From Nitrosopumilus sp. (GTDB taxonomy: Archaea; Thermoproteota; Nitrososphaeria; Nitrososphaerales; Nitrosopumilaceae), in assembly GCA_965207075.1 (NCBI GenBank), contig CBDBLO010000002.1:480001-544000 (forward strand): a DNA stretch of 64,000 nucleotides, written 5' to 3'. The notes beneath the pieces are model-generated. The model worked only from the letters and a program-made list of their open reading frames with translations. It was not told the origin of the DNA and searched no databases. The position numbers and the translations under genes were made by a program. Below, piece after piece: positions 1-64,000 of the stretch. Every line of letters begins with the position of its first letter. Position 1 is the stretch's first letter.

Positions 1-370
1 TGTGCTCTATCCGGCACGTCTCCATCGCGTTGAGTATGAACCCGAACGCGTGGTCGTTGCTGAGAATCTTGGTGCAGTGCAGGGCCCTTGTGGACTCGTA
101 CCACAGAGCCGTGCGGAACTGCCTGTACCGCTGGAACCCGTCGCCGGTGCGCCTCCCGGGCGGAGCTATCACTATGAGGTTGTCGGACAGCCTGGTCTTG
201 GTCTCCGACATGCGTTCTGGGATCTGGACTGTCATGGAGTCGTTCTCTGACCACCTTCTTGCAAGAAAGGTGGCTATCTCCATCAGCGACTCGGCCGAGA
301 TCTTGATCTGCCGCCGCGCCCCGCGCGCGACTCCCGGCGTTGCGGCGGCATGCGCATCCACGGCGATCAC
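1..370 (-). CDS. vWA-domain (NorD/CbbO-like) protein, N-terminal part; runs off the window edge
   Basis: Manual minus-strand translation from GTG 370 gives ...ESLMEIATFLARRWSENDS...FQRYRQFRTALWYES...ILSNDHAFGFILNAMET. This resembles the thaumarchaeal vWA partner that follows the CbbQ/NorQ ATPase. The vWA domain itself lies outside the window. Confidence 0.65.
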   Translation of the reverse strand, partial: MIAVDAHAAATPGVARGARRQIKISAESLMEIATFLARRWSENDSMTVQIPERMSETKTRLSDNLIVIAPPGRRTGDGFQRYRQFRTALWYESTRALHCTKILSNDHAFGFILNAMETCRIEH

Positions 371-401
371 CTGCGACCGGTGCCGTCGCCGCTGCCGCCG
401 C

Positions 402-1346
402 TCATGCCTGCTCCCGCTCCCCGAACATCGAGGTTATCACGTCGCTCACCTTCTGGTGCTCTATCTGGCCCCACTGTGCGTACACGTTCCCGAACACCCA
501 GTCGGCCGCCTTTCTTGCCGGCACGCCCCTTCCAAGCAGTTTTGCATACGCGATGGTCTCCCTGATGCTGGGCGAATAGAATAGCTCCTCCACGGCGGCC
601 GCCTGCCGCAGCGTGTTGGCAAGCTTTACGGCCTGCACGATGTCCTCCCCGCGCCCCGCGCCGCCGGGGCCGTCCCCGAGGTGCGCCCTTACAATCTCGA
701 TCTCCACGTCCTCGGGCGGATACTCCAGCTTTATCCTCACTGGAAACCTGCTCAAGAGCTGGGGCGGCAGCTCCTTCGTGCCGCTGTGCGTAAGTGGGTT
801 TATCGTTGCGACCACAAACCAGCTGCCGTCCGCCCGCACTATCTCCATTGCAGACGACTCTTTTAGCACGAGCTGGCGCCTGTCATCAAGGGCCTCGTCA
901 AGCCTCAGCAGCACGTCGGCCTCGGCCGCGTTTATCTCGTCTAGGTATAGCATGCCCCCGTTTCTCATCGACCGTACGAGTATTCCCTCCTCGAAGGCTA
1001 TGTCACCCCCGCTGAGCGTCTTTGAGCCGACGAGGTGGCTCTCGCGCGTCCTGAGGCTAAAGTTGATCGACTCGAGGCCGCCGTTCTCCCTGCCCGTCCT
1101 CTCCCCGGTGATGCGCGCAAACTCCCTTACAAGCGACGTCTTGCCCGTGCCCTTTGGGCCTATCACGAGTACGAAGAGTCCCGACTCGTACGCGTTGCGC
1201 AGTATCTCAAGCGAGCCGTTCCAGTCTAGGTATGGCGGCGCCGCGCTTTTGGGCAAGCCGTCTGCCGTGGCAGACTGCCCGTTCTGTGATGGCGTTTTTG
1301 GTGACGGTGACGGTGACGACACTTGGTGCGGCTCTCCAGTTGACAC
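402..1346 (-). CDS. CbbQ/NirQ/NorQ/GpvN (MoxR-like) AAA+ ATPase
   Basis: Walker A GPKGTGKT, Walker B LYLDEIN, ATINP sensor, LLSRF arginine finger and a C-terminal SIRE motif. Confidence 0.9.
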   Translation of the reverse strand: MSTGEPHQVSSPSPSPKTPSQNGQSATADGLPKSAAPPYLDWNGSLEILRNAYESGLFVLVIGPKGTGKTSLVREFARITGERTGRENGGLESINFSLRTRESHLVGSKTLSGGDIAFEEGILVRSMRNGGMLYLDEINAAEADVLLRLDEALDDRRQLVLKESSAMEIVRADGSWFVVATINPLTHSGTKELPPQLLSRFPVRIKLEYPPEDVEIEIVRAHLGDGPGGAGRGEDIVQAVKLANTLRQAAAVEELFYSPSIRETIAYAKLLGRGVPARKAADWVFGNVYAQWGQIEHQKVSDVITSMFGEREQA

Positions 1347-1478
1347 TGATGCTGATGCGTGCGTGCGATATTTTAACTAGATGATAACGATGCACGGCGC
1401 CGGTGGCCGCCGCATCGCCAGTCACCGCGCCGTCATAGGCGCTGCGGCCATCTGTGGAGTTCTGCCGGCAGGCATCTG

Positions 1479-2960
1479 TCAGCTGCCAAAGGAGGCCACC
1501 CTTGCAAAGGCGTCGTCCATTCTGCCGTGCAGCTCCTTGTTCCACGCGTCAAAGCCCGACGGCTCCTTTGGATAGTTCCTGTAGTGGTCCACGAGCCACT
1601 GGTTCTCCTTTGAGGTGTACCGCAGACCGTCTGCCACGGTCTTGTTCATGGCGCCCCTGATTATCATGCTCAGTTTGCTCAGCCCGGAAAAGTCGGGGTG
1701 CTCCCCCTTGCTTATGGACTCCACGTCCATGTTGCCCAGAAAGTGCTTCATGCCGTAACTGATCTGCTCGTTTGTCATCTGCTGGACGAGCCTGCGGAAG
1801 AGCTCCAGCCCGGCCGTCTTGTAGCCGTACTCCTCTATAAAGTCAAGATTGTACTGCCACAGCCCCTTTTCCGTGACGTCTTGGGCCTCCAGCGCCGCTG
1901 CAACGCACCTGCCCAGTATCGTGCCGGCAATCAGGGCGGGCCCGATTCCGCCCGCGTCAATCGGCTTTGGCATCCACGCCGAGTCTCCGACAAGAAGATA
2001 TCCTCCTGACACCATGCAGTCGTTCTGGCGCCTTACCGACACCTGGAATATTCCGGAGTTGTTGTTCTCGTCCTCCGGGTCGTTCGACAGTCTGGGGTTG
2101 GCTATCGCCCTGTTTCTGTTCAAGTATTCCAACATCAGGGACTCGACGTTGTCGCGCTTGCCGAGCCTCTCGTTTCTCCTTTTGAGCAGCGACTTTTCCA
2201 CGCCCAGTCCTATGTTTACCTTGTCGTCCCCCTTTGGAAAGACCCAGCCGTATCCCCCGGGCGCTATGTCTTGGTCTAGGTGTATTATGCAGTAGTCCGG
2301 ATCAAAGTCGGACAGATCCTCCTCTGCCTTTTCAAAGTACATGATGTACCTGCCGGTGGACTCCAAGTCGCGCCTGTCTATCCTCCTCTCCACCTTCGTG
2401 GTGTTCTTTATCCCGTTGCGGAGCATCGACGTGACGCCGGTCGCGTCGACCACCACCTTGGATGATCTTGAGTATGGCTGGCCGGTCTTGTTGTCAATGC
2501 CCTTGACTCCGACTACCTGGCCGTTGCCATTCTCGTACTCTAACCCGGTAAGGTTGATCTCGTAGTCAAACTCGATGCCGGCCTTTTGGCACCTTGCATT
2601 CTGAATCTCTGGAAGCTTCTGCCTGTTTAGCATGTATCCGTCCCCGTCAAACGGTATGGACGTCTCCCTGTCCGGCGAGAACGCCATCACTCCCTTGACA
2701 TCGTGCTCGATCTCGGGCTTGGTCCATCTGACTCCTATGTGCTCCGTCATGTAGTCGACTGCCTCCTTTGAGCACGCGTCCCCGCACACCCATCCGGCCA
2801 GGGACTTTCTGCCCGGCCTGTACTGGGAGTTGCGGTCTATCACGAGTATGCTCGCATTCTGGTTGGTGTAGTGGGATACGGACTGGGCGGCTATCGTGCC
2901 TGCCAGGCCTCCCCCTGCGACTATCACGTCGTATGTGTCTGCCAATACGTCCGGGATCAC
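1479..2960 (-). CDS. Geranylgeranyl reductase family FAD-dependent oxidoreductase
   Basis: GGGLAG FAD motif, CGDA, PGGYGWVFPK, LVGDSA and P-x-x-AGGI. Confidence 0.85.
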   Translation of the reverse strand: MIPDVLADTYDVIVAGGGLAGTIAAQSVSHYTNQNASILVIDRNSQYRPGRKSLAGWVCGDACSKEAVDYMTEHIGVRWTKPEIEHDVKGVMAFSPDRETSIPFDGDGYMLNRQKLPEIQNARCQKAGIEFDYEINLTGLEYENGNGQVVGVKGIDNKTGQPYSRSSKVVVDATGVTSMLRNGIKNTTKVERRIDRRDLESTGRYIMYFEKAEEDLSDFDPDYCIIHLDQDIAPGGYGWVFPKGDDKVNIGLGVEKSLLKRRNERLGKRDNVESLMLEYLNRNRAIANPRLSNDPEDENNNSGIFQVSVRRQNDCMVSGGYLLVGDSAWMPKPIDAGGIGPALIAGTILGRCVAAALEAQDVTEKGLWQYNLDFIEEYGYKTAGLELFRRLVQQMTNEQISYGMKHFLGNMDVESISKGEHPDFSGLSKLSMIIRGAMNKTVADGLRYTSKENQWLVDHYRNYPKEPSGFDAWNKELHGRMDDAFARVASFGS

Positions 2961-3310
2961 CTATCCGTATTTAAAATCATGCAGGCGGTTCTCTGATCGA
3001 TGCGGTAGCCCACTCGCGGAGGGCGCGTCTGCCGGCTTTGGCATTCGCGCGCAAACGCATGCTGCCGCGGCCCGCTTTTTTCCGCCCGCGTCTGGGCTTG
3101 AGCGGCAGTCTGCCAAGGTGCAATCTGCACGTCTCCCGCAGCTCTGCCGGTCGTCCCGCAGCCGTCCGATCGCCACCGCATTACAACTCACGAAACCGGC
3201 TAGCCGGCAGCAACGTCTGCCGGAGCAGTGCGGCGCATAATTTGCCATACGTCCTTGTCGCCCCCGCGGATGTCTTTTATCTGATGCCGGCTGCTCTGTC
3301 TGATGGTAAA

Positions 3311-3380
3311 GGGTCGGTTCGTCGCGGGATCCTCACTGCCTCTGGGCTCGGACTGGAGCGGCTATTATCTCCTCATTCCC
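3311..3380 (-). ncRNA. Candidate C/D-box guide sRNA
   Basis: Minus strand reads GGGA-AUGAGGA(C)-18 nt-CCGA(D')-11 nt-GUGAGGA(C')-12 nt-CCGA(D)-CCC, with a TATA-like ATTAAATA at 3403-3410. Confidence 0.7.
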
Positions 3381-3731
3381 TGACCGTCTGTGTCGTATTT
3401 GGTATTTAATCTGTGCCCGGCCTCCGCGCGCACGCGGTGCCACCGCCGCTCCCATTATCCCACGCCACCTCGTCAGGCCACGCCTCGCGCTACTTCCACC
3501 GACCGGATGTGTGTTTGACCTCCTCCCCCTCCCCCTCCCCCCGTCGCATTCGGGCAGGTGGATCGCGTTGGTGACGGGCGGGGCCTGGAGCAGGGTGCGG
3601 GACAGTCTCTCGCTCTTGCAGGAACGATCCGCGCCGCTTAGTGTTAAATAGTCCATCAGTGAGCAAGAATCGGTGTGTTCATTTGTTGTTTGAACATCTC
3701 ATACAAACAGAGTTCACGCCGTAAACCTTCA

Positions 3732-4241
3732 TTATGCACTGCCTCGTAGTATCTCCGCAAACGCGGACACGGCGTCCTTTTTGCTGTATATGGGGGTGTG
3801 AATCTTTATCTTTATGGCGTCTTTACTGCCGCCATTACCTTCCTCCCCCTCATGTCCGCCCGATCCATGCAGTCCGATTATCTCCGGGCGCCCGTTCCTG
3901 ATCAGGACCTGCTTGTCTATCCTGAGGTGGAGCCTCGAGTCGACCGTCCTCTCCTGAATCTGGACTTCCAAGGCGTCTACGTCCATGCCTGAAAGCATGC
4001 CGACAAACCTCCGCACGGACAGCGCAGCGTCCGCGCCCGTAAGATTCACGTCATATACCGATATCGGGTTGCCAAAGTGGCCGGTGGTGTTGGTGCCGGT
4101 AAATGCATCCTCCTGTATTCCCAGCATCTGGCTTGCGGCGCCTGTGACTATTCTGGGATCCTCAGTTGCGTGCACAATCACGCTTGCCGACACCTCCATC
4201 TTTCTTTCCCTTGGCATCGTTGCGCGTCTTACCGTCTTCAA
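3732..4241 (-). CDS. DUF54/RNA_binding family protein (predicted exosome-associated)
   Basis: VIVHATED, GHFGNPI and LHLRIDKQ motifs. The true start may be 4217 or 4199. Confidence 0.8.
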   Translation of the reverse strand: MKTVRRATMPRERKMEVSASVIVHATEDPRIVTGAASQMLGIQEDAFTGTNTTGHFGNPISVYDVNLTGADAALSVRRFVGMLSGMDVDALEVQIQERTVDSRLHLRIDKQVLIRNGRPEIIGLHGSGGHEGEEGNGGSKDAIKIKIHTPIYSKKDAVSAFAEILRGSA

Positions 4242-4440
4242 AATATGTCATGTGGCGCCCGTCGGCGCCGCGTAGGGCCGTACGTGCTTGCATGTTGTTG
4301 CGGGGTCGCCACATCGCTGGACGCGGCGCCACCTGCCATGTATCGGCGTTGGCTACAATCATACTGGCCATGCCCATATAATTTATGATCAGTTGCTTAT
4401 GGTTATAGTCAAAGGAACTGCGTTGTCAGGCGATTGACTG

Positions 4441-5052
4441 TCACGCTTCCAGCAGGACGGTCTCCTTTTCTGCGGTCCGGATCAGCTTTACCTTTTCGAG
4501 CCCGACGTGCCTCACCCTGATCACCTTTTTGAACGCGGCCATGATGTCCGAGTTGATCTTGCTGTAGCATGTGGCCTGCACGAACTGCTCTATGGTCATA
4601 CTCGGGACGGTCTTGTTGATTATGTCCTGCGCAATAAGCCTGAGCGCGTGCTGCCGCGAGGTGTTCAGCTGCCTGTGGGTCAGGGCGATGATCTTTATGC
4701 GAAAGATGTACCCGTCGCTTGTCTTGATGTCAGTCGTGAGGTTGATCTTGGAGGAGCCCCTCCTGACCAGGCTTCTCAGGAACTCTTTGGAATACTCGAA
4801 CCTCTTGAATATTGTGTGCGCCTTGTCGCCGTCCACCTTGGATATCTGAAAGTACATCTTGTACTGGTACTGCGAGGCGTCCCCCTTGAGTATGTCGTGC
4901 AGCGTAACCTCCATGACTCGGCCTATCGCCGTCTCGTCGTCTGTAATCGGTATGTACCCTATCTGGACGCTGTTAAACGACTGGGGGGCGTGCACGGTAA
5001 CCCAGCGCTTTTCGCGCCACTTGTCCTTTACCCTGCCCTTCCGGCGTGCCAA
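4441..5052 (-). CDS. rps3ae: 30S ribosomal protein S3Ae (eS1)
   Basis: KDKWREKRW...GRVMEVTL...LRSLVRRGSSKI. Confidence 0.97.
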   Translation of the reverse strand: MARRKGRVKDKWREKRWVTVHAPQSFNSVQIGYIPITDDETAIGRVMEVTLHDILKGDASQYQYKMYFQISKVDGDKAHTIFKRFEYSKEFLRSLVRRGSSKINLTTDIKTSDGYIFRIKIIALTHRQLNTSRQHALRLIAQDIINKTVPSMTIEQFVQATCYSKINSDIMAAFKKVIRVRHVGLEKVKLIRTAEKETVLLEA

Positions 5053-5219
5053 TTATTCTAGCCCCCGAGGCTAAAATATAAGGGTAATCAAGCGGGCCCC
5101 GCCGGCCCCCGGCCGGACGGCCGCGTGCCGGATCCTGCATGCATGCCAAGTAGCCTGTGACTGCATCCGGCATTCCGCGGCCGGAACATGCCAGACAGGC
5201 AGGCGCTACGGCCGCACCA

Positions 5220-6500
5220 CTAGATCTCCTTCTGCCCGCCCATGTACGGGACCAGCGCGTCGGGCACCGCAACGTGCCCGTCCGCGGTCTGAAAGTCCTC
5301 CATTATAGCCACCAGCACCCTGGTGGTCGCCACGAGCGTGCTGTTCAGCGTGTGGACGTACGCGGTGGCGTCGTTGGTGCGGTCCCTGAACCTTATCTTG
5401 AGCCTCCTTGCCTGGTACCCGAGGCAGTTGGAGCACGAGACGATCTCCCTGTATGCGTGCTGGCCTGCCATCCAGGCCTCTATGTCGTAGGTCTTTGCAG
5501 ACGTCTTGCCCATGTCTCCGGAGGACAGCAGCATTGTGCGGTGCGGGATGCCCAGCTTCTTGTAGAACCCCTCTGCTGTCTGCAGCATCCTCTCGTGCTC
5601 GGCCCACGAATCCTCGGGCCTGGCAAACACGAACTGCTCTATCTTTTCGAACTGGTGCACCCGGAATATCCCTTTCTGGTCGCGCCCGTGGGATCCCGCC
5701 TCCTTTCTAAAGCACGGGCTGACCCCCGCGTACCTTATCGGAAGCGTCGTGCCGTCCAGTATCTCGTCTGCGTGCATCGCGGCAATCGCGTGCTCCGACG
5801 TCCCTATCATGTACAGGTCCTCGCCGTCTATCTTGTATATCACGTCCTCAAAGTCGTCTGCAATCACGGCCCCCTCCATCGAGTCGCGGTTTATCATGTA
5901 TGGCGGCTGGACGGCCACGTACTCCCTCTCTGCGAGATAGTCGAGCGCAAGCCGTATCAAGGCATAGTTCAGGCGCGCCAGGTCACCCTTTAGGTAGTAG
6001 AACCTGGCGCCAGCAGCCTTGGCGGCCCTCTTCAGGTCTATGAGGTCCAGTCCCTCTGCGATGTCGACGTGGTTTTTTGGCTCGTACCCGTTGCCTCCCC
6101 CCACAAGACGCGAAGCGTCGCCCCACGTCCTGACCTGTACGTTTGCCGAGTCGTCGGGGCCCACCGGCACGCTACTGTCTATCATGTTTGGTATGGCCCT
6201 TGCCATCTTGCGGTATGCCGACTCTGCCTCGTCGCACTTGGCGATCGCGCCATCAAGGTTGGAGGACATTCTGCCCATCTGCGATATCATGCGTGACGCG
6301 TCCTCGCCCCTCTTTTTTGCCTGCGATATGCCGACGCCCATCCTGTTTCTTTTTGCGCGCAGCTCGTCTGCAGCGATTATGGTTCTCCTCCTCTCCGCGT
6401 CCAGGGCGACCAGCTCGTCGAGGTCGTATTGGACGGAGCGGGCCTTGAGCATTCTCCTCACCTCCTCGGTGCGGTCCTTTATCGCGTCCGGGTCAAGCAT
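5220..6500 (-). CDS. serS: Seryl-tRNA synthetase
   Basis: GTSE, CFRKEAGSHGRD, RVHQFEKIEQF, EIVSCSNC and HTLNST motifs. Confidence 0.98.
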   Translation of the reverse strand: MLDPDAIKDRTEEVRRMLKARSVQYDLDELVALDAERRRTIIAADELRAKRNRMGVGISQAKKRGEDASRMISQMGRMSSNLDGAIAKCDEAESAYRKMARAIPNMIDSSVPVGPDDSANVQVRTWGDASRLVGGGNGYEPKNHVDIAEGLDLIDLKRAAKAAGARFYYLKGDLARLNYALIRLALDYLAEREYVAVQPPYMINRDSMEGAVIADDFEDVIYKIDGEDLYMIGTSEHAIAAMHADEILDGTTLPIRYAGVSPCFRKEAGSHGRDQKGIFRVHQFEKIEQFVFARPEDSWAEHERMLQTAEGFYKKLGIPHRTMLLSSGDMGKTSAKTYDIEAWMAGQHAYREIVSCSNCLGYQARRLKIRFRDRTNDATAYVHTLNSTLVATTRVLVAIMEDFQTADGHVAVPDALVPYMGGQKEI

Positions 6501-6786
6501 TGTCCATCACCCTTAGCGCGACCTGTACGTGCTCCAGCACCTCGTCGACGGTCCCGACCAGGCTGCCTATGGCGTGCGCAGCGCGCACGCCGTCCTCCAC
6601 ACCTTCAAACTCCAGCGTCAGGGTTCTTCCCGTGCCGTCCCCCTCTTTGTCGTACCTTGCCGCAACGCCGAGGCCCTCCGGCATCCCGGCGTTGTCCGGT
6701 TCCAGCGCGGCTATGACCGATCCGGCCTGCGACTCTGACAGATCGCTAATCCTCACCTGTACTGCGCATCTTAGGGACATTCTCAT
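6493..6786 (-). CDS. pcc1: KEOPS complex subunit Pcc1-like protein
   Basis: ALEPDN motif, size, and position in the rps15-DHH-pcc1-serS-rps3ae string. Confidence 0.75.
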   Translation of the reverse strand: MRMSLRCAVQVRISDLSESQAGSVIAALEPDNAGMPEGLGVAARYDKEGDGTGRTLTLEFEGVEDGVRAAHAIGSLVGTVDEVLEHVQVALRVMDNA

Positions 6787-8242
6787 CTAGAACCTTCAGG
6801 AAATCATCCAATTTGTCTTTAGTTATCTTGGCGCCCGCCGCAGCGCTGTGCCCGCCGCCCACCCCGCCGCACGCGGCCGCCGAGGCGCCCATCAGCTCGC
6901 CCAGATTGACCGCATTGGAGGCGCCCCCGCCTGTCGTGCCCGAGGCGCGGCGCGCAGAGAACTTTGTCATGGACTCTTCCTCTGCCTTTGTCCACAGTAC
7001 CACGATCTTGCCCGAGTACTTGGGGGATCCGGCCATGATGGATGATATGGTTCCCGACATAGTCTCCTGCACCACGTCCTGGGCGTTGACCGTGATGTAC
7101 GGCTTGTCCGGCATTGCCGATATGCGCCACCTCTCGTTTGTCAGTATGTTGATGCAGTTCCTTATCCTGCCCCTGTAGTCCTTCAGTATGGACTCGCCCT
7201 CCAGCAGGCTCCTGCTGCGGTCTCCCATGCATATCGCGATCCCGATTCCGGCCCTGCTTATCCTTCCGCACGAGTTGAGCATGGTGGAAAACTCCCTTGC
7301 ATCCCTCAGGAATCCGCGCCCGTCCTCCTTTGGGAACGTGTACGTGTACCCGATGAGCTCCGACATTATCTCCGTGGCTCCCTCCCCCTCCCCCGACGCA
7401 AACTGCGCGATGGACTCGATCACGCGCTTCTTCTCGTCCTCGTCAAGCTCCGCTGGCACGCGCCACCGTCCCCCCTCCTTCAGCCTTACATCCGACGACG
7501 TCAGAAGGGAGTAGCAGGTGTCGCGGTTCCACGTGAGCCCGTCGATGTACGGCTGCGACGTGTAGGCCAGCGCGTCGGCAAGCGGCTTTGTCTCCCTTCC
7601 AAACAGCAGCAGGTCCATGTCCACGTCGAGCATTCCAAGCCCCTTTGCAGTCTCTGCAATCTCAAAGTTCTTTCCCACAAACGACCTCCGTTCGCCCTGG
7701 TCCTGCCTGTCGCCCAGGGCGGCGACCACTGCCATCGTGGAGAGATCCGAGTTGTCGTCGTCGAGCGCGACTGACGCCAGGTACGCCATGCCGCCTGCCG
7801 ATATCTCCCTGCCGCCGTCGATCCCGTACTTCCACGCGTTTATCACGCCCTCCTCGCCGTTCTCCTCCTCCGGTATCTGGTGGTGGTCGAGTATTGCCCA
7901 CTTGCCGGCCCCGAGCGACTTGTTCAGCTTTGACGCAAACCCCCCGCCCAGGTCCGTTATTATGCAGAGGTCGTGATCCCCGGACTTGAGCCGCCCTATC
8001 GCGGCGTCGCTAAACTCCTTTGAGGTGCTCAGCGCGCACCTGGCGCCGGCCCTGATCAGGGCCTTTGTCATGATGCCGCCCGACGTGAGGCCGTCGCAGT
8101 CTATGTGGGTCAGGACCTGGATGCTGCCGTCTGACTTTATGCAGTCGTTTATCCTGTCGCGGAGCGCTCCCATCGACGCGTCAATCGAGGTGTCAGGTTC
8201 GGTCCGAGTCTCTGTTGTCGATTGTGGCTGGGGGGGCATCAC
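6746..8242 (-). CDS. DHH/DHHA1 phosphoesterase (RecJ/Cdc45-like)
   Basis: HIDCDG, ITDLG, LDHH, GDRQD and GGGHSAAAG motifs. Confidence 0.92.
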   Translation of the reverse strand: MMPPQPQSTTETRTEPDTSIDASMGALRDRINDCIKSDGSIQVLTHIDCDGLTSGGIMTKALIRAGARCALSTSKEFSDAAIGRLKSGDHDLCIITDLGGGFASKLNKSLGAGKWAILDHHQIPEEENGEEGVINAWKYGIDGGREISAGGMAYLASVALDDDNSDLSTMAVVAALGDRQDQGERRSFVGKNFEIAETAKGLGMLDVDMDLLLFGRETKPLADALAYTSQPYIDGLTWNRDTCYSLLTSSDVRLKEGGRWRVPAELDEDEKKRVIESIAQFASGEGEGATEIMSELIGYTYTFPKEDGRGFLRDAREFSTMLNSCGRISRAGIGIAICMGDRSRSLLEGESILKDYRGRIRNCINILTNERWRISAMPDKPYITVNAQDVVQETMSGTISSIMAGSPKYSGKIVVLWTKAEEESMTKFSARRASGTTGGGASNAVNLGELMGASAAACGGVGGGHSAAAGAKITKDKLDDFLKVLDENVPKMRSTGED

Positions 8243-8688
8243 TCGAGTTGGGCCACGACTGATTTATATTTCCAAGTTCTGGGTATCCGCCCTATCTTCT
8301 TGTAGTATACGGACAGCCGGTGCACCTTTGCCTCGATGAGCTCAAGTGATCTGATGTTTCTGCGGTCGCCGTGGTTCTCCTTGAGGTGCTTTTGCAGGCC
8401 AATTGCCTTCCTTACCATGTTCTCAAGATCCTCCGGCATGTCGGGCCTGAGGCCGTTCTCCTCTAGTATCCTTCCCATCGTCTTGTCCGCCACCACCTTG
8501 ACAAGCGGGATGGCATGCTGATCCCTGAGCTTTATGCCTATCTGGCTCGGGGTCATGCCGTCCTTTGAGTACTTGACTACCGTCTTCTCTATCTCGTCTG
8601 CCGACTGCTTTACCCATTCGGGCTTTGTCAGTACGTGCGGCCTGATGGAATGTGACTTGCCATGTCTGTGCGTGTGCATTCGGCCCAT
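8239..8688 (-). CDS. rps15: 30S ribosomal protein S15 (uS15)
   Basis: MGRMHTHRHGKSHS...PSQIGIKLRDQH...LIEAKVHRLSVYYK. Start placed at ATG 8688. Confidence 0.97.
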   Translation of the reverse strand: MGRMHTHRHGKSHSIRPHVLTKPEWVKQSADEIEKTVVKYSKDGMTPSQIGIKLRDQHAIPLVKVVADKTMGRILEENGLRPDMPEDLENMVRKAIGLQKHLKENHGDRRNIRSLELIEAKVHRLSVYYKKIGRIPRTWKYKSVVAQLE

Positions 8689-8842
8689 GCCCCCTGCCAA
8701 CTGCGGTGTCAAATTAAACCTTACCAACCACTGCTTTCTTTCGCGTTGAGTACGGCCACGCCTGCGTGCGCGGTTTGAGATCTGACCGCCGTGCGGATGG
8801 GGTTTAAGAGGCATCAACCCCCTACTAGTATAGGCAAATGCC

Positions 8843-9219
8843 ATGGACACAAAGGTACTACTAGCGGCAACCGTGCTGTCGGTCTTCTCTTTGCCGCCGT
8901 GGGCGCCGCGTCGATCGCACCTGCCCAGTATATGGGCAACGTCGACAGTGACGGAGATCCCACCCCTCCTACGCTTGAGGAACCGTTGATCGAGGAACCG
9001 TTGATCGAGGAACCGTTGATCGAGGAACCGTTGATCTAGGCTCGGGAGAGGATCGGGCCCTCAGAGGCCAATCCCGCATCCGGATCGGGAACTCCATACC
9101 TTGACGCCGACGGCGTCGTGGGCGCGTCCGCCATGGCGGGCGCCGTCTTTGGCGGTATAGCAGGAGCCTTCTTCTTGAGGGGCCGTTCTGGCAAATACGC
9201 AGCACCGGGAGGTGGATGA
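8843..9219 (+). pseudogene. Disrupted tandem paralog of the amoZ-like gene at 9351-9683
   Basis: Colinear DNA similarity to 9351-9683. It has a 1-nt deletion near 8885-8890, a 4x15-bp expansion and an in-frame TAG at 9037-9039. Confidence 0.88.
8977..9036 (+). repeat. Perfect tandem repeat (GAGGAACCGTTGATC)x4, encoding EEPLI x4
   Basis: Read directly; units start at 8977, 8992, 9007 and 9022. Confidence 0.98.
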
Positions 9220-9350
9220 GACCCACGTGTCTTGCTGTGTGACGCCTAGCGCATGCCTTGTACGCCTTCAGGCCGCTCCGCCTGCGTCAGGCAGCTGTGC
9301 GGAATAAAGTTTTAAATAACTAATAATCACAATCACTGTAGGTAAACGCT

Positions 9351-9683
9351 ATGAACACAAAAGTACTACTAACAGCAACCATGCTGTCGGTCTTTTTCTT
9401 TGGTGCCATGGGCGCCGCATCGATCGCATTTGCCCAGTATATGGGCAATGTCGGCGGTGGCGGAGAGACCGGTGCTCATACGCTCGAAGAGATATTGGAG
9501 ATTCAGAGAAGGAGAATCGAGACGGCGGAAGCCAATCCTGCATCCGGATCGGGAACTCCATACCTTGACGCCGATGGCGTCGTGGGTGCGTCCGTCATAG
9601 CGGGCGCCGTCTTTGGCGGTATAGCAGGCGCCTTCTTCTTGAGGGGCCGTTCTGGCAAATACGCAGCAATGGGCCGAGGATAA
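9351..9683 (+). CDS. amoZ: AMO-associated membrane protein, probably AmoZ (signal peptide, short external domain, C-terminal TM helix)
   Basis: Signal peptide ending AFA-Q and C-terminal TM GASVIAGAVFGGIAGAFFL. It has its own TATA (TTTTAAATA at about 9310) and lies between rps15 and amoB. The Y/Z naming rests on topology and synteny only. Confidence 0.55.
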   Translation: MNTKVLLTATMLSVFFFGAMGAASIAFAQYMGNVGGGGETGAHTLEEILEIQRRRIETAEANPASGSGTPYLDADGVVGASVIAGAVFGGIAGAFFLRGRSGKYAAMGRG

Positions 9684-9891
9684 GACCTCTGGTTCTCTCT
9701 TTTATTATGTGTCGCCTAGCGTACGCTGTACCTGATTATCATGGCTGCCGTGGCGGTGCGATCGCCCCGATCGATCCTTGTTCGCGTCCTCCCCTCTCAC
9801 TCCCCTGGCACCTGCGCCTGGCCGGACCGTGCGGTTCGGCCGGCAGCAAAGAACAGAAATGTATATAACATACACATAGTTCAGATTCTTT

Positions 9892-10161
9892 ATGGAACCA
9901 ATAGTAGGAATCTTCCTAAGCATCCTATCCTCTATCTCAGGACAGCTAGGACCAAACTATGATCCGCTATTCTTTGATGTAATGATTTACATCTTCGGGA
10001 CCATGATGTTCACAATATTCCTCCTTGGAATCATTGCATTCTGGTTGCGTGTTCACGGATGGGCCTACAAGGACAACCGTGAGAAATGGGTCGACGAGCT
10101 GGACAGGCACTTTGAGCGTGAAGGTATAGGTCTGATTCCAGACAACGGCAAGTACTGGTAA
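9892..10161 (+). CDS. amoY: AMO-associated small membrane protein, probably AmoY
   Basis: 89 aa with a hydrophobic TM helix and a WVDELDRHFEREGIGLIP tail. GC is low, as in the amo genes, and there is a TATA (GTATATAA at about 9861). Named by synteny. Confidence 0.55.
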   Translation: MEPIVGIFLSILSSISGQLGPNYDPLFFDVMIYIFGTMMFTIFLLGIIAFWLRVHGWAYKDNREKWVDELDRHFEREGIGLIPDNGKYW

Positions 10162-10312
10162 GTGCCTGCCTTTCCATATTTTATGATTATTTTTAGTCCT
10201 TTGTTGTCTTTCTGCCTTGGTGCATGTTGCCGCCCCACCGCCGTCGGAAGCACTGTGCCAGTCCTGCCTCTGCCTGCAGGTGCGCCGTGACCGGTGCCAG
10301 TCCTGCCGCGCG

Positions 10313-10834
10313 CTAGTTTCCCGGCGGTAAAAAGTCCGAGTCCTTTGACGTGTCGTAGTCCTTTGACGTAAACACGGCCTTGTAGTGGGCCCCATCGGTA
10401 AACGGGTGGTTTGTAAAGTGCGGTGACGGCTGGTCGTCAACAAATATCATTGACTTGTCCTGTACCATGTCTCTGAGCGGAAAGTCCCACATCCACAAAA
10501 AGTGGCCGATCTCAAACGGGTATTCCTCCTCCCACTCTGCATATATCGTTCCGTCGTCGGACAGCGTATACATTGTTCTCTGACATTCGTCGGTATTCCC
10601 GATGTTGGCAGGAATCTCCGCCTCTATCCCGTCCACTATCAGCTCGAGCGTGGCGGTGATCGTGTAGGGCGTCACGCGGTCGTTGATGCAGGCCTTGAGC
10701 GGGTTGTCCGCGTTGACCACATACTGTATGGAGGCGCTGGCGGCCGCCACCGATATACCGATTATGGCCGTAATTATCAGAAAGCGTATCGTCTTTTTGC
10801 GCTTGTACGGATCACTGGTGCCGGGCCAGATCAT
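10313..10834 (-). CDS. Conserved AOA membrane-anchored hypothetical protein in the amo neighbourhood
   Basis: N-terminal TM followed by a two-Cys external domain (IPANIG...C...T...DGTIY.E...F.IGHFL..W). Start placed at ATG 10834. Confidence 0.75.
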   Translation of the reverse strand: MIWPGTSDPYKRKKTIRFLIITAIIGISVAAASASIQYVVNADNPLKACINDRVTPYTITATLELIVDGIEAEIPANIGNTDECQRTMYTLSDDGTIYAEWEEEYPFEIGHFLWMWDFPLRDMVQDKSMIFVDDQPSPHFTNHPFTDGAHYKAVFTSKDYDTSKDSDFLPPGN

Positions 10835-11110
10835 GATTGATCGCCACCGCCGGTTGATAAATCCCTTTCCATAAACGCCCGGTATGCCGTGGCGCAACAG
10901 TACGTTCCGCTCCCCCCTCCCTCTCTTCCGAACCAGCCTCTGCCTGTCCGTCCTGTCGGGTGCCAGGCCCATAGTTCATGCGCGTTGCGCATGAGGGAGC
11001 GCGCGGCTCCGCCGTGCCCCCCCGGCGCCGCTTCAAGGATGCCGCATCTGCTGCGCGGCCTGCCTGCAGCGGCGACCAGGCGTTTGCCATCACCACCGCA
11101 CCCACCACCG

Positions 11111-11470
11111 TCACTTGACGCCGCTGTAGTCAACCTCTATCGTGTCAAGCTCGTCTTGGTGGTCGGCCAGATAGTACGTGATCGCGTCCGAGTCGATCTC
11201 AAGCCACTCCGACTTGCCGCCGTACGTAAGCCAGTCTTCCACGTAGAGTCCGCGCGGCCCCGACACCCTGACCAACATTCTTGCCGGCCCGCCGCCACCG
11301 AATCCCGGCAGATGGAAGGGAAGTCTCAGCACCTTGTCCCTCCTCTGGCCCTGGATGTTTGCCCTGTATGCGTCTGAACGGAATTCTACCGTTCCTGTAA
11401 AATAGCTCTGCGCAATGTCCAGCCTGATTATCTTAAAGTTCAGCAACGCGCGCGCATGCAGCCTCCTCAA
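11111..11470 (-). CDS. Hypothetical protein downstream of amoB
   Basis: Protein-like ORF (FKIIRLDIAQSYFTG...EWLEIDSDAITYYLADHQDE). The start is uncertain. Confidence 0.7.
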   Translation of the reverse strand: MRRLHARALLNFKIIRLDIAQSYFTGTVEFRSDAYRANIQGQRRDKVLRLPFHLPGFGGGGPARMLVRVSGPRGLYVEDWLTYGGKSEWLEIDSDAITYYLADHQDELDTIEVDYSGVK

Positions 11471-11530
11471 GATAAACGTGCGGAACCGACGGCTCTGGGA
11501 TAAAATGAAAGGAAAAAGGGATTTGGGTTT

Positions 11531-12100
11531 TTAGATCACTTGCCAGGGTCTCGTGGCAAACGTAATCACATACCCGACGCCTATAATGATAGACTGGTAT
11601 GCGATGTTCACGTATGGAATCGGCTTGAGTATGTTGTCGCCTTCCACGACCACTGTCTGGCCCGGACCAAGTCCTGGCCCGACGCTGGCCACGTTGAGCT
11701 GCGTGTGTACGTGGTACACTCCGGCCTCAAGCGCCTTTGCAGACAGCGTATAGTCTATCTGGCTGTTTCCAGGAATGTCAAAGACGTTGCCCGGGGGATC
11801 CCTAGCTAGCATCTCCCATCTGTTGCCGGCGTTCGTGGACTCTGAGAAGATGGACAGCCATCCTCTGAGGTCTCTCTCCACGAGACTGACCAGCGTTCCT
11901 GTCAATGTGAGGGTCTCGCCAGTCTGTAGAGACTGCCTGTTGAACGTCTCATCCTCGATTCTGATGAACCGGCTCTGGAGCTGTGCCTGGACGCCGTGCG
12001 CCTCTGCGGTAGGAATGACGGCCTCGACCCAGTCGAAGCCAAGTGTTCCCAGCGCAAGCACTGCGGCCAGTCCTAATACGAAAATCTTCTTTTCGAACAT
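11531..12100 (-). CDS. amoB: Ammonia monooxygenase subunit B
   Basis: AEAHGVQAQLQSRF N-terminal His motif, YHVHTQLN and TFATRPWQVI. 189 aa from ATG 12100. Confidence 0.98.
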   Translation of the reverse strand: MFEKKIFVLGLAAVLALGTLGFDWVEAVIPTAEAHGVQAQLQSRFIRIEDETFNRQSLQTGETLTLTGTLVSLVERDLRGWLSIFSESTNAGNRWEMLARDPPGNVFDIPGNSQIDYTLSAKALEAGVYHVHTQLNVASVGPGLGPGQTVVVEGDNILKPIPYVNIAYQSIIIGVGYVITFATRPWQVI

Positions 12101-12456
12101 AGTATCCCTTGCTATATGGGGGAATAGCATACCGTTATATGTTTTTCCTGAGGCTTGTGCCTAGCGAGGGGCGTCTGCCAGCCCCTCATGCCGCCCGGCG
12201 TCCTTCCGTATCCGATCTTACGTGTGCGCCGGGAACTGGTTTGCGGCGGGGATGCCGGTTCCTGCCGCGTCCCGGCCGGAGTATGGGCGTCTGCAGGCGG
12301 GCCAGGCGGCATTGGCGCGCCTGACGGCAGTGTATTCCGGGATGCAGGTGCGCACGCATGGTCCAGGTCCTGCCGGCAAGCAGGCCGGGCACAAGATGCG
12401 AGGGCGGGAATCTGATTGGCGTCAAATACTGCTGGACTGCGGCAGCAACGCCACGC

Positions 12457-14313
12457 CTACGTCTTGGATATGTCGCGAGGAAAGAACAGGTCCACCAGCC
12501 AGTCGAACCCGACGCGCACCTTCTTCTCGGTGGTTGGCAGCATTGAGAGGTAGTAGTGCTTCCATACAAACCACGCCGCAAGCCCGTGCATTCTCACTCC
12601 CTTCATCAGGGCCACGCCCTCCATGTTCCCTATCTTGGCCACGAACCCGTCCGCGTCGTATGTAAATTTGTCCTGCTTCTCTATGCCGCGTATCCTGTTT
12701 GCAAGGTTGTTGGCGACAACTTTTGCCTCCTGCGCTGCGTGCTGGGCTGTAGGCGGGTACGGCGTCCCGTCGCGCGGATCCGTGATGAATGCGCAGTCGC
12801 CCAGCGCAAAGATGTCCGGGTTGTTCTTCAGGCTCAGGTTCGAGTTTACAACGACGCGCCCGGACTTGTGGTGTTCGGTGTCCAGATTCGCCACGATCTC
12901 GTCCACCATGCCGCCGGCCGCCCAGATGAGTGTCTCGGTTTCTATGACGGTCCCGTCGTTGAGGGTCGCCACGCCGCCGGAGTATTCGGTCAGCCTTACG
13001 TTGATGTGTATCGTAACGCCCGCCTTTGTGAGCGCCGACATGGCGTGCGCGCTCAGGGCGCTCACCTCCGGAAGTACGACGCTTGACGATACCAGGATCA
13101 CCCTTATTGACGACATAGGTATGTTGTGGTAGTACTTTCTGACCGAGTCGCGCACAAACGAGTTCAGCTCGCCCACCGTCTCCACGCCGGAAAAACCCCC
13201 TCCCACGACCACGAAGGTCATCAGCCTGGCCTTGGCGGCCGGGTCCTGCTCCAGATCGGCGCCCTCGAGCGCCCCGATTGCATGGTTTCTGATCTTGATG
13301 GCGTCTTCTAGTTTTCTGATCTTGAGCGCATTGCGCTTGACGCTCTCGTTTCCAAAAAAGTTGGCCTTCATTCCAGACGCTATGACCAGATAGTCGTACG
13401 GCAGCACGCTAGTACTATCCGACTCGGTCCGGCGTATGGTCACCTGCCTCTCCTTGAGGTCTATTGCGGTTACGCGGGCCTGGTAGAATCGAGCCCTATG
13501 GCAGAACTTCCTGATGGGCGTCGCGATATGCCTCGGTTCTATGGAGCCCGTGGCCATCTCCGGCAGCATTGGCGTGTGCAAGAAAAAGTTTGACTCGTTT
13601 ACGAGGCCTATGCTCACGTCGACGTCGTCGTGGAACTTTTTTTGCAGGCGGTTCAGTACCCCGACGCCGGCGTACCCCCCGCCCAGTATCAGCACGCGCC
13701 TCATTGACTGCGAGCCCTTCCCGTGCACGTGCGCTATGTGGGCCTTTCGTGTTGCGCTGTTGAAGAACTCCACATCGCACTCGCGGCATATGTAATTGGC
13801 GCCAAACCTGCGCGTTAGGAAGGAGGTCACGGATCCCATTATCAGGCCCCATAGCAGGTGTATGCCCAACGATTCGAGTATGACTGTGGTAAAGTCCAAC
13901 TGTTCCGCGTGCGCGTCGGTGGCAAGCGACGGGGACATTATCAGGTATATCATGGGCATTGCAAATATGATGAATGCCATGCCGCCTGCGAGCAGCCCGA
14001 AGATCAGGCCCATTGAAGGGCGCGAGATGTCCATCTTGAGCGCGCGGTGCAGTATAACGCCTGTCACGACCCCTATGATGGTGGACACAAAGATGTGCAG
14101 CAGGAATCCCGCCCCGTCGTCGTGCCCGTCCGACTCTCCGGCCGGCAGCACCTGCGACAATATCTCGTGCGACAGTTCCTCAAAGGAGCTGTAGAAGATG
14201 GCGGGTACGTGCATGGCCAGCGCGCCCGCAATCGAGCCGAGTATCACAAACGTGACCTCCTTCCGCAATAGGAAGTTTACCTTGCAGTCGACCTCCTCAA
14301 CGCTATCGCTCAA
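12457..14313 (-). CDS. Type II NADH:quinone oxidoreductase (NDH-2) with an N-terminal 4-TM domain and a C2H2 zinc finger
   Basis: GGGYAG and GGGFSGVE Rossmann motifs, ALGDC, quinone-site motif AQHAAQ and C-terminal amphipathic helices. The N-terminal hydrophobic helices are followed by CRECDVEFFNSATRKAHIAHVH. Confidence 0.88.
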   Translation of the reverse strand: MSDSVEEVDCKVNFLLRKEVTFVILGSIAGALAMHVPAIFYSSFEELSHEILSQVLPAGESDGHDDGAGFLLHIFVSTIIGVVTGVILHRALKMDISRPSMGLIFGLLAGGMAFIIFAMPMIYLIMSPSLATDAHAEQLDFTTVILESLGIHLLWGLIMGSVTSFLTRRFGANYICRECDVEFFNSATRKAHIAHVHGKGSQSMRRVLILGGGYAGVGVLNRLQKKFHDDVDVSIGLVNESNFFLHTPMLPEMATGSIEPRHIATPIRKFCHRARFYQARVTAIDLKERQVTIRRTESDSTSVLPYDYLVIASGMKANFFGNESVKRNALKIRKLEDAIKIRNHAIGALEGADLEQDPAAKARLMTFVVVGGGFSGVETVGELNSFVRDSVRKYYHNIPMSSIRVILVSSSVVLPEVSALSAHAMSALTKAGVTIHINVRLTEYSGGVATLNDGTVIETETLIWAAGGMVDEIVANLDTEHHKSGRVVVNSNLSLKNNPDIFALGDCAFITDPRDGTPYPPTAQHAAQEAKVVANNLANRIRGIEKQDKFTYDADGFVAKIGNMEGVALMKGVRMHGLAAWFVWKHYYLSMLPTTEKKVRVGFDWLVDLFFPRDISKT

Positions 14314-15039
14314 CTCAACCTACAGCCTCCGTTATCGCGGTGATTATATTTCCTTGTCGTACTGCCGTTTGGGCGGCTAGTTCCAAAACAAGCTCCCCCA
14401 CTGGGTCGGGCCGTTTGGAGCTGCTGTTGCCGTTGATGTCACTCTCAGCGTCATTGCCGCGTAAAATATAGCGCCGTTTGATATAACCATAGCGACGACT
14501 GTTCATTGCGGCACGGGGCATCTCTCAGTGCATAGTCATGGTGTGCCGTCTTGCGTGCCAGACGCCTGCAGGCCCAAACGTCCGTCTGTTGGCTCGGGGG
14601 CGATCCGGGCCGAGGGTTTGGAAACAAAAGTGACGTCGCGCTACGGCATATGCCTGCAACAGACACGCGTGCGAGTCTCCGACTCTGACCGGTTTTGTCG
14701 TTTGAATCTGCAGCGGGTGTCTGGCATGTCCCCGCATATGCTTGGACCGGTTGCGCCGCCCGTCGTTGGATCTGCCGCCGCTGCCGGCAAACCTTGGCTG
14801 CAGTCACCTCCCCCTCTTCCCCCGTTACTGGATGCGATCCCCCACGACTAACGTGCCGCGTACGCCCCGGCAGGATTCACGGCGCGGCTCAGGCTGCCCC
14901 GGGCCCGTGCCTGAAGGCGGAGCGCTTGCGGTGTCCAATGATTAACATTGATGATTAACATCAAACTTGGTGGTTGTTTGTAATGTTGTATTGCATATTT
15001 TATGGTATAAAATACTAAAAATTTCATACCTTGTTTGCA

Positions 15040-15105
15040 AAAATGTAAGTCTTACACTATTCCTCGTGCAATTGCATTCCTGTACTTTATATGTAAGATA
15101 CAGGT
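15040..15105 (+). promoter_or_regulatory. amoC promoter with palindromic upstream elements
   Basis: TTTATATG at 15086-15093, with palindromes TGTAAG-T-CTTACA (15043-15055) and TGCAATTGCA (15067-15076), inside an AT-rich island. Confidence 0.55.
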
Positions 15106-15115
15106 GATAACACAC

Positions 15116-15679
15116 ATGGCACAAATGCCAGCACTAATCCCAAAGGAAGTCGAGATCCAGAGACTCAAGAAGATCTGGCTGATCGTCATTGCGATGGGAT
15201 CAACTGCAGCATCCGTCGAGGTGGACAACTTTGTTGACGGTTCACTCCACCAGACATCCATCAGGGACAGCGCGTTTACGCCTGCGCACTGGTGGCTGTA
15301 TTCGCACTTTGTTGCACTCCCACTAGGCTGGGGTGCGGCCGCGATATATGACCGAAAGGTTCCGGTTCTCAGAGGCCCCAACAACTCTATGAACACGGGT
15401 CTGAAGATGACCATTCTTGGCTATCTGGCGACCATGTTCACGATTGGAGTCAACGAGATGTGGCACTTTTGGTTTGTAGAGGAGATCTTTGCCGTGCCGA
15501 ACCACTGGATGTTCAATATGGGCGTCGTAGTGGCGTTCATGGGCGCACTGGCCTACGTGGTCAGGGTGTACGCTCGGTTGGTAGAACTGGGCGCCGAGAC
15601 TCCTGGAGAGAACCCGTATGTTGCAGAGATGTACAAGATGGCCCTAGAGGGCAAGCTGTACAGCAGATCAATCCCGTAG
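15116..15679 (+). CDS. amoC: Ammonia monooxygenase subunit C
   Basis: MAQMPALIPKEVEIQRLKK, DGSLHQTSIRDSAFTPAH and NEMWHFWFVEEIFAVPNHW. An alternative start is GTG 15104. Confidence 0.98.
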   Translation: MAQMPALIPKEVEIQRLKKIWLIVIAMGSTAASVEVDNFVDGSLHQTSIRDSAFTPAHWWLYSHFVALPLGWGAAAIYDRKVPVLRGPNNSMNTGLKMTILGYLATMFTIGVNEMWHFWFVEEIFAVPNHWMFNMGVVVAFMGALAYVVRVYARLVELGAETPGENPYVAEMYKMALEGKLYSRSIP

Positions 15680-15680
15680 G

Positions 15681-15709
15681 GTGTGGGTCTTTTTCACACT
15701 CTTCTTTTC
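15681..15709 (+). terminator. Putative amoC terminator
   Basis: GTGTG...CACAC short hairpin with T-rich tracts directly after the stop codon. Confidence 0.5.
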
Positions 15710-16047
15710 GGCTCGTGCGTGGGAGGCCCTGCGCAACACCGTACGCCGGCATAGGCAGGGATTGCTACTGCGGGGCCGGACGCGTACCCTTTGCCTACCG
15801 TTCTCCTTGACGCGATCGCCGCATGCCCTGCTCTTGCCTGTTGCGATCAGAGACGTGCGTTCGACACCGCGGTTTGCCGGCTGTGTGCTTGGGGGTGTCG
15901 TTTCCCGTGCCTGCCTGACGCCCGGTACGCTTGGCCCGCCTGATGCGTCTTGGAAGCGGTAGCCAGTTGACTCTGCTTATATGTCCCTGCTGCCGCCTTG
16001 GCAACCCCTAAGAAAGATTTAAAACTATTACAGCATACACACCTACA

Positions 16048-16413
16048 ATGACTCTTCCAAAAGGGTTTGGTTCTGGCGGTGCCGGAGGTTCCTCTAGCGC
16101 CGACGTAGAACGTATGATTGGAAGGCGCGTTGAGAACATGACCGGTCTGATTACCATATCGTTCTGGGCAGCATGGTTGGCAACATTTGGAGGTACGGCA
16201 GCAGGATACTATTACTATCCGTGGGCATACCCGACCCCGAGTGGACACTTTGCATTCATCGTACTTACCATCATCGAAGCAATAGGCTACATCTTCTGCG
16301 TAAAGGTCATGGAAGAAGGCTCAAACAAGAACAGCAACGGCATTGTGGCCGGCAGCGTTGCCGCTGTAGCGGCAGGCACAATCGCAATCTCGCTGTTCGT
16401 TGAGGGCGCTTGA
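16048..16413 (+). CDS. amoX: Ammonia monooxygenase subunit X
   Basis: MTLPKGFG...ERMIGRRVEN...YPWAYPTPSGHFAFIVLTIIEAIGY, lying between amoC and amoA. TATA (TTTAAAA) at about 16018. Confidence 0.92.
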   Translation: MTLPKGFGSGGAGGSSSADVERMIGRRVENMTGLITISFWAAWLATFGGTAAGYYYYPWAYPTPSGHFAFIVLTIIEAIGYIFCVKVMEEGSNKNSNGIVAGSVAAVAAGTIAISLFVEGA

Positions 16414-16564
16414 TTGCAAGAAGGGTTAACCTTCAACCTTTTTCATTTTCTCTTGTTTTGGGTGCTGCGTCACCGTTCTCCCCTTGGGCACGGGCAGGAC
16501 ATGCCTCATGAAACTGCCATTGCGCTTTGATGCGAGGCATGCCTGGAACCATGTGGCCGGCAGA

Positions 16565-17650
16565 GTTGTTGTGCAAAAAGTAGGCCCCCGTAGGATCGGG
16601 CGTACAAGTCAGCTACTAACGGACCGGTCATCAAAGACCGCCCAAAGAGACTGCCGGGTAAGTCACGCCAGCATTTGGACTGGGATCGGGAAGCGGGTCC
16701 CCGCTTCCGGGGCAGCAAAGGATCTTGGAACTTCCACCATGCGCGTGCAGGAGCTGGGCAATACTCCGTACGACTCGGATTATGCGTGCCGATGGGCAGT
16801 TCGCGCTCCTATATGCGAGGGCAGGATAGGCGGTAACCGCACCTGTCAGAGACGGCCGGTCTTGGCCATACTCGCCGCAGGAAGGTTGAGGAGGAGGAGG
16901 AGAAGAAGAAGGAATCGCGATATTAGTTACACCGCGGCATACTGTGTTGAAGAAGGGCGGCGCCGCGGATCCCCCTGCAGCAGGGTCGGAGGTGCAGGCG
17001 GGCGCGTCACTGGCGTGCACCTCGGCACCATGTGACGTGTGGACTGGCACACCACGAAGGATCCGCGCTTTTCAAGCAGAGCCTCGTTACATGCATGGAC
17101 GATGCCCCTGTGCGCGCCACGTATGTGACGCTCCTGGAATCCGTGATGGCTCTCAGGCCTGCAGCTAAGAGGCTTGGCGCACCTGCGTCCGTGCTGTCTG
17201 ACGACGGGCCCTGCCCTGCGGGACAGAATGGCAGAAGAGGGGAAAGGGGGAGGAGGGGAAGGGGGCAGGTCCGTCGTCCTTGGGGGCCGCTTGGGGGCTA
17301 TGCCGCGCCTGGGGGCGGCTCTGGGAGGGACGCGAGGCGCGGCACCGTCCTTGGGGGCCGCTTGGGGGCTATGCCGCGCCGGCTGCTGCCCGGCCGTGCG
17401 GGCAACAGACGGGCGGCAAGCCGGTGCGGTTCCATCGCAGCCTGGAAGCGGAGATCCTCTGATGGCCTCGGGTGGTGCATGGATCTACGACGAGTCGGGG
17501 CTACGCTTCGCTGGATGTCGACGACTACGAGACGTCGCTGGTGCCACTCAGGCACAAGGAATGATCGGGGCGATCAGAAGCATCGATCCCAAGTGGGCGG
17601 GTGACACCTACGACCCTGGGGAAAAGAAGACCCATTTTTCATACAATGCC
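16565..17650 (+). mobile_element. Fossil (multiply frameshifted) IS481-family element, homologous to the intact IS at 61017-62054
   Basis: Fragments GKRVPASGAAKDLG, RRPV...NRDISY, DWHTTKDPRFS, GAPASVLSDDGPCPAGQNGR, LDVDDYET and GAIRSIDPKW align in order with the 61041-61973 transposase. Eroded TIRs are present at both ends. Confidence 0.9.
17275..17379 (+). repeat. Direct repeat of about 34 bp (CGTCCTTGGGGGCCGCTTGGGGGCTATGCCGCGCC) inside the fossil IS
   Basis: Copies start at about 17275 and about 17346. Confidence 0.85.
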
Positions 17651-17739
17651 CATGATCCTAGGCGGGCCGACTCTCTGTATGACTGGAGTGCGTTCCTGAT
17701 TCTAAAATTTTATATACCTATCCTTAATTCAATAAACCA

Positions 17740-18390
17740 ATGGTCTGGTTAAGACGATGTACACACTACTTGTTCATAGTAGTGGTTGCAGTTAACTCTA
17801 CGCTGCTGACGATTAATGCGGGAGATTACATCTTCTATACTGACTGGGCTTGGACATCGTATACGGTATTCTCAATATCGCAGACGCTGATGCTTGTAGT
17901 TGGTGCTACCTACTATCTTACCTTTACAGGCGTTCCAGGTACGGCCACGTATTACGCGTTAATCATGACCGTGTATACATGGGTCGCCAAGGGGGCATGG
18001 TTTGCGCTCGGCTACCCATACGACTTCATAGTGACGCCAGTCTGGTTGCCGTCGGCAATGTTGCTCGACTTGGTATACTGGGCGACGAAGAAGAACAAGC
18101 ACTCGCTGATACTGTTTGGCGGCGTACTGGTTGGAATGTCGTTACCGCTGTTTAACATGGTGAACCTGATAACGGTAGCCGATCCGCTGGAAACTGCATT
18201 CAAGTATCCGAGGCCGACATTACCGCCGTACATGACGCCAATAGAACCGCAGGTAGGCAAGTTCTACAATAGTCCGGTCGCGTTGGGCGCCGGTGCTGGC
18301 GCGGTGCTGGCGTGTACGTTTGCCGCGTTGGGCTGCAAGCTCAACACGTGGACGTACAGGTGGATGGCCGCTTGGTCAAAGTGGGACTAG
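17740..18390 (+). CDS. amoA: Ammonia monooxygenase subunit A
   Basis: MVWLRRCTHYLFIVVVAVNSTLLTINAGDYIFYTDW...NTWTYRWMAAWSKWD. TATA (TTTATATA) at about 17709. Confidence 0.99.
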   Translation: MVWLRRCTHYLFIVVVAVNSTLLTINAGDYIFYTDWAWTSYTVFSISQTLMLVVGATYYLTFTGVPGTATYYALIMTVYTWVAKGAWFALGYPYDFIVTPVWLPSAMLLDLVYWATKKNKHSLILFGGVLVGMSLPLFNMVNLITVADPLETAFKYPRPTLPPYMTPIEPQVGKFYNSPVALGAGAGAVLACTFAALGCKLNTWTYRWMAAWSKWD

Positions 18391-18619
18391 GAGAAATCCC
18401 ACCCCATTTTCATTTTCTCTATTTTTCTTGCTCAGTCGCGCCGTGCGTGCTCGGGCCGGTTGAAAATGCGCGCGCAAAGCGGGATCCGGGGTTATTCTGG
18501 CCGTGAGCCTGCTGTCGATTCGGGTATGAGTTTGAGTCGTGTGTGATTCGTTTTTTTTTACCAATAACTCAACCGTTTTATTTTCAATGTGTAATTACCA
18601 GTGTCCTGATGGCCCGTTG

Positions 18620-19516
18620 ATGCGCAGACAGGTTGCGTCGTCGGGATACCGTCCGAGGCCGTTTGTAAAGTGGGCCGGCGGCAAGCGCCAGATATTGCCC
18701 GCGGTGAGCGGCGGCATGCCGGAGTCGTTTGGCGGGTACTTTGAGCCCTTTCTGGGAGGAGGCGCCCTGTTCTTCCATGTTGCGCCGGCAGGCTCAAAGG
18801 GCGGCAAGGACAGCCGCGACGGCGCGCATCCATTCCACATATCAGACCTGAATCGGGAGCTTGTCTTGGCATATCAGATGATCCGCGACCGTCCTGAGGA
18901 TCTCCTGCGCGCGCTACGCGACCACGAGGCCGGCTACAGGGCGGACCCCGAGTCGTACTATTACAGCGTACGTGACGGCTATGACCCTGGCAGCGCCGGC
19001 GACATCGATACTGCGTCCAGGCTGATATTCCTGAACAAGACGTGCTTTAACGGACTGTACCGCGTCAACAGCCGCGGAAAATTCAACGTGCCGCTTGGCC
19101 GGTATGCAAACCCGACCATAGCCGACGAGCAGAACATACTTGCCGTAAGCGAGATACTGAACCTGAGCAACGTCCACGTATCGTGCGAGGACTTTGGGGC
19201 CGTGGCGCGCAAGGCGCGCAGGGGGGACTTTGTGTACTTTGATCCGCCGTACATGCCGGTCAGCAGGACTGCCAGCTTTACCAGGTACACGTGCGGTGAC
19301 TTTGGGATTGAGGACCAACGGAGGCTGGCCGATCTGTGCGTCACGCTTGACGAGATGGGATGCCACGTGCTGCTGTCAAACTCGGACTCTGGCGTCATAA
19401 GCGAGATGTTTGCAAGGGATGAGTGGACCGTAGAGCGCGTCAGCGCAAGCCGCTGCATCAACTCGGATTCTGGTAGGCGCCTCGGGCATACCGAGCTGCT
19501 GATTAGAAACTATTGA
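18620..19516 (+). CDS. dam: Dam-family (D12 class) N6-adenine DNA methyltransferase with no adjacent endonuclease
   Basis: KWAGGK, EPFLGGGA, FNGLYRVN, YFDPPY and ELLIRNY. Start placed at ATG 18620. Confidence 0.92.
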   Translation: MRRQVASSGYRPRPFVKWAGGKRQILPAVSGGMPESFGGYFEPFLGGGALFFHVAPAGSKGGKDSRDGAHPFHISDLNRELVLAYQMIRDRPEDLLRALRDHEAGYRADPESYYYSVRDGYDPGSAGDIDTASRLIFLNKTCFNGLYRVNSRGKFNVPLGRYANPTIADEQNILAVSEILNLSNVHVSCEDFGAVARKARRGDFVYFDPPYMPVSRTASFTRYTCGDFGIEDQRRLADLCVTLDEMGCHVLLSNSDSGVISEMFARDEWTVERVSASRCINSDSGRRLGHTELLIRNY

Positions 19517-19635
19517 CGCCTTGGCGGGCTGACCGCCTTGTCGCCCGGCTGCCCGCATGCGGTTTTCCAGATGGTGGCAGCTGCAGTCTGTCGCGGCCGG
19601 GGCATGGCGCGGAGCTGTGATTGTGGTAATAATAA

Positions 19636-19712
19636 TGGAGCTTCGAACGGGATCCGGACCCGCGACCTTTACCTTACCAAGGTAACGCTCTACCAGGCTG
19701 AGCTATCGAAGC
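19636..19712 (-). tRNA. tRNA-Thr(GGT), intronless, CCA encoded
   Basis: GCTTCGA/TCGAAGC acceptor stem, D arm AGCTCAGCCTGGTAGAGC, anticodon arm TTACC-TTGGTAA-GGTAA, T arm GCGGG-TCCGGAT-CCCGT. Confidence 0.95.
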
Positions 19713-19997
19713 ACGTCTCATGCGCGGTATAAATCCTTATAATTCTATTCTGATACCCGCGGCCGCGAACCGCGGGGCGTCTGGAGCACGCCACTGGAAA
19801 GGCCGGCTCGTGCCATCTGGAACCGATCGTGCACCCGTGGCTCCCTCGAGTCTGGCCGCCTTGTGCCGGTTGGCTGCGCAGCCTATGCATGGCCGCCTCA
19901 CCCCTCTGGCGGATCGCAGCAAGCACACGCAGTGTGGGAAAGCTCCGTGCCCCTCCTATGAGCCAAGCTATTTAACACAAAGGGGCGGAGTCGCCGC

Positions 19998-20663
19998 GTG
20001 AGCGTCGTAATAGGCCAGAGGGCCCCGAACTTCGAGGTCTCTGAATGGGTGCAGGGCATGCCCACCAACTTCGACCAAGAAAATGACCACATCGTGCTGC
20101 TCGAGGTCTTCCAGGTGAACTGCCCGGGGTGCTTTATGCACGCCATACCCGAGGCAATCCAGGTATATCACAAGTATGCCGACGAAGGGGTCAGGGTCGT
20201 AGGGCTTGCAACGGCCTTTGAGGACTTTGAGCTGAACACGGTGGAGAACCTGAGGATGCTTGCCGAGACAGGAGAGGTGGTGGGCGAGACCAAAAGGATG
20301 CTTGCGGCATATGGGCAGCTTGCAGAAGGCTCCCGGTACAGGCACAAGATACCCTTTCCGCTTGCCATGGACAAACTCACAAGGATGGAGGGCGAGGTGG
20401 GACAGGATCAGATCATGCAGATCATCCGCCCGCAGGTTCCAGACTTTGAGTCGCAGTCACCAGAGTATCAGCAGCAGATCATACAGAGGGTCAGGGACTA
20501 TCTAAAGACAAAGGAGTATTCTGCAGAGACGTTTGAAAAGTTTGGACTGCGCGGGACGCCGTCGACCATACTGGTGGACCGGGATGGAGTGCTCCGCCAC
20601 GTCTCATTTGGGCAGTCAGGGCACCTCGACGGACTGATCAGGGGACTGCTTGACAAGGACTAG
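19998..20663 (+). CDS. Redoxin/AhpC-TSA (TlpA-like) thiol oxidoreductase
   Basis: FQVNCPGC CxxC motif, GLATAFED and GTPSTILVDRDG. Confidence 0.88.
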   Translation: MSVVIGQRAPNFEVSEWVQGMPTNFDQENDHIVLLEVFQVNCPGCFMHAIPEAIQVYHKYADEGVRVVGLATAFEDFELNTVENLRMLAETGEVVGETKRMLAAYGQLAEGSRYRHKIPFPLAMDKLTRMEGEVGQDQIMQIIRPQVPDFESQSPEYQQQIIQRVRDYLKTKEYSAETFEKFGLRGTPSTILVDRDGVLRHVSFGQSGHLDGLIRGLLDKD

Positions 20664-20782
20664 GTCGCCATTAGAAAGAGGAAGACGGACAGGGCCGCCA
20701 CTATTGCAAACCCCCCGATCAGCGCAACCTTGGCAGGATCCATTGCTTGTCACCTGCGTGCGCGCCGCCCAATAAAACGCCT

Positions 20783-21865
20783 CTACTCGGCTCCGCGTGT
20801 CCGGCGCACGGCAGGGGCCGCCGCGTGCGACGTGCGGGATGACAAGCAAGACTGCAAGCGGGCGAGGACGACGGCAGGAACAGCCGCATAGATGCCGATG
20901 TTGAGCAGTATCAGGAGAGAACCGTACGCCAGCACCTGCACCTCGGAGCCCGCCTCGGCATGGCTCATGATCTCAAGTGAGAGTAGCATGGGGGTTAGAA
21001 GCACCCTGACCGCACCCATAAGGGACGGGTTCTCGCGCATGTAGTCTGCGACGTGCGGGCTGAACGAATAGTACGCAGAGTTAAAGGCGTCCATAAATGC
21101 GCGGCCGGATTCGGTGCTGGAGACCTTTGAGTCCCTAACCTCCCGCAAAAGCTGCACACGATGGTCAAGTTCGGAGCCAAAGGCCGCGGTTGCAACGAGG
21201 CAGCCTCCACCATTGTCGTGGCTGACATCCCCGGTACTGCCGCCGCCGCCCACGTCGCCATCGCTGTTCCCGCCGCCCTGCCCGTCTGGCGGCAGAACGC
21301 CGGCAGTCTCTGACACCGATGTCTTGGTGCCCGTAATCTCGATCGTGCGCCCTGCCCTGTCGGCGCCGTCCTTGACATCGCCGCCGCCCCCTTCAAACAC
21401 CAATACCAGGAGCGAGATCGTATCAGTCGACCTGACTTGAGTATCGACCGGCAGGCCATCTACGCTTGCCCCGAGATGTCCGGACAAAAGCCCCGCGGGC
21501 ATTACGATCTCCGCAATGCTTTCAGAGAGTACGGCCCCCGTCTGCAGCACCAGCTTCTTGTCGGCCGCGGCAAACTCGTAGCCCACAATGTCAAAGTTCG
21601 ACGTTATGACGACCTCAAAGGTCTGGCCCCCCGCGGCGGCAATCTCGATGCGGTTCACCAGCCCCGTACTGTCCGAGAGCAGCTGCGCGTCAGACACGCC
21701 GGGGGCGCTCAGAGCGAGTGCCGCCGCAAGCAGCGCGGGCAGAAGCATCCACACAAACGTGCCGCAGGAATGCCGGCGAGTCACGCCGGAAAGACGGGCC
21801 TTTGCGCACGCGGCGATCAGTGGCAAGCGCACAAAACCCCGATTGGACGTCCGCATGCCAATCAT
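20783..21865 (-). CDS. Secreted/surface protein with a CFI-box-CTERM domain
   Basis: GGGCLVATAAFGSE...LLREVRD...FNSAYYSFSP followed by a C-terminal TM helix. The start may be 21748. Confidence 0.85.
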   Translation of the reverse strand: MIGMRTSNRGFVRLPLIAACAKARLSGVTRRHSCGTFVWMLLPALLAAALALSAPGVSDAQLLSDSTGLVNRIEIAAAGGQTFEVVITSNFDIVGYEFAAADKKLVLQTGAVLSESIAEIVMPAGLLSGHLGASVDGLPVDTQVRSTDTISLLVLVFEGGGGDVKDGADRAGRTIEITGTKTSVSETAGVLPPDGQGGGNSDGDVGGGGSTGDVSHDNGGGCLVATAAFGSELDHRVQLLREVRDSKVSSTESGRAFMDAFNSAYYSFSPHVADYMRENPSLMGAVRVLLTPMLLSLEIMSHAEAGSEVQVLAYGSLLILLNIGIYAAVPAVVLARLQSCLSSRTSHAAAPAVRRTRGAE

Positions 21866-22317
21866 GCGGCCGCCGGTACTCTACGGTTCAACTCTTTGTC
21901 ACCCATGATCCGCGGGTGCATGGGATCGGCCAGGATCATCTCGAACCAGTAGTGTATGCCGTCCTTGTAGATGAAGTACGAGCCGAGAAGACTCATGTTC
22001 GGATACCGCTCAAGCACCCTGCGCTCTGCTACGGTCTTCATGCTGTCGTCTGCCTTTATCCGGGTCACGCCAAGGTGCTTTGGCCTTCGGCCGCCCCTCG
22101 GCCTCTGCTTGCGCATGCCGCCCGTCCCGACCCTCATGCGCACCGTAATGATGCCCTGTTTTGCCTTGTACCCGAGCCTCCGCGCCCTCTCGGGGCGACT
22201 GGGCTTTTCAATGCGCGTGATTGCGTTCTGCTTGCGCCACAGCACGACGCGCTGGCGAAGTTCCGGCGCGTTCTCACGCCAGAGGCGTATCCACGTTCTA
22301 TCCTGATATGAGGGCAT
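21862..22317 (-). CDS. rpl15e: 50S ribosomal protein L15e
   Basis: RIEKPSRPERARRLGYKAKQG...LLGSY...WFEMILADP. Start placed at ATG 22317. Confidence 0.97.
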   Translation of the reverse strand: MPSYQDRTWIRLWRENAPELRQRVVLWRKQNAITRIEKPSRPERARRLGYKAKQGIITVRMRVGTGGMRKQRPRGGRRPKHLGVTRIKADDSMKTVAERRVLERYPNMSLLGSYFIYKDGIHYWFEMILADPMHPRIMGDKELNRRVPAAA

Positions 22318-22782
22318 GTCGTGCGTGCCAGACATCCCTTTAATAATTGATCTCAGAGGCGGACGTGTAGACTCGTGTCCCCTGTCTGTAAAGCCTGAGG
22401 TGCGGTGTGGCTGGCATGGTGTTCGGTGGACGGGTCCGTGTACAGGTGCCGTTGCCAGGCAAGTCCGCCTTCCCTGATTGTAAGGTCGGGCGCAAAAGTT
22501 TGGGGGCAACGTCCTAGGCGATCCTCGTCGATCGCGCCAATTCGCACGCTGCTGTCTTGGTGCCCAAAGAAGAGTTCTAGCAGGGCTGGGCTGGAAGGCG
22601 CTGCGAGCGCAGACATGTGAGCGCCACCGCCGTGTATGTGAAGCGCCTGCCTCCAACTTGCCCGCATTGGTCCGGGGGGGGGGGTGGGAATGGGTGGGTG
22701 GCCGGGACGATGGGCGTGCGCGCCGCTCAGGTCAGAGCCGGACTCAATCAGATTTAATTGAGGTTTCAGGCGGGCCCACCAC

Positions 22783-23586
22783 ATGAAACCGGGCGCAGAA
22801 ACCCGCAATCACGGTCTCGCCCACGTGCGTGCAGCGTCACATTCTGCACGCGTACGGGCCGCCGCCGTTATTGTAGTGGCAGTGGCTGCGGCAGTAGTGG
22901 TTGGAACTATGCCGGCCTCGTTTGCGCAGACGATCCCCCCAGAAGAGGGGCCCGACATCGCCATATCCATGGGAAAGCCGGCATACCAGTACTGTGATAT
23001 GCTCTCGTATGTCATATCGGTCTCAGAGGTCACGGGCCAGGCGGCCACGTCGTACATTATCGACGAGGATGGGAAGAGCAGCCAGGCGATCCCGATCTCC
23101 ATAAGCATGCAGGAAACCGAGATAAGGGCGCCGTTCCCGTTTGAGAGGGCAATATTTCCGGCCGGCACGTACACCATAAGCATAGAGTACTCGGGCGCCC
23201 GCGCGTCCGCGGACTTTAAGTTGGTGGACTCGGAGATCACCTGTCTTCCAAGCCAGCTCCGGCAGATCACCGCCGCATGGCTGTCCGGAACGTTCCATGA
23301 CGGATTTCTGATCGACTCGATAAAAAAATCCGTGGACAGCAGCGTAATCGACGTGCCGTTTGAGATCGAGCGCGACACCATATACAGCATCATGATACCC
23401 GAGTGGGTAAAGACGGCGGCGTACTGGTGGGTGACTGGCGAGATATCCGACGACACAATGGCGGGAATGCTGGACTATCTGCTAGAATCCGGTACGATAT
23501 CCATGCAGGCAGAGTATGATGATGATGATGATGGAAGAGGGGTGTCAGACGAAGGCCAGTCCGAGCACGGGGGCAGCGAGACCTGA
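22783..23586 (+). CDS. Secreted thaumarchaeal protein with a C-terminal IP.W.K..A.WW..G.ISD motif
   Basis: Signal peptide (ASFA-Q), an Ig-like region and IPEWVKTAAYWWVTGEISDD. Confidence 0.75.
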   Translation: MKPGAETRNHGLAHVRAASHSARVRAAAVIVVAVAAAVVVGTMPASFAQTIPPEEGPDIAISMGKPAYQYCDMLSYVISVSEVTGQAATSYIIDEDGKSSQAIPISISMQETEIRAPFPFERAIFPAGTYTISIEYSGARASADFKLVDSEITCLPSQLRQITAAWLSGTFHDGFLIDSIKKSVDSSVIDVPFEIERDTIYSIMIPEWVKTAAYWWVTGEISDDTMAGMLDYLLESGTISMQAEYDDDDDGRGVSDEGQSEHGGSET

Positions 23587-23597
23587 CGGTGGGTGCG

Positions 23598-24113
23598 ATG
23601 GACAAGCATGCCATAATCACCGCGGTGGCGATCGCCGTCATTGCAGCTCCGTTTGCAGTGTCAGCTGCAAACATTGTTGGCGCAGAGCAGATGCAGTACC
23701 GGTGGGACTCGCCAGGAATGTTCTCGTTTTTCAAGATGGCGACTGGCGGGAGCCTGGAGTTCTGCAATACCTTGCCGTTTTGGACAAGCATTGAACGACT
23801 CGAGGTTACGGCATACTATCAGGGGAAGGACATCGGCACATACACCGTGGGGCCCGTCAGTATGGACCCGCTTGCATCCGACGTGTACGAGGGCACGTTC
23901 AGATCAGAGCAGGTGGCCAGCTCGCATCAGATGTTCATGGCAGTAGACTTTGGGATCAGTAACGGGGAATTTAGGGTCGACCCCGGGCAGATTGTACTCA
24001 CAACCCAGACATATACGCCCATACTGGGGCTGATTCCATACCACGCCACCTCGCAGATGTCGGCGCTCGAGTTTGACCGTGCCATGAGGGCGGCCGATCT
24101 GGCCTGCGATTAG
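23598..24113 (+). CDS. Conserved thaumarchaeal membrane-anchored hypothetical protein
   Basis: MDKHAIITAVAIAVIAAPF N-terminal TM, then LEFCNTLPF...ILGLIPY. Confidence 0.7.
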   Translation: MDKHAIITAVAIAVIAAPFAVSAANIVGAEQMQYRWDSPGMFSFFKMATGGSLEFCNTLPFWTSIERLEVTAYYQGKDIGTYTVGPVSMDPLASDVYEGTFRSEQVASSHQMFMAVDFGISNGEFRVDPGQIVLTTQTYTPILGLIPYHATSQMSALEFDRAMRAADLACD

Positions 24114-25153
24114 CGCTTGCGCCTGTTTGCCCGGTATATGAGGGCCAGTATCACTCCGATGATTCCTGCAGCCAGAAATCCGCCGGCCGTGCCGAATACC
24201 AAGTCTCTGTATGTCGGGCCGCTGACGTCTGCACGCGCGTCGCTGTCGCCGTTCTGGGGCGCAAGCGTGGTGTCAGACTCCGACTCCTGCTCTGTGTCAG
24301 ACTCCGACGTCCCCTCAAGCATGCACACGCCATCCACCAACACGGTTCCAGGCCCGCATACGGTGGAGGGTTCGCCGGACTCCGGCCCGTCCTCCGGCGC
24401 TCCCTCAAGCATGCACACGCCATCCACCAACACGGTTCCAGGCCCGCATACGGTGGAGGGTTCGCCGGACTCCGGCCCGTCCTCCGCCGCCTGTGGCGGC
24501 ACTTCGCCTGGCGTATCGGCCCCGTCCGGCACTTCGCCTGCCTCAGACGGCATGCTGCCGGTCACGTCGCTGTCGCCGCTGCCATCATCCACGGCAACGT
24601 CACCTGTGACATCCTCCGGAGAATCCGTCACCTGGTCCGGCGCGGTACTGTCGCCGCCTATAGCCTCGTCACCGGGCGCGCCTGCATCGGCCACGCCCGG
24701 ACTCGGATCCTGGGCCGTCGACGAATCGCCGTCTGGGACTGCATCCTCGGCCACGTCGCGGGCCGAGAGATAGATATCAATAGACTCAATCCCGACAGGC
24801 AGGTTAGTTATCGTCATGTTTCTCCCCGACATCTCAAAAGAGTCGTGCAGCCCCACGTCCGTGATTACGTCAAGCTGGTAGCCGTCAGGATCAAACACCG
24901 GATCAAACAGGGGGTCTGCAAGGAATATGGTCAGCGCGCGATCCCCCGCGTCATCCGTAAACTCTATCGATATGGAGAGGAACGGGAAATCCAACAGCTC
25001 GGCGCCCGTGACGTCCAGCCCGGATGATTCGTACTCGAGCACCTCGGGGCCCACGTCGGACATGTCAGAGCGTGCATCGGACAGGTCCACGGCCTGTGCG
25101 TATGCGGAAGAAGAGGCGGCCAGTAACAACACGACTGCGGCGCACGCCAGCAT
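24110..25153 (-). CDS. Acidic surface protein with two CGPGTVLVDGVC repeats and a C-terminal TM anchor
   Basis: Signal peptide (SAYA-Q), a D/E/S/G/P-rich stalk, two Cys-pair repeats, then a TM helix and RRKR tail. The start is uncertain. Confidence 0.75.
   Translation of the reverse strand: MLACAAVVLLLAASSSAYAQAVDLSDARSDMSDVGPEVLEYESSGLDVTGAELLDFPFLSISIEFTDDAGDRALTIFLADPLFDPVFDPDGYQLDVITDVGLHDSFEMSGRNMTITNLPVGIESIDIYLSARDVAEDAVPDGDSSTAQDPSPGVADAGAPGDEAIGGDSTAPDQVTDSPEDVTGDVAVDDGSGDSDVTGSMPSEAGEVPDGADTPGEVPPQAAEDGPESGEPSTVCGPGTVLVDGVCMLEGAPEDGPESGEPSTVCGPGTVLVDGVCMLEGTSESDTEQESESDTTLAPQNGDSDARADVSGPTYRDLVFGTAGGFLAAGIIGVILALIYRANRRKR
24312..24486. repeat. Intragenic tandem duplication, period 90 bp, about 85 bp identical
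   Basis: ATGCACACGCCATCC... occurs at 24321 and 24411. Confidence 0.95.
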
Positions 25154-25355
25154 GACGGCAGGCAGCGCACGCGTGTGCAGAGGTGGCAGCCTGCAAGGAA
25201 GCGCACGTGCACGACAATCCGCATGGCCCAATAGCGGTGAGGTGGCAAAGTTATTGTTAAAAGTATTGATTGCATGAAAGCTGGCGCGCCATGCCTCGAG
25301 CGGCACGACGCGCACGTCTGCATGTGTTGGCGTTGATGTAGTCACGACTGTGCCG

Positions 25356-26288
25356 TCATATGACGCCGCGCAATATCTGGACTATCTTCTCGCCCGTGAC
25401 GTTGGCCGCGAGCGACTGGGCCTCTTTTGTCTGGGCGCCTATGTGCGGGGTCATGACCACGTTGTCAAGCTCGGCAAGGCGGCTTCCTACCGCGGGCTCC
25501 TCCTCAAAGACGTCCAGCCCGGCCCCGCCCAGCGTCCCGGAGGACAGCGCCTCGTACAGCGCGTCCTCGTCTACCACGCCGCCCCTGGACGCGTTGATCA
25601 ACACTGCGGTATTCTTCATAGTCGACATCTTTTGCGCGTCAATCATGTGGCGCGTGGAGTCGAGCAGCGGCACGTGCAGCGACACATAATCGGAGCTCTT
25701 CAAGAGCGTGTCAAGATCGGCCTTTATCAGCCCGACCTCCTTTGCAAACTCCTCGTCTATCGGGATCACGTCGTACCCTATTATGTTCATGTTCAGGGCC
25801 CGGGCGAGCCTTCCAAGCCTCTTTCCAATGTTACCCAGCCCCACTATTCCCAGGTACTTGCCGCGCAGCTCGGTGCCCTTTAGCTCCTTTTTGAGCCATT
25901 TTCCGTCCCTGATGGCCCTGTCCGCACGGGCCGTATGGCGCGCGAGCGAGAGCATCATGCCCAGTACAAGTTCGGCAACTGCGTTCATGGCGCCCTCCAC
26001 AGCGTTTACCACGCGTATGCCCTTCTCCCTTGCCGCGTCCTGATCTATGTTGTCCAGTCCGACCCCCACCCGTGCTATTATCTTGCATCGAGACGCCCGC
26101 TCTATCATCTGCCGCGTTATTGTGGTGCGGCTCCTGACCACGACAATCTCAAAGTCCTGTATGCGCTCCAGAATCTGGTCCGGCCTTATCTCGGGCTCGT
26201 ACGAGACGCGCACGCCGTTGTCCCCGAGTATCTTCTGCAGTATGGGATCAACCTCGTCGCATATCAGCGCTCTTCCATCAAGTCCCAT
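25356..26288 (-). CDS. serA: D-3-phosphoglycerate dehydrogenase / D-2-hydroxyacid dehydrogenase
   Basis: VRSRT, RVGVGLDNID, GLGNIG, INASRGG and TPHIGAQT motifs. Confidence 0.9.
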   Translation of the reverse strand: MGLDGRALICDEVDPILQKILGDNGVRVSYEPEIRPDQILERIQDFEIVVVRSRTTITRQMIERASRCKIIARVGVGLDNIDQDAAREKGIRVVNAVEGAMNAVAELVLGMMLSLARHTARADRAIRDGKWLKKELKGTELRGKYLGIVGLGNIGKRLGRLARALNMNIIGYDVIPIDEEFAKEVGLIKADLDTLLKSSDYVSLHVPLLDSTRHMIDAQKMSTMKNTAVLINASRGGVVDEDALYEALSSGTLGGAGLDVFEEEPAVGSRLAELDNVVMTPHIGAQTKEAQSLAANVTGEKIVQILRGVI

Positions 26289-26429
26289 GCCGGCGCTGAG
26301 CATCTGCAAAATATAACTTGTATGCGTGCCGCGGGTCGGCGGCGCATGCAAGATCACACCGCGGGGGCGTGACCGGCGGCCACGGCTCCAAGTGTGACAC
26401 GCGCCGCGGGTCGGCGGCGCGCCGCCGCT

Positions 26430-26460
26430 GAAAAATAAAATAAAAATAAAATAAAAAGAG
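26430..26460 (-). terminator. U-rich terminator of nirK
   Basis: Minus strand has repeated T4-5A tracts right after the stop codon. Confidence 0.6.
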
Positions 26461-26467
26461 TGCTGTT

Positions 26468-27880
26468 TTAGGAAGTAAGTATCTCTGCCACCACTGGGAT
26501 TACCTCCCAGAGTGCGATATAGTCACCGGACTCCTGCATCTCTGCAGCCACTTCGTCGGTGTACAGACCGTGTATGTTGATGGCGGGGTGTGCAATGCTG
26601 TTCATTCCCATCGGGGGAACAGCGTCACTCGGGTTGCCCAGCGCGTACGCATAGGATGGAACAGGCTCTGGTAGGACTCCCTTCTCAACCAGAACCGGGT
26701 TCAGGTTGAACGGGTCGCCGGCCACGAATACTGTGGCGGCTCCTGAAAAGATTGCCGCATAGTCGTGGTTGACTGCTGCATATACACCCGGCTCGTCAAA
26801 CACGAGGTCAACGATCATGCCCTGAGAACCGCCAAGCAGCCATGTCTCGGTTGCTGCGGACTGGACCCTGTTGCCCTGTGTCACCCTGTCGAGAATCTCT
26901 CCCACTATGTGGAAGAAGACCGGCTCGTTGCCCTGGTTCTCTATGAACAGCCTTACGTGCTGATCGTTCTCTACGAAGAGAAGCTGTGACTGGTGCTGCT
27001 TTAGCTCGATGCCGTTCCAGGGTTGTGCAACAAAGATGTTCTTGTTTGTGTCACCGTTGACGAGCAGGTTGTGGGCCATGTTCGGAACGTATCCAAACTG
27101 GTACCCGTTTACAACCGTTCCCGTGTTCTGGTGCTTGAACATTGCGGCCTGATCAAAGTTGCCTTCCGGGGTCAGGTAGAGCTGGTTGTACTGGAGCTGG
27201 AACTCTAGCGCGTCTGCGTCATAGAACATGCGCTTGAGCTCGCCGCTGCCGCTGGTCTTCTCGACCATCAGCTTTTTGTAGCCGTTTGCAGGATCGACGA
27301 TTGCAATCCCATACATGCCTGAGAGCACGTGCTGGTCCATGGCCGCAAGCTTGACGCCAGAGCAGTGGTACTTGAACATACCTGCCGCTTCTGCAATAAA
27401 GCAGTACTGGCTTGTCTCACCCGGGTTTACGGACTCAAAGGCTCCCGCGGTTATCTGGGACGAGTGCATGTCGTTGCCGTGTGCAACCGGTTCGTCGTCG
27501 GGAATGGTCAGAGTCATCTTGATCACGTCGCCCTGCATGACCCTGATTGTGGGTCCAGGCACCATGCCGTTGAACGTCATGGCGTGGTACGTCTTGCCTC
27601 CCATTATGGGGAGCTCGACGCTCTCGGCGGTCAGATCAAAGTTGTGAACTGTCCTTCCTGATGTCTCCAATACGCCACAGTCAGTCTCTGCAAAGGCCTC
27701 CGGCATCATCAGCTTCAGTCCGCCCATCTGATGAATCTGCTCCATCACGTCGGCGTCCATCTGCGTGAGATCCAAAGACTGTCCAGAGATTTGGGTCTGC
27801 GTGTATGTACTTCCGAATAAGGTCGCGCCCATCACTGCCACTGCCGCGACAGTAAAGAGCATGCTGATACGCTTATTCAT
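26468..27880 (-). CDS. nirK: Archaeal copper-containing nitrite reductase (AnirK)
   Basis: HGNDMH, FKYHCSG...DQHVLSGM, FFHIVGE and VNHD copper-ligand motifs, with a typical AOA signal region. Confidence 0.95.
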   Translation of the reverse strand: MNKRISMLFTVAAVAVMGATLFGSTYTQTQISGQSLDLTQMDADVMEQIHQMGGLKLMMPEAFAETDCGVLETSGRTVHNFDLTAESVELPIMGGKTYHAMTFNGMVPGPTIRVMQGDVIKMTLTIPDDEPVAHGNDMHSSQITAGAFESVNPGETSQYCFIAEAAGMFKYHCSGVKLAAMDQHVLSGMYGIAIVDPANGYKKLMVEKTSGSGELKRMFYDADALEFQLQYNQLYLTPEGNFDQAAMFKHQNTGTVVNGYQFGYVPNMAHNLLVNGDTNKNIFVAQPWNGIELKQHQSQLLFVENDQHVRLFIENQGNEPVFFHIVGEILDRVTQGNRVQSAATETWLLGGSQGMIVDLVFDEPGVYAAVNHDYAAIFSGAATVFVAGDPFNLNPVLVEKGVLPEPVPSYAYALGNPSDAVPPMGMNSIAHPAINIHGLYTDEVAAEMQESGDYIALWEVIPVVAEILTS

Positions 27881-28435
27881 TGCCGGTTGGCTTATTTGAT
27901 AGAATATATACTAAACGTAGACGGGCTCGTGCGAATTGGTGACTTTTCCAAAACCAAGACGTGTTACCCACCCACCCACCCACCCACCCCCCCTCATGAT
28001 GTTGCAAAGTTGCATGCCAACCTGTTGGAACCGCCGGGTGAAACGGGACCGCAACACCCCGGCGGGGAACCGGACGGATGCTGATCTCAAGCCCTGCCCC
28101 GTACGTCATACGATATATTACGCAAAAAGCCAGTGGCACAGAAATCAAATCCTCCGGTCGGTTGCGATCAGGTACGGGCCTGGGTTCTGGATGATGGTTC
28201 TAGAACGCTGATACGCAGAGCCTGTCTTGAAAATTGCAAAGTGAAGGAATGGGCGATCTATGGATGCGCCCTGACGCCTTCGAGCAGCAAGTCTGCAGAC
28301 GACTGGCTGCGGTACGCGAGGGTGCTGGTTCGGGCGGCATGATGCGCGGGCGGCCCGCCGCTTCCTGCGGGCCCCCCGCGGGGTTTCGGCGCGTAAAGAG
28401 AAGTGAATATAGCGGGGCCCGTCCGCAGGCCACGT

Positions 28436-29800
28436 ATGAAATACAGGACCGACCGGGACTCCCTTGGCGACGTGAAGGTACCCGCCGACGCGTACTACGG
28501 GGCCTTTACGGGCAGGGCCCTCAAGCAGTACTACGTCACGGGCCGGACGGCGCACGAGCACCTGATCAGCTCCTTTGTCATGATAAAGCGCGCAGCCGCG
28601 GCCGCAAACAAAAAGGCAGGGGCCATTGACGCCCACAGGGCGGACGCGATAATGTCCGCGTGCGACCTCATACTGGCGGGAAGGCACAGGGATCAGTTTG
28701 CAGTGGACATGATAAACTCCGGCGCCGGCACCGCGTTTAACATGAACGCCAACGAGGTGGTTGCAAACGTGGCCCTGCACAGCGTCCTCAAAAAGGGAAG
28801 GGGCCGGTACGAGCACCTGCACCCAAACGACCACGTCAACATGTCCCAGTCAAGCAACGACACGTATCCCACCGCGATGCACATGTCGATACTGATGAAC
28901 CTGAACGAGGCCGTGCCCGCGCTCAGGACGCTGGTAGGGTCCCTGAATGCAAAGGCGGCCGAGTTTGCGGGATTCAAGAAGGTGGGAAGGACGCACCTTA
29001 TGGACGCGCTGCCGGTCACGCTCGGCGGCGAGTTTGCGGCCCATGCGACTGCCCTGTCAAACGCGGTCGACGCGGCTGAGTCCACGAAGAGGGCCCTGCG
29101 CTTCGTGGCGCTCGGCGGCACCGCGGTAGGAACCGGCGCAAACACGCCAAGGGGGTACCGCTCGGCGGCGGTGGCGGAGCTTGCGAGGATATCCGGGCTC
29201 GGACTGAAGCCGGAGAGGGACATGCAGTACGGGCTTCAGAGCAGGGCGGCGGTGGCGGCAACGTCGGGAGCCCTGCGCAACCTGGCGCTCGAGCTGGGGC
29301 GCCTTGCAAACGACATCAGGCTGATGGCGTCCGGCCCCGTGGCGGGCCTCGCCGAGATAGGGATACCCGCAGTCCACGCCGGCTCTTCTATAATGCCCGG
29401 CAAGGTGAACCCCTCGCTTGCAGAATGCATGAACATGGTGTGCTTTGAGGTTATAGGAAACGACGCCACGGTCGCGTACGCCGCACACGCGGGACAGTTT
29501 GAGCTGAACGTGATGCTGCCCGTAATGCTCAACTCCGTACTAGAGTCGACTGACATGATAAAGAGATTCGTTCCGATATTTGCGGCGAACTTGATAGACG
29601 GGCTGGTGGCAAACGGGGAAAAGCTGCAGCAGTACATAGAGGAGAGCCCCGTTATAGTGACGCTGCTTGCCCCAAAGATAGGGTACCTGCGCGCGGCCGA
29701 TCTCTTCAAAAAGTCCATAAAGACCGGCAGGACCATAAGGGATCTCGCCGTGTCAGAGAACATTATAACAGAACGCGAGTTTGACGCGCTGCTCAAATAG
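28436..29800 (+). CDS. Class II fumarate hydratase / aspartate ammonia-lyase
   Basis: HPNDHVNMSQSSND, GRTHLMDA and GSSIMPGKVNP motifs. Confidence 0.93.
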   Translation: MKYRTDRDSLGDVKVPADAYYGAFTGRALKQYYVTGRTAHEHLISSFVMIKRAAAAANKKAGAIDAHRADAIMSACDLILAGRHRDQFAVDMINSGAGTAFNMNANEVVANVALHSVLKKGRGRYEHLHPNDHVNMSQSSNDTYPTAMHMSILMNLNEAVPALRTLVGSLNAKAAEFAGFKKVGRTHLMDALPVTLGGEFAAHATALSNAVDAAESTKRALRFVALGGTAVGTGANTPRGYRSAAVAELARISGLGLKPERDMQYGLQSRAAVAATSGALRNLALELGRLANDIRLMASGPVAGLAEIGIPAVHAGSSIMPGKVNPSLAECMNMVCFEVIGNDATVAYAAHAGQFELNVMLPVMLNSVLESTDMIKRFVPIFAANLIDGLVANGEKLQQYIEESPVIVTLLAPKIGYLRAADLFKKSIKTGRTIRDLAVSENIITEREFDALLK

Positions 29801-29963
29801 TGGCGGCGGCAAGAAGGGGACGATAACTGTTGGCCGCGGCACCACTACTGGCACGCAAAACTGCGATTACGGCACCATTGCCATTGCCATCTGCAACGGC
29901 TACGGAGGGGACGGGCGCTCGGCACCCCGGTTGTGCGGCGGCGCGGACCGGGAGGTGCCCGTG

Positions 29964-31265
29964 ATGGCGCGGATATTCGTAGAGGCGTACGGGTGTTCTG
30001 CAAGCTTCGCGGACTCTGAGATGATATCTGGAATCATACGCAACGGCGGGCACACCCTGGCCGAGGACCCGTCGCAGTCTGACCTGAACCTCATAGTGAC
30101 GTGCTCTGTAAAGGACGCCACCGCAAAGAGGATGCTCCACCGCATCAAGTCGCTTGGCGCGGCAGACGAGCCGCTGATAGTGGCAGGCTGCCTGCCAAAG
30201 GCCGAGCCGCGCACCGTGCAGAGGGCTGCAGGGGCGGCAAGCATGATGGGCCCCGGAGCCATAGGCCAGACGCTCCGCATAGTGCAGTCCGCGCTTGGCG
30301 GGATCAAAACTATCGACATGGCCGACAGGCAGGAGCCAAAGGTGGGGCTGCCAAAGGTCAGGCTCAACCCCGCCGTCGGTATAATAGAGATCGCAAGCGG
30401 GTGCATGAGCGAGTGCACGTTCTGCCAGACAAAGCTTGCAAAGGGCGGACTGACAAGCTACAGGCCGGGGCAGATAGTAAGGCAGGCCAGGAGCGAGGTC
30501 GCCGACGGCTGCAAGGAGATCTGGCTGACGTCCACCGACAACGGGTGCTACGGGCTTGACATTGGGACCGACCTGCCCGAGCTTGTCGATGCCGTATCGG
30601 GCGCCATACCGGACGGCTGCATGATAAGGGTCGGGATGATGAACCCCATGTACATGCCCCGAATCAGGGGCAGGCTGCTGGAGTCGCTCAAGTCAGACAA
30701 GGTCTTCAAATTCCTGCACGTGCCGGTGCAGAGCGGAAGCGACCGCGTGCTGCACGAGATGGCGAGGGGGCACACCGCCGACACGTTCCGCAGGGTCGTA
30801 GACGAGGCCCGCCGCACGTTTCCGGACATTACGATATCGACTGACGTGATCGTGGGATTCCCGTCGGAGACCGAGTCGGAGTTTGAGGACACCGCAAGGC
30901 TGCTCTGCCAGACCATGCCCGACATAGTAAACCTCTCCAAGTACAGCGCCCGCCCCGGAACGGACGCGGCCGAGAGGCCCGACCGCGTCGACCCGTCGGA
31001 GATAAAGCGGCGCAGCCGCGTCATGACCGGGCATGTCGCGAGGATCGCCGAGGAGTCGAACCGCAAGTGGATAGGATGGAGGGGACCCGTGCTGTTCGAC
31101 GAGCTGACAGAGTCCGGCATCAGGGGCAGGAACCGCGCATACAAGCCCATATACCTGGCGGACGGCGCCGGCAGTGGCGGACAGGAGCACCTGCTGGGAC
31201 AGTGGCGGACGGTACGGATCACCGGCTCTGGCAGAAACTACCTGTCAGGACTGATCGCAGCCTGA
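29964..31265 (+). CDS. tRNA t6A37 methylthiotransferase (archaeal e-MtaB/CDKAL1 type)
   Basis: EAYGC, TCSVK, VAGC, radical-SAM motif CMSECTFC, HVPVQSGS and a TRAM tail. Confidence 0.9.
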   Translation: MARIFVEAYGCSASFADSEMISGIIRNGGHTLAEDPSQSDLNLIVTCSVKDATAKRMLHRIKSLGAADEPLIVAGCLPKAEPRTVQRAAGAASMMGPGAIGQTLRIVQSALGGIKTIDMADRQEPKVGLPKVRLNPAVGIIEIASGCMSECTFCQTKLAKGGLTSYRPGQIVRQARSEVADGCKEIWLTSTDNGCYGLDIGTDLPELVDAVSGAIPDGCMIRVGMMNPMYMPRIRGRLLESLKSDKVFKFLHVPVQSGSDRVLHEMARGHTADTFRRVVDEARRTFPDITISTDVIVGFPSETESEFEDTARLLCQTMPDIVNLSKYSARPGTDAAERPDRVDPSEIKRRSRVMTGHVARIAEESNRKWIGWRGPVLFDELTESGIRGRNRAYKPIYLADGAGSGGQEHLLGQWRTVRITGSGRNYLSGLIAA

Positions 31266-31406
31266 TTGTGACCATGCCTGACCTCCGGCATGTCACGACT
31301 ACAGCATGCCGCATGCGGCGATCGCTTGTTAATTTTTTTCGATCAAAAGAACAGCTGGCGTCAAGTACTGCTCTTTTTTAACAAAGCGTACAGAACCACT
31401 TGAGAG

Positions 31407-32432
31407 ATGTCTCTTCAGATGCAGGATCCCATGCTAGTCGTTGGGATAGGCGGAGCAGGTTCGAAACTGGCAAGAAGGGCATCGGATATACTGGAATGCG
31501 ACAGTCTTTTGATAAGCAACGACAAGGGCGATCTCGAGCCGCCGGATGGCAGCACGCCGCAGGGCCGCCGCAGCATCCGTACGGTGGCAGTCGGTACCGG
31601 CGCCGTGATAAACCCGACAGTCGGCCTGGTACGGGCGGCCGCCTATGAGAAGATCGACGCGATAAGGGACGCCATATCAGGCCACCCGACTGTCATACTG
31701 ATGGGAAACCTGGCAGGAAAGTCGGGGTGCGCCATATGTCCGGCCGTATCAGAGGCGTGCGCCGCAGAAGATGCGAAACTCGTATCGTTTGCAGTCATGC
31801 CGTTCGGGCACGAAAAGTCAAGGCTCTTTCATGCAGGCGTGGCGCTCAGGCGGCTCAGGGAGACGTCGGCGTGCGTTACCGTGGTGGACAATGATTCGAT
31901 ATCGGAGAGCAATCCCGACCTGTCGCCAAGAGAGTGCTACGACGTGGCAGAGGCGGCAGTCATGTATGCGGTGGGCTTTGTAACCCGATCCGAGCTTGAA
32001 GAGGGGACGGAGAGCCTGCTTGCGGCGGGCCGGAACCGTGACAGTCTGGAGGAGTCGCTCCGGGACGCGCTCAAGACCGTGTATGGCAGCACGAGTCCGG
32101 GCGCCATAATGCACTCCGTGCTGTATGTGGCGGGAGGCGAGGACGTGCCTGCGGGGCTGCTGCGTTCAGTCGCGGCCATTACGGAGGGCGTGCTTGGGGG
32201 CGGCGGCGGCAACTCCGTCCAGGACGCGCAGGTATCAACTGCCGAGACGGCGTCCATACAGGCGGCCTCCTCTGACGAGTCAAGGGTGATTATGATGTCC
32301 ACCGTACAGGGAATGGCAAAGTTTGAAAGGTATGACCCGCTTGGGGCCATACCCGCCGACAAGACGCTTGACTGGTCCACCCCCGAATGCAGCATAGACT
32401 GCAAGATGTCCGGCATGTACCAGCTGGAGTGA
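31407..32432 (+). CDS. ftsZ: Thaumarchaeal FtsZ-like protein (divergent tubulin signature)
   Basis: VVGIGGAG, NLAGKSG in place of GGGTG, MPF.E and VVDND. Confidence 0.85.
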   Translation: MSLQMQDPMLVVGIGGAGSKLARRASDILECDSLLISNDKGDLEPPDGSTPQGRRSIRTVAVGTGAVINPTVGLVRAAAYEKIDAIRDAISGHPTVILMGNLAGKSGCAICPAVSEACAAEDAKLVSFAVMPFGHEKSRLFHAGVALRRLRETSACVTVVDNDSISESNPDLSPRECYDVAEAAVMYAVGFVTRSELEEGTESLLAAGRNRDSLEESLRDALKTVYGSTSPGAIMHSVLYVAGGEDVPAGLLRSVAAITEGVLGGGGGNSVQDAQVSTAETASIQAASSDESRVIMMSTVQGMAKFERYDPLGAIPADKTLDWSTPECSIDCKMSGMYQLE

Positions 32433-32492
32433 TCTTCTGCCAGCGCGGGCATCCGCTGGCCTTGCTCGGGTTTGAAGAACGATGCCAGCGGG

Positions 32493-32540
32493 GGCATGTT
32501 GTGGCCCTGCCCGGCATGTTGTGGCCCTGCCCGGCATGTT
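32493..32540. repeat. Intergenic 20-bp tandem repeat (GGCATGTTGTGGCCCTGCCC), about 2.4 copies
   Basis: Read directly. Confidence 0.9.
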
Positions 32541-32748
32541 CGTGGTTCCTGTATCCTTGGGGCATCCCCGGCGCGCCTGCCTGCAAGCGAGTGGTGGCTG
32601 CCGCCGCCTGCGGCGTCGATGTGATTTCGGCTCCTGCCACCACACGGTATGCAGGATGCCGCGTTCATTGCATTTGGCAGGCGGGTGTAGTTGTAGCGGT
32701 GCCTATGACGCAGCTGTGAATGCCGGAATATTCCGATGCTGGCAGAGG

Positions 32749-33558
32749 TTACTTTGCGGCGTCAGGATCATCCTTGCCTGTAGGCGGCTGGGACTCGCCG
32801 GCTGCCGACTGCTCAGAACCTGTATCCGAGGCGTCAGGGTTCCCGCCTGCTTTTTCAACGCCGGAATCCGTATCTTTTTGCGCAGGCGGGGCGGTGCCGG
32901 TGCTGCCGGCGTCACTAGGGCCATCGCCAGGTTCGGCTCTGGCCTCGGTGCCCGTCGCGTCGTCGAGCTTGCCTGCCTCATCGTCATCATTTGCCGGATC
33001 CGCGGCTTTTGCCTGCGGCCCGTCGCTTTTACCCTGCTCATCTGCATCAACATTCTCGGCGGGGGCGCTTGGTGTCTGCTCCGCATCGTCCAAGGTTCCT
33101 TCCCCAGTATTGGGTGCTTTGGTATCGGATGCGGAGTCACTGCCGCTGCCGCTGTCTCCTGTCACATCCGCCCCGGGTTCTGGAAGCGACGGCGCCTCTT
33201 TGGCAGGCCCCAGCGCGGCGGATCCTTCGAGGGCCGCCGTTGCCGCCGCGGCATCCTCCACTGCGGGCGCCTCTGATGCCGCCGGTTCCGGCTCTATAGG
33301 CCCGTCATATCTGGAGACTAGGATGTGCCCGATGTCCGTCCTGTGCATTCGCACCCTTATCCTTCTCGGCGGGCTCCTTGCGCCCCTTGACCACACTTGG
33401 CGGGCCAGATCCTCGTCAATCTTTACGTCCTGCGTCTTCATGTGGCGCCTGGCAAACTCCCGTATCATGTTGAGCGCGCGCACCGACCTGTGCTGCGGCT
33501 GTGACAGTAATACCTTACCCAAGTTTATCGTGTGGACGCGCTCGAGCTCTTCGGACAT
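32749..33558 (-). CDS. rpl31e: 50S ribosomal protein L31e with a long acidic low-complexity C-terminal extension
   Basis: ERVHTINL...RALNMIREFARRHMK...VWSRGARSPPRRIRV, followed by about 185 aa rich in A/D/E/G/P/S. Confidence 0.93.
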   Translation of the reverse strand: MSEELERVHTINLGKVLLSQPQHRSVRALNMIREFARRHMKTQDVKIDEDLARQVWSRGARSPPRRIRVRMHRTDIGHILVSRYDGPIEPEPAASEAPAVEDAAAATAALEGSAALGPAKEAPSLPEPGADVTGDSGSGSDSASDTKAPNTGEGTLDDAEQTPSAPAENVDADEQGKSDGPQAKAADPANDDDEAGKLDDATGTEARAEPGDGPSDAGSTGTAPPAQKDTDSGVEKAGGNPDASDTGSEQSAAGESQPPTGKDDPDAAK

Positions 33559-33562
33559 GTAC

Positions 33563-33721
33563 TCATCCCACCTCTACGTCAGTTGAGCGCCACTGCCTGC
33601 GCTTTGGATTGGTCCGGACGCCCCGCTTGGTCCTCAGTATTACCCACGCCGGCACGGGCGAGGTCTGCTTTGTCTTTTTAATCAGACGAATTTTGCGCGG
33701 CGTGGACTTTCGGGCGGCCAT
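33563..33721 (-). CDS. rpl39e: 50S ribosomal protein L39e (not in the ORF track)
   Basis: Manual translation MAARKSTPRKIRLIKKTKQTSPVPAWVILRTKRGVRTNPKRRQWRSTDVEVG. Confidence 0.95.
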   Translation of the reverse strand: MAARKSTPRKIRLIKKTKQTSPVPAWVILRTKRGVRTNPKRRQWRSTDVEVG

Positions 33722-34285
33722 GAGTCAGCAGGCACGCCGAGCTCTTTTTAAATGAATCTAAAACTGATGGCTCTTGGACGCGTGGAGATCGCAGTCGCGC
33801 CGCAATGCCGGGAGGACGTTCCTGTTTTTGCCAACCAGATTTCAAACTCGCGGATCATCACGCCTCCTCGCCTCCCGATGCCGTCCGGCGCGCGCCTCCC
33901 CGTGAGGCAGTACGCCGGCGCCCCCTCCCCCCAGGCCGGACAGAGCCTATCGCCTGATGGCAGAGCGCACCCGCCCCACAATCCGTCCGCGCCAGCCTGT
34001 CTGGGTTTCGTCACGTCTGAGGCCTGCATGCGGTCAGATGCCCCGCCCGTAACTCGATCCGCGGCCACTCGTCTGTCCCGTGGCATACTTTGCAGCGTGT
34101 CCCTCCGCGTCTCCGAGCCGCATGCATCCGTCACGGGGTTCTGGGCACGCACTGATCCTCCCCCCCACGCCCATGTGCGATTCCTAATTGAGACGGGGTT
34201 GGAGAATTGTGCCGTTTTTCCGCCCCCATCCTACCCTTCCTTCCCTGCCCAATCCAAATATTGGACGGCATGTGCGGAATTTGGG

Positions 34286-35209
34286 ATGTGGGAACGTGAC
34301 ACAGAGTTCATCAGGTGCCCGCGCTGCGGCGGAGGCCTGGAACATGACATGTTTGTGGAGGGCGATGAGATCCGGGAGGGAATCCTGTCCTGCACGGCAT
34401 GCCGGCTTGAGTTTCCAATCATCGATGGGATACCAATAGTCTGGGATGATATCGCTGAATATTTTGCGCGCCGCGCCGCGCTCGGCGGCCGCCTGTATCG
34501 CATTGTGCAGTCCCCAAAGATGAGGATGTTTGTAAAGAAGACGCTGTCGTCTGCCTCGGCATCGGCAAGGACGTCGGCGGCAAAGGGGGCAGCTGCCGCA
34601 TACGACAGGACCAATCTTGAGAACAGGTGGTCACAAATCTATCGCAGAAGCGGGGGTTCTGAATTTTATCACGTGATAAAGGAGAGGCTGGCGCGGCTGC
34701 CTTCTGGAAGACGCGCGCTGGAGCACGGCTGCTCGGTTGGAACAGTGTCCAACCATCTCGCGTCGCCAGACTCGGGCCCTGCATACGAGGCGGTTGTAGG
34801 AATCGACTCCTCGTATGACGCAATCGCGCAGGCAAAGGGCGCCGGAACGGGCGCCTGCTATGCGGTAGGCGACTCCACATCGTGCATAACGGGCGGGCTT
34901 CGGTTTGATCTGGTGGTGGCCCTGAACATGCTTGAGCTGATCGAGCCGCTTGAACTCATAAGGCACATGTCAGGCCAGACGCTGCCGGGGGCGTCCGTTG
35001 TAATGGCTGATCCGTATGACTTTGAGCGCGGTCCCGGTCCGGCGCCAAGGCGGGTTGACGAGCACTCCCTGCGTGCAGCCCTGACAGAGCACGGATTCGA
35101 GATATCAGCAGACACCGCAGAACCCTCGTACATACCGTGGAGGCTTGAGATCAACCCGCGCACGGTTCTAAACTACAAAGTCGATCTGGTGATCGGCGCA
35201 AGGACATGA
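34286..35209 (+). CDS. Trm112-like zinc-ribbon fused to a class I SAM methyltransferase
   Basis: CPRC...CTAC..FPIIDGIP, then LEHGCSVG, GIDSS and FDLVVALN. Start placed at ATG 34286. Confidence 0.85.
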   Translation: MWERDTEFIRCPRCGGGLEHDMFVEGDEIREGILSCTACRLEFPIIDGIPIVWDDIAEYFARRAALGGRLYRIVQSPKMRMFVKKTLSSASASARTSAAKGAAAAYDRTNLENRWSQIYRRSGGSEFYHVIKERLARLPSGRRALEHGCSVGTVSNHLASPDSGPAYEAVVGIDSSYDAIAQAKGAGTGACYAVGDSTSCITGGLRFDLVVALNMLELIEPLELIRHMSGQTLPGASVVMADPYDFERGPGPAPRRVDEHSLRAALTEHGFEISADTAEPSYIPWRLEINPRTVLNYKVDLVIGART

Positions 35210-35214
35210 TGCGT

Positions 35215-35250
35215 ATCATCATCATCATCATCATCATCATGACGATGATG
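35215..35250. repeat. (ATC)n microsatellite followed by a short complementary (GAT)n tract
   Basis: ATCATCATC...CATGACGATGATG. Confidence 0.9.
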
Positions 35251-35325
35251 TGCGGCGCACGCGCGCACTGCTGCCAGTTTCCCGGCCGGCATGCCGCCTT
35301 GCGGGCATTCGGGCGGGCGTGCACG

Positions 35326-35973
35326 TCACGCGCACGGCCCCGGCACTGCGAGCTCGTCGAGTATCTGCTTTAGGATTCGCGCGGACGCCCCCCACACCTT
35401 TCGCCCGCCCGTCACTGTGTGCTCAAACGTGTACATGTCGTGCATCGCGCCGTGCCCGGGATCGTCGTCGGACGCGACAGAGTCAAGCAGGGCCCCGAGC
35501 GGAATACTTAGTATCTCGGCAACCTCGGAGTTTGGCTTCAGCGCGGGCGCGCCGTCCAGTACAGCCAGATACGGCGCGATTACAAACCCCGAGCTGAGCG
35601 TGGACACCGGACTGAGCCCCCCCACCACGTGCTTGGAGTCTATGCGCAGCCCCACCTCCTCAAAGGTCTCGCGCAGTGCCGTATGCAGCAGGCTCTCGTC
35701 CCCCTCCTCCGCCTTTCCCCCCGGAAACGCAATCTCGCCGGCGTGCTGGGGGAGGCACGCGGACTTGACGGTCATTACTACTGTCGGCCTTTCACGCGGA
35801 CCGTGCACTATGACCATGACGGCGGCGCGTCGGCCCCCCATGCCACAGGCGGCAGGGGCATCATAATCGCGAGGGCCGTTCGTGCCAGGGCCGCCCGCCC
35901 GCCCGGAGCATCCGGACAGGGCCGAGCGCACCTTGTCAAGTGTCAGCGTGTCGTCCAGCAATCCCACATTCAA
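35326..35973 (-). CDS. Nudix hydrolase, CoA-pyrophosphatase type
   Basis: HAGEIAFPGG, Nudix box TALRETFEEVGL and VWGASA. Confidence 0.9.
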   Translation of the reverse strand: MNVGLLDDTLTLDKVRSALSGCSGRAGGPGTNGPRDYDAPAACGMGGRRAAVMVIVHGPRERPTVVMTVKSACLPQHAGEIAFPGGKAEEGDESLLHTALRETFEEVGLRIDSKHVVGGLSPVSTLSSGFVIAPYLAVLDGAPALKPNSEVAEILSIPLGALLDSVASDDDPGHGAMHDMYTFEHTVTGGRKVWGASARILKQILDELAVPGPCA

Positions 35974-36008
35974 GGATATTAACGGGGAATAAAAGAGTCA
36001 TACTGAAA

Positions 36009-36749
36009 ATGGGAACCATCAGATACGAGTTCAACCCGCCAAAGGTGTCGCCCGGCATGGATGAGGCTGGCGCAACCGCAAGGAGCATGGAGCGCCTGCT
36101 TGCAATAGCGCCAAAGTGCAACTCGATACACGTCACAGAGAACGTGCTTGGAAACGAGCGCGTCTCGCCCATTGTAATCGGCAGGAACATCAAACGGGTA
36201 CTGCCGGACATGCCCATAACAGTCAGTCTCAGGGTAAGGGACAAGACCGGATCCGAGATTGACGCGTTCGTATCCCGGTGCATTGACTCCGGATTCGAAG
36301 GGATACTGGTTCTGATGGGCGACCCGTCCCGCAACGGTCGTCCAGACACGGGCCAAAAGTCCAGCGCCGTCGCAAAAAGGCTCAGAGAATCCGTGACAAG
36401 CTCCAAGATCGACCTGTACATGTCGGTCTCAGACGGGCTGAGCGCGTCGCAGATGCAACAGAAGATACTGGCGCGCCCCGTCGGCTTTTTCACGCAGGTG
36501 GTGCACAACGTGCAACAGGTAAGAAGCATGGTATCGCGGCTTGACGGGTTCAGGGTCGTGCCGGTGCTGCTACACCCGTCGCCAAAGAACCAAAAGTCGG
36601 CCGAGTTCCTAAACCTGGACCTAGGCTCCTATTCTGAAAAGTTCGAGGAGTTCGTAAGGGGCGTGCACCGCATAACTGGCGATCTGCTGATCACGTCACC
36701 AAACGACTTTGCGGCCGCGTACGAGTTCCTTGACGGACTGGACATCTGA
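36009..36749 (+). CDS. metF: Methylenetetrahydrofolate reductase-like protein
   Basis: YEFNPPK, IHVTE, LVLMGD and FFTQ motifs; adjacent to metH. Confidence 0.8.
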   Translation: MGTIRYEFNPPKVSPGMDEAGATARSMERLLAIAPKCNSIHVTENVLGNERVSPIVIGRNIKRVLPDMPITVSLRVRDKTGSEIDAFVSRCIDSGFEGILVLMGDPSRNGRPDTGQKSSAVAKRLRESVTSSKIDLYMSVSDGLSASQMQQKILARPVGFFTQVVHNVQQVRSMVSRLDGFRVVPVLLHPSPKNQKSAEFLNLDLGSYSEKFEEFVRGVHRITGDLLITSPNDFAAAYEFLDGLDI

Positions 36750-37003
36750 AGCCCCGTACATGCAGATGACGACAGTGGTTGCGGCGACGGTGGTTATGAC
36801 ATGATTATGGCAATGAACCGTGCAATGCGGAATACTCGTTAGGAACCTGCAGGCTGCGCCGCGGACACCTTGCATGGCACGTCCGTACAGAACCGACAGG
36901 ATTGCGCGGGCCGCCCGCGAGACCCGGTGCCTCAGACGGCAAGACGGCGGCGGTGACGACGACATGTTGAAAGCAGCACGCGGCATGATGCCCCGCGCTA
37001 GCG

Positions 37004-39625
37004 CTACAGCACGAAATACTTGGATCCGGTGTGGTGCACTACTATGGCCGCTGTGGAGTGCTCGGGCACGATCTGCCCCGACTCAGTCAGGGTCATGTCA
37101 GAGTGCTGCGGCTCCAGCAGGCGCCAGACCAGCGCATGCTGCGCCAGGTCCGGGCAGCTTGGATAGCCCCAGCTGTACCGGAGGCATCCACCGTCGAGGT
37201 TCAGCTCCGACCTGATGCGCCGGTTGGTCCACTCCGCCAGCGCCTCGGCCGCCTCGACTGCCAGCCCGTGCAGATAGTACGCGTCCGTGTACATGCCCTT
37301 CCTGTTCCATTCCTCTATCGTGTCGGTGACCCTTGAGCCTACCGTAACCGACTGGAACGCCACCACGTCGTCTTTGCCAAAGTAGTCGGCAAGGCACAGC
37401 CGCTCCGCCTTTTGCGAGCGCGGAAAGGCAAACGACACGACGTCGCCCTTTGCATCTTCCACGTCGAGTACGGCGCCGCCCCTGTTGTGGCACCTAAAGT
37501 ATCCGTACACCACCCGGGGCTCGAACATGTACTCAGATGCAATTCTCCGCTGCCACGACAAGAACAATTTCTCGTGGTCCTCTTGCGACTCCCTGCCGGC
37601 CCCCCTGCCGCGCACGCCCCAGGACAGCCTGTAAAGCGACTTTGTGTCGACAAGGGGCCAGACATCCCCCATCGGAATGTCGCCGGGCTGCAGCCTTGCC
37701 GGAACACCCGGCCTCATGGAACTAGGTATGGCAGGCGGCCGCACCGGCACGACTGCGCTCCTCTCGGGCCTCCCTTCCCCCGCCGCAGACGCGCCCTCCG
37801 CCTTGCCGTCCGGCCCTGCCCTGGCCTTGGAGAGCGACTCCTGCCTTGCCTGCCACCGTGAGAGGCCCTGCCTCCAGTCCGCGAACATCTCCCCCCTCCG
37901 CGCGTCGTCCACGAGCGCGTCCATTATCCTTAGCCCGTCGAACATCGTATTGCAGTAAAAGACGCCCGGCTCGTACAGCGCGTCCTTTTTGTCCCCGTCA
38001 GTCGTCGCAATCCTGTTTATGTAGCTGCTGTTGATGGCGGCGCCCCCGCACATGACGGGTATGTCCATCTTGTTTTCGCGCGCATGCTCCACGAACAGCT
38101 GCATCTGCCTCGAGGTGGACACGAGCAGGGCCGACAGACCGACCGCGTCCGGTTTCACCTCTGCAATCTTGTCGAGGAACTTCTGGAGCGGCACCTGCTT
38201 GCCCAGGTCGTATACGGCATACCCGTTGTTCTGGAATATGGTCTTTACCAGGTTCTTGCCGATGTCGTGCACGTCCCCGTATACTGTGCCGAGCACCAGC
38301 TTGCCCTTGCTTGCGCCGCCCTCATCCTTTACCAGGTACCTCTCAAGCTCGCCGACGGCCGCCTTCATGCATTCTGCCGACTTTAGGACAAACGGCAGTA
38401 TGAGCTCGCCGGCGCCGAACCGGTCGCCGACCTCCTTCATGGCCGGCAGCAGGCTCTCGTTGAGCACGTGTATGGCGGCGTCATGGGTCTTCGGCCGCGG
38501 CGCGTCGATTGTAATGGCGCCTGCATCCCCTCCCCCCTCCTTGTCCGGGATCACGCGGGACTCGAGCCCCGCCTGCATGGCTATGGCATGCACCACGTCT
38601 TGCGCGATGCCGTCGGCAAGCCGGTTTACAATCCTAAAGTTTGCCCGTTTTGCAGGAGGCCACGACGCGTCGACCTCGGGGCCCCGTCGCTTTCTGGCGC
38701 CGCCGCCGCCACTACTCCCTGCGCCGCCGCCGTCCTCAAAGTACGACACGAACCTTGAGAGCGCGTCCGGGCCGCGGTCGAATATAAGGTCCTCTGCAAG
38801 GCCGCCCTCCTTCTTGTCGATCTCTCCGTACGGTATTATCTCCCTGGCGTTTACGATGGCCGCGTCAAGCCCGGCCCGTATGGCATGATACAGAAACACG
38901 GAATTGAGGATGCGCCGCGCCGGGGGCGTGAGGCCAAAGCTGATGTTGCTCAGGCCCAGCGCGGTAAACGAGTCGGGAAACTCCTTTTTGACCCGCCTGA
39001 TGCCCTCCAGCGTCGCGACCCCCGCGCCGCGAAACTCGTCTTGGCCTGTCGCAAGCGTGAACGTCAGGACGTCGAATATGTACTGGTCCGGCGCCAGCCC
39101 GTACTTTTTCCCCTCTTCGAACAGGAGCCTTGCCGTCTCCAGCTTCTCCTCGGCCGTCTTTGCCATGCCGCCGGGGCCTATGCACAGCGCGATTGCCGGG
39201 GTGCCGTACTCGGCCATTACGGGGGCCAGGCTTGCAAAGCGCGAGCCGTCCCCCTCCAGGTTTATCGAGTTGATTATGGGCCTGCCCGGAATCTGCCGTA
39301 TTGCCGCCCGTATCACGTCGGGGTCAGTCGAGTCTATTACGAGCGGGGCCTCTACCTCGAGGCTGAGCCTCTTTACCAGGTTCACCATGAACTCCAGCTC
39401 GTCGGACTTTTCTGTCGTGGCCACGCAGACGTCGATGCAGTGGGCCCCCTCCTCGGCCTGCGAGCGGCCCAGGCTGACGAGCCCGTCATAGTCCCCGTCA
39501 AGAACCATCTGCTTTGCCTTTTTGGAGCCCTGCGTGTTGAGCCGCTCCCCTATTATCATGGGAGGCGGCAGCTGCCTGAGGCCCACTGCGGCCAGCGCCG
39601 AGCTTACCCTTGGTACTACTGCCAT
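37004..39625 (-). CDS. metH: B12-dependent methionine synthase, C-terminal part (pterin-binding, cap, cobalamin-binding and reactivation domains)
   Basis: IIGERLN, IDST, INSINLE, GLSNISFG, GDVHDIGKN and RYSWGYPSCPD. Start placed at ATG 39625. Confidence 0.95.
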   Translation of the reverse strand: MAVVPRVSSALAAVGLRQLPPPMIIGERLNTQGSKKAKQMVLDGDYDGLVSLGRSQAEEGAHCIDVCVATTEKSDELEFMVNLVKRLSLEVEAPLVIDSTDPDVIRAAIRQIPGRPIINSINLEGDGSRFASLAPVMAEYGTPAIALCIGPGGMAKTAEEKLETARLLFEEGKKYGLAPDQYIFDVLTFTLATGQDEFRGAGVATLEGIRRVKKEFPDSFTALGLSNISFGLTPPARRILNSVFLYHAIRAGLDAAIVNAREIIPYGEIDKKEGGLAEDLIFDRGPDALSRFVSYFEDGGGAGSSGGGGARKRRGPEVDASWPPAKRANFRIVNRLADGIAQDVVHAIAMQAGLESRVIPDKEGGGDAGAITIDAPRPKTHDAAIHVLNESLLPAMKEVGDRFGAGELILPFVLKSAECMKAAVGELERYLVKDEGGASKGKLVLGTVYGDVHDIGKNLVKTIFQNNGYAVYDLGKQVPLQKFLDKIAEVKPDAVGLSALLVSTSRQMQLFVEHARENKMDIPVMCGGAAINSSYINRIATTDGDKKDALYEPGVFYCNTMFDGLRIMDALVDDARRGEMFADWRQGLSRWQARQESLSKARAGPDGKAEGASAAGEGRPERSAVVPVRPPAIPSSMRPGVPARLQPGDIPMGDVWPLVDTKSLYRLSWGVRGRGAGRESQEDHEKLFLSWQRRIASEYMFEPRVVYGYFRCHNRGGAVLDVEDAKGDVVSFAFPRSQKAERLCLADYFGKDDVVAFQSVTVGSRVTDTIEEWNRKGMYTDAYYLHGLAVEAAEALAEWTNRRIRSELNLDGGCLRYSWGYPSCPDLAQHALVWRLLEPQHSDMTLTESGQIVPEHSTAAIVVHHTGSKYFVL

Positions 39626-39678
39626 GTGGAAGTGGAAATTCACGATGTTTGTAAACATTTACGGACGTCCGCCGGGGC

Positions 39679-40809
39679 TCTGTTATACAAAAAGTCGTTC
39701 ACCCCCTGTCCCGGAGCCTAGGCAGGCTGTGTGTCAACATGCGCAGTGGAAATGTGGGTGTGTGGGTCTGGAGCAGGCGGCGGCGTAAATACGTAAGCCG
39801 TGAGAACCCAGACAGAGTGAGGCTCGACACAAAGCAGGTACGATGGATACTGCAAGAGAAGCACAAGGGTGAACTCACCAACGCTCAGATAGCCGAATCC
39901 ATGAAGGTCTCCGCGCGATGGGTGAAGAAACTCTGGTCCAGGTACAAGCACAAGCGGGTGAAGGACGTGGTTCATCCGCCCCGGATGGGCAGGCGCGTTG
40001 CCAGCATGTACGGCCGCAGGGAGCACGCGGCGGTACTGAACGCGCGCGGCGGCGAGCACGTGAGCGCATCCCTGCTGCGAGAAAAGATCCGGAAACAGTG
40101 CGGTCTTAATATCCCACTGGGCGTCATACACAGGGTAATGGTGGAGGAGAACCTTGCCCGGGAGGAGCCGGGCAAGAAGAGAAAGAGGCGCAGATGGGTC
40201 AGATACGAGCGCACGCACTCAAACTCGCTGTGGCACACGGACTGGAAGCAGATCCACGGCGGAATGCACGACGGCCGCTGGTTCCTGTGCTACGAGGACG
40301 ACGCGTCCAGGTTCGTGACGGGATATGGAATCTTCGACAACGCCACCACCGAGAACGCCCTCAGAGTGCTTGACGAGGCCATCAAGAACCACGGCAGGCC
40401 GGCGTCGATCATGACGGATCACGGTGTGCAGTTCTACGCAAACGAGAAAGAGGCCAAGGCGCGCGGCGAGAGCGGGTTCGAGAAGAGACTGGTCGAGCTC
40501 GGCATACGCCAGATACTCGCGGGCGTGGGGCACCCGCAGACCAACGGCAAGATAGAGCGCCTGCACGGAGAAATACAGCGCAAGCTGCACGAGTTTGAGG
40601 CCATAATGATGAGGAAGAGCGATCCGATGGACCTGTTCATGCAGTGGTACAACTACCGCCGGACGCACATGTCACTGAATGACGACGAGACTCCTGCAGA
40701 GGCGTTTGAGAGAAAGATGGCTCCCAAGGGGGAAAGGATCATAGATGAGCAGACGGGTGAGGAGTACGATGCCAGATAGGGAGGGGGGAACTACTTTTTG
40801 GATACCACA
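39679..40809 (+). mobile_element. Intact IS481-family insertion sequence with imperfect TIRs of about 27 bp and a 16-bp TSD
   Basis: Left end TCTGTTATACAAAAAGTCGTTCACCCC; right end reverse complement TGTGGTATCCAAAAAGTAGTTCCCCCC. GGACGTCCGCCGGGGC occurs at 39663-39678 and 40810-40825. Confidence 0.93.
39739..40779 (+). CDS. IS481-family DDE transposase
   Basis: N-terminal HTH, then WHTDWK, EDDASR, MTDHG, HPQTNGKIER and YNYRRTH. Confidence 0.95.
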   Translation: MRSGNVGVWVWSRRRRKYVSRENPDRVRLDTKQVRWILQEKHKGELTNAQIAESMKVSARWVKKLWSRYKHKRVKDVVHPPRMGRRVASMYGRREHAAVLNARGGEHVSASLLREKIRKQCGLNIPLGVIHRVMVEENLAREEPGKKRKRRRWVRYERTHSNSLWHTDWKQIHGGMHDGRWFLCYEDDASRFVTGYGIFDNATTENALRVLDEAIKNHGRPASIMTDHGVQFYANEKEAKARGESGFEKRLVELGIRQILAGVGHPQTNGKIERLHGEIQRKLHEFEAIMMRKSDPMDLFMQWYNYRRTHMSLNDDETPAEAFERKMAPKGERIIDEQTGEEYDAR

Positions 40810-40860
40810 GGACGTCCGCCGGGGCCCTCCTCCTGCCCGCAGCGGCGGCCTGCGCCGCAG

Positions 40861-41844
40861 TCAGCCGCCGGCATCCCCCGAAGCCGCCTTGTCCCCGTCT
40901 ATTACCCCGCGCAGCACCGCAATGTGCTCCGGGGTGGTGCCGCAGCATCCCCCGATTATGCGGATGCGGCGGTGTTTTGAGAGGAGCGCGGACATTGCGT
41001 CGCCCATCTGCGCGGGCGTCATTTTGTACGCGGCCACCCCGTCCACGTTCTCCGGCATTCCGGCGTTTGGCACCACAAGCATGTGGTGCGAGGACTCCTC
41101 GTCAAGCCACCTAACGCTGGGGGCCATCTCGTGCGGGCCCGTCGAGCAGTTCATCCCGAACACGTCCACGCCCATGCCCGATACCGTCGTGTACGCCGAC
41201 TGTATGCTGGTCCCAAGCAGCATCTTTCCGTGCTGGTCGAGGGTCGCGTTTGCAATTATCGGGACCGCGGCGCCCGCGGCGCGCACCGCCGCATGGCACG
41301 CCTCGACTGCAAGCTTTACCTCCAGGATGTCCTGGCTGGTCTCGATCAGCAGGGCGTCGACGCCCCCCTCGATCAGCCCCTCGGCCTGCAGCGCGAACGC
41401 ATCGCGTATGTCATCAAGCGGTTTCTGCCCCAGGTCGGGATCGTTTGAGCTTGGCAGGAACCCCGTGGGCCCCATCGAGCCGACCACGTACCGCGGCCTG
41501 CCGCCGCCATACTTTGAGCACGCGCCGCGCGCAAGCTCGGCGATCTTCCTGTTGAGACTCACGGTCTGCCCACCGAACCCGTACTCGTCAAGCTTTATCC
41601 TGTTGGAGCCAAACGAGTTGGTCTCGATGCAATCGGCTCCCGCCTCCAGGTACCTCCTGTGTATGGACTCGATCCACTCCGGGTGCGTCACCGCGAGCCC
41701 GTCGTTGAACCCGTCCCTGCAGTCCGGAAAGTCCTCCGGCTGCGGGTCGTATCTCTGGATCTCGGTTCCCATTGCGCCATCAAACAGGAGCACGCGCTCC
41801 CTGAGCGCGTCAAGGAATGGCAATTTTTGCGGATCGCCTGGCAT
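40861..41844 (-). CDS. metH: B12-dependent methionine synthase, N-terminal homocysteine-binding part
   Basis: LFDGAMGT, ETNSFG, GMNCSTG, PNAG and GGCCGTTPEHI motifs. Confidence 0.95.
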   Translation of the reverse strand: MPGDPQKLPFLDALRERVLLFDGAMGTEIQRYDPQPEDFPDCRDGFNDGLAVTHPEWIESIHRRYLEAGADCIETNSFGSNRIKLDEYGFGGQTVSLNRKIAELARGACSKYGGGRPRYVVGSMGPTGFLPSSNDPDLGQKPLDDIRDAFALQAEGLIEGGVDALLIETSQDILEVKLAVEACHAAVRAAGAAVPIIANATLDQHGKMLLGTSIQSAYTTVSGMGVDVFGMNCSTGPHEMAPSVRWLDEESSHHMLVVPNAGMPENVDGVAAYKMTPAQMGDAMSALLSKHRRIRIIGGCCGTTPEHIAVLRGVIDGDKAASGDAGG

Positions 41845-42028
41845 GCATGACTGCGCGCCTCACGCGGGTTTAATTCTTGGGATCGCGTGCTGCGCCGCGG
41901 GCCGAACGGGCGGGATGCCAATAGCCCAATCTTTCGGCCCGCATATCGCCATGCAGCCGGCGCGTCCCGCAACCATTGCAATCATCAACAGCGGTGGCAA
42001 CGGCAACGGCGGCGCGCCGACCCTGTGG

Positions 42029-42823
42029 TCATCTGAGCCCCCACCTGGACATCACCTTGAGTTCTAGCTTTTTGAACAGCACGGCGTCGACGGCCAACCC
42101 CGTTACCATAATCACCAGCATGACCGCTATTATCTGCGAGATGTCGTTGAGCGACCTGCCCACGTACAGCATGTACCCCAGTCCCAGATACGAGAAGAGG
42201 AGCTCGGCGCCTATGACGCCCCTCCATGCAAACGCCCAGCCCTGCTTGAACCCAGATATCATGTACGGGAACGCGGCGGGTATGAGCACGTCTGTTATCA
42301 GCCTGCCACCCGTGGCCCCCATGTTGCGCGCGGCCTCGATATAGTGGGGCTGTATGTTCTTGACGCCGGTATACGTGTTTATCGTGACTGCAAAGACGGC
42401 CCCTATCGCAATCACGAATATTATCCCTGCGTCCGTCAGCCCGAACCACAGTATCCCTAGCGGGACCCACGCGATGGACGGGATGGACTGCAGCCCGAGT
42501 ACCAGGGAGCCCACCGTCTGGTTGAACGCCTCCCTGCGGGCCATGACTATTCCCAGAGCGATGCCGCCTGCTATCGATATGGAGAGGCCCACCGCAAGCC
42601 TCCACATGCTCGTGGCAAACCCGTGCAGCAGGCTGCCGTCCAGGGCCCCGTACACCAGATCCTCGCCCACCTCGTAGGGGGACGGGAATATGTTGCTGGG
42701 CCACACGCCGGCCATGGCCACAAGCTGCCAGACTGCCACCAGCCCTATGTAGAAGGCTATCTTGTGCGGAGCATAGCTGCGCTTTTTTGACGACGACGAC
42801 GCTGCTGCTGCTGATAGCGACAT
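42029..42823 (-). CDS. ABC transporter permease (SsuC/TauC/NrtB family)
   Basis: PSP...IPSIAWVPL...EAARNMGA...AW..VIGAE. Confidence 0.92.
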   Translation of the reverse strand: MSLSAAAASSSSKKRSYAPHKIAFYIGLVAVWQLVAMAGVWPSNIFPSPYEVGEDLVYGALDGSLLHGFATSMWRLAVGLSISIAGGIALGIVMARREAFNQTVGSLVLGLQSIPSIAWVPLGILWFGLTDAGIIFVIAIGAVFAVTINTYTGVKNIQPHYIEAARNMGATGGRLITDVLIPAAFPYMISGFKQGWAFAWRGVIGAELLFSYLGLGYMLYVGRSLNDISQIIAVMLVIMVTGLAVDAVLFKKLELKVMSRWGLR

Positions 42824-42824
42824 C

Positions 42825-43679
42825 CTACCGCGTCCCTCCCTTCTTCTTCTTCTCTTCTCCCCCCGTCACCGTTCCCCTTGCGCCCGCGTCGTCTTTGCCC
42901 ATACCTGACGCGCCTGCACCGCCGCTCTTTCTTACCTCGGGCCTCAGCTCCTGCAGTATCTCGTGCTGAAAGTCGATCAGCTCCTTGTCGTCCGGAACCC
43001 TGGGCCTCGGAAAGCCGTTTGGAATCTCCCGCTTGACCACTGAGGGACGGTTGCTAAAGACCGCCACCTTTGTGCCGAGTACCGCGGCCTCGGCCACGTT
43101 GTGCGTCACGAACATGATCGTCTTTTTGGTCCTGGCCCATATCAGCTGGGTCTCCACTAGCAGCAGGTCCCTGGTCTGGGCGTCAAGCGCCGCAAACGGC
43201 TCGTCCATCAGCAGCACGTCGGGGTCCATCACGAGGGCCCTTGCAATTGCCACCCTCTGCTTCATGCCCGTGGAGAGCTGGTGCGTGTAGGAGCCGGCAA
43301 ACTTTGTAAGCTGCATCATGTCCAGGTACCGTTCCGATACCTCGGCCCTCTTTTCGCGCGGTATTCCGGATACCTTGAGTCCGAACTCGACGTTGTCGCG
43401 GACTGTGAGCCACGGGAACAGCGCGCCCTCCTGGAACACCATGATTCGGGTGGGGCCCGTCTCCGTCACGGGGCGCCCGTCAAACAGTATCTGTCCGCCG
43501 TCGGGCTTTTCAAGCCCGGCCACTATGCGCAGGAACGTGGACTTGCCGCATCCGGACGGCCCCACCAGGCACACAAAGTCGCCTGATTCTACCTTGAGGT
43601 TCACGCCCCCGAGCGCCTGCAGGCGGTGCGACTCGTGCTCAAAGTATTTTGTGATGCCCCTTGCCTCCAATTTTGCCAT
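42825..43679 (-). CDS. ABC transporter ATP-binding protein (SsuB/TauB/NrtD family)
   Basis: GPSGCGKST, LSTGMKQR, LMDEPFAALD and VTH motifs. Confidence 0.93.
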   Translation of the reverse strand: MAKLEARGITKYFEHESHRLQALGGVNLKVESGDFVCLVGPSGCGKSTFLRIVAGLEKPDGGQILFDGRPVTETGPTRIMVFQEGALFPWLTVRDNVEFGLKVSGIPREKRAEVSERYLDMMQLTKFAGSYTHQLSTGMKQRVAIARALVMDPDVLLMDEPFAALDAQTRDLLLVETQLIWARTKKTIMFVTHNVAEAAVLGTKVAVFSNRPSVVKREIPNGFPRPRVPDDKELIDFQHEILQELRPEVRKSGGAGASGMGKDDAGARGTVTGGEEKKKKGGTR

Positions 43680-43685
43680 TGCGGT

Positions 43686-44801
43686 TCACCCTGTACCTCT
43701 GTCGCTGTCGCCGTCGCCGCCGTTGCTACCGCCATCAAGGCCGGGGCCTTCATCATAGTCCGCCCCGTCAAACGAAAAGAACAGGTCCGAAAGGTCATAG
43801 CTGCCGCGCCCCATGTACCCCAGCCGATCGGCGCGCTCCGCGAACTCGTACACGGTGCCGCTCAGGGGGTCTACAGTCACCTCCGTGTTGTGCACGGCCT
43901 CCCGGACCACGCCGGGGTCAAGCTGCTGCCCAAAGTGATCCAGCAGGAAGTCATTGAACATCACACCCGCCGCGTCCCTGTCGGAGTTTATGACTTTTGC
44001 CGCCTCCTCGTGGGCCCTGAGCCACCCGTCCACAATGTCGCGGTTTTCCTGCACGTACGACTCGCCGGCAATCAGCAGGACGGTTGCAAACTTGCCGCCG
44101 GGCCACATCTCCTCCTCGTAAAACAGCCTGACGCCGCCGTACTCCTCGACAAGGATGGTGGCCCACGGCTCGGAGACCCACGCGCCGTCTATCTCGCCCT
44201 TTACAAACAGGGTCACTATGTCCGGGTTCGGTATGTTGTAGACGACGACGCTCCCGCCGCGGTCGGAGGCCTGCAGTCCGCGCTGCTCCATGTAATGGCG
44301 CAGTGACACGTCCTGCGTGTTGCCAATCTGGGGGGCGGCAATCCTCTTGTGGGCAAAGTCAAACTCGGGCGACGCGGAGTCCGGGTGCATTACAAAGCTC
44401 GTCCCGCCGCTTGCGGCGCCCGACAGCACGCGTATGGTGTCGGATTCGCCCGAGTTCAGGAATGCGTTTATCGCGGGCCCCGGCCCCACGTACGCGACGT
44501 CGATCGAGCCGGCAAACATGGCCTCGACCACCTGCGGGCCGCTGTCAAACACCCTGGACTCTATGCGCACGTCCGGCAGGTACCTTGAGAATATGCCCTG
44601 CTCGACCCCCACGATCGGGATTGCGTGCCCCACTACCGGAAAGTACCCGAGCCGCAGGACCCGCTGGTCCGGCTGCACCGCCCCGCCGCCGCCTGCGGTA
44701 GGCGCCGGTGTAGCGGCCACGACGACTACGACGGTAATAACGATTATTGCGACCGCGACGGCAGACGCCGCAGCGGCCGCAGGAACTCTGCTCATTTTCA
44801 T
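43686..44801 (-). CDS. ABC transporter substrate-binding protein (SsuA/TauA-like)
   Basis: LRLGYF, FDSGP, YVGPGPA, PQIGNTQD and EPW motifs. Confidence 0.88.
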   Translation of the reverse strand: MKMSRVPAAAAASAVAVAIIVITVVVVVAATPAPTAGGGGAVQPDQRVLRLGYFPVVGHAIPIVGVEQGIFSRYLPDVRIESRVFDSGPQVVEAMFAGSIDVAYVGPGPAINAFLNSGESDTIRVLSGAASGGTSFVMHPDSASPEFDFAHKRIAAPQIGNTQDVSLRHYMEQRGLQASDRGGSVVVYNIPNPDIVTLFVKGEIDGAWVSEPWATILVEEYGGVRLFYEEEMWPGGKFATVLLIAGESYVQENRDIVDGWLRAHEEAAKVINSDRDAAGVMFNDFLLDHFGQQLDPGVVREAVHNTEVTVDPLSGTVYEFAERADRLGYMGRGSYDLSDLFFSFDGADYDEGPGLDGGSNGGDGDSDRGTG

Positions 44802-44970
44802 AAAACGGCGTTATAATAGATGGTTAAATAATGAGCGTATTTTAGCTCAAGCTCAGCGTCATGCCGGGCTGTCGCAGGTGGCGCGCACGGACCACCGCCG
44901 CCGCCGCCGCCGCCGCGAAAAGGCGGTTCACAAAAGATAAATTTCAACCACCGATGGCAGAATCGGCATC

Positions 44971-46170
44971 ATGACAGAAAAGGGAATACTGGCGTTCTCC
45001 GGGGGACTCGACACGTCGGTGGTGGTAAAGTACCTGCAGGAGGAGCACGGCCTTGACGTCGTTACGGTGACCGTCGACGTGGGCCAGAACGACGACAAGC
45101 GGGCCATAGCTGCAAAGGCAAAGAGCTTGGGGGTCAGGAGGCACTACAGCATCGACGCTAGGTCGGAGTTTGTCACAAACTATGTGTTTCCCGCAATAAA
45201 GGCAAACGCCCTGTACCAGGGCAAGTACTGCCTTGCAACCGCGCTTGCGAGGCCGCTGATTGCGCAAAAGGTGCTGGAAGTTGCAAGAAAGGAGAACGTC
45301 TCGGCGCTCGCCCACGGGTGCACCGGCAAGGGAAACGACCAGGTCAGGTTTGACCTGGCGCTCCGATCGGGATCCGACCTGCCCATAATCGCCCCGATCA
45401 GGGAGAAGAACCTTGACCGGGCGGCCGAGCTGGAGTTTGCCCGCAAGCGCGGGATAAAGATAGAGACCGTCGCAAAGAGGTACAGCATAGACCAGAACCT
45501 GTGGGGGCGCGCAATAGAGGGCGGGGACATCGAGGATCCGTACGCGGAGCCGCCGGACAGCGCGTTTGCCTGGGTCCGCACGCGGGACATGCCGGACAGC
45601 CCCACGTACGTCGAGATATCCTTTGAGCGCGGCGTCCCCACCAAGATAGACGGAAGAAGGATGGGGCCGCGGAGGATTATAGAGCACCTCAACGAGAAGG
45701 CCGGCAGGGCGGGGGTCGGCATAGTGGATCACATAGAGGACCGCACGGTGGGCATAAAGTCCCGCGAGATATACGAGACCCCTGCGGCGGCATGCCTCAT
45801 AGAGGCGCACACGGACCTCGAGAAGATGGTGCATACGGGCCGCACGGGCAGGTTCAAAAGGACGATCGACGCGGAGTGGGCGTACCTGGCGTATGCGGGC
45901 CTGTGGCAGGATCCCCTCAGGGAGTGCCTGGACGCGTTCATCAACGCGTCGCAGGAGCCCGTGACGGGAACCGTCAGGCTCAGGCTATACAAGGGCAGCC
46001 TCCGGGTGGTGGGCCGCAAGTCCAAAAACTCGCTGTACGACCAGAGGAGGTCAACATACGGGACAGGCTCGACCTTTGATCAGAGGATGGCGGCGGGGTT
46101 CGTCGAGATATGGGGCATGCAGCTTACAGAAGCTAATAAATTACAAGAGGCAAGGGCAGAAAAATCATGA
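44971..46170 (+). CDS. argG: Argininosuccinate synthase
   Basis: AFSGGLDTS, HGCTGKGNDQVRF, SIDQNLWGR and GIKSREIYE motifs. Confidence 0.98.
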   Translation: MTEKGILAFSGGLDTSVVVKYLQEEHGLDVVTVTVDVGQNDDKRAIAAKAKSLGVRRHYSIDARSEFVTNYVFPAIKANALYQGKYCLATALARPLIAQKVLEVARKENVSALAHGCTGKGNDQVRFDLALRSGSDLPIIAPIREKNLDRAAELEFARKRGIKIETVAKRYSIDQNLWGRAIEGGDIEDPYAEPPDSAFAWVRTRDMPDSPTYVEISFERGVPTKIDGRRMGPRRIIEHLNEKAGRAGVGIVDHIEDRTVGIKSREIYETPAAACLIEAHTDLEKMVHTGRTGRFKRTIDAEWAYLAYAGLWQDPLRECLDAFINASQEPVTGTVRLRLYKGSLRVVGRKSKNSLYDQRRSTYGTGSTFDQRMAAGFVEIWGMQLTEANKLQEARAEKS

Positions 46171-46334
46171 ACTGTCCGGAATGCGACGCAGAACTCGGCA
46201 TACCAGATGACGCCGACACGGGCGAGATAATATCGTGCCCCGACTGCGGAGCCGATTATGAGATTGCAGGCAGGGACGGCTCAGACGTCAAGCTAAAGCA
46301 GGCAGAGACAGTGGGTGAAGACTGGGGAGAGTAG
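46167..46334 (+). CDS. lysW: Amino-group carrier protein LysW/ArgW, copy 1 (ends EDWGE; not in the ORF track)
   Basis: Manual translation MNCPECDAELGIPDDADTGEIISCPDCGADYEIAGRDGSDVKLKQAETVGEDWGE. Confidence 0.95.
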   Translation: MNCPECDAELGIPDDADTGEIISCPDCGADYEIAGRDGSDVKLKQAETVGEDWGE

Positions 46335-46340
46335 CAGGCG

Positions 46341-47225
46341 ATGACGAGGCTCTGCATTGCCTTTGACCGCCTGAGGGCCGAGGAGAAGATGCTAAAGTCG
46401 GAGGCCGAGTCGCTCGGCTGCCGGGTCCTGATGCTGGATGCAAAGACTGCCGTATCGGCCACCGACTCTGTTCCGGGGGACGTCATACCCGGCGGATGCG
46501 ACATCGTACTTGAGCGATGCGTCAGCTATTTCAGGGGGCTGCACATGACGTCCGTGCTCGAGTCGCTGGACGTGCGCGTGATAAACGCGTACGTAGTGGC
46601 CGCCGCATGCGGAAACAAGATGGTAATGACCCTCAGGCTCAGGAGGGCCGGCGTGCCCACCCCCAAGACGCACTTTGCGTTCTCGGCCGAGGCTGCGGAG
46701 AATATCATGAAGGATGCTGGGTACCCCCTCGTGATAAAGCCGGTGGTGGGCAGCTGGGGGAGGGGCGTCATCCCGATAAGGGGCCCCGACACGCTTGCCG
46801 CCGTACTGGAGGCAAGGTCGGTGACCGACGGCCCGTTTGACCGGATATTCTACCTGCAGGAGGTGATACGGCGATCCGAGGACGCGGAGGGCCGGACGCG
46901 CGACATACGGGTCATTACGGTGGGCGGCGAGCCGGTATCGGCCATGTACAGGATGTCGGCGGGCGGGGGCTTTAGGGCCAACCTGGCCCTGGGCGGCGAC
47001 CCGGTCGCCTGCAGCATGACGCCCGAGATGGCCGAGCTGGCGTCGGCCGCGTCAGATGCTGTGGGCGGCGGCATACTGGGGGTCGACATGATGGAGAGGG
47101 AGGACGGCCGCCTGGTGGTCCACGAGGTGAACAATACCGTGGAGTTCAAGGGGCTCTCAAAGGTCTCAGAGAGAAACATCCCAAAGGCCATGGTGCAGTT
47201 TGCCGTAGACGCTGCAAGAAAGTGA
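46341..47225 (+). CDS. argX: RimK-family ATP-grasp ligase, ArgX-like (LysW-glutamate ligase)
   Basis: KPVVGSWGRG and HEVNNTVEF; the loop FRANLALGG resembles ArgX, and the gene follows argG. Confidence 0.75.
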   Translation: MTRLCIAFDRLRAEEKMLKSEAESLGCRVLMLDAKTAVSATDSVPGDVIPGGCDIVLERCVSYFRGLHMTSVLESLDVRVINAYVVAAACGNKMVMTLRLRRAGVPTPKTHFAFSAEAAENIMKDAGYPLVIKPVVGSWGRGVIPIRGPDTLAAVLEARSVTDGPFDRIFYLQEVIRRSEDAEGRTRDIRVITVGGEPVSAMYRMSAGGGFRANLALGGDPVACSMTPEMAELASAASDAVGGGILGVDMMEREDGRLVVHEVNNTVEFKGLSKVSERNIPKAMVQFAVDAARK

Positions 47226-47322
47226 TTATATGTATCGCGGGCGCGTGCGCCGGCGCGCGGGAACCGCGCGGAGAATGCCCCGCGGTGCAGGACATAAATT
47301 ATCCCGCGCGGAGCGCGCCTGC

Positions 47323-48372
47323 ATGGTAAAGGTCGGCGTCGTGGGCGCGTCAGGGTACGTTGGCGGTGAGACCCTCAGGCTGCTCGTCACGCACCCGAAG
47401 GCGGAGATCATGATGGTGACGTCCAGGCAGCACGTGGGCGAGTACCTGCACAGGGTGCAGCCGAGCCTCAAGGGGTTCACCGATCTGGTGTTCTCCGAGA
47501 TGGACTATGACAGGGTGGCCGACAAGTGCGACCTGGTATTCACGGCGGTCCCGCACGGGACGGCCACTGAGATTGTAAAGGCGCTGTACGACCGCGGCGT
47601 CAAGATAATAGACCTGAGCGCGGACTACAGGCTGCACGACCAGGAGGGATACGACAAGTGGTACGGGTGGGAGCACCCGCACCCGGACTATCTCCCCAAG
47701 TCCGTATACGGCGTGCCGGAGCTCCACCGGGACGCCATAAGGGACGCGCAGCTGGTGTCCTGCCCCGGATGCATGGCAGTCACCTCGATGCTGGCGCTCG
47801 CGCCGCTGGTCAAGAACGACATTATAGACACCGACCACGTCGTGGTGGACTCCAAGATAGGCTCGTCGGGGGCCGGCTCGGGCTCGGGAACCGCCCATGC
47901 GATGAGGGCCGGCGTCATCAGGCCCTACAAGCCCGCAAAGCACAGGCATACCGGCGAGATCGAGCAGGAGCTCAGCGAGGTTGCGGGGCGCAAGATCAGG
48001 GTGTCGATGTCCCCGCATGCAGTCGACGTCGTCAGGGGCATACTGTGCACCAACCACACGTTCCTGACAAAAGACGTGAACGAGAGGGATCTGTGGAAGA
48101 TATACCGCTCGGCATATGGCGACGAAAAGTTCGTGAGGCTCATACGCGACAAGAAGGGGCTCTACAAGTTCCCCGACCCAAAGTTCTTGGTGGGCTCGAA
48201 CTTTTGCGACATCGGGTTTGACATAGACGAGGACAACGGCAGGCTGGTGTCCCTCTCGGCATCCGACAACCTCATGAAGGGGGCTGCCGGTTCCGCCATA
48301 CAGAACATGAACGTCATGTGCGGCTTTGACGAGTCCGAAGGGCTGCTCCACACGCCACTGACCCCGGTCTGA
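47323..48372 (+). CDS. lysY: LysW-aminoadipyl/glutamyl-phosphate reductase (LysY/ArgC)
   Basis: GASGYVG, DLSADYRL, YGVPEL, PGC and DNLMKGAAG. Start placed at ATG 47323. Confidence 0.93.
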   Translation: MVKVGVVGASGYVGGETLRLLVTHPKAEIMMVTSRQHVGEYLHRVQPSLKGFTDLVFSEMDYDRVADKCDLVFTAVPHGTATEIVKALYDRGVKIIDLSADYRLHDQEGYDKWYGWEHPHPDYLPKSVYGVPELHRDAIRDAQLVSCPGCMAVTSMLALAPLVKNDIIDTDHVVVDSKIGSSGAGSGSGTAHAMRAGVIRPYKPAKHRHTGEIEQELSEVAGRKIRVSMSPHAVDVVRGILCTNHTFLTKDVNERDLWKIYRSAYGDEKFVRLIRDKKGLYKFPDPKFLVGSNFCDIGFDIDEDNGRLVSLSASDNLMKGAAGSAIQNMNVMCGFDESEGLLHTPLTPV

Positions 48373-48575
48373 CCGCCTACGGGCCGGCGTTCGGCGGCAG
48401 GAACCGCATGCAGGCCCTGCCGGCGCGGTGCGCGTGGGACTTTGTGACGGCGCGTACTGCAAGAAGAATACCCGCCATGAGTCCGAGGCAGCATGCCGCA
48501 ACCACGTGCCCCGTATCTGTAGCCAAGGTGTACGCACCGTTATTATTGACGGCGCGGCGGGGGACACAATAGAAG

Positions 48576-49376
48576 ATGATCACCATAAAGATCGGAGGAA
48601 GCGTGGTCGACGAGATGCATCCGTCGGCCGTGTCCGACATCAAGAAGGTGGCCGAATGCGAGAGCGTCATTATAGTCCACGGCGGCGGCAAAGCCGTGAC
48701 AAGCGTATGCGAGCAGATGGGAAGCGAGCCCAGGTTTGTGACCTCCCCGAGCGGGATCAGGAGCCGGTACACCGACAGGGAGACTGCACGCATATTCACG
48801 ATGGTAATGTCCGGAATGGTGAACAAGGAGATAGTCAGGCTGCTCCAGCAGAACGGGATAAACGCGGTCGGGCTCTCCGGGGCAGACGCCCGCACCATAA
48901 GGGCGAAGCGCAAAAAGAGGCTCATAATAGTAAACGAAAAGGGGCGCAAGCAGGCGATCGACGGCGGGTATACGGGCAAGATATCGGAGATAAACTCGGG
49001 GTTCATCAAGGGCCTGCTCGGGCAGGGAATCGTCCCGGTGATATCGCCAGTCGCCATAAGCGAGGAGTACGAGATGCTCAACGTCGACGGCGACAGGGCC
49101 GCGGCAAACGTGGCAGGAGCCACCGGATCCGACAAGGTGCTCTTCATAACCAACGTGGACGGGCTGATGCTAGACGACAGGCTTGTGACAGGCATGTCGA
49201 GGCAGGAGGCGCGGGATGCAATGCCAAAGATAGGGCCCGGCATGGAGAAGAAGGTGCTGGCGTCTACCGAGGCCATCGACATGGGGGTCCGCACCGCGCT
49301 TATTGCAAGCGGGCGGCGCGAAAACCCCATATCAAGGGCCATAGCAGAAGAGAACTGCACGGTGATCAGGAAGTGA
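48576..49376 (+). CDS. lysZ: LysW-aminoadipate/glutamate kinase (LysZ/ArgB)
   Basis: IKIGGS, VHGGG, SRYTD, LNVDGDRAA and GMEKK motifs. Confidence 0.93.
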   Translation: MITIKIGGSVVDEMHPSAVSDIKKVAECESVIIVHGGGKAVTSVCEQMGSEPRFVTSPSGIRSRYTDRETARIFTMVMSGMVNKEIVRLLQQNGINAVGLSGADARTIRAKRKKRLIIVNEKGRKQAIDGGYTGKISEINSGFIKGLLGQGIVPVISPVAISEEYEMLNVDGDRAAANVAGATGSDKVLFITNVDGLMLDDRLVTGMSRQEARDAMPKIGPGMEKKVLASTEAIDMGVRTALIASGRRENPISRAIAEENCTVIRK

Positions 49377-50623
49377 CTGACAACAGCAGCAGCAACAGCA
49401 GCGGTGGCGGCGAGAGCGGCCGTGGCAATGACAGCAACAGCAGCATCCGCGCCGAGGACGCATACATGGGCGGGCTATACCAGAGGTTTCCCGTCACAAT
49501 CGAGAGGGGCCAGGGGGCAGAAGTGTGGGATACTGACGGCCGCCAGTACATAGACTGCATGGCAGGGTACGGGGTGGCGCTGCTGGGACACCGCAACAGG
49601 CGCGTCACGGACGCCATAACCGAGCAGGTAGGCAAGATAATCACGGTGCACAGCTCCCTGTACAACCCGACCCGGGAAAAATTCCTCGAAAAGATTACGG
49701 GGCTGGCGCCGGAGGGGCTAGGGCAGGTGCACCTCAACAACAGCGGGGCCGAGGCAGTCGAGGCCGCGATAAAGTTTGCAAAAAAGTACACGGGGCGCAA
49801 GAAAATGATAGCCATGAAGGGCTCGTACCATGGAAAGTCGCTGGGCGCGCTCTCGATCACGTTCGGCCCAAAGTACCGCAGGCCGTTCGAGCCCCTCGTC
49901 GAGGGGGCGGAGTTCACGCCATTCGGGGACGCCGACGCCCTGCGCCAGGCTGTGGACGACGACACCGCGTTTGTGATTATGGAACCCATCCAGGGCGAGA
50001 GCGGCATACACGTCGCGCCGCCCGGGTTCCTGCAGGAGGCAAGGCGCATATGCGACGAGCGCGGGGCCCTGTTGGTGTTTGACGAGATACAGGCCGGGCT
50101 CGGCAGGACTGGAAAGCTGTGGGCCTGCCAGCACTGGGGCGTGGCGCCGGACATACTGTGCCTTGCAAAGGGCATCGCCGGCGGCGTCCCGATGGGCGCC
50201 ACGCTTGCCAGGCCGGAGATAGTCGGAGCAATGTCGAAGGGGGAGCACTCCTCGACATTCGGGGGCAACCCCCTCTCGTGCGCGGCGGGCATCGCCACGC
50301 TGGACGCCCTGACGCAGGACGGCCTGGTAGAGAACTCTGCGGCGGTGGGCAAGGTATTTGCAGACGGGCTCCTGGGCCTCAAGGAGAGGCACCCCCGCAT
50401 GATCAGGGACGTGCGCGGCAGGGGCCTCATGATAGGCGTGGAGCTAAAGTTCGAGGTGAGGAGGATACTGGAGAGGCTGATGGACCGCGGCATACTGATG
50501 CTGTACTCGGGCAGGAACATACTGAGGATACTCCCGCCGCTTGTCATATCGGAGGGCCAGGCGGCAAAGGTTTTAGACGGGCTCGACGCCGTACTGGCCG
50601 AGGAGCAAAGGGACAGGACGTGA
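49373..50623 (+). CDS. lysJ: LysW-semialdehyde aminotransferase (LysJ/ArgD)
   Basis: NSGAEAVEAAIK, EPIQGE, FDEIQAGLGRTG, AKGIAGG and TFGGNPL. GTG 49373 overlaps the lysZ stop codon. Confidence 0.93.
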   Translation: MTDNSSSNSSGGGESGRGNDSNSSIRAEDAYMGGLYQRFPVTIERGQGAEVWDTDGRQYIDCMAGYGVALLGHRNRRVTDAITEQVGKIITVHSSLYNPTREKFLEKITGLAPEGLGQVHLNNSGAEAVEAAIKFAKKYTGRKKMIAMKGSYHGKSLGALSITFGPKYRRPFEPLVEGAEFTPFGDADALRQAVDDDTAFVIMEPIQGESGIHVAPPGFLQEARRICDERGALLVFDEIQAGLGRTGKLWACQHWGVAPDILCLAKGIAGGVPMGATLARPEIVGAMSKGEHSSTFGGNPLSCAAGIATLDALTQDGLVENSAAVGKVFADGLLGLKERHPRMIRDVRGRGLMIGVELKFEVRRILERLMDRGILMLYSGRNILRILPPLVISEGQAAKVLDGLDAVLAEEQRDRT

Positions 50624-50657
50624 CTATGATGGCAACGACGCGAACCGCGCGGGAGGC

Positions 50658-51095
50658 GTGCCGCTGATGGCGCAGCCGCCCGGCGACAGGATAGACAGGG
50701 ACATAATACGCGCGCTCAGGGCCAACTCGCGCGAGTCGTTTGTCGATCTGGGAAAAGAGATGGGCCTCTCCGAGTCGGCCATACGCCGGCGAGTCAGGAA
50801 CCTGCTTGACGCGAAGGTAATCTCGAGGTTCACCATCGAGATGGGGGAGTCGGATCAGACTAGCGCCATAGTGCTCGCGTCGCTCGACTCTACCACGGAC
50901 AACTCAAGGGTGGCCGCCCGGCTGGCAAAGCTGGAGGAGGTGCAGGTAGTGTACGAGATCACGGGCCAGTACGACATTGCAGCAGTAATCAGCGCCCCGA
51001 ACATGGCCGACATCAACAGTGCGATTGACACGCTTAGAAAGATACGCGGCGTGACCGACACGAATACCGTGATAATACTCAACAAGGTAACATAG
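50658..51095 (+). CDS. lysM: Lrp/AsnC transcriptional regulator (LysM-like)
   Basis: HTH LSESAIRRRV and RAM domain YEITGQYD; located inside the lys cluster. Confidence 0.85.
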   Translation: MPLMAQPPGDRIDRDIIRALRANSRESFVDLGKEMGLSESAIRRRVRNLLDAKVISRFTIEMGESDQTSAIVLASLDSTTDNSRVAARLAKLEEVQVVYEITGQYDIAAVISAPNMADINSAIDTLRKIRGVTDTNTVIILNKVT

Positions 51096-51208
51096 ACGAT
51101 ATCCGCCTTGGATGTCTACGCATGTGCCGAATATCGTCTTGATATAGTATGATATCATCGAATCATGTACGATTATGCTTATATTCCCATGATCGGACAT
51201 CGTCACAC

Positions 51209-52489
51209 ATGGCAAGGAGGAAGGCGCAGCCCGCGGCGGGCAAGAGGACCGCGCCGAGGACCGGACAGTCCGCGCCGCAGGAGGCCGACCCCAACGCCCA
51301 CGCGTACTCTTACAATGCGCGGGGGCTGGAGGAGAGGACGGGCCGGCCCGCCGGGGACGGCGGGGGCGGAAAGATACGCGTCCTTGACAGCACCCTGAGG
51401 GAGGGCGAGCAGCATCCCGGGGTCTCGTTTACAAACAAGCAGCGGATCCAGATCGCGTGGATGCTGGACTACTTTGGGGTTGACCAGATAGAGATATCGC
51501 CCGTGATATCCGACGACCACAGGGAGGCCACTAAGACCATCATAAAGCAGGGGCTGCAGGCCGACATAGTGTCGCACGGCAGGGCCATCAGGGAGGACAT
51601 CGACGTGTCGATCGGATGCGACGCAAAGTGGTGCGCCGCGTACCTCGGGGTATCCGACGTCCACCTCCGCGACAAGCTCCGCATAACGCGCCAGGAGGCA
51701 GCGCGGCGCGCAGTCGACACCGTGGAGTATGCAAAAAAGCACGGGCTGAGCATCAGGTTTACCGTGGAGGACGGCAGCAGGGCAGACCCCGAGTTCCTCA
51801 TGTCGCTGTGCAGGCAGATAGAGGAGGCAAAGGTGGACAGGATCAGCCTGCCGGACACGGTGGGGATAATGCACCCGGCCGGAATGTACGAGTTTGTAAA
51901 GTACGTGAGAAGCGAGATCAGCGTGCCGCTTGACGTCCACGTCCACAACGACATGGGGCTTGCAGTGGCAAACGCCCTGTCCGCGTGCGATGCGGGGGTC
52001 GACCAGATACACACTACCATTGACGGGATTGGCGAGAGGACGGGCATACCGCCGCTGGCAGAAGTGGCCGTGGCCCTCACGTACCTGTACGGCTCGGGCA
52101 ACGACTTTAGGCTCGACATGCTGCAGGACCTCTCAAGGCTGATCGAGGACTATACCGGCATGCCCCCGTACGACTCAAAGCCGGTGGTGGGATCGTCGGC
52201 GTACAAGCACAAGGCCGGCACGCACCTGGCCGCCATACTGAGAAATCCCGCCGCTTACGAGCCCATACCCCCGAGAGCGGTGGGCAACAGGAGGAGGATA
52301 GTGTTCGGCGGGCTGGCGGGAAAGACCGGCGCCGCGTACCTGATGTCCCTGCTGGGACTCGAGACGTCGGGAGGCGACAAGCAGGCGAGGGCCGTGGCGG
52401 CGGGACTCAAGGGGCTCGGACTGGGTGACCTGATCGACCTGCCCGTCGACGACAGGCTTGAGAGGAAGATGACAGGCACGGACAAGTAG
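51209..52489 (+). CDS. Homocitrate synthase / LeuA-family DRE-TIM enzyme
   Basis: DSTLREGEQ, PDTVG, HVHNDMG, GIGERTG and HKAGTH; lys cluster context. Confidence 0.85.
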   Translation: MARRKAQPAAGKRTAPRTGQSAPQEADPNAHAYSYNARGLEERTGRPAGDGGGGKIRVLDSTLREGEQHPGVSFTNKQRIQIAWMLDYFGVDQIEISPVISDDHREATKTIIKQGLQADIVSHGRAIREDIDVSIGCDAKWCAAYLGVSDVHLRDKLRITRQEAARRAVDTVEYAKKHGLSIRFTVEDGSRADPEFLMSLCRQIEEAKVDRISLPDTVGIMHPAGMYEFVKYVRSEISVPLDVHVHNDMGLAVANALSACDAGVDQIHTTIDGIGERTGIPPLAEVAVALTYLYGSGNDFRLDMLQDLSRLIEDYTGMPPYDSKPVVGSSAYKHKAGTHLAAILRNPAAYEPIPPRAVGNRRRIVFGGLAGKTGAAYLMSLLGLETSGGDKQARAVAAGLKGLGLGDLIDLPVDDRLERKMTGTDK

Positions 52490-52497
52490 TTCGGGGC

Positions 52498-52546
52498 AGA
52501 GAAGAAGAAGAAGAAGAAGAAGGAGGAGGAGGAGGAGGAGGAGGAG
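52498..52546. repeat. Purine microsatellite (GAA)n-(GGA)n
   Basis: Read directly between hcs and lysW copy 2. Confidence 0.95.
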
Positions 52547-52645
52547 AGAAAGCATGGACGGCATGCGACAAATCCGGCGCGCAACACGACTCCGTCCTTC
52601 TGACGGATCGCAACTGTGATAAACACGTAATGGGAGACTGGATGC

Positions 52646-52813
52646 ATGTCAAACTGCGAGGAATGCGATGCAGAGATCCCCGTTCCGGCCGATGCGTTAG
52701 AGGGAGAGATTGTTACGTGCCCCGAATGCGGCGCAAGCTTTGAGCTTAAGACTGGTGCGAACGGTTTTGATCTCAGGCCAGCTCAGACGGTCGGCGAGGA
52801 TTGGGGGCAGTGA
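52646..52813 (+). CDS. lysW: Amino-group carrier protein LysW, copy 2 (ends EDWGQ; not in the ORF track)
   Basis: Manual translation MSNCEECDAEIPVPADALEGEIVTCPECGASFELKTGANGFDLRPAQTVGEDWGQ. Confidence 0.93.
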   Translation: MSNCEECDAEIPVPADALEGEIVTCPECGASFELKTGANGFDLRPAQTVGEDWGQ

Positions 52814-53712
52814 ATCCTGACATTACCGTTCTTTATGATACCATCCGATGGGAGGAAAAAGCCCTATTGGAGGCAGGCAGGAAGGCGGACATCAACGTAC
52901 GCATGCTTGATTGCAGAAGCCTAGCGCTGGACATCGGGTCGGGAGGCGGCGGTGGCAACAGCCACGATGGCGGCGGCGCCCAGCACACGGATCCCGCCTC
53001 CGAGTACGGGACCATACTGCAGAGATGCGTCAGCTACTACAGAAACCTCCACTCTACTGCCGCCCTCGAGGGGCTGGGCGCCAGGGTGGTCAACTGCCTG
53101 CAGACCGGCATCTTGGCGGGAAACAAGCTCTTCACCCACATGCTCCTTGCAAGGGCCGGCGTGCGGACGCCGCGCGCGACGGTGGCGTTCTCAAAGGATG
53201 CGGCCCTGTCGCACTTGAGGGAGACCGGCCTTCCGGCCGTGATCAAGCCGACAGTCGGCAGCTGGGGCAGGCTGGTCTCAAAGCTGACCGACATGGACGC
53301 GGCAGAAGGGATCATAGAGGGAAGGGAGTCCATGTATCCGATACACCACACCCACTACCTGGAGGAGTTCGTCAAGAGGCCCCCGAGGGACATCAGGGCC
53401 ATCGTGGTCGGGGACGAGGTCGTGGCGGCCATATACAGGACGTCGGAGGGGGACAACTGGAAGACCAATACGGCGCTCGGCGGCAGGGCCGACCCGTGCA
53501 AGGTGACGCAGGAGATGGAGCGTATATGCGCAAAGGCAAAGGAGGCCGTGCACGGCGACATAGTCGGGGTGGACCTCATGGAGGACGAGTCGCGCGGACT
53601 TGTGGTGCATGAGATAAACAACACGACGGAGTACAAGAACACCGTCAGGGTATGCAACGTGGACATACCGAAGATGATGCTAGAGTTTGCTGTAAGAGAG
53701 CAGAGGAAGTGA
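52810..53712 (+). CDS. lysX: Alpha-aminoadipate-LysW ligase
   Basis: YDTIRWEEK, KPTVGSWGR, AAIYR...WKTNTALGG (LysX-type) and HEINNTTE. Confidence 0.85.
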   Translation: MNPDITVLYDTIRWEEKALLEAGRKADINVRMLDCRSLALDIGSGGGGGNSHDGGGAQHTDPASEYGTILQRCVSYYRNLHSTAALEGLGARVVNCLQTGILAGNKLFTHMLLARAGVRTPRATVAFSKDAALSHLRETGLPAVIKPTVGSWGRLVSKLTDMDAAEGIIEGRESMYPIHHTHYLEEFVKRPPRDIRAIVVGDEVVAAIYRTSEGDNWKTNTALGGRADPCKVTQEMERICAKAKEAVHGDIVGVDLMEDESRGLVVHEINNTTEYKNTVRVCNVDIPKMMLEFAVREQRK

Positions 53713-54899
53713 CGCATGTGGATTCGCCGGCAACAGAGGAAGCAACGACGATGCGGGACGCGACGGCACCTGTTGCAGAAAGATACGAGACTAGGATGCT
53801 CAAAGAGGCCCTCAACCTGTATACGCTCTCCAAGCACGAGGGGCCCATGGCGGAGTTCCTGGTCGCAAAGTGCGGCGAGCTGGGGTTCGAGGACGTCCGA
53901 GTCGACGAGGTGGGAAACGTCATTGCCAAGAGGGGGAGCGGCTCGCCCAACATCATACTGTGCGGGCACATGGACGTAGTGCCCGGAAAGGTGCCGGTCC
54001 GGGTAGAGGGAGATTGCATGTACGGACGCGGGGCGTCTGACGCAAAGGCCCCCCTGATGGCTATGCTCTTTGCAGCCGCCGGAATGCCGGAGGGCAGCGG
54101 CACCATAACGTTTGTCGGCGCCATAGACGAGGAGGGAAACGCGACTGGGATCAAGAACCTGGTACAGGAGAGGATGGACGCCGACTATGCCATATTCGGC
54201 GAGCCAAGCGGCATCAGGCAGGTCACAATAGCGTACAAGGGAAGGCTTGCCATAAACCTCCGGGTGCGCTCAAAGGACAGCTCGCACGCAAGCGCGCCGT
54301 GGCTCTCAAAGAACGCCATCACCGAGTCCATGGCCTTTGCGACAAAGCTCAAGGAGGAGCTGGAGGGCGGCCAAGAGGGAAAGAGCAAGGGGGCCATACT
54401 GACTGCCACCATAACGATGATCAAGGGCGGCACGAGCCACAACGTCACGCCCTCTGAGTGCGAGACGATATTTGACATCCGGATACCGGTGGGCGGCAGC
54501 TGCAAGGAGACCGAGCGGCGGGTCGCGACCCTGGTCCGCGAGGCCGGCCGGCAGCTCGGGGTCGACCCGTTCTATTCCATACTGGACGAGACCGAGCCCT
54601 TTGAGGCCCCGCACAACTCGCCTCTGGTCAGGGCCTTTACACTAGGCATACTGGAGATGGAAGACGAGCGCCCGCTGCTTGTCCGAAAGACCGGGACGGG
54701 CGACATGAACGTGCTCGGATACCAGTGGAAGATACCCGTCGTGACGTACGGCCCCGGCGATCCGCACGAGTCACACACGAGAGACGAAAAGGTGTCGATA
54801 ACCGAATACCTCCGGGGGATCGAGATACTAAAGGTGACCCTCAAAAAGCTAAAGGTCCTTCACGACAAAAAGGTGGCAAGAGAGGCGAGGTCGGGGTAA
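53709..54899 (+). CDS. lysK: LysW-lysine/ornithine hydrolase (LysK/ArgE, M20 peptidase)
   Basis: GHMDVV, GRGASDAK, DEE, GEPSG, KTGTGDMN and YGPGD motifs. The start is 53709 or 53751. Confidence 0.92.
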   Translation: MTHVDSPATEEATTMRDATAPVAERYETRMLKEALNLYTLSKHEGPMAEFLVAKCGELGFEDVRVDEVGNVIAKRGSGSPNIILCGHMDVVPGKVPVRVEGDCMYGRGASDAKAPLMAMLFAAAGMPEGSGTITFVGAIDEEGNATGIKNLVQERMDADYAIFGEPSGIRQVTIAYKGRLAINLRVRSKDSSHASAPWLSKNAITESMAFATKLKEELEGGQEGKSKGAILTATITMIKGGTSHNVTPSECETIFDIRIPVGGSCKETERRVATLVREAGRQLGVDPFYSILDETEPFEAPHNSPLVRAFTLGILEMEDERPLLVRKTGTGDMNVLGYQWKIPVVTYGPGDPHESHTRDEKVSITEYLRGIEILKVTLKKLKVLHDKKVAREARSG

Positions 54900-56119
54900 T
54901 GCTCTGGCTTGTCGGGATGGGCATATCAGGGGCGGAGTCCATACCGATGGGGGGCGCCACAGCACTGCGCGGGGCAGACGTGATATATGCAGAGCAGTTT
55001 ACAAGCCCGACGCCACGGACGGTGTCGCCGGACAATACGGACGGCCTCACCGCACTCGCACGTGACATTGCAGGGGGCGGCGGCGACGACGGCGGCGGCA
55101 GTAGCAGCCGCAGCCGCGCCGAGATAAGAGACGCGAAGAGGTGGATGGTTGAGGACGGGGCCCAGATACTGAAGGAGGCAGAGTCAAGGAACGTGGTCCT
55201 GCTGTCGTACGGAGATCCGCTGGTCGCAACCACCCATGCAGAACTGCTCTGCAGGGCCGCAAGGCAGGGCATCGACACCTGTGTCATACACGCCTCTTCG
55301 GCGCCCTCCTCGGTTGTGGGTCAGTGCGGCCTGCACCACTACAAGATGGGCAGGATGGCCACCGTAATGAGGGATCCAAAGTCGATGACCACCCCCTACT
55401 ATACGATATACAAGAACCTGATAGAGCGGTGCCATACGATGCTCCTGCTCGAATACGACCGCGAGGGCACGGAGCTGGACGGCCCCGGGGACTTCTTTCT
55501 AGAGCCGGCCGACGCGCTTAGGATGCTCCTAAATGCGGAGGAGGGCCAGCAAAGGGGCGTGGTGTACGGCGACACGTATGCCATAGTAGCGTCAAGGGTG
55601 GGGTTCGGGGACCGGCAGCAGCGCATAGTGGCCGGAAAGGTATCAAGTCTGGTCGCAAGGGAGGGGTTCGGGAGCCCGCCCCACAGCGTGATCATCCCAG
55701 GCAGGTTGCACTTTACGGAAGCCGACGCCCTGGACACGCTGGCCGAATGCATCGATCCACCCCCCCGCGCAGACGGCGATTCGGCACGACGGCCGCAGGA
55801 GGGGGGGGATGCGCCGTGGCGCGGCGGGCCCAACGCCCCTGCCCGCATATCAGAGCAGATGGTTGCAAAGTACGCCCCGATGATAAGGAGATCGATAGAG
55901 GAGGTCTCGGCGCGCTGCGCAGGCGACAGCGCAATGAGCGGGATTCTGGAGAACGCCAGGTTGTACGTGAATGACGCGGAGGATTTCATAAGAAAGGAGG
56001 GACACGGAGATGTGGCAGTATTGAGCATAGGGTACGCCGACGGCCTAGCCGACGCGCTCAGGCTGCTAAAGGGGCTTGAGACCGGAGACAGGGCCGACGA
56101 GGCAAAGGCAGAACTGTGA
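54899..56119 (+). CDS. dph5: Diphthine synthase with a C-terminal DUF357-like domain
   Basis: LVGMG, GDPLVATTH, GLHHYKMG, HTMLLL, PPHSVIIPGRLHFTE; tail NARLY..DAEDF...SIGYADGL.DALR. Confidence 0.92.
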   Translation: MLWLVGMGISGAESIPMGGATALRGADVIYAEQFTSPTPRTVSPDNTDGLTALARDIAGGGGDDGGGSSSRSRAEIRDAKRWMVEDGAQILKEAESRNVVLLSYGDPLVATTHAELLCRAARQGIDTCVIHASSAPSSVVGQCGLHHYKMGRMATVMRDPKSMTTPYYTIYKNLIERCHTMLLLEYDREGTELDGPGDFFLEPADALRMLLNAEEGQQRGVVYGDTYAIVASRVGFGDRQQRIVAGKVSSLVAREGFGSPPHSVIIPGRLHFTEADALDTLAECIDPPPRADGDSARRPQEGGDAPWRGGPNAPARISEQMVAKYAPMIRRSIEEVSARCAGDSAMSGILENARLYVNDAEDFIRKEGHGDVAVLSIGYADGLADALRLLKGLETGDRADEAKAEL

Positions 56120-56213
56120 AGGTGGAGCCAGGTCGTATTGCAGGGACGATGTTAGCAGCGGCAGCAGCAATAACAGCGGCGCTGCCCCCACCGACATGTA
56201 AGCCCCCTCCCCC

Positions 56214-57134
56214 TCATTCGGGCAGTATCTCAACCGTAACGTCCGACCCGTCGGAGATCCTTGTGGCCTCCCGTATGCAGACGGCAGATATCAGCTCGAT
56301 TATCGAGTCGTCATGATGCGTCCTCTCCAAGGTGATTAAGTCACACTGCACCTCGGCTGCCTTGGAGTCTGCCGTGTCGTCGTCGCCGGCGGCGCCTGCC
56401 CGAAGCAGGGCCGGATAGCATCTTGCCCATCCGTATGTGCGCCGCCCGTCAGAAAAGCTGTCGATCATCCTGCCCGCGCGCTCGGCCTTTAGTCTCCTGA
56501 CTGCCTCCATGTACCTGCGGCCACCCAGGCGCACATTGAGTGTTCCCGGAAAGGGCACGTACCCTATCTTTGAGCGGAACTGCCGCGTGTATCCGTCGAG
56601 CGTCATATAGTATGCGCCCTCGCCCATCCCGGAGACCAGCACGCCGGACAGGGTTATTCGCGCGGGATCTGCAGAATCGACGGGTGCGATGCTGTCCCTC
56701 AGCACGGATGAGAGCCTTTCAAGTTCCTCGAACCCGCGCCGCGTGACGCGGACGGACGTATGGCTGCCGCGACTGGCCGCGCCACCGCCGCCGCCGCCGG
56801 TTGGAGTAGGCGGCCCGCGCTCTATCAGGCCGTCGCGCTCCAGATCCGCAAGGTGCCTTGAGGCGGACTGCTGTGACTTTGAGATTTTGCGCCCCAGCTC
56901 CTTAGTGGTCATCTCCACGTAGTTGTGCCTCGCGCCCCTCGAGAGGAGGTATGCAAGCGTGGTGATGTGATGGACGTGCAGCCTGCCGGTGTCAAGCGTT
57001 GGTACATCGCGCACGCCGGCGCCGTTTTTGGAGCCGGGTCTTACAGAATGCCTGCCGTCGACGGGGGACTGCCGTCGTCTTTTGTCGATGCTGGCGCCGC
57101 CGCCCCTTCTTTTGTCTCTGCTGTCGGCGCTCAA
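56214..57134 (-). CDS. ribK: CTP-dependent riboflavin kinase with an N-terminal winged HTH
   Basis: SQQSASRHL, VSGMGEGAYY, PFPGTLN and ERTHH motifs. Confidence 0.92.
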   Translation of the reverse strand: MSADSRDKRRGGGASIDKRRRQSPVDGRHSVRPGSKNGAGVRDVPTLDTGRLHVHHITTLAYLLSRGARHNYVEMTTKELGRKISKSQQSASRHLADLERDGLIERGPPTPTGGGGGGAASRGSHTSVRVTRRGFEELERLSSVLRDSIAPVDSADPARITLSGVLVSGMGEGAYYMTLDGYTRQFRSKIGYVPFPGTLNVRLGGRRYMEAVRRLKAERAGRMIDSFSDGRRTYGWARCYPALLRAGAAGDDDTADSKAAEVQCDLITLERTHHDDSIIELISAVCIREATRISDGSDVTVEILPE

Positions 57135-58273
57135 GATACCCCAAGCTCGCCAAAGGTGCGCAGTACTAGCCCCTCGGTGTCGGTAAGCTTGGCAATGCGG
57201 TGCCCAATCACGTACTTTACGCCGGCCTTGCGCGCGCCGTTGAGAAGGCGCTGCGTTATTATTCCGTCAAGCAGCAGATATGCGATATCCGACTGGTTTG
57301 AGAGCTTGTTTACGATCTCGCTTATCGGCACCCTGAACACCACCTCCTCCTTGGAGTCTAGCGCAACTGCCTCCAGGGTCTCGTTGATCTCCTTGTGGAT
57401 GCGCCCTGATAGATCGGCAAGCGGCTTGTCGGACTCGTTTTTGAGGGTCGGCGTCTGGCCTTCCGCCTTTATCTCGTCGGCGATGGGCCTCAGGATGTCG
57501 TCTATGCGCTGCGGGGTCATCTCCTCAACCTCCACACCGCGGTCCGCGCGCAGTTCATAGTCGACGCGTACAAGCGACTTTAGCTCCTTTAGTATGAATC
57601 CGCCCGAACGGTCGCCGTCAAGGAATGCCACTACGGTGTCCTTTGAGGCGCACAGCTCCTTGATTGACTCGTCTATCTTGGCCCCCTCGATTGCAATCGC
57701 GTTGTCGTATCCGGCGCGCAGCAGGTTGATGACGTCGGCCCTGCCTTCCACCAGGATCACCCAGTCAGAGGACTCGAGTCCCGAACTGCATGTCAGGTTT
57801 GAGGGGCCGTACGTAGACAGGCGCGCCTGGTCGCCGTGGTGCACGTCGTTTATCATGCTCTCTCCCTCGCTGATGGTCTTCGTGGCCCAGCGCTGCTTGA
57901 TCTCCTTGGCACGCTTTACGATCTCGTCCTTTTTGGCGGCCCTGATGTCGTCTATTGAGTTCAGCTTGAACTGGGTGTCGAACGGGCCCACCTTGTCGAT
58001 GTTCTCGATTGCGGCGGCTATGAGGGCACAGACGTCTATGTCGGTGCTCATTGGCAGTATGACCTCGCCAGAGGTGGCGTTGGACGTGGTCTTGATGTTG
58101 ACCTCTATGCGACCGACCTTTGAGGCGCGCTGCAGCTCGTTAAGGTTCATTTCAGGACCCATCAAACCTTCGGTCTGACCGAAGATTGCGCCGATTATAT
58201 CCGGCCGTTCAACGAGCCCGTCAACATCGAAGGAAAGCTTAACATGATACTTGACAATTCCTGATTGAGGCAT
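57131..58273 (-). CDS. dnaG: Archaeal DnaG primase-like (exosome-associated) protein
   Basis: DIIGAIFGQTEGL, VEGRADVINLL, FLDGDRSG and DGIITQRL. Start placed at ATG 58273. Confidence 0.96.
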   Translation of the reverse strand: MPQSGIVKYHVKLSFDVDGLVERPDIIGAIFGQTEGLMGPEMNLNELQRASKVGRIEVNIKTTSNATSGEVILPMSTDIDVCALIAAAIENIDKVGPFDTQFKLNSIDDIRAAKKDEIVKRAKEIKQRWATKTISEGESMINDVHHGDQARLSTYGPSNLTCSSGLESSDWVILVEGRADVINLLRAGYDNAIAIEGAKIDESIKELCASKDTVVAFLDGDRSGGFILKELKSLVRVDYELRADRGVEVEEMTPQRIDDILRPIADEIKAEGQTPTLKNESDKPLADLSGRIHKEINETLEAVALDSKEEVVFRVPISEIVNKLSNQSDIAYLLLDGIITQRLLNGARKAGVKYVIGHRIAKLTDTEGLVLRTFGELGVS

Positions 58274-58680
58274 ACAACACTCATCTCCTTTAATATCATA
58301 CTGGCCCTTTGTTGGATCTGTATAAAAGCTTATTGAAAATGCATTCTGCTGCGAATTCGGTTGCTCCTGCCTAGCGTGGGGACGTCCTGTTGGCAGCATC
58401 CTTCTCAGGATACGCCTTGAGCGCGTCCGGGTATTCCTTGAGAGGCTCGTTAGCGGCCCTGTCCGGTTCGTCCCTGTCGCAGTCTCCGGGGAGGAGCCAC
58501 CGCTTGAACGCGCGGTGGATCGCCGCGCGGTCGCCGTTCGGGGCGCGCCTCCTCCTATGCGCCGGCGTGCCGGGCTGAATTGAGGCAAAGATCCGAGAGT
58601 CTTATGGAAATGTTAAACAGAAAGAGAAGAGAATCAAGGGTATAGACATTTCAAGCAGGGTTCGTTCCCCGAGCTGCATC

Positions 58681-59060
58681 GTGACTGAAAAGGACATTAA
58701 AAACAACCTTGGCCACTTTGAGCCACTCGAGTTTGAGAGATGGGCGGCAGCACTTAGAAAGGAGGGATACAAGATCATCCTTACTCAGGAGCGCGTCGAC
58801 TTTGACGTTGGCGTTATGGCCGAGGCCGGAAGTGACAAGATCGCAATCCGGATCAAACACTGGCAGGCGTCAGTTGGAGGCCCCGATGTTCACAAGACCG
58901 TCGGTTCCATGATTCCCCACGGGGCAAACCGCGCAGCGGCGGTAACATAGTCTGATTTTACAGACCGGGCATACGAGATTCAAAAGCGGGGCGCGCCAGT
59001 CGACCTGTGGAACGGAAGCGGGCTCCGGGACGAATTCATCAGTCAATACTTGCTAGAATC
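58681..59060 (+). pseudogene. Mrr-like restriction endonuclease, interrupted by a stop codon
   Basis: EFE...GY...D.GV.A...KHW..SVGGPDV...AAAVT*SDFT..A......V.LWNG. In-frame TAG at 58948-58950; catalytic residues look degenerate. Confidence 0.75.
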
Positions 59061-59453
59061 TATTAACAAAGCAAGAAAAGCAGATGTGAATACCGGCAAG
59101 AATATTGGATTTCCTAGTTCATACGTGAGGTTACCAAAAGATGCGCCCGGCGTGGCTTCATCGAGCCGCATGGCCGGAGGGGGGGGGGAAGTGGCGCGCG
59201 ACGCGACTGTATGTGCGCCCACAGAGGCCGCGGGTACCGTGACACATGGAAGCGGCAAGCGGAGTACGCTCCCGGGCAGCGCGTGCGCGGCGGCCTAGGG
59301 AGGGGCGCAGTGACGGAAGGAACGTCCGGCAGACGTCTGGTGGAACGGAAGCTGCAGAATCGTCAGGGCGCGAAAGCCCACGTTTCTACCGGGGCCGCTC
59401 CATCGCCGCAACAGCGGCGGGGAGTTATCATGCGTACAAACTAGGACGGCAGG

Positions 59454-60962
59454 CTACCTGCACACGCGCGCGGACGTCCCCGTAGCTTCAGACAACGTCG
59501 GAATCGATCCTGCGTCAAGCATCTTTTGTACAATGGAACCGAATACAGCGTTGTCCGCGTTGTATCCGACGGTCAGCCTGTAGTCCGCATCAGCGGGAAG
59601 CGAGCCGGAGTTGGCCAGGCCGGACACTCCGTTATTCGCGGCCTCGCGGCTTGCCACCACCCACGGATCCACAAAGGCGTCCGCTGTGCCGGATTCCACG
59701 GCCCTGAGCGCGTCCCCGTACGAGGTGACCTCTGTGACGCTGACGCCAGGGTAGTTGTCCCTTATCCAGTCGTTGATTGCATATCCTGCCACGCCGACCA
59801 CCCGGAAGCTTCCGAGGCTGCCGGCGGTAATATCAGCCCTGTCGCCCTTTGTTATGATGTTGTTGGGTACGACGATCCAGGGCTCAGAGAACGCCATGTT
59901 GTAAGTGGTCCTCCTCTCGTCCGTTGCCTGCGCCATGAAGACGGCGTCCACGGTGCCGTCCCGTATCCCTTCAAGCGACGTGACCCACGTGAGTCCCGGA
60001 ACCGCCTCAAACGAGGATCCGCCAAGCACGGAAAACTCCGCGGCCAGATCCCCGCTAAGTCCGGCCAGGTTGCCGGAGCTGTCTATGTACTCAAGTGGAG
60101 CCCATGCCGGCTCATAGCCGAGGTTTACAGTCGGATTGAGCGCCAGCCATGCCCTCTCAGCATCGGTCAGTCCGATTGTAGTGTCGGATGCCTGGGACGC
60201 CTCCACGGCGTCAAGCATCTTTTGTATAATGGAGCCGAATATCGCGTTGTCCGCGTTGTATCCGACGGTCAGCCTGTAGTCCGCATCAGCGGGAAGCGAG
60301 CCGGAGTTGGCCAGGCCGGACACTCCGTTATTCGCGGCCTCGCGGCTTGCCACCACCCACGGATCCACAAAGGCGTCCGCCGTGCCGGATTCCACGGCCC
60401 TGAGCGCGTCCCCGTACGAGGCGGCCTCTACGATGTTGACGCCAGGGTAGTTGTCCCTTATCCAGTCGTTGATTGCATATCCTGCCACGCCGACCACCCG
60501 GAAGCTTCCGAGGCTGCCGGCGGTAATATCAGCCCTGTCGCCCTTTGTTATGATGTTGTTGGGTACGACGATCCAGGGCTCAGAGAACGCCATGTTGTAA
60601 GTGGTCCTCCTCTCGTCCGTTGCCTGCGCCATGAAGACGGCGTCCACGGTGCCGTCCCGTATCCCTTCAAGCGACGTGACCCACGTGAGTCCCGAAACCG
60701 CCTCAAACGAGGATCCGCCAAGCACGGAAAACTCCGCGGCCAGATCCCCGCTAAGTCCGGCCAGGTTGCCGGAGCTGTCTATGTACTCAAGTGGAGCCCA
60801 TGCCGGCTCATAGCCGAGGTTTACAGTCGGATTGCGATCCAGCCACTCCTGCTCCTCGGCTGTGAATTGGACTGTGGACTGGGCCGAGGCGTCCAGACCC
60901 GGTACTAATATCAAAAGTGCAGCCACCGTTATGGCCGCTGACAAGTACTGCTTTGTTCCCAT
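59454..60962 (-). CDS. Secreted protein with two tandem family-3 (BvgS/EvgS-like PBP2) solute-binding domains
   Basis: Signal peptide, then FTAEEQEWL..NPTV..G....WAPLE...G...D motifs twice. No kinase or permease is adjacent. Confidence 0.85.
   Translation of the reverse strand: MGTKQYLSAAITVAALLILVPGLDASAQSTVQFTAEEQEWLDRNPTVNLGYEPAWAPLEYIDSSGNLAGLSGDLAAEFSVLGGSSFEAVSGLTWVTSLEGIRDGTVDAVFMAQATDERRTTYNMAFSEPWIVVPNNIITKGDRADITAGSLGSFRVVGVAGYAINDWIRDNYPGVNIVEAASYGDALRAVESGTADAFVDPWVVASREAANNGVSGLANSGSLPADADYRLTVGYNADNAIFGSIIQKMLDAVEASQASDTTIGLTDAERAWLALNPTVNLGYEPAWAPLEYIDSSGNLAGLSGDLAAEFSVLGGSSFEAVPGLTWVTSLEGIRDGTVDAVFMAQATDERRTTYNMAFSEPWIVVPNNIITKGDRADITAGSLGSFRVVGVAGYAINDWIRDNYPGVSVTEVTSYGDALRAVESGTADAFVDPWVVASREAANNGVSGLANSGSLPADADYRLTVGYNADNAVFGSIVQKMLDAGSIPTLSEATGTSARVCR
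59513..60834. repeat. Near-identical intragenic duplication of about 625 bp, period 696 bp
   Basis: About 59513-60138 matches about 60209-60834. The antisense ORFs at 59905 and 60601 differ by one residue. Confidence 0.95.
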
Positions 60963-61016
60963 ACGTCTTGTTCATCCCACCTATAATATTTAAAGATACT
61001 TTTGAATAGTACGTAT

Positions 61017-62054
61017 TGTATTATATGAAAAGTCGGTCCGCTACTCATGTGCATCCTTCTCCATCCATTTCGGGTCGTTCTTCCTGATCGCCCCGGTCGC
61101 CCTCTTGTTCCTGAATGCCATCCGCGGCGTCTCGTAGTTGTCGATGTCCAACGAGAAGTGCAGCCTTGACTCGTTGTAATAGTCTACGTACTCCCTGAGG
61201 CTTCCATAGTGGTGTATCTCCTCCTCCAGGCTGCGGTGGAACCTCTCCAGCTTGCCGTTTGTCTGGGGGTGGTAGGGACGGGCGTTTATCAGGGCAATGT
61301 CCCTCTCAAGCAGCTCCTCCTCAAAGACGGTGGGCTGCCACTTCCCCCTTCCCTTCTTGCGGCCGTTCTGCCCCACAAAGCACGATCCGTTGTCGGACAG
61401 TATGGACGCGGGGGCGCCGAACCTCCTGATTGCAAGCCTGAGGAGCATTACCGCGTTCTCGGACGTGGCGTGCTCGAAGAGCGCCGCGCCCGTGACGCAC
61501 CTGGACGCATCGTCCAAATATGTGATGAGATTCATGCCTGAAAAGCGGGGATCCTTGATGACGTGCCAGTCCGTATGCCACATGGCATTGGAGTACGTGC
61601 GCTCGTACCGCACCCACTTGCGCCTCTTTGATCTCGCCGCCGAGGCCTCCACGGCGCCGCTCTTCTTCAACGCGCGGTACACGGCGGCGTAACTAATATC
61701 GTGATTCCTTCTCAGCTCCCTTGCGGTGCGTACGACTCCGACCGGCCGCCTCTGGTGGGCGTCGGTTATCAGCCGTATCTGGGCCCCCGTGATGCAGGCG
61801 CGCGGCCTGCCCATCTGCACGCGTATGGTTCCAGTCTTCTGGAACCTTGCCCACAGCCTTCGTACGTGCCGGATGGAGATTCCAAGGTCTTTTGCCACTT
61901 CGGGAGCCGGCACCCCCTTCCCGAGCCTCCTGACCAGGTGCTTCCCGGCCTTTTCTGTCAGTCCCTTTGACACTGGCTTTCGTGATCGGTGCAGCCTAAA
62001 ATAATCGGCTACAATCCGCCTGATCCTGCGGTGACCTACTTTCCGTATAATAGA
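61017..62054 (-). mobile_element. Intact IS481-family insertion sequence with TIRs of about 21 bp and a 15-bp TSD
   Basis: Ends TGTATTATATGAAAAGTCGGT and reverse complement TCTATTATACGGAAAGTAGGT. TTGAATAGTACGTAT occurs at 61002-61016 and 62055-62069. Confidence 0.93.
61041..61973 (-). CDS. IS481-family DDE transposase
   Basis: HTH, WHTDWH, LDDASR, LSDNG and HPQTNGKLER motifs. Confidence 0.95.
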   Translation of the reverse strand: MSKGLTEKAGKHLVRRLGKGVPAPEVAKDLGISIRHVRRLWARFQKTGTIRVQMGRPRACITGAQIRLITDAHQRRPVGVVRTARELRRNHDISYAAVYRALKKSGAVEASAARSKRRKWVRYERTYSNAMWHTDWHVIKDPRFSGMNLITYLDDASRCVTGAALFEHATSENAVMLLRLAIRRFGAPASILSDNGSCFVGQNGRKKGRGKWQPTVFEEELLERDIALINARPYHPQTNGKLERFHRSLEEEIHHYGSLREYVDYYNESRLHFSLDIDNYETPRMAFRNKRATGAIRKNDPKWMEKDAHE

Positions 62055-62089
62055 TTGAATAGTACGTATGAATTCACGTGGCCCTTATA

Positions 62090-62400
62090 TCAGTCGGGCG
62101 ACCTCTTGTACACGCTCTTGCCCTGATTCCGCCACGTGGGGACGCATGTGGCAAAATCGACCAGGCGCCTCTGGCCAGGGGGCCGCCCTTGGTCTGTCCG
62201 ATTATCTCTCGGAACACCACGATATAGCGCAGCGCCCTCTCGCTCGCGTTGTTTGTGGAATCGACACCCGGGTGTTCCAGGAACGCGAACATGCGCGGCG
62301 CCTGCCACTGCATCTTGTCAAGCACCTTCAGCATGCCGGGATCGTCCCTCCCCCTGTTGTAGAGTCGCGAGTCACGGGCGCACAAGGACGGAGCACGCCG
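62090..62400 (-). pseudogene. IS66-family transposase C-terminal fragment
   Basis: FAFLEHPGVDSTNNASERALR..V..R, then a frameshifted tail ...TCVPTWRNQGKS. Confidence 0.8.
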
Positions 62401-62461
62401 AGCAACGCGCGCAGCTGCTTGGCGCGACAAGCAAAAAAGATGCACAAAGCGCGGCTCGAAA

Positions 62462-62812
62462 TCAGGCCGTCTCAAACGAGTGCCCGCAGGAACAAGACTT
62501 TGTGACGTTGGGGTTGTTGACCTTGAAGCCCGAGCCCATGAGGCTCTCTATGTAGTCGACGTTGGCGCCCTTTAGGTGATCAACGCTGACGCCATCAACG
62601 AGCAGCTTTACGCCGCTCTCCTCCATGACAATGTCGCCCTCCTCCGGTTCCTTTTCAAAGCCCATGCCGTAGGAGAGTCCGGCGCAGCCACCGCCCTGCA
62701 CGTATATCCTCAGGTACTCGGGTGACTCGGCTTCCTCCTTCATGAACTCTTTGATCTTCTCGGCAGCCTTTGGGGTGACCGTAACGACCTTCTGCGTCTG
62801 TTCAGTTGCCAT
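62462..62812 (-). CDS. A-type Fe-S carrier (HesB/IscA/ErpA family)
   Basis: GGGCAGLSY and NPN...SCSCGHSF motifs. Confidence 0.95.
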   Translation of the reverse strand: MATEQTQKVVTVTPKAAEKIKEFMKEEAESPEYLRIYVQGGGCAGLSYGMGFEKEPEEGDIVMEESGVKLLVDGVSVDHLKGANVDYIESLMGSGFKVNNPNVTKSCSCGHSFETA

Positions 62813-63014
62813 ATCGTATGCATTCCCTGCAAATTATAATAAGCTTTGCAGGTCTGCGGTGCATGGGTTCGCGCCCTATCGCACCTTGGCACAAGTTCTA
62901 CACCGCAGCTGTCTTTTGCGCACGACAGGCGGGTTCATGCTCTGCGGCGCGACGTGCAGCCTGTGCGCCGGACGCGCACGCACCTCAAAAACAAGAAAAA
63001 ACATCCACGGCGGG

Positions 63015-63782
63015 CTAGTTCTTCTTTGACTTGTTGACAAACGCAGTCATCCGCTCTTTCCTGTCCGGGTGCGTAAAGCAGTTGCGCCACGCCAGGAGCT
63101 CTATTGAGAGTCCAGTGTCCAGGTCCGCGTTCCTTCCGCGGTTTATCGCGACCTTGGACATGCGCACGCCCATCTCGGAGTTTGCCGCAATCTGCAGGGC
63201 CATCTTTTCGGCCTCGGCCTGCAAGTCGGCCAGGGGGACCACCGCGTTGACAAGTCCAATCTCCCTTGCCTCGTCGGCCCTTACCATCCTGCCCGTGTAT
63301 ACAAGCTCCTTGGCCTTTGCAATGCCGACTATCCTCATCAGCCTCTGCGTCCCGCCCCAGCCGGGCGGTATTCCTATGGTAACCTCCGGCTGGCCCATCC
63401 TTGCGGTGTCGGCCGCAATCCGGATGTCACAGGACATTGCAAGCTCGCATCCGCCGCCAAGGGCAAACCCGTTGACGGCCGCAATGGTGGGCTGGCGCAC
63501 AAGCTCGACAGTCGCGGTTACAAGCTGTCCGAGTTTTGCATACTCGACTGACTCGTCGGCCGATATCTCCGACATGTACTCTATGTCGGCGCCCGCCGAG
63601 AACGCCTTTTCGCCCTCGCCGGTCAGTATCACTACCTTGACAGAAGAGTCAAGGCCGATCTCCTCGAACGCGGACACCAGCTCCCTTGCAACGTCGGTGT
63701 TCATGGCGTTGAGCTTTTCGGGCCTGTTTATCTTTACGGTGCAGACCCCCTGCTCTGAAGTTGATTTTGTGACCAATGTCAT
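63015..63782 (-). CDS. Enoyl-CoA hydratase; likely the bifunctional crotonyl-CoA hydratase/3-hydroxypropionyl-CoA dehydratase of the HP/HB cycle
   Basis: [23 protein letters not shown] and [15 protein letters not shown]. The pathway role is inferred from the AOA context. Confidence 0.85.
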
Positions 63783-64000
63783 TGCCAGACGTCTAGGTGG
63801 CTGTCTTAAATGTCATCGTTTTTTTTAAGACGTGATCGATGCAGCTAACCCCCACTGCGGGTGCGCGTGGAGTGGGGGGGGGGGAGGGTTGATGGAGAGA
63901 AAGGAAGAGAGAAGAGAAGGGAGAGAGAAGAGAAGGGAGAGGTAACCCGAGTAGATCCAAAATGATCTGCCGCATGCCCGGCTAGCGTGCCGATATGCGC

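Follow-up and report, generated by a model that had tools for sequence, protein, structure and literature searches.

The long-form NDH-2 gene (NDH2L) that lies between amoB and amoC in this Nitrosopumilus sp. genome is best read as a relocated accessory gene, probably encoding a functional NAD(P)H:quinone oxidoreductase and not a dedicated partner of AMO; we put the probability of this reading at roughly 0.65.

NDH2L within the amo cluster

In the window (the whole 64,000-nucleotide stretch of DNA that was analyzed), a 618-aa open reading frame was seen on the minus strand at 12457..14313, between divergent amoB and amoC genes as originally predicted. ORF calling gave the order amoB (11531..12130, minus strand), NDH2L (minus strand), and amoC (15035..15679, plus strand). 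With the starts of the two amo genes reassigned, the features of the cluster were as follows.

11531..12100, minus strand: amoB (Pfam and NCBIfam AmoB matches)
12457..14313, minus strand: NDH2L, 618 aa, TTG start and TAG stop (ORF call, Pfam, sequence and fold matches)
15116..15679, plus strand: amoC (Pfam AmoC match; ATG at 15116)
16048..16413, plus strand: amoX (98 to 99% conserved within the clade described below; 81% in genome G086)
16685..17570, plus strand: decayed rve-type transposase pseudogene in the amoX-amoA spacer (tblastn with an intact 310-aa copy)
17740..18390, plus strand: amoA (Pfam Archaeal_AmoA, E value of 1.3e-116)

The flanking genes matched the Pfam families Archaeal_AmoA, AmoC, and Monooxygenase_B, and the amoB protein was 86 to 99% identical across the genus. 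The likely start of amoB is the second Met, at 12100, rather than the ORF-tool start at 12130, and amoC most likely starts at the ATG at 15116 rather than at 15035. The predicted spacing of about 355 bp between NDH2L and amoB holds for the start at 12100, while the gap measured from 12130 is 326 bp. The name amoX was given to 16048..16413 because of the gene order amoA-amoX-amoC-amoB quoted in the available text of PMC7848895.

Domain architecture of NDH2L

Pfam, sequence searches, fold comparison, and the structural model agreed with the prediction of an NDH-2 that carries a zinc finger and an additional membrane anchor. The protein is divided into three parts.

13804..14313, minus strand: N-terminal membrane module, residues 1-170 (AlphaFold helices; weak DUF6789/YqhR similarity)
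13720..13800, minus strand: single C2H2 zinc finger, residues 172-198 (C176-x2-C179-x12-H192-x4-H197, read from the sequence)
12460..13698, minus strand: NDH-2 catalytic core, residues 206-618 (FAD and NAD(P)H Rossmann folds, AQHAAQ, C-terminal amphipathic helices)

The core matched Pyr_redox_2 at residues 206-530 (135.4 bits against a cut-off of 26.1; E value of 3.5e-39) and NDH2_C at residues 556-614 (33.7 bits against 27.7; E value of 4.3e-08), and the AlphaFold model (pLDDT of 82.4) placed the C-terminal helices at 578-591 and 595-610. By sequence, solved NDH-2s were matched at E values of 1e-44 to 1e-33, with the mycobacterial 9mqy first (1.2e-44), followed by the C. thermarum enzyme, Ndi1, and the S. 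aureus enzyme. In Foldseek, NDH-2 structures occupied ranks 1 to 28 with TM-scores by target of 0.75 to 0.92, the top matches being 9mqy and 4nwz (E values of ∼1e-31 to 1e-32; TM-scores by target of 0.84 to 0.89). All 16 matches to NCBIfam curated equivalogs, including CoA-disulfide reductase, SQR, and NirB, fell far below their cut-offs; the best was TIGR03169, with 102 bits against 310.

The predicted motifs were likewise present. The two GxGxxG motifs, ILGGGYAGVG and VVGGGFSGVE, were kept (as GGGYAG and GGGFSG) in 34/34 long forms, and AQHAAQ was located at residues 523-528. AQxAxQ is the quinone-site motif of NDH-2. Its canonical form was restricted to the amo-linked clade and the nearest metagenomic relative of that clade, most other long forms having AQHAIR(Q/E)A. 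In a 59-sequence alignment, NDH2L carried every invariant column. Compared with the solved enzymes (4nwz, 9mqy, 5na1 from S. aureus, and 4g6g, the yeast Ndi1), NDH2L has the same fold with two GxGxxG Rossmann folds, and the AQxAxQ motif and the C-terminal amphipathic helices (NDH2_C) are common to both. It differs in ∼205 extra N-terminal residues holding four predicted transmembrane (TM) helices and the C2H2 finger, whereas canonical NDH-2s are monotopic.

In NDH-2 enzymes, NADH preference is marked by an acidic residue where beta-2 of the nucleotide fold ends. At this position, NDH2L has Ser409, aligned with the Asp or Glu of solved enzymes (rvilvSss versus RVILLDAA and RIINVEAA), and an acidic residue was found there in 0/34 long forms versus 8/8 short paralogues, all with Glu. 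NDH2L therefore probably accepts NADPH, to judge from this one residue position. The missing acidic residue bears on cofactor preference and not on membership of the NDH-2 family. A specificity-switching point mutation is stated in general terms in the available text of a preprint (10.1101/2025.10.14.682086), in which the words “transmembrane,” “zinc,” and “fusion” do not occur.

The N-terminal module is predicted to form TM helices at residues 16-33, 66-92, 99-126, and 141-170. Charges are acidic in loops 1 and 3 and basic in loop 2 and at the helix ends, a pattern that fits an N-in/C-in topology. Its Pfam matches to YqhR (22.3 bits against a cut-off of 27; E value of 1.4e-4) and DUF6789 (15.2 bits against 27.1; E value of 0.023) were below cut-off. 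Relatives found by profile passed the DUF6789 cut-off (P0184, 41.3 bits; P0253, 35.2 bits; P0262, 31.1 bits), and a protein atlas lists a DUF6789 plus zf-C2H2 cluster (score of 0.94). A structure search with the N-terminal model gave no convincing solved fold (best Z of 6.7). The adjacent finger meets the C-x2-4-C-x12-H-x3-5-H spacing and is modeled by AlphaFold as beta-beta-alpha (strands 172-175 and 181-182; helix 186-197), although it scored only 12 bits against the Pfam zf-C2H2 cut-off of 25.2; its stand-alone relatives passed zf-C2H2 cut-offs. Among 59 relatives, C176, C179, and H192 were invariant and H197 was at least 90% conserved. In Nitrososphaerota and other archaea, this four-helix module also exists as a stand-alone protein of 180 to 230 aa, in many cases with one or two C2H2 fingers after it, but without the flavoprotein to which it is fused in NDH2L. 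A literature search found no paper describing an NDH-2 with such TM helices and a zinc finger and, among the 25 best of 122 matches listed, none joining NDH-2 with ammonia-oxidizing archaea.

The independent occurrence of this module raises the question of whether NDH2L is mainly respiratory at all. It might instead act as a redox sensor or regulator tethered to the membrane, or be a flavoprotein directed to another acceptor or partner, for example, in a quinone/thiol system with a stress or antioxidant function, such as FSP1 or a DoxX-linked complex. Residues E19, H73, H152, and W155, which lie inside the predicted TM helices or at their ends, are invariant and therefore suggest a ligand or metal site. 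Outside the amo-linked clade, the commonest neighbor of NDH2L was an ArsR-type regulator (13/25 loci), with DoxX, a ZIP transporter, and a glyoxalase also nearby, and FSP1 and SQR are relatives of the core by both sequence and fold. They are, however, the more distant ones, the core being far closer to true NDH-2s (E value of 1e-44) than to FSP1 (1e-11) or SQR (3e-8), and neither the quinone motif nor the NDH2_C membrane helices have been lost from it. The neighbors also vary from locus to locus, and specific DNA binding is rarely achieved by one C2H2 finger. We therefore regard such a nonrespiratory role, the example included, as unlikely.

Distribution, synteny, and phylogeny of the long form

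The long form makes up an accessory family with a patchy distribution. Of 151 same-genus genomes, 32 had a match to its N-terminal module and 129 had amoB, and most of the AMO-bearing genus genomes searched were without the long form; long forms also occurred in many other genera of the same archaeal family. Of 36 genus genomes sampled, 33 gave a match to NDH-2 of any form. The short-form paralogue, present in nearly all members of the genus and encoded in this genome at C2:193150-194617 (488 aa), is 39 to 44% identical to the NDH2L core and has the same motifs, but it is without the N-terminal module and falls in a separate clade (support of 100).

The arrangement amoB-NDH2L-amoC was common to four closely related, high-GC, species-level genomes: this genome (G000), G152, G112, and G096. 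The frame was open at full length in all four, and their amo proteins were 97 to 100% identical in amino acid sequence. These genomes form one clade, and the proposal that the gene was placed inside the amo cluster by this lineage stands. The assumption that amoB and amoC are direct neighbors in other members of the genus was also confirmed, the two being 175 to 387 bp apart at 25 of the 26 loci from other species; the remaining locus is interrupted by a contig end. Direct adjacency of the two genes is the ancestral state.

In 0/28 other same-genus carriers was NDH2L inside the amo cluster; amoB lay on the same contig in 14 of them, at a distance of 9 kb to 1.4 Mb, and on another contig in the remaining 14. 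Among 25 loci in 23 further genomes of the genus, none had an amo gene inside or beside NDH2L, with a partial exception in G086, where a frameshifted NDH2L is located ∼8 kb from amoB. Of 25 other-genus carriers, 22 have amoB, and in none of the 22 was it near NDH2L; in seven complete genomes from other genera the two genes were 0.5 to 1.6 Mb apart. Hence, the gene occupies unrelated loci in every relative outside the four-genome clade, an outcome that the original prediction had itself named as refuting. On one metagenome contig (L143), amoC starts 3.1 kb downstream of a long form, which together with G086 gives two further, apparently separate cases of loose amo proximity. Such events number ∼3 versus ∼1 expected by chance, a weak excess, as the estimate is rough and not independent of phylogeny.

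The long forms have a single origin and vertical descent; in the tree they formed one clade (support of 100), as did the amo-linked forms (support of 100). In G156, the nearest genome outside the amo-linked clade, NDH2L is 173 kb from amoB, and therefore one relocation best explains the position in the amo cluster. The flanks of the G156 gene map to C2:562-564 kb and 585-595 kb of this genome, between which no NDH2L was found.

The original prediction cast NDH2L as a dedicated electron donor for AMO. The distribution and the unrelated loci argue against this, as do the evolutionary rate and the gene's own promoter-like element and TTG start (see below). As an AMO complex component or AMO-dedicated accessory gene, NDH2L was rejected on conservation and synteny, the cluster position being confined to the four-genome clade. 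AmoX, AmoY, and AmoZ are likewise encoded by membrane-protein genes close to amoABC; they were named, according to the available text of PMC10030591, for conservation across AOA, synteny, high expression, and comigration with AMO, and the first two of these properties are not shared by NDH2L. The same text gives “Ca. Cenarchaeum symbiosum” as an exception in amo synteny.

Selection, promoter-like elements, and proposed role

NDH2L had the highest dN/dS of the region (0.21, and 0.40 against G096), compared with 0 to 0.16 for amoA, amoB, amoC, and amoX and 0.10 to 0.23 for the flanking dam and prx genes; its rate of evolution is several times that of the amo genes. Values were 0.35 and 0.68 for the N-terminal module and 0.18 to 0.27 for the core. 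This rate, the TTG start, the dead transposase in the same cluster, and the frameshifted copy in G086 are what might be expected of a decaying passenger, left between amoB and amoC by rearrangement, barely expressed, and heading for loss. Such a fate appears highly improbable, as the frame has stayed intact while four species diverged (dS up to 0.17), dN/dS is well under 1, and no invariant column of the alignment has been lost.

The promoter-like elements and a conserved spacer block were located as follows.

12134..12146, minus strand: amoB promoter-like block AAAAACATATAAC, ahead of the start at 12100 and invariant in the four genomes
14343..14351, minus strand: TATA-like element AAATATAAT, ∼30 nt upstream of the NDH2L TTG start
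14478..14496, no strand assigned: 19-nt block TTGATATAACCATAGCGAC, invariant in the four genomes within an otherwise variable spacer (alignment)
15085-15093, plus strand: TATA-like CTTTATATG of amoC

The prediction that amoB has its own TATA box was thus upheld by a conserved TATA-type block. The element AAATATAAT, conserved in G000, G152, and G112 and partly in G096, may act as the NDH2L promoter, and TTGATATAACCATAGCGAC could be a second promoter-like element. No strong oligo-T terminator was found between NDH2L and amoB, and read-through into amoB is therefore possible. Parts of NDH2L were present in RNA-library contigs of two studies, although assembled contigs cannot rank genes or show transcript ends.

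On the basis of sequence and model, NDH2L is probably an intact, functional, non-proton-pumping NAD(P)H:quinone oxidoreductase. The four-helix N-in/C-in module and the cytoplasmic finger would hold the NDH-2 core at the inner membrane face, where hydride from NAD(P)H would pass to FAD and from there to a membrane quinone, itself of presumed type, beside the C-terminal amphipathic helices. The quinol would enter the common pool, and NDH2L most likely feeds this general pool; any reductant it supplied to AMO would arrive through the shared quinol, as from any quinone reductase. Its position would go back to a single relocation, in the ancestor from which this small, high-GC clade with its many IS elements descends, and not to an AMO-specific role.

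Alternatively, the clade may have recruited NDH2L as an AMO-linked module, in which organic or host-derived NAD(P)H reduces quinone beside AMO, priming or sustaining ammonia oxidation, and the N-terminal module may dock the enzyme to AMO. An NDH-2 was once proposed as the pMMO donor in Methylococcus capsulatus (Cook and Shiemke 2002, as cited in the available text of PMC4831470), the same idea of NDH-2-reduced quinone serving a copper membrane monooxygenase, but that proposal came from biochemistry and not from gene linkage, and the same text reports that the M. capsulatus NDH-2 is not coregulated with pMMO. The retention of an intact gene within the cluster in four species-level genomes, the lack of a clear terminator ahead of amoB, the two loose proximities, the clade-restricted AQHAAQ, and the RNA-library contigs are consistent with recruitment. 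However, the amo genes hardly differ among the four genomes, and the shared synteny may therefore be ancestry alone. Linkage was absent from 28/28 genus and 22/22 other-genus carriers, the gene is missing from most AMO-bearing genomes searched, and constraint is most relaxed on the would-be docking module. NDH2L also has its own TATA-like element and TTG start, and another sponge symbiont has the plain amoA-amoX-amoC-amoB order (available text of PMC6790972). Recruitment to AMO is accordingly judged improbable.

In favor of relocation, mobile elements have been active here: the genome contains many rve transposase copies, and the clade has the decayed one between amoX and amoA in common. That one was matched by tblastn in three frames (residues 17-145, 148-198, and 227-294), and the amoX-amoA spacer, common to G152 and G096, showed 81 to 84% nucleotide identity, many indels, and no conservation of ORFs. 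As a counterpoint to relocation, a chance landing exactly within the amo cluster is unlikely beforehand.

The NDH-2 gene and its cofactor site

The window has a G+C content of 55-63% and contains an archaeal amo cluster, in which the long-form NDH-2 gene (NDH2L, as is its protein) lies between the divergent amoB and amoC:

11531-12130, minus strand: amoB (from the ORF listing; AmoB confirmed by Pfam)
12457-14313, minus strand: NDH2L, an ORF of 618 aa with a TTG start
15035-15679, plus strand: amoC (from the ORF listing; AmoC confirmed by Pfam)
16048-16413, plus strand: amoX (from the ORF listing)
17740-18390, plus strand: amoA (from the ORF listing; AmoA confirmed by Pfam)

Two of these starts were corrected on the basis of sequence and conservation. 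The amoB start is most likely 12100, downstream of an invariant AAAAACATATAAC block, which recovers the distance to NDH2L of ~355 bp in the original prediction, and amoC most likely starts at the ATG at 15116, preceded by CTTTATATG. The invariant block ahead of amoB is promoter-like and has been kept by that gene.

Pfam placed Pyr_redox_2 (E 3.5e-39) at residues 206-530 of NDH2L and NDH2_C (E 4.3e-8) at residues 556-614, and none of the NCBIfam equivalogs came close to its cut-off. The closest solved proteins were type II NADH dehydrogenases, first the mycobacterial 9mqy (E 1.2e-44) and then those of C. thermarum, Ndi1 and S. aureus. For an AlphaFold model (pLDDT 82.4, pTM 0.72) that drew on 59 relatives, Foldseek ranked NDH-2 structures first, and both GxGxxG motifs and AQHAAQ were present. 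Domains, nearest structures, fold and motifs therefore bear out the earlier observation of an NDH-2 gene between amoB and amoC. Identities as SQR, CoA-disulfide reductase or FSP1 were dropped, their matches being much weaker or partial. The canonical AQxAxQ form of the motif (AQHAAQ, window 12727-12744, residues 523-528) was confined to the metagenomic relative P0007 and three of the four amo-linked genes; in the alignment, the commonest form in other long forms was AQHAIR(Q/E)A.

Ser409 of NDH2L aligns with the Asp or Glu that closes the second strand of the nucleotide fold in the solved enzymes. We take this strand-end position to be the one that sets the choice between NADH and NADPH in NDH-2. 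It was acidic in none of 34 long forms and was Glu in all eight of the short paralogues examined, which lack the N-terminal module and include the one in the window's own genome (G000, contig C2:193150-194617). Because the residue is non-acidic in the long forms, these probably accept NADPH, and as NADPH:quinone reductases they may bear on NADPH balance in these autotrophs. A specificity-switching point mutation in NDH-2 is mentioned in general terms elsewhere (10.1101/2025.10.14.682086). The short NDH-2 of G000 (locus L002, 1441-2907) also carries a Gly/Asn/Asp-rich insert at about residues 280-305, which divides its match into two.

The N-terminal module and the distribution of the long form

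The model shows residues 1-205 as four long helices (16-33, 66-92, 99-126 and 141-170) followed by a beta-beta-alpha unit bearing C176-x2-C179-x12-H192-x4-H197. The first and third loops are acidic and the second loop and the helix ends are basic, a charge pattern that fits an N-in/C-in topology with a cytoplasmic finger and flavoprotein. Conservation is complete or almost complete at E19, H73, H152, W155 and the finger ligands. Pfam matches to this region (YqhR, DUF6789 and zf-C2H2) were all below threshold, and a word-indexed search with the N-terminal 205 aa among proteins of similar length gave no match; relatives were found only by profile search. Across 1.84 billion representatives, a profile of the module retrieved 306 proteins, among them stand-alone ones of 180-230 aa, several of which exceed the DUF6789 and zf-C2H2 cut-offs, and the protein atlas pointed to the same stand-alone DUF6789 plus C2H2 cluster. 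Judged by these relatives, a DUF6789 plus C2H2 module has been fused to an NDH-2 in NDH2L. Comparison of the module model (pLDDT 67) with 48,161 solved chains gave a best Z of 6.7, as for unrelated helical bundles, and no fold was assigned. The combination of a DUF6789 four-helix anchor, a C2H2 finger and an NDH-2 core is a recognisable NDH-2 architecture, apparently undescribed, and accounts for more of the novelty here. A literature search pairing NDH-2 with ammonia-oxidising archaea returned nothing relevant; supplementary tables of the papers cited may list the gene.

This architecture is scattered across the family of ammonia-oxidising archaea alongside a near-universal short NDH-2, which was matched in some form in 33 of 36 sampled genomes of the genus. 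Of 151 species-level genomes in the genus, 32, G000 among them, carried the long form when the N-terminal module was the query, and amoB was found in 129. The long-form protein P0066 is attributed by one source to Nitrosopumilus ureiphilus. At family level the module profile matched 112 of 401 genomes and 21 of 27 genera, a count that includes stand-alone modules, and full-length long forms were present in many genera. Long forms also occurred in 45 of 80 metagenome loci found with the alignment as query; a metagenome scan with the single NDH2L protein had given no relative. Carriers were commoner among larger genomes (18/42 of those with at least 1.9 Mb, and 14 of the ~107 smaller genomes listed), by a hand count from genome tables in which the genomes are not independent. 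Outside the amo-linked clade, an ArsR-type regulator often adjoins the long form (13/25 loci; for example L033, L034, L035 and L114-L117), a class I/II aminotransferase is often beside it, and DoxX, ZIP, glyoxalase and DUF7482 genes are also near.

Linkage to amo and a probable single relocation

The order amoB-NDH2L-amoC(-amoX-amoA) was common to the window and to three other high-GC genomes, G152, G112 (on a short contig) and G096. NDH2L was 95-97% identical in G152 and G112 and 87% in G096, and the amo proteins were 97-100% identical. Among 25 wide loci from 23 other genomes of the genus, NDH2L was inside or beside the amo cluster in none. In the 28 other carriers of the genus whose coordinates were compared, NDH2L and amoB lay on different contigs in 14 and shared a contig in 14, at distances of 9 kb (G086), 53 kb, 74 kb, 173 kb and up to 1.4 Mb. 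In other genera, amoB was found in 22 of 25 carriers and near NDH2L in none, the two being 0.5-1.6 Mb apart in seven complete genomes.

In the comparison of amoB-amoC synteny that had been proposed, the two genes are neighbours, 175-387 bp apart, in 25 of 26 amoB loci of other species, the 26th ending at a contig edge. On this comparison, adjacent divergent amoB and amoC are therefore the ancestral state, and the NDH2L segment is an insertion of ~2.9 kb in the window's clade. In published genomes, the amo genes of C. symbiosum extend over ~6 kb and have hypothetical genes nested among them (Hallam et al. 2006, PMC1403158); the text of that paper does not contain "pyridine nucleotide", and the description of the amo genes there does not mention NDH-2. 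C. symbiosum is named as the exception in amo synteny (Hodgskiss et al. 2023, PMC10030591), and another sponge symbiont retains the plain gene order (PMC6790972).

In a maximum-likelihood tree of 42 rows, built by quick search with SH-aLRT support, the long forms made up one clade apart from the short forms (100), and the four amo-linked genes also grouped as one clade (100). The sisters of the latter were the metagenomic P0007-P0009, intermediate relatives of 65-69% identity, and next the G156 group. G156 is also by AmoB (94%) the nearest genome outside the amo-linked clade. Its NDH2L is 173 kb from amoB, and the G000 homologues of the flanking genes lie at C2:562-564 kb and 585-595 kb, between which C2 has no NDH2L. 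Such a pattern is consistent with vertical descent and one later relocation. Recruitment into the amo locus, as originally predicted, is thus real, but clade synteny, the tree and the G156 locus make it a single, recent and clade-specific event.

Mobile DNA was found nearby. The 1.3-kb amoX-amoA spacer (16414-17739) is a decayed rve-type transposase, with matches in three frames at 16685-17570, identified by comparison with an intact 310-aa copy in the window. G152 (1.3 kb) and G096 (2.4 kb) share the spacer, which is 81-84% identical in nucleotide sequence and has many indels. The intact copy (HTH plus rve, 61041-61973, minus strand) has two copies of 97% identity in the genome, at C2:1652843 and C2:2166406, and many further, more distant family members make G000 IS-rich. 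With the transposase as tblastn query, neither spacer flanking NDH2L yielded a remnant, and the mechanism of the NDH2L move is one that we infer.

Two looser arrangements were noted. In G086 (L112, C19:10000-29900), the long form (13505-15348) is ~8 kb from amoB, past recJ, and a frameshift near residue 157-159 divides it, marking a pseudogene or an assembly error. L143, a metagenome contig of 5018 bp in which no amoB was found, has a long form of 45% identity, with the amoC start 3.1 kb downstream at the contig end and unrelated small ORFs in between.

Constraint, expression and flanking sequences

Values of dN/dS (NG86) were obtained for the window genes against G152 and G096.

dN/dS of NDH2L and surrounding genes
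NDH2L, whole: 0.21 against G152; 0.40 against G096
NDH2L, N-terminal module: 0.35 against G152; 0.68 against G096
NDH2L, core: 0.18 against G152; 0.27 against G096
amoA, amoB, amoC and amoX: 0-0.16, both comparisons
dam and prx (flanking genes): 0.10-0.23, both comparisons

By these values NDH2L is maintained, yet under looser constraint than all surrounding genes. It has its own TATA-like element ~30 nt upstream of the TTG start, and the absence of a clear oligo-T terminator from the NDH2L-amoB spacer makes read-through into amoB possible. RNA-library contigs over 9000-19600 covered amoA, amoB, amoC and amoX, and pieces of NDH2L were present in two studies (those listed were X1, 12347-12889, and X3, 13725-14129). 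These data, from four runs, are assembled contigs only, blind to level, strand, transcript ends and co-transcription and open to DNA carry-over; among the contigs listed, which cannot show transcript ends, none bridges NDH2L and amoB.

Archaeal AMO needs two electrons, and the question of their source makes a reductase gene in the amo cluster a natural lead. The original prediction made NDH2L a candidate dedicated donor, a reading that is not supported and to which a probability of about 0.1 is given, as the linkage is confined to one small clade and the long form occurs in 32 genomes of the genus against 129 with amoB. In its fullest version, equally doubtful, the ancestor of this high-GC symbiont clade would have captured a membrane-anchored, probably NADPH-accepting NDH-2 into the amo cluster. 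Now co-expressed with amoB by read-through, the enzyme would pass host or storage reductant to quinone beside AMO, restarting or sustaining ammonia oxidation when hydroxylamine-derived electrons are short. In favour of the original prediction, the position of NDH2L is striking, its frame is intact in four species, and G086 and L143 add two loose proximities to amo. By a rough estimate this makes ~3 events against ~1 expected by chance, a figure that is suggestive at most and not independent of phylogeny or of extra amoC copies. If true, the fullest version would give archaeal AMO its first genetically marked reductant route. The comparative evidence makes the lead weak, because the linkage arose in a single recent event, in a small clade whose amo cluster has also acquired a transposase, and the long-form enzyme is, by gene content, dispensable for most of the ammonia oxidisers searched. 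Most likely, NDH2L would serve as a general, possibly NADPH-using quinone reductase, a member of an accessory family.

Several minor features were observed around the gene. Its start codon is TTG in all four clade members and ATG in G021, and in G152 (L070, 9471-9490) an 18-nt direct duplication at its very start adds six residues. The NDH2L-amoB spacer holds a repeat unit of ~26 nt (CCCCTGGCGCACACGTAAGATCGGAT, 12205-12235), present in one copy here and aligned with two in G152, G112 and G096. About 170 nt upstream of NDH2L, the 19-nt block TTGATATAACCATAGCGAC (14478-14496) is invariant in the four genomes within an otherwise variable spacer and may act as a second promoter-like element or as a binding site. 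An Rfam scan of 8500-19000 (E <= 0.1) gave no match. Downstream of amoB and orf219, a small signal-peptide protein ("orf110") is encoded by a tandem pair of paralogues (8791-9040 and 9351-9683), which may be the counterpart of the amoY/amoZ region; the first contains 4.3 copies of a 15-nt tandem repeat (8977-9040) encoding EEPLI repeats. Directly 3' of amoA is a D12-class Dam-type DNA methyltransferase (18539-19516, plus strand), and G086 has the same neighbour, 56% identical.

What the first reader, a model, noticed from the sequence alone, without database searches (positions are those of the whole stretch)
52646..54899. LysW carrier ending in Gln (EDWGQ) instead of the catalytic C-terminal Glu, coupled to lysX and lysK
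Seen: there are two lysW paralogs. Copy 1 (with argG/argX) ends EDWGE. Copy 2 (with hcs/lysX/lysK) ends EDWGQ (GAG GAT TGG GGG CAG TGA), and its stop overlaps the lysX GTG. Established: LysX/ArgX activate the gamma-carboxyl of the C-terminal Glu to form an isopeptide with aminoadipate or glutamate, and Gln has no free gamma-carboxyl. Inference: the lysine branch must use prior deamidation, transamidation or the alpha-carboxyl, or copy 2 is a decoy or regulator. Any of these would be an undescribed variant of amino-group-carrier chemistry that keeps Lys and Arg flux separate.
Basis: partly seen in the sequence, partly recalled or inferred. Interest (0 to 1): 0.7.

Follow-up and report, generated by a model that had tools for sequence, protein, structure and literature searches.

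The report
Lysine carrier protein ending in glutamine
The small carrier protein on which these ammonia-oxidising archaea build lysine is encoded with a terminal glutamine where every studied relative has the glutamate that holds the cargo, so an unknown maturation step or new attachment chemistry must exist.

Summary
The window has two LysW-type carriers. Copy 1 (46167-46334, argG-argW-argX) ends EDWGE. Copy 2 (52646-52813, hcs-lysW-lysX-lysK) ends EDWGQ, and its TGA overlaps the lysX GTG.

The Gln is neither an error nor strain-private. EDWGQ-stop occurs in 305 of 401 genomes of the class, and 114 of the 120 closest database clusters end GEDWGQ. Both Gln codons are used. Contigs from four runs agree at the codon.

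Gln does not mark the lysine branch. All four combinations exist (Lys-Q/Arg-E, Q/Q, E/Q, E/E). Some complete genomes have only Gln-ended carriers, and 10 of 201 Asgard genomes have Gln-ended carriers heading lysW-lysX-lysY operons. E and Q swapped at least 8 times on the ligase tree. No consistent change appeared in LysX or LysK.

Best reading (about 0.5): a functional pro-carrier whose Gln is hydrolysed to Glu before canonical gamma-carboxyl loading. This would be convergent with PupQ/Dop. LysK is the prime deamidase candidate.

Main rival (about 0.2): LysX uses the alpha-carboxyl.

Nothing biochemical was tested. The held papers contain no occurrence of EDWGQ.

The parts
44971..46170 (+). 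argG, argininosuccinate synthase. It is the first gene of the arginine half of the cluster.
   Evidence: NF001770 511.7 bits, cut-off 334
46167..46334 (+). Carrier copy 1 (ArgW/LysW type), 55 aa, ends GEDWGE.
   Evidence: Sequence. NF041070 84.9 bits, cut-off 75.
46341..47225 (+). argX-type ATP-grasp ligase. It is 39-40% identical to the window's LysX.
   Evidence: TIGR00768 224.8 bits (cut-off 143.4). TIGR02144 247.5 bits, below its cut-off of 275.6. tblastn.
47230..48372 (+). lysY/argC reductase. It is the only copy in the genome.
   Evidence: TIGR01850 411.2 bits. Single tblastn hit.
48576..49376 (+). lysZ/argB, the [LysW]-aminoadipate/[LysW]-glutamate kinase. It is the only copy in the genome.
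   Evidence: NF010662 287.8 bits, cut-off 194. Single hit.
49466..50623 (+). lysJ/argD-type transaminase. The start is taken at the ATG inside the longer ORF 48428..50623.
   Evidence: TIGR00707 421.1 bits, cut-off 410. Other genome hits are at most 33% identical.
50658..51095 (+). Lrp/AsnC-type regulator resembling LysM.
   Evidence: Pfam PF01037 and PF13404. NF040947 165.6 bits, below its cut-off of 180.
51209..52489 (+). Homocitrate-synthase-like gene (HMGL-like plus HCS_D2 domains). It is the first gene of the lysine half.
   Evidence: PF00682 and PF22617. TIGR02146 367.1 bits, below its cut-off of 413.55. Two paralogues lie elsewhere in the genome.
52500..52546 (+). Purine tract, (AGA)x7.7 followed by (AGG)x8.7, in the hcs-lysW spacer.
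   Evidence: Tandem Repeats Finder. Function unknown.
52646..52813 (+). Carrier copy 2 (LysW of the lysine branch), 55 aa. It has a CxxC...CxxC zinc ribbon and ends GEDWGQ.
   Evidence: PF21344 E 3.4e-12. NF041070 82.4 bits, cut-off 75. It aligns end to end with the solved LysW chains 3vpb_E and 3wwl_A (alignments shown), which end EDWGE.
52808..52810 (+). CAG, the Gln codon at the position of the attachment Glu.
   Evidence: No difference at this place in contigs of 4 runs.
52810..53712 (+). lysX ATP-grasp ligase. Its GTG start overlaps the lysW stop. It keeps the GSWGR motif (G150-R154).
   Evidence: TIGR02144 303.4 bits, cut-off 275.6. G150 S151 W152 G153 R154 are invariant in 37 LysX sequences. 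Best solved relatives are 3vpd_A, 1uc8_A and 5k2m_A.
53652..54899 (+). lysK, an M20 [LysW]-lysine hydrolase-like gene. The ORF starts at 53652. The likely start is the ATG at 53751. It is the only copy in the genome.
   Evidence: PF01546 and PF07687. NF003367 276.8 bits, below its cut-off of 363. TIGR01902 264.3 bits, cut-off 163.1. Single tblastn hit.

Best explanation
Copy 2 is the working lysine-branch amino-group carrier, not a decoy. It is made as a pro-form whose C-terminal Gln cannot be loaded. A hydrolase removes the side-chain amide once, giving ...EDWGE. LysX then activates the gamma-carboxyl with ATP and joins alpha-aminoadipate to it. The single LysZ, LysY and LysJ convert the tethered cargo. 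LysK releases lysine and regenerates the Glu form, so each carrier molecule needs only one deamidation in its lifetime. The prime candidate deamidase is LysK itself. Its normal reaction cleaves the same gamma-glutamyl amide, with lysine rather than ammonia as the leaving group. This would parallel Dop, which both depupylates and deamidates PupQ. The genome's two nitrilase-superfamily amidases are the alternative candidates. Shown here: the Gln is real, selected at the amino-acid level, widespread and repeatedly interchanged with Glu. Gln-ended carriers are the only carriers in some genomes. Inferred: the deamidation step and the enzyme that performs it.
For: (1) Conservation. EDWGQ-stop is in 305 of 401 genomes of the class: f1 219/223, f3 78/78, f2 6/10, f5 1/4, and 0 in the 16 other families. 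Of the 120 closest protein clusters, 114 end GEDWGQ. (2) Selection acts on the amino acid. Among unique carriers there are 80 CAG and 25 CAA. The preceding Gly codon of Lys-branch Q carriers uses all four codons (29/23/18/11). (3) Only E or Q is seen at the last position. Among the best 150 representatives at 50% identity, 89 end EDWGE and 20 end EDWGQ. No other residue follows the EDWG motif. Gln is the one residue that hydrolysis turns into Glu. (4) Gln-ended carriers must be functional. Both carriers end in Q in G184, G235, G247, G122 and G279, with no E-pattern hit. The only carrier ends in Q in complete genomes G159 and G171. Q carriers head lysW-lysX-lysY(-lysZ-lysJ-lysK) operons in Asgard genomes. 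(5) E and Q interchange easily and in both directions. There are at least 8 changes by parsimony on a tree of 152 ligases. E-ended LysW forms (G131, G354) nest inside the Q clade of the window's own genus. Their LysX is 93.3% identical to that of a Q-bearing sister. Sister carriers in family f2 differ at little beyond the last residue. (6) No partner adaptation was found. Of 50 columns conserved in ligases with E carriers, 46 are kept in ligases with Q carriers. No column changes consistently across 6 E/Q contrasts. LysK keeps 54 of 59 conserved columns and shows no difference at the 9 most discriminating positions in the f2 contrast. (7) The same single LysY, LysZ and LysK (and the one cluster LysJ) serve an E carrier and a Q carrier in this genome. 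One LysK serves two Q carriers in G184 and G235. This is simplest if both present the same gamma-glutamyl link. (8) Precedent. Pup is encoded with C-terminal Gln in some actinobacteria and Glu in others, and Dop deamidates it before PafA phosphorylates the gamma-carboxylate (PMC8599861, passages read). (9) In a haloarchaeon, ArgW E54A causes arginine auxotrophy (PMC10433800, passages read). Its ArgX evidently does not make use of the alpha-carboxyl of a terminal Ala.
Against: No deamidase activity has been shown for LysK or any M20 enzyme in anything I read. M20 enzymes normally bind the carboxylate of the leaving amino acid, which ammonia lacks (recalled, not from a call). No dedicated deamidase gene sits in the cluster. 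No CheD, transglutaminase-core or Pup-ligase/Dop homologue was found in this 95.4%-complete genome. The advantage that keeps Gln under selection is unexplained. A conserved Cys in the ligase motif QRC is replaced in 22 of 23 ArgX enzymes whose carrier ends in Q, against 0 of 32 whose carrier ends in E. This hints that some ligases do sense the difference, which a pre-matured carrier would not predict. The lack of covariation and the E/Q interchange would also fit a ligase that tolerates both ends. The loci used for the tree were largely fetched with the Q pattern, so the proportions there are not prevalences, and related genomes are not independent.
Confidence: 0.5

Rival explanations
1. Direct use of the Gln-ended carrier through its alpha-carboxyl. 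LysX phosphorylates the free alpha-carboxylate of the terminal Gln, as its RimK-family relatives do with C-terminal residues. It makes an ordinary peptide bond to aminoadipate. The side-chain amide sits where the alpha-carboxylate of Glu normally sits. LysK then acts as a carboxypeptidase.
For: LysX scores as a member of the 'RimK family alpha-L-glutamate ligase' model, and its next-best models are alpha-L-glutamate ligases (MptN, S6 ligase, CofF). Glu and Gln have the same length, so the two ends could swap places in the pocket (inference). Only E and Q are seen at the last position, as an isostere-demanding pocket would also predict. The conserved Cys next to the conserved Arg of the QRC motif is lost almost only in ligases with Q carriers: 37 of 101 against 1 of 51.
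Against: It needs five enzymes to accept a link two atoms shorter that lacks the free alpha-carboxylate. In this genome the same LysZ, LysY, LysJ and LysK must also handle the Glu-ended copy 1. E and Q swapped at least 8 times with no consistent ligase change, including a 93.3%-identical LysX pair. Most Q-partner LysX enzymes keep the Cys (63 of 78). ArgW E54A is non-functional in Natrinema (PMC10433800).
Confidence: 0.2
2. LysX itself deals with the amide. It phosphorylates the side-chain amide oxygen. Water or the amine of aminoadipate then displaces ammonia or phosphate. No separate deamidase is needed.
For: The Dop paper proposes that the side-chain amide of PupQ attacks ATP in the way citrulline does in argininosuccinate synthesis (PMC8599861, passages read). 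No extra gene is needed, which fits the unchanged operons.
Against: I know of no ATP-grasp enzyme that does this (recalled). Aminolysis of a phospho-imidate normally gives an amidine, not an amide (established chemistry of amidotransferases, recalled). No ligase residue tracks the E/Q state consistently.
Confidence: 0.07
3. Copy 2 is a non-loadable decoy or regulator, and both ligases use the Glu-ended copy 1.
For: The window has a Glu-ended copy 6.3 kb upstream.
Against: Some genomes have only Gln-ended carriers: G184, G235, G247, G122, G279, G159 and G171. Zinc ligands and the EDWG tail are invariant in 37 orthologues. Translational coupling to lysX is kept. In whole genera the Q sits on the arginine-branch carrier instead.
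Confidence: 0.03
4. The CAG is read as Glu during translation. Archaea charge tRNA-Gln with Glu first, and unconverted Glu-tRNA-Gln could be used at this codon.
For: The indirect Gln-tRNA pathway is general in archaea (established knowledge, recalled). An amidase-family GatA-like gene is present.
Against: No known mechanism makes this specific to one codon. Both CAA and CAG are used, and they are followed by all three stop codons.
Confidence: 0.03
5. Sequencing error or a private mutation of this strain.
For: None found.
Confidence: 0.01

Closest known systems
LysW/ArgW amino-group carrier proteins of Thermus thermophilus, Sulfolobus/Sulfurisphaera, Thermococcus kodakarensis and Natrinema gari
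   Same: A zinc-ribbon protein of about 55 aa with an acidic tail EDWG-x. It sits next to a LysX/ArgX ATP-grasp ligase with the GSWGR motif, alongside LysZ, LysY, LysJ and LysK. It aligns end to end with solved LysW chains.
   Different: Every characterised member ends in Glu, whose gamma-carboxyl carries the cargo (PMC10433800, passages; alignments with 3vpb_E and 3wwl_A). This one is encoded with Gln.
Pup with Dop and PafA (pupylation in actinobacteria)
   Same: [quoted passage not shown] It is encoded with C-terminal Gln in some species and Glu in others. The enzyme that cleaves the isopeptide bond also deamidates the Gln form (PMC8599861). The E/Q alternation among orthologues seen here has the same pattern.
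   Different: There is no homology. No Pup-ligase/Dop family match was found in this genome. The ligase here is ATP-grasp and the hydrolase is an M20 metallopeptidase. The partner is a metabolite, not a protein lysine. The deamidation here is inferred, not shown.
RimK, MptN and CofF alpha-L-glutamate ligases
   Same: They are the nearest ATP-grasp relatives of LysX (solved RimK chains 5zct and 4iwx). They activate a terminal alpha-carboxylate, which is what the main rival requires.
   Different: They add glutamate to ribosomal protein S6 or to cofactors. They have no carrier cycle and no release enzyme.

Membership tests
LysW/ArgW amino-group carrier protein | Zinc-ribbon globular domain with CxxC...CxxC | tested here: met
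   PF21344 E 3.4e-12. NF041070 82.4 bits, cut-off 75. C4, C7, C25 and C28 are invariant in 37 orthologues.
LysW/ArgW amino-group carrier protein | C-terminal recognition motif E-D-W-G before the last residue | tested here: met
   G50 E51 D52 W53 G54 are invariant.
LysW/ArgW amino-group carrier protein | C-terminal Glu whose gamma-carboxyl carries the cargo | tested here: not met
   The gene encodes Gln (CAG at 52808-52810). Whether the mature protein carries Glu cannot be told from sequence.
LysW/ArgW amino-group carrier protein | Adjacent cognate ATP-grasp ligase with the GSWGR motif | tested here: met
   lysX overlaps the stop codon. TIGR02144 303.4 bits. GSWGR is invariant.
LysW/ArgW amino-group carrier protein | Kinase, reductase, transaminase and hydrolase of the carrier pathway are present | tested here: met
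   LysY, LysZ and LysK are single copies, and the cluster LysJ has only distant paralogues (at most 33% identical).
LysW/ArgW amino-group carrier protein | Covalent loading with alpha-aminoadipate by LysX | not testable with these tools
   Needs an enzyme assay and mass spectrometry.
Pup-type pro-form (works-like comparison, not homology) | Orthologues alternate between C-terminal Gln and Glu | tested here: met
Pup-type pro-form (works-like comparison, not homology) | Gln is deamidated to Glu by the de-conjugating enzyme before ligation | not testable with these tools
   Inferred only.
Pup-type pro-form (works-like comparison, not homology) | Sequence membership in the Pup/PafA/Dop families | tested here: not met
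   PF03136 gave no match in the 95.4%-complete genome, while the control genome Corynebacterium glutamicum matched.

The most novel reading that the evidence does not exclude
Ammonia-oxidising archaea, and some Asgard archaea, load aminoadipate or glutamate onto a Gln-ended carrier without first making Glu. They would do so either through the alpha-carboxyl (a peptide-linked carrier pathway) or by direct activation of the amide. That would be a second regiochemistry of carrier-protein amino acid biosynthesis, operating in some of the most abundant archaea on Earth.
Probability: 0.25. Interest if true: 0.85.

Novelty: new variant of a known kind. Interest (0 to 1): 0.68.

Why it matters
The terminal Glu is treated as the defining functional residue of amino-group carrier proteins. 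Mutating it abolishes function in the one genetic test I read (PMC10433800). Here it is replaced by Gln in 305 of 401 sampled genomes of the class. All 305 fall within four of its 20 sampled families, and records labelled Nitrosopumilus, Nitrososphaera, Nitrosocosmicus, Nitrosotalea and Nitrosocaldus carry it. Lysine synthesis, and in many of these genomes arginine synthesis, therefore contains a step that no annotation or metabolic model accounts for. If the step is deamidation, it is a second, unrelated case of the PupQ/Dop logic. The open question of why cells encode a pro-form could then be studied in a simple metabolic system. If the step is a different ligation chemistry, it widens what ATP-grasp ligases and carrier pathways are known to do. 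Either way it can be tested directly with recombinant proteins and mass spectrometry, and cultured strains with the trait exist.

Tried and rejected
Sequencing error or private mutation: rejected.

Constraint from the overlapping lysX start: rejected. A GAG codon would keep the GTG. In addition, Q carriers with TAA or TAG stops and no overlap are common.

Frameshift or read-through giving a Glu end: considered from the sequence and rejected. The other frames give no such end, and the stop context is not conserved.

Q as a lysine-branch marker: rejected.

Covariation in LysX. Of 50 conserved columns, 4 relax in Q-partner ligases (C73, R78 to K, V144 to I, F275 to Y). Six E/Q contrasts gave no consistent substitution. 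The Cys loss was counted as at least 8 events on Q background against 1 on E background. It is confined to family f3 and one Asgard ligase, and Q tips outnumber E tips 101 to 51. I therefore treat it as a lead only.

Covariation in LysK. The positions that separate the groups are identical in the f2 sisters that differ in E/Q, so they reflect phylogeny.

Candidate deamidase families in the window's genome: CheD, transglutaminase core and Pup ligase/Dop were not found. Two CN_hydrolase genes and one amidase (GatA-like) are present. Their link to LysW was not tested.

It says nothing either way. I had hoped to place Cys73 relative to the carrier's end and could not.

The structure papers on LysX-LysW, LysZ-LysW and LysY-LysW (PMC5076833, PMC4281745, PMC4858999) are not held. 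I could not check which ligase residues touch the terminal Glu. Supplements are closed, so proteome tables of ammonia oxidisers that might hold the C-terminal peptide could not be seen.

Literature. 'EDWGQ' gave 0 occurrences in any held paper. Searches pairing LysW with Thaumarchaeota, Nitrosopumilus, Nitrososphaera or glutamine found nothing on the terminal residue. The one paper I checked, a Nitrosopumilus maritimus model paper, names LysW but never mentions glutamine (PMC6038301, passages). Most subscription journals are not in the library, so this is not proof that the point is unpublished.

The tallies include unpublished genomes G231, G132, G327 and G283 (f1) and G365 (f3). Without them the Q pattern is in 300 of 396 genomes (f1 215/219, f3 77/77).
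Full report
**What is in the window.** Window 44971-54899 (+) is one arginine/lysine carrier-protein cluster. The gene order is argG, carrier copy 1, argX, lysY/argC, lysZ/argB, lysJ/argD, a LysM-like regulator, a homocitrate-synthase-like gene, carrier copy 2, lysX and lysK.
- Copy 1 (46167-46334) ends GEDWGE.
- Copy 2 (52646-52813) ends GEDWGQ.
- The last codons of copy 2 are CAG TGA, and the in-frame GTG of lysX lies across them.
- Both carriers pass the archaeal LysW/ArgW model (82.4 and 84.9 bits, cut-off 75).
- Copy 2 aligns end to end with the solved LysW chains 3vpb_E and 3wwl_A, differing from them at the last residue.
- The genome (2.23 Mb, 95.4% complete) has these two carriers and two ligases, but only one lysY, one lysZ, one cluster lysJ and one lysK.

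**Is the Gln real and selected?**
- Contigs of four runs from four studies, one from a metatranscriptome library, cover the codon and show no difference there.
- Among the 120 closest protein clusters listed (331 passed the threshold), 114 end GEDWGQ and one ends GEDWGE. Five run on past the motif and look like read-through or fragment calls.
- I scanned 401 genomes of the window's class for the degenerate pattern E-D-W-G-Q-stop. It is in 305: family f1 219/223, f3 78/78, f2 6/10, f5 1/4, and none in the other 16 families. The reversed-pattern control gave no hit in the listed rows.
- The E-D-W-G-E-stop pattern is in 321 of the same 401 genomes.
- Both Gln codons are used (80 CAG, 25 CAA among unique carriers).
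- The Gly codon before the Gln uses all four synonyms.

Synonymous positions are therefore well mixed while the Gln stays. Named records with the trait in a scan of species-representative genomes carry labels such as Nitrosopumilus, Nitrosarchaeum, Nitrosotalea, Nitrosotenuis, Nitrosopelagicus, Nitrososphaera, Nitrosocosmicus and Nitrosocaldus. The nine bacterial matches among the first 80 loci lack the zinc ribbon and are chance hits.

**The Gln is not a mark of the lysine branch.** Putting the two scans together:
- Most f1 genomes have one Q and one E carrier, as here.
- Many f3 genera have two Q and no E carrier.
- Some have one Q only.
- The non-Q families of the order mostly have two E carriers, and other orders mostly have one.

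I fetched loci to check these readings.
- In G184, G235, G247, G122 and G279, both the hcs-lysW-lysX-lysK carrier and the argG-argW-argX-argC carrier end GEDWGQ.
- G070, in the window's own family, also has two Q carriers.
- G196 and the contig L115 have the reverse of the window: LysW ends in E and ArgW ends in Q.
- The complete genomes G159 and G171 have a single carrier, inside hcs-lysW-lysX-lysK, and it ends in Q.
- G131 and G354, of the window's own genus, have E on both carriers. Their LysW is 80-82% identical to the window's.

These results remove the decoy reading and the idea that Gln keeps the two fluxes apart.

**Beyond this class.** Among the best 150 representatives (50%-identity clusters) of a search of 1.84 billion proteins, 89 end EDWGE and 20 end EDWGQ. 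The rest are motif variants, fragments or other zinc-ribbon proteins. No residue other than E or Q follows the EDWG motif. One Asgard record (Jordarchaeia) has lysW(Q)-lysX-lysY-lysZ-lysJ-lysK, plus a second, E-ended carrier elsewhere in the genome. In a sample of 201 genomes of that phylum, 10 have zinc-ribbon carriers ending EDWGQ. These fall into three sequence types, and in the seven loci I examined (covering all three types) the carrier is followed by lysX- and lysY-like genes.

**How often did it change, and did the partners adapt?**
- I built a FastTree tree of 152 unique ligases downstream of carriers (101 with Q carriers, 51 with E). The set is enriched for Q because many loci were fetched with the Q pattern.
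- Fitch parsimony needs at least 8 E/Q changes, with E at the midpoint root.
- Changes occur in both the LysX and ArgX clades, and there are reversions nested deep inside Q clades.
- Of 50 alignment columns at least 94% conserved in ligases with E carriers, 46 are kept at 90% or more in ligases with Q carriers. The GSWGR motif that recognises the carrier tail is invariant.
- Six E/Q sister contrasts, one pair 93.3% identical, share no consistent substitution.
- LysK keeps 54 of 59 conserved columns. At the nine positions that best separate the Q and E groups, it is identical in the closely related f2 genomes that differ in E/Q.

There is one exception worth recording: the Cys of a conserved QRC motif.
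- It is present in 50 of 51 ligases with E carriers.
- It is replaced in 22 of 23 ArgX enzymes with Q carriers.
- It is replaced in 15 of 78 LysX enzymes with Q carriers.

I could not place this residue in a structure.

**Mechanism.** The established chemistry is taken from passages of PMC10433800. LysX or ArgX joins the amino group of aminoadipate or glutamate to the gamma-carboxyl of the carrier's C-terminal Glu. E54A in a haloarchaeal ArgW gives arginine auxotrophy. A Gln side chain offers no carboxylate. Genomes whose only carriers end in Gln must still make lysine, so the Gln form must enter the pathway.

The reading that needs the fewest changes is hydrolysis of the amide to give the normal Glu-ended carrier. 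Five observations favour it:
- Only E and Q occur at this position.
- The two interchange repeatedly in both directions.
- The switch happened independently in separate lineages.
- Ligase and hydrolase show no consistent adaptation.
- One set of downstream enzymes serves an E carrier and a Q carrier in the same cell.

The pattern matches Pup. Pup is encoded as PupQ in some actinobacteria and PupE in others. The depupylase Dop deamidates it before PafA phosphorylates the gamma-carboxylate (PMC8599861). By the same logic LysK is the first candidate, because it already hydrolyses the gamma-glutamyl amide of LysW-lysine. A single slow turnover per carrier molecule would suffice, because LysK regenerates the Glu form in every cycle. 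This step is inference. Nothing here shows it, and the benefit that keeps Gln under selection is unexplained.

**Rivals.** The strongest rival is alpha-carboxyl ligation. LysX belongs to a family whose other members activate terminal alpha-carboxylates. The Cys pattern hints that some ligases sense the carrier's end. Against it, five enzymes would have to accept a different link while also serving Glu-ended carriers, and no consistent ligase change accompanies the switches. Direct amide activation by LysX, site-specific Glu insertion, a decoy role and artefact are each given low weight for the reasons listed under rivals.

**Comparison and novelty.** By sequence and context this is a LysW-type carrier. 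It fails one defining feature at the gene level, the terminal Glu. It works like a LysW and, I propose, matures like Pup, to which it is unrelated. No held paper contains the string EDWGQ. The searches pairing LysW with the names of these archaea found nothing on the terminal residue, and the one such paper I checked does not mention glutamine. The key structure papers and all supplements could not be read. I rate it a new variant of a known kind, with interest 0.68.

**Limits.**
- There is no biochemical evidence of any kind.
- Related genomes are not independent.
- The locus set is biased toward Q.
- The complex prediction gave no verdict.

Noticed in passing
window 53026-53028 (Cys73 of LysX, motif QRC); ligase alignment: A Cys conserved from Thermus LysX to archaeal LysX and ArgX is present in 50 of 51 ligases whose carrier ends in Glu. 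It is replaced (by S, V, E, N, M or T) in 22 of 23 ArgX and 15 of 78 LysX enzymes whose carrier ends in Gln. The window's own LysX keeps it. The replacements are confined to family f3 and one Asgard ligase, so this may be a lineage effect.
   Followed up: partly
window 52500-52546: A perfect purine tract, (AGA)x7.7 then (AGG)x8.7, lies in the spacer between the homocitrate-synthase-like gene and lysW copy 2. Function unknown.
   Followed up: no
window about 52935-53010 (LysX residues about 43-67): LysX carries a Gly-rich low-complexity insert. A related contig (run X7) has 9 extra bases behind 52967, so the insert varies in length between strains.
   Followed up: no
G159:C1:2017140-2017301, G171:C1:2015121-2015282 (loci L178, L179): Genus g27 of family f3 has a single carrier and no argW hit, in two genomes that are each a single contig and 99% complete. 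I did not examine how these genomes make arginine.
   Followed up: partly
G116:C1:1238409-1239515: The LysK match of this genome (family f2, Q-type LysW) contains one in-frame TAG. This could be a sequencing error, a broken gene or something else.
   Followed up: no
G000:C2:388221-388967 and G000:C2:1072807-1073424 (outside the window): Two nitrilase-superfamily (CN_hydrolase) genes. Enzymes of this superfamily hydrolyse terminal amides, so they are alternative candidates for a carrier deamidase.
   Followed up: no
G000:C2:1161999-1162091 (locus L003, outside the window): A weak third match to LysW (E 0.036, residues 2-35 only). It is probably an unrelated zinc ribbon.
   Followed up: no
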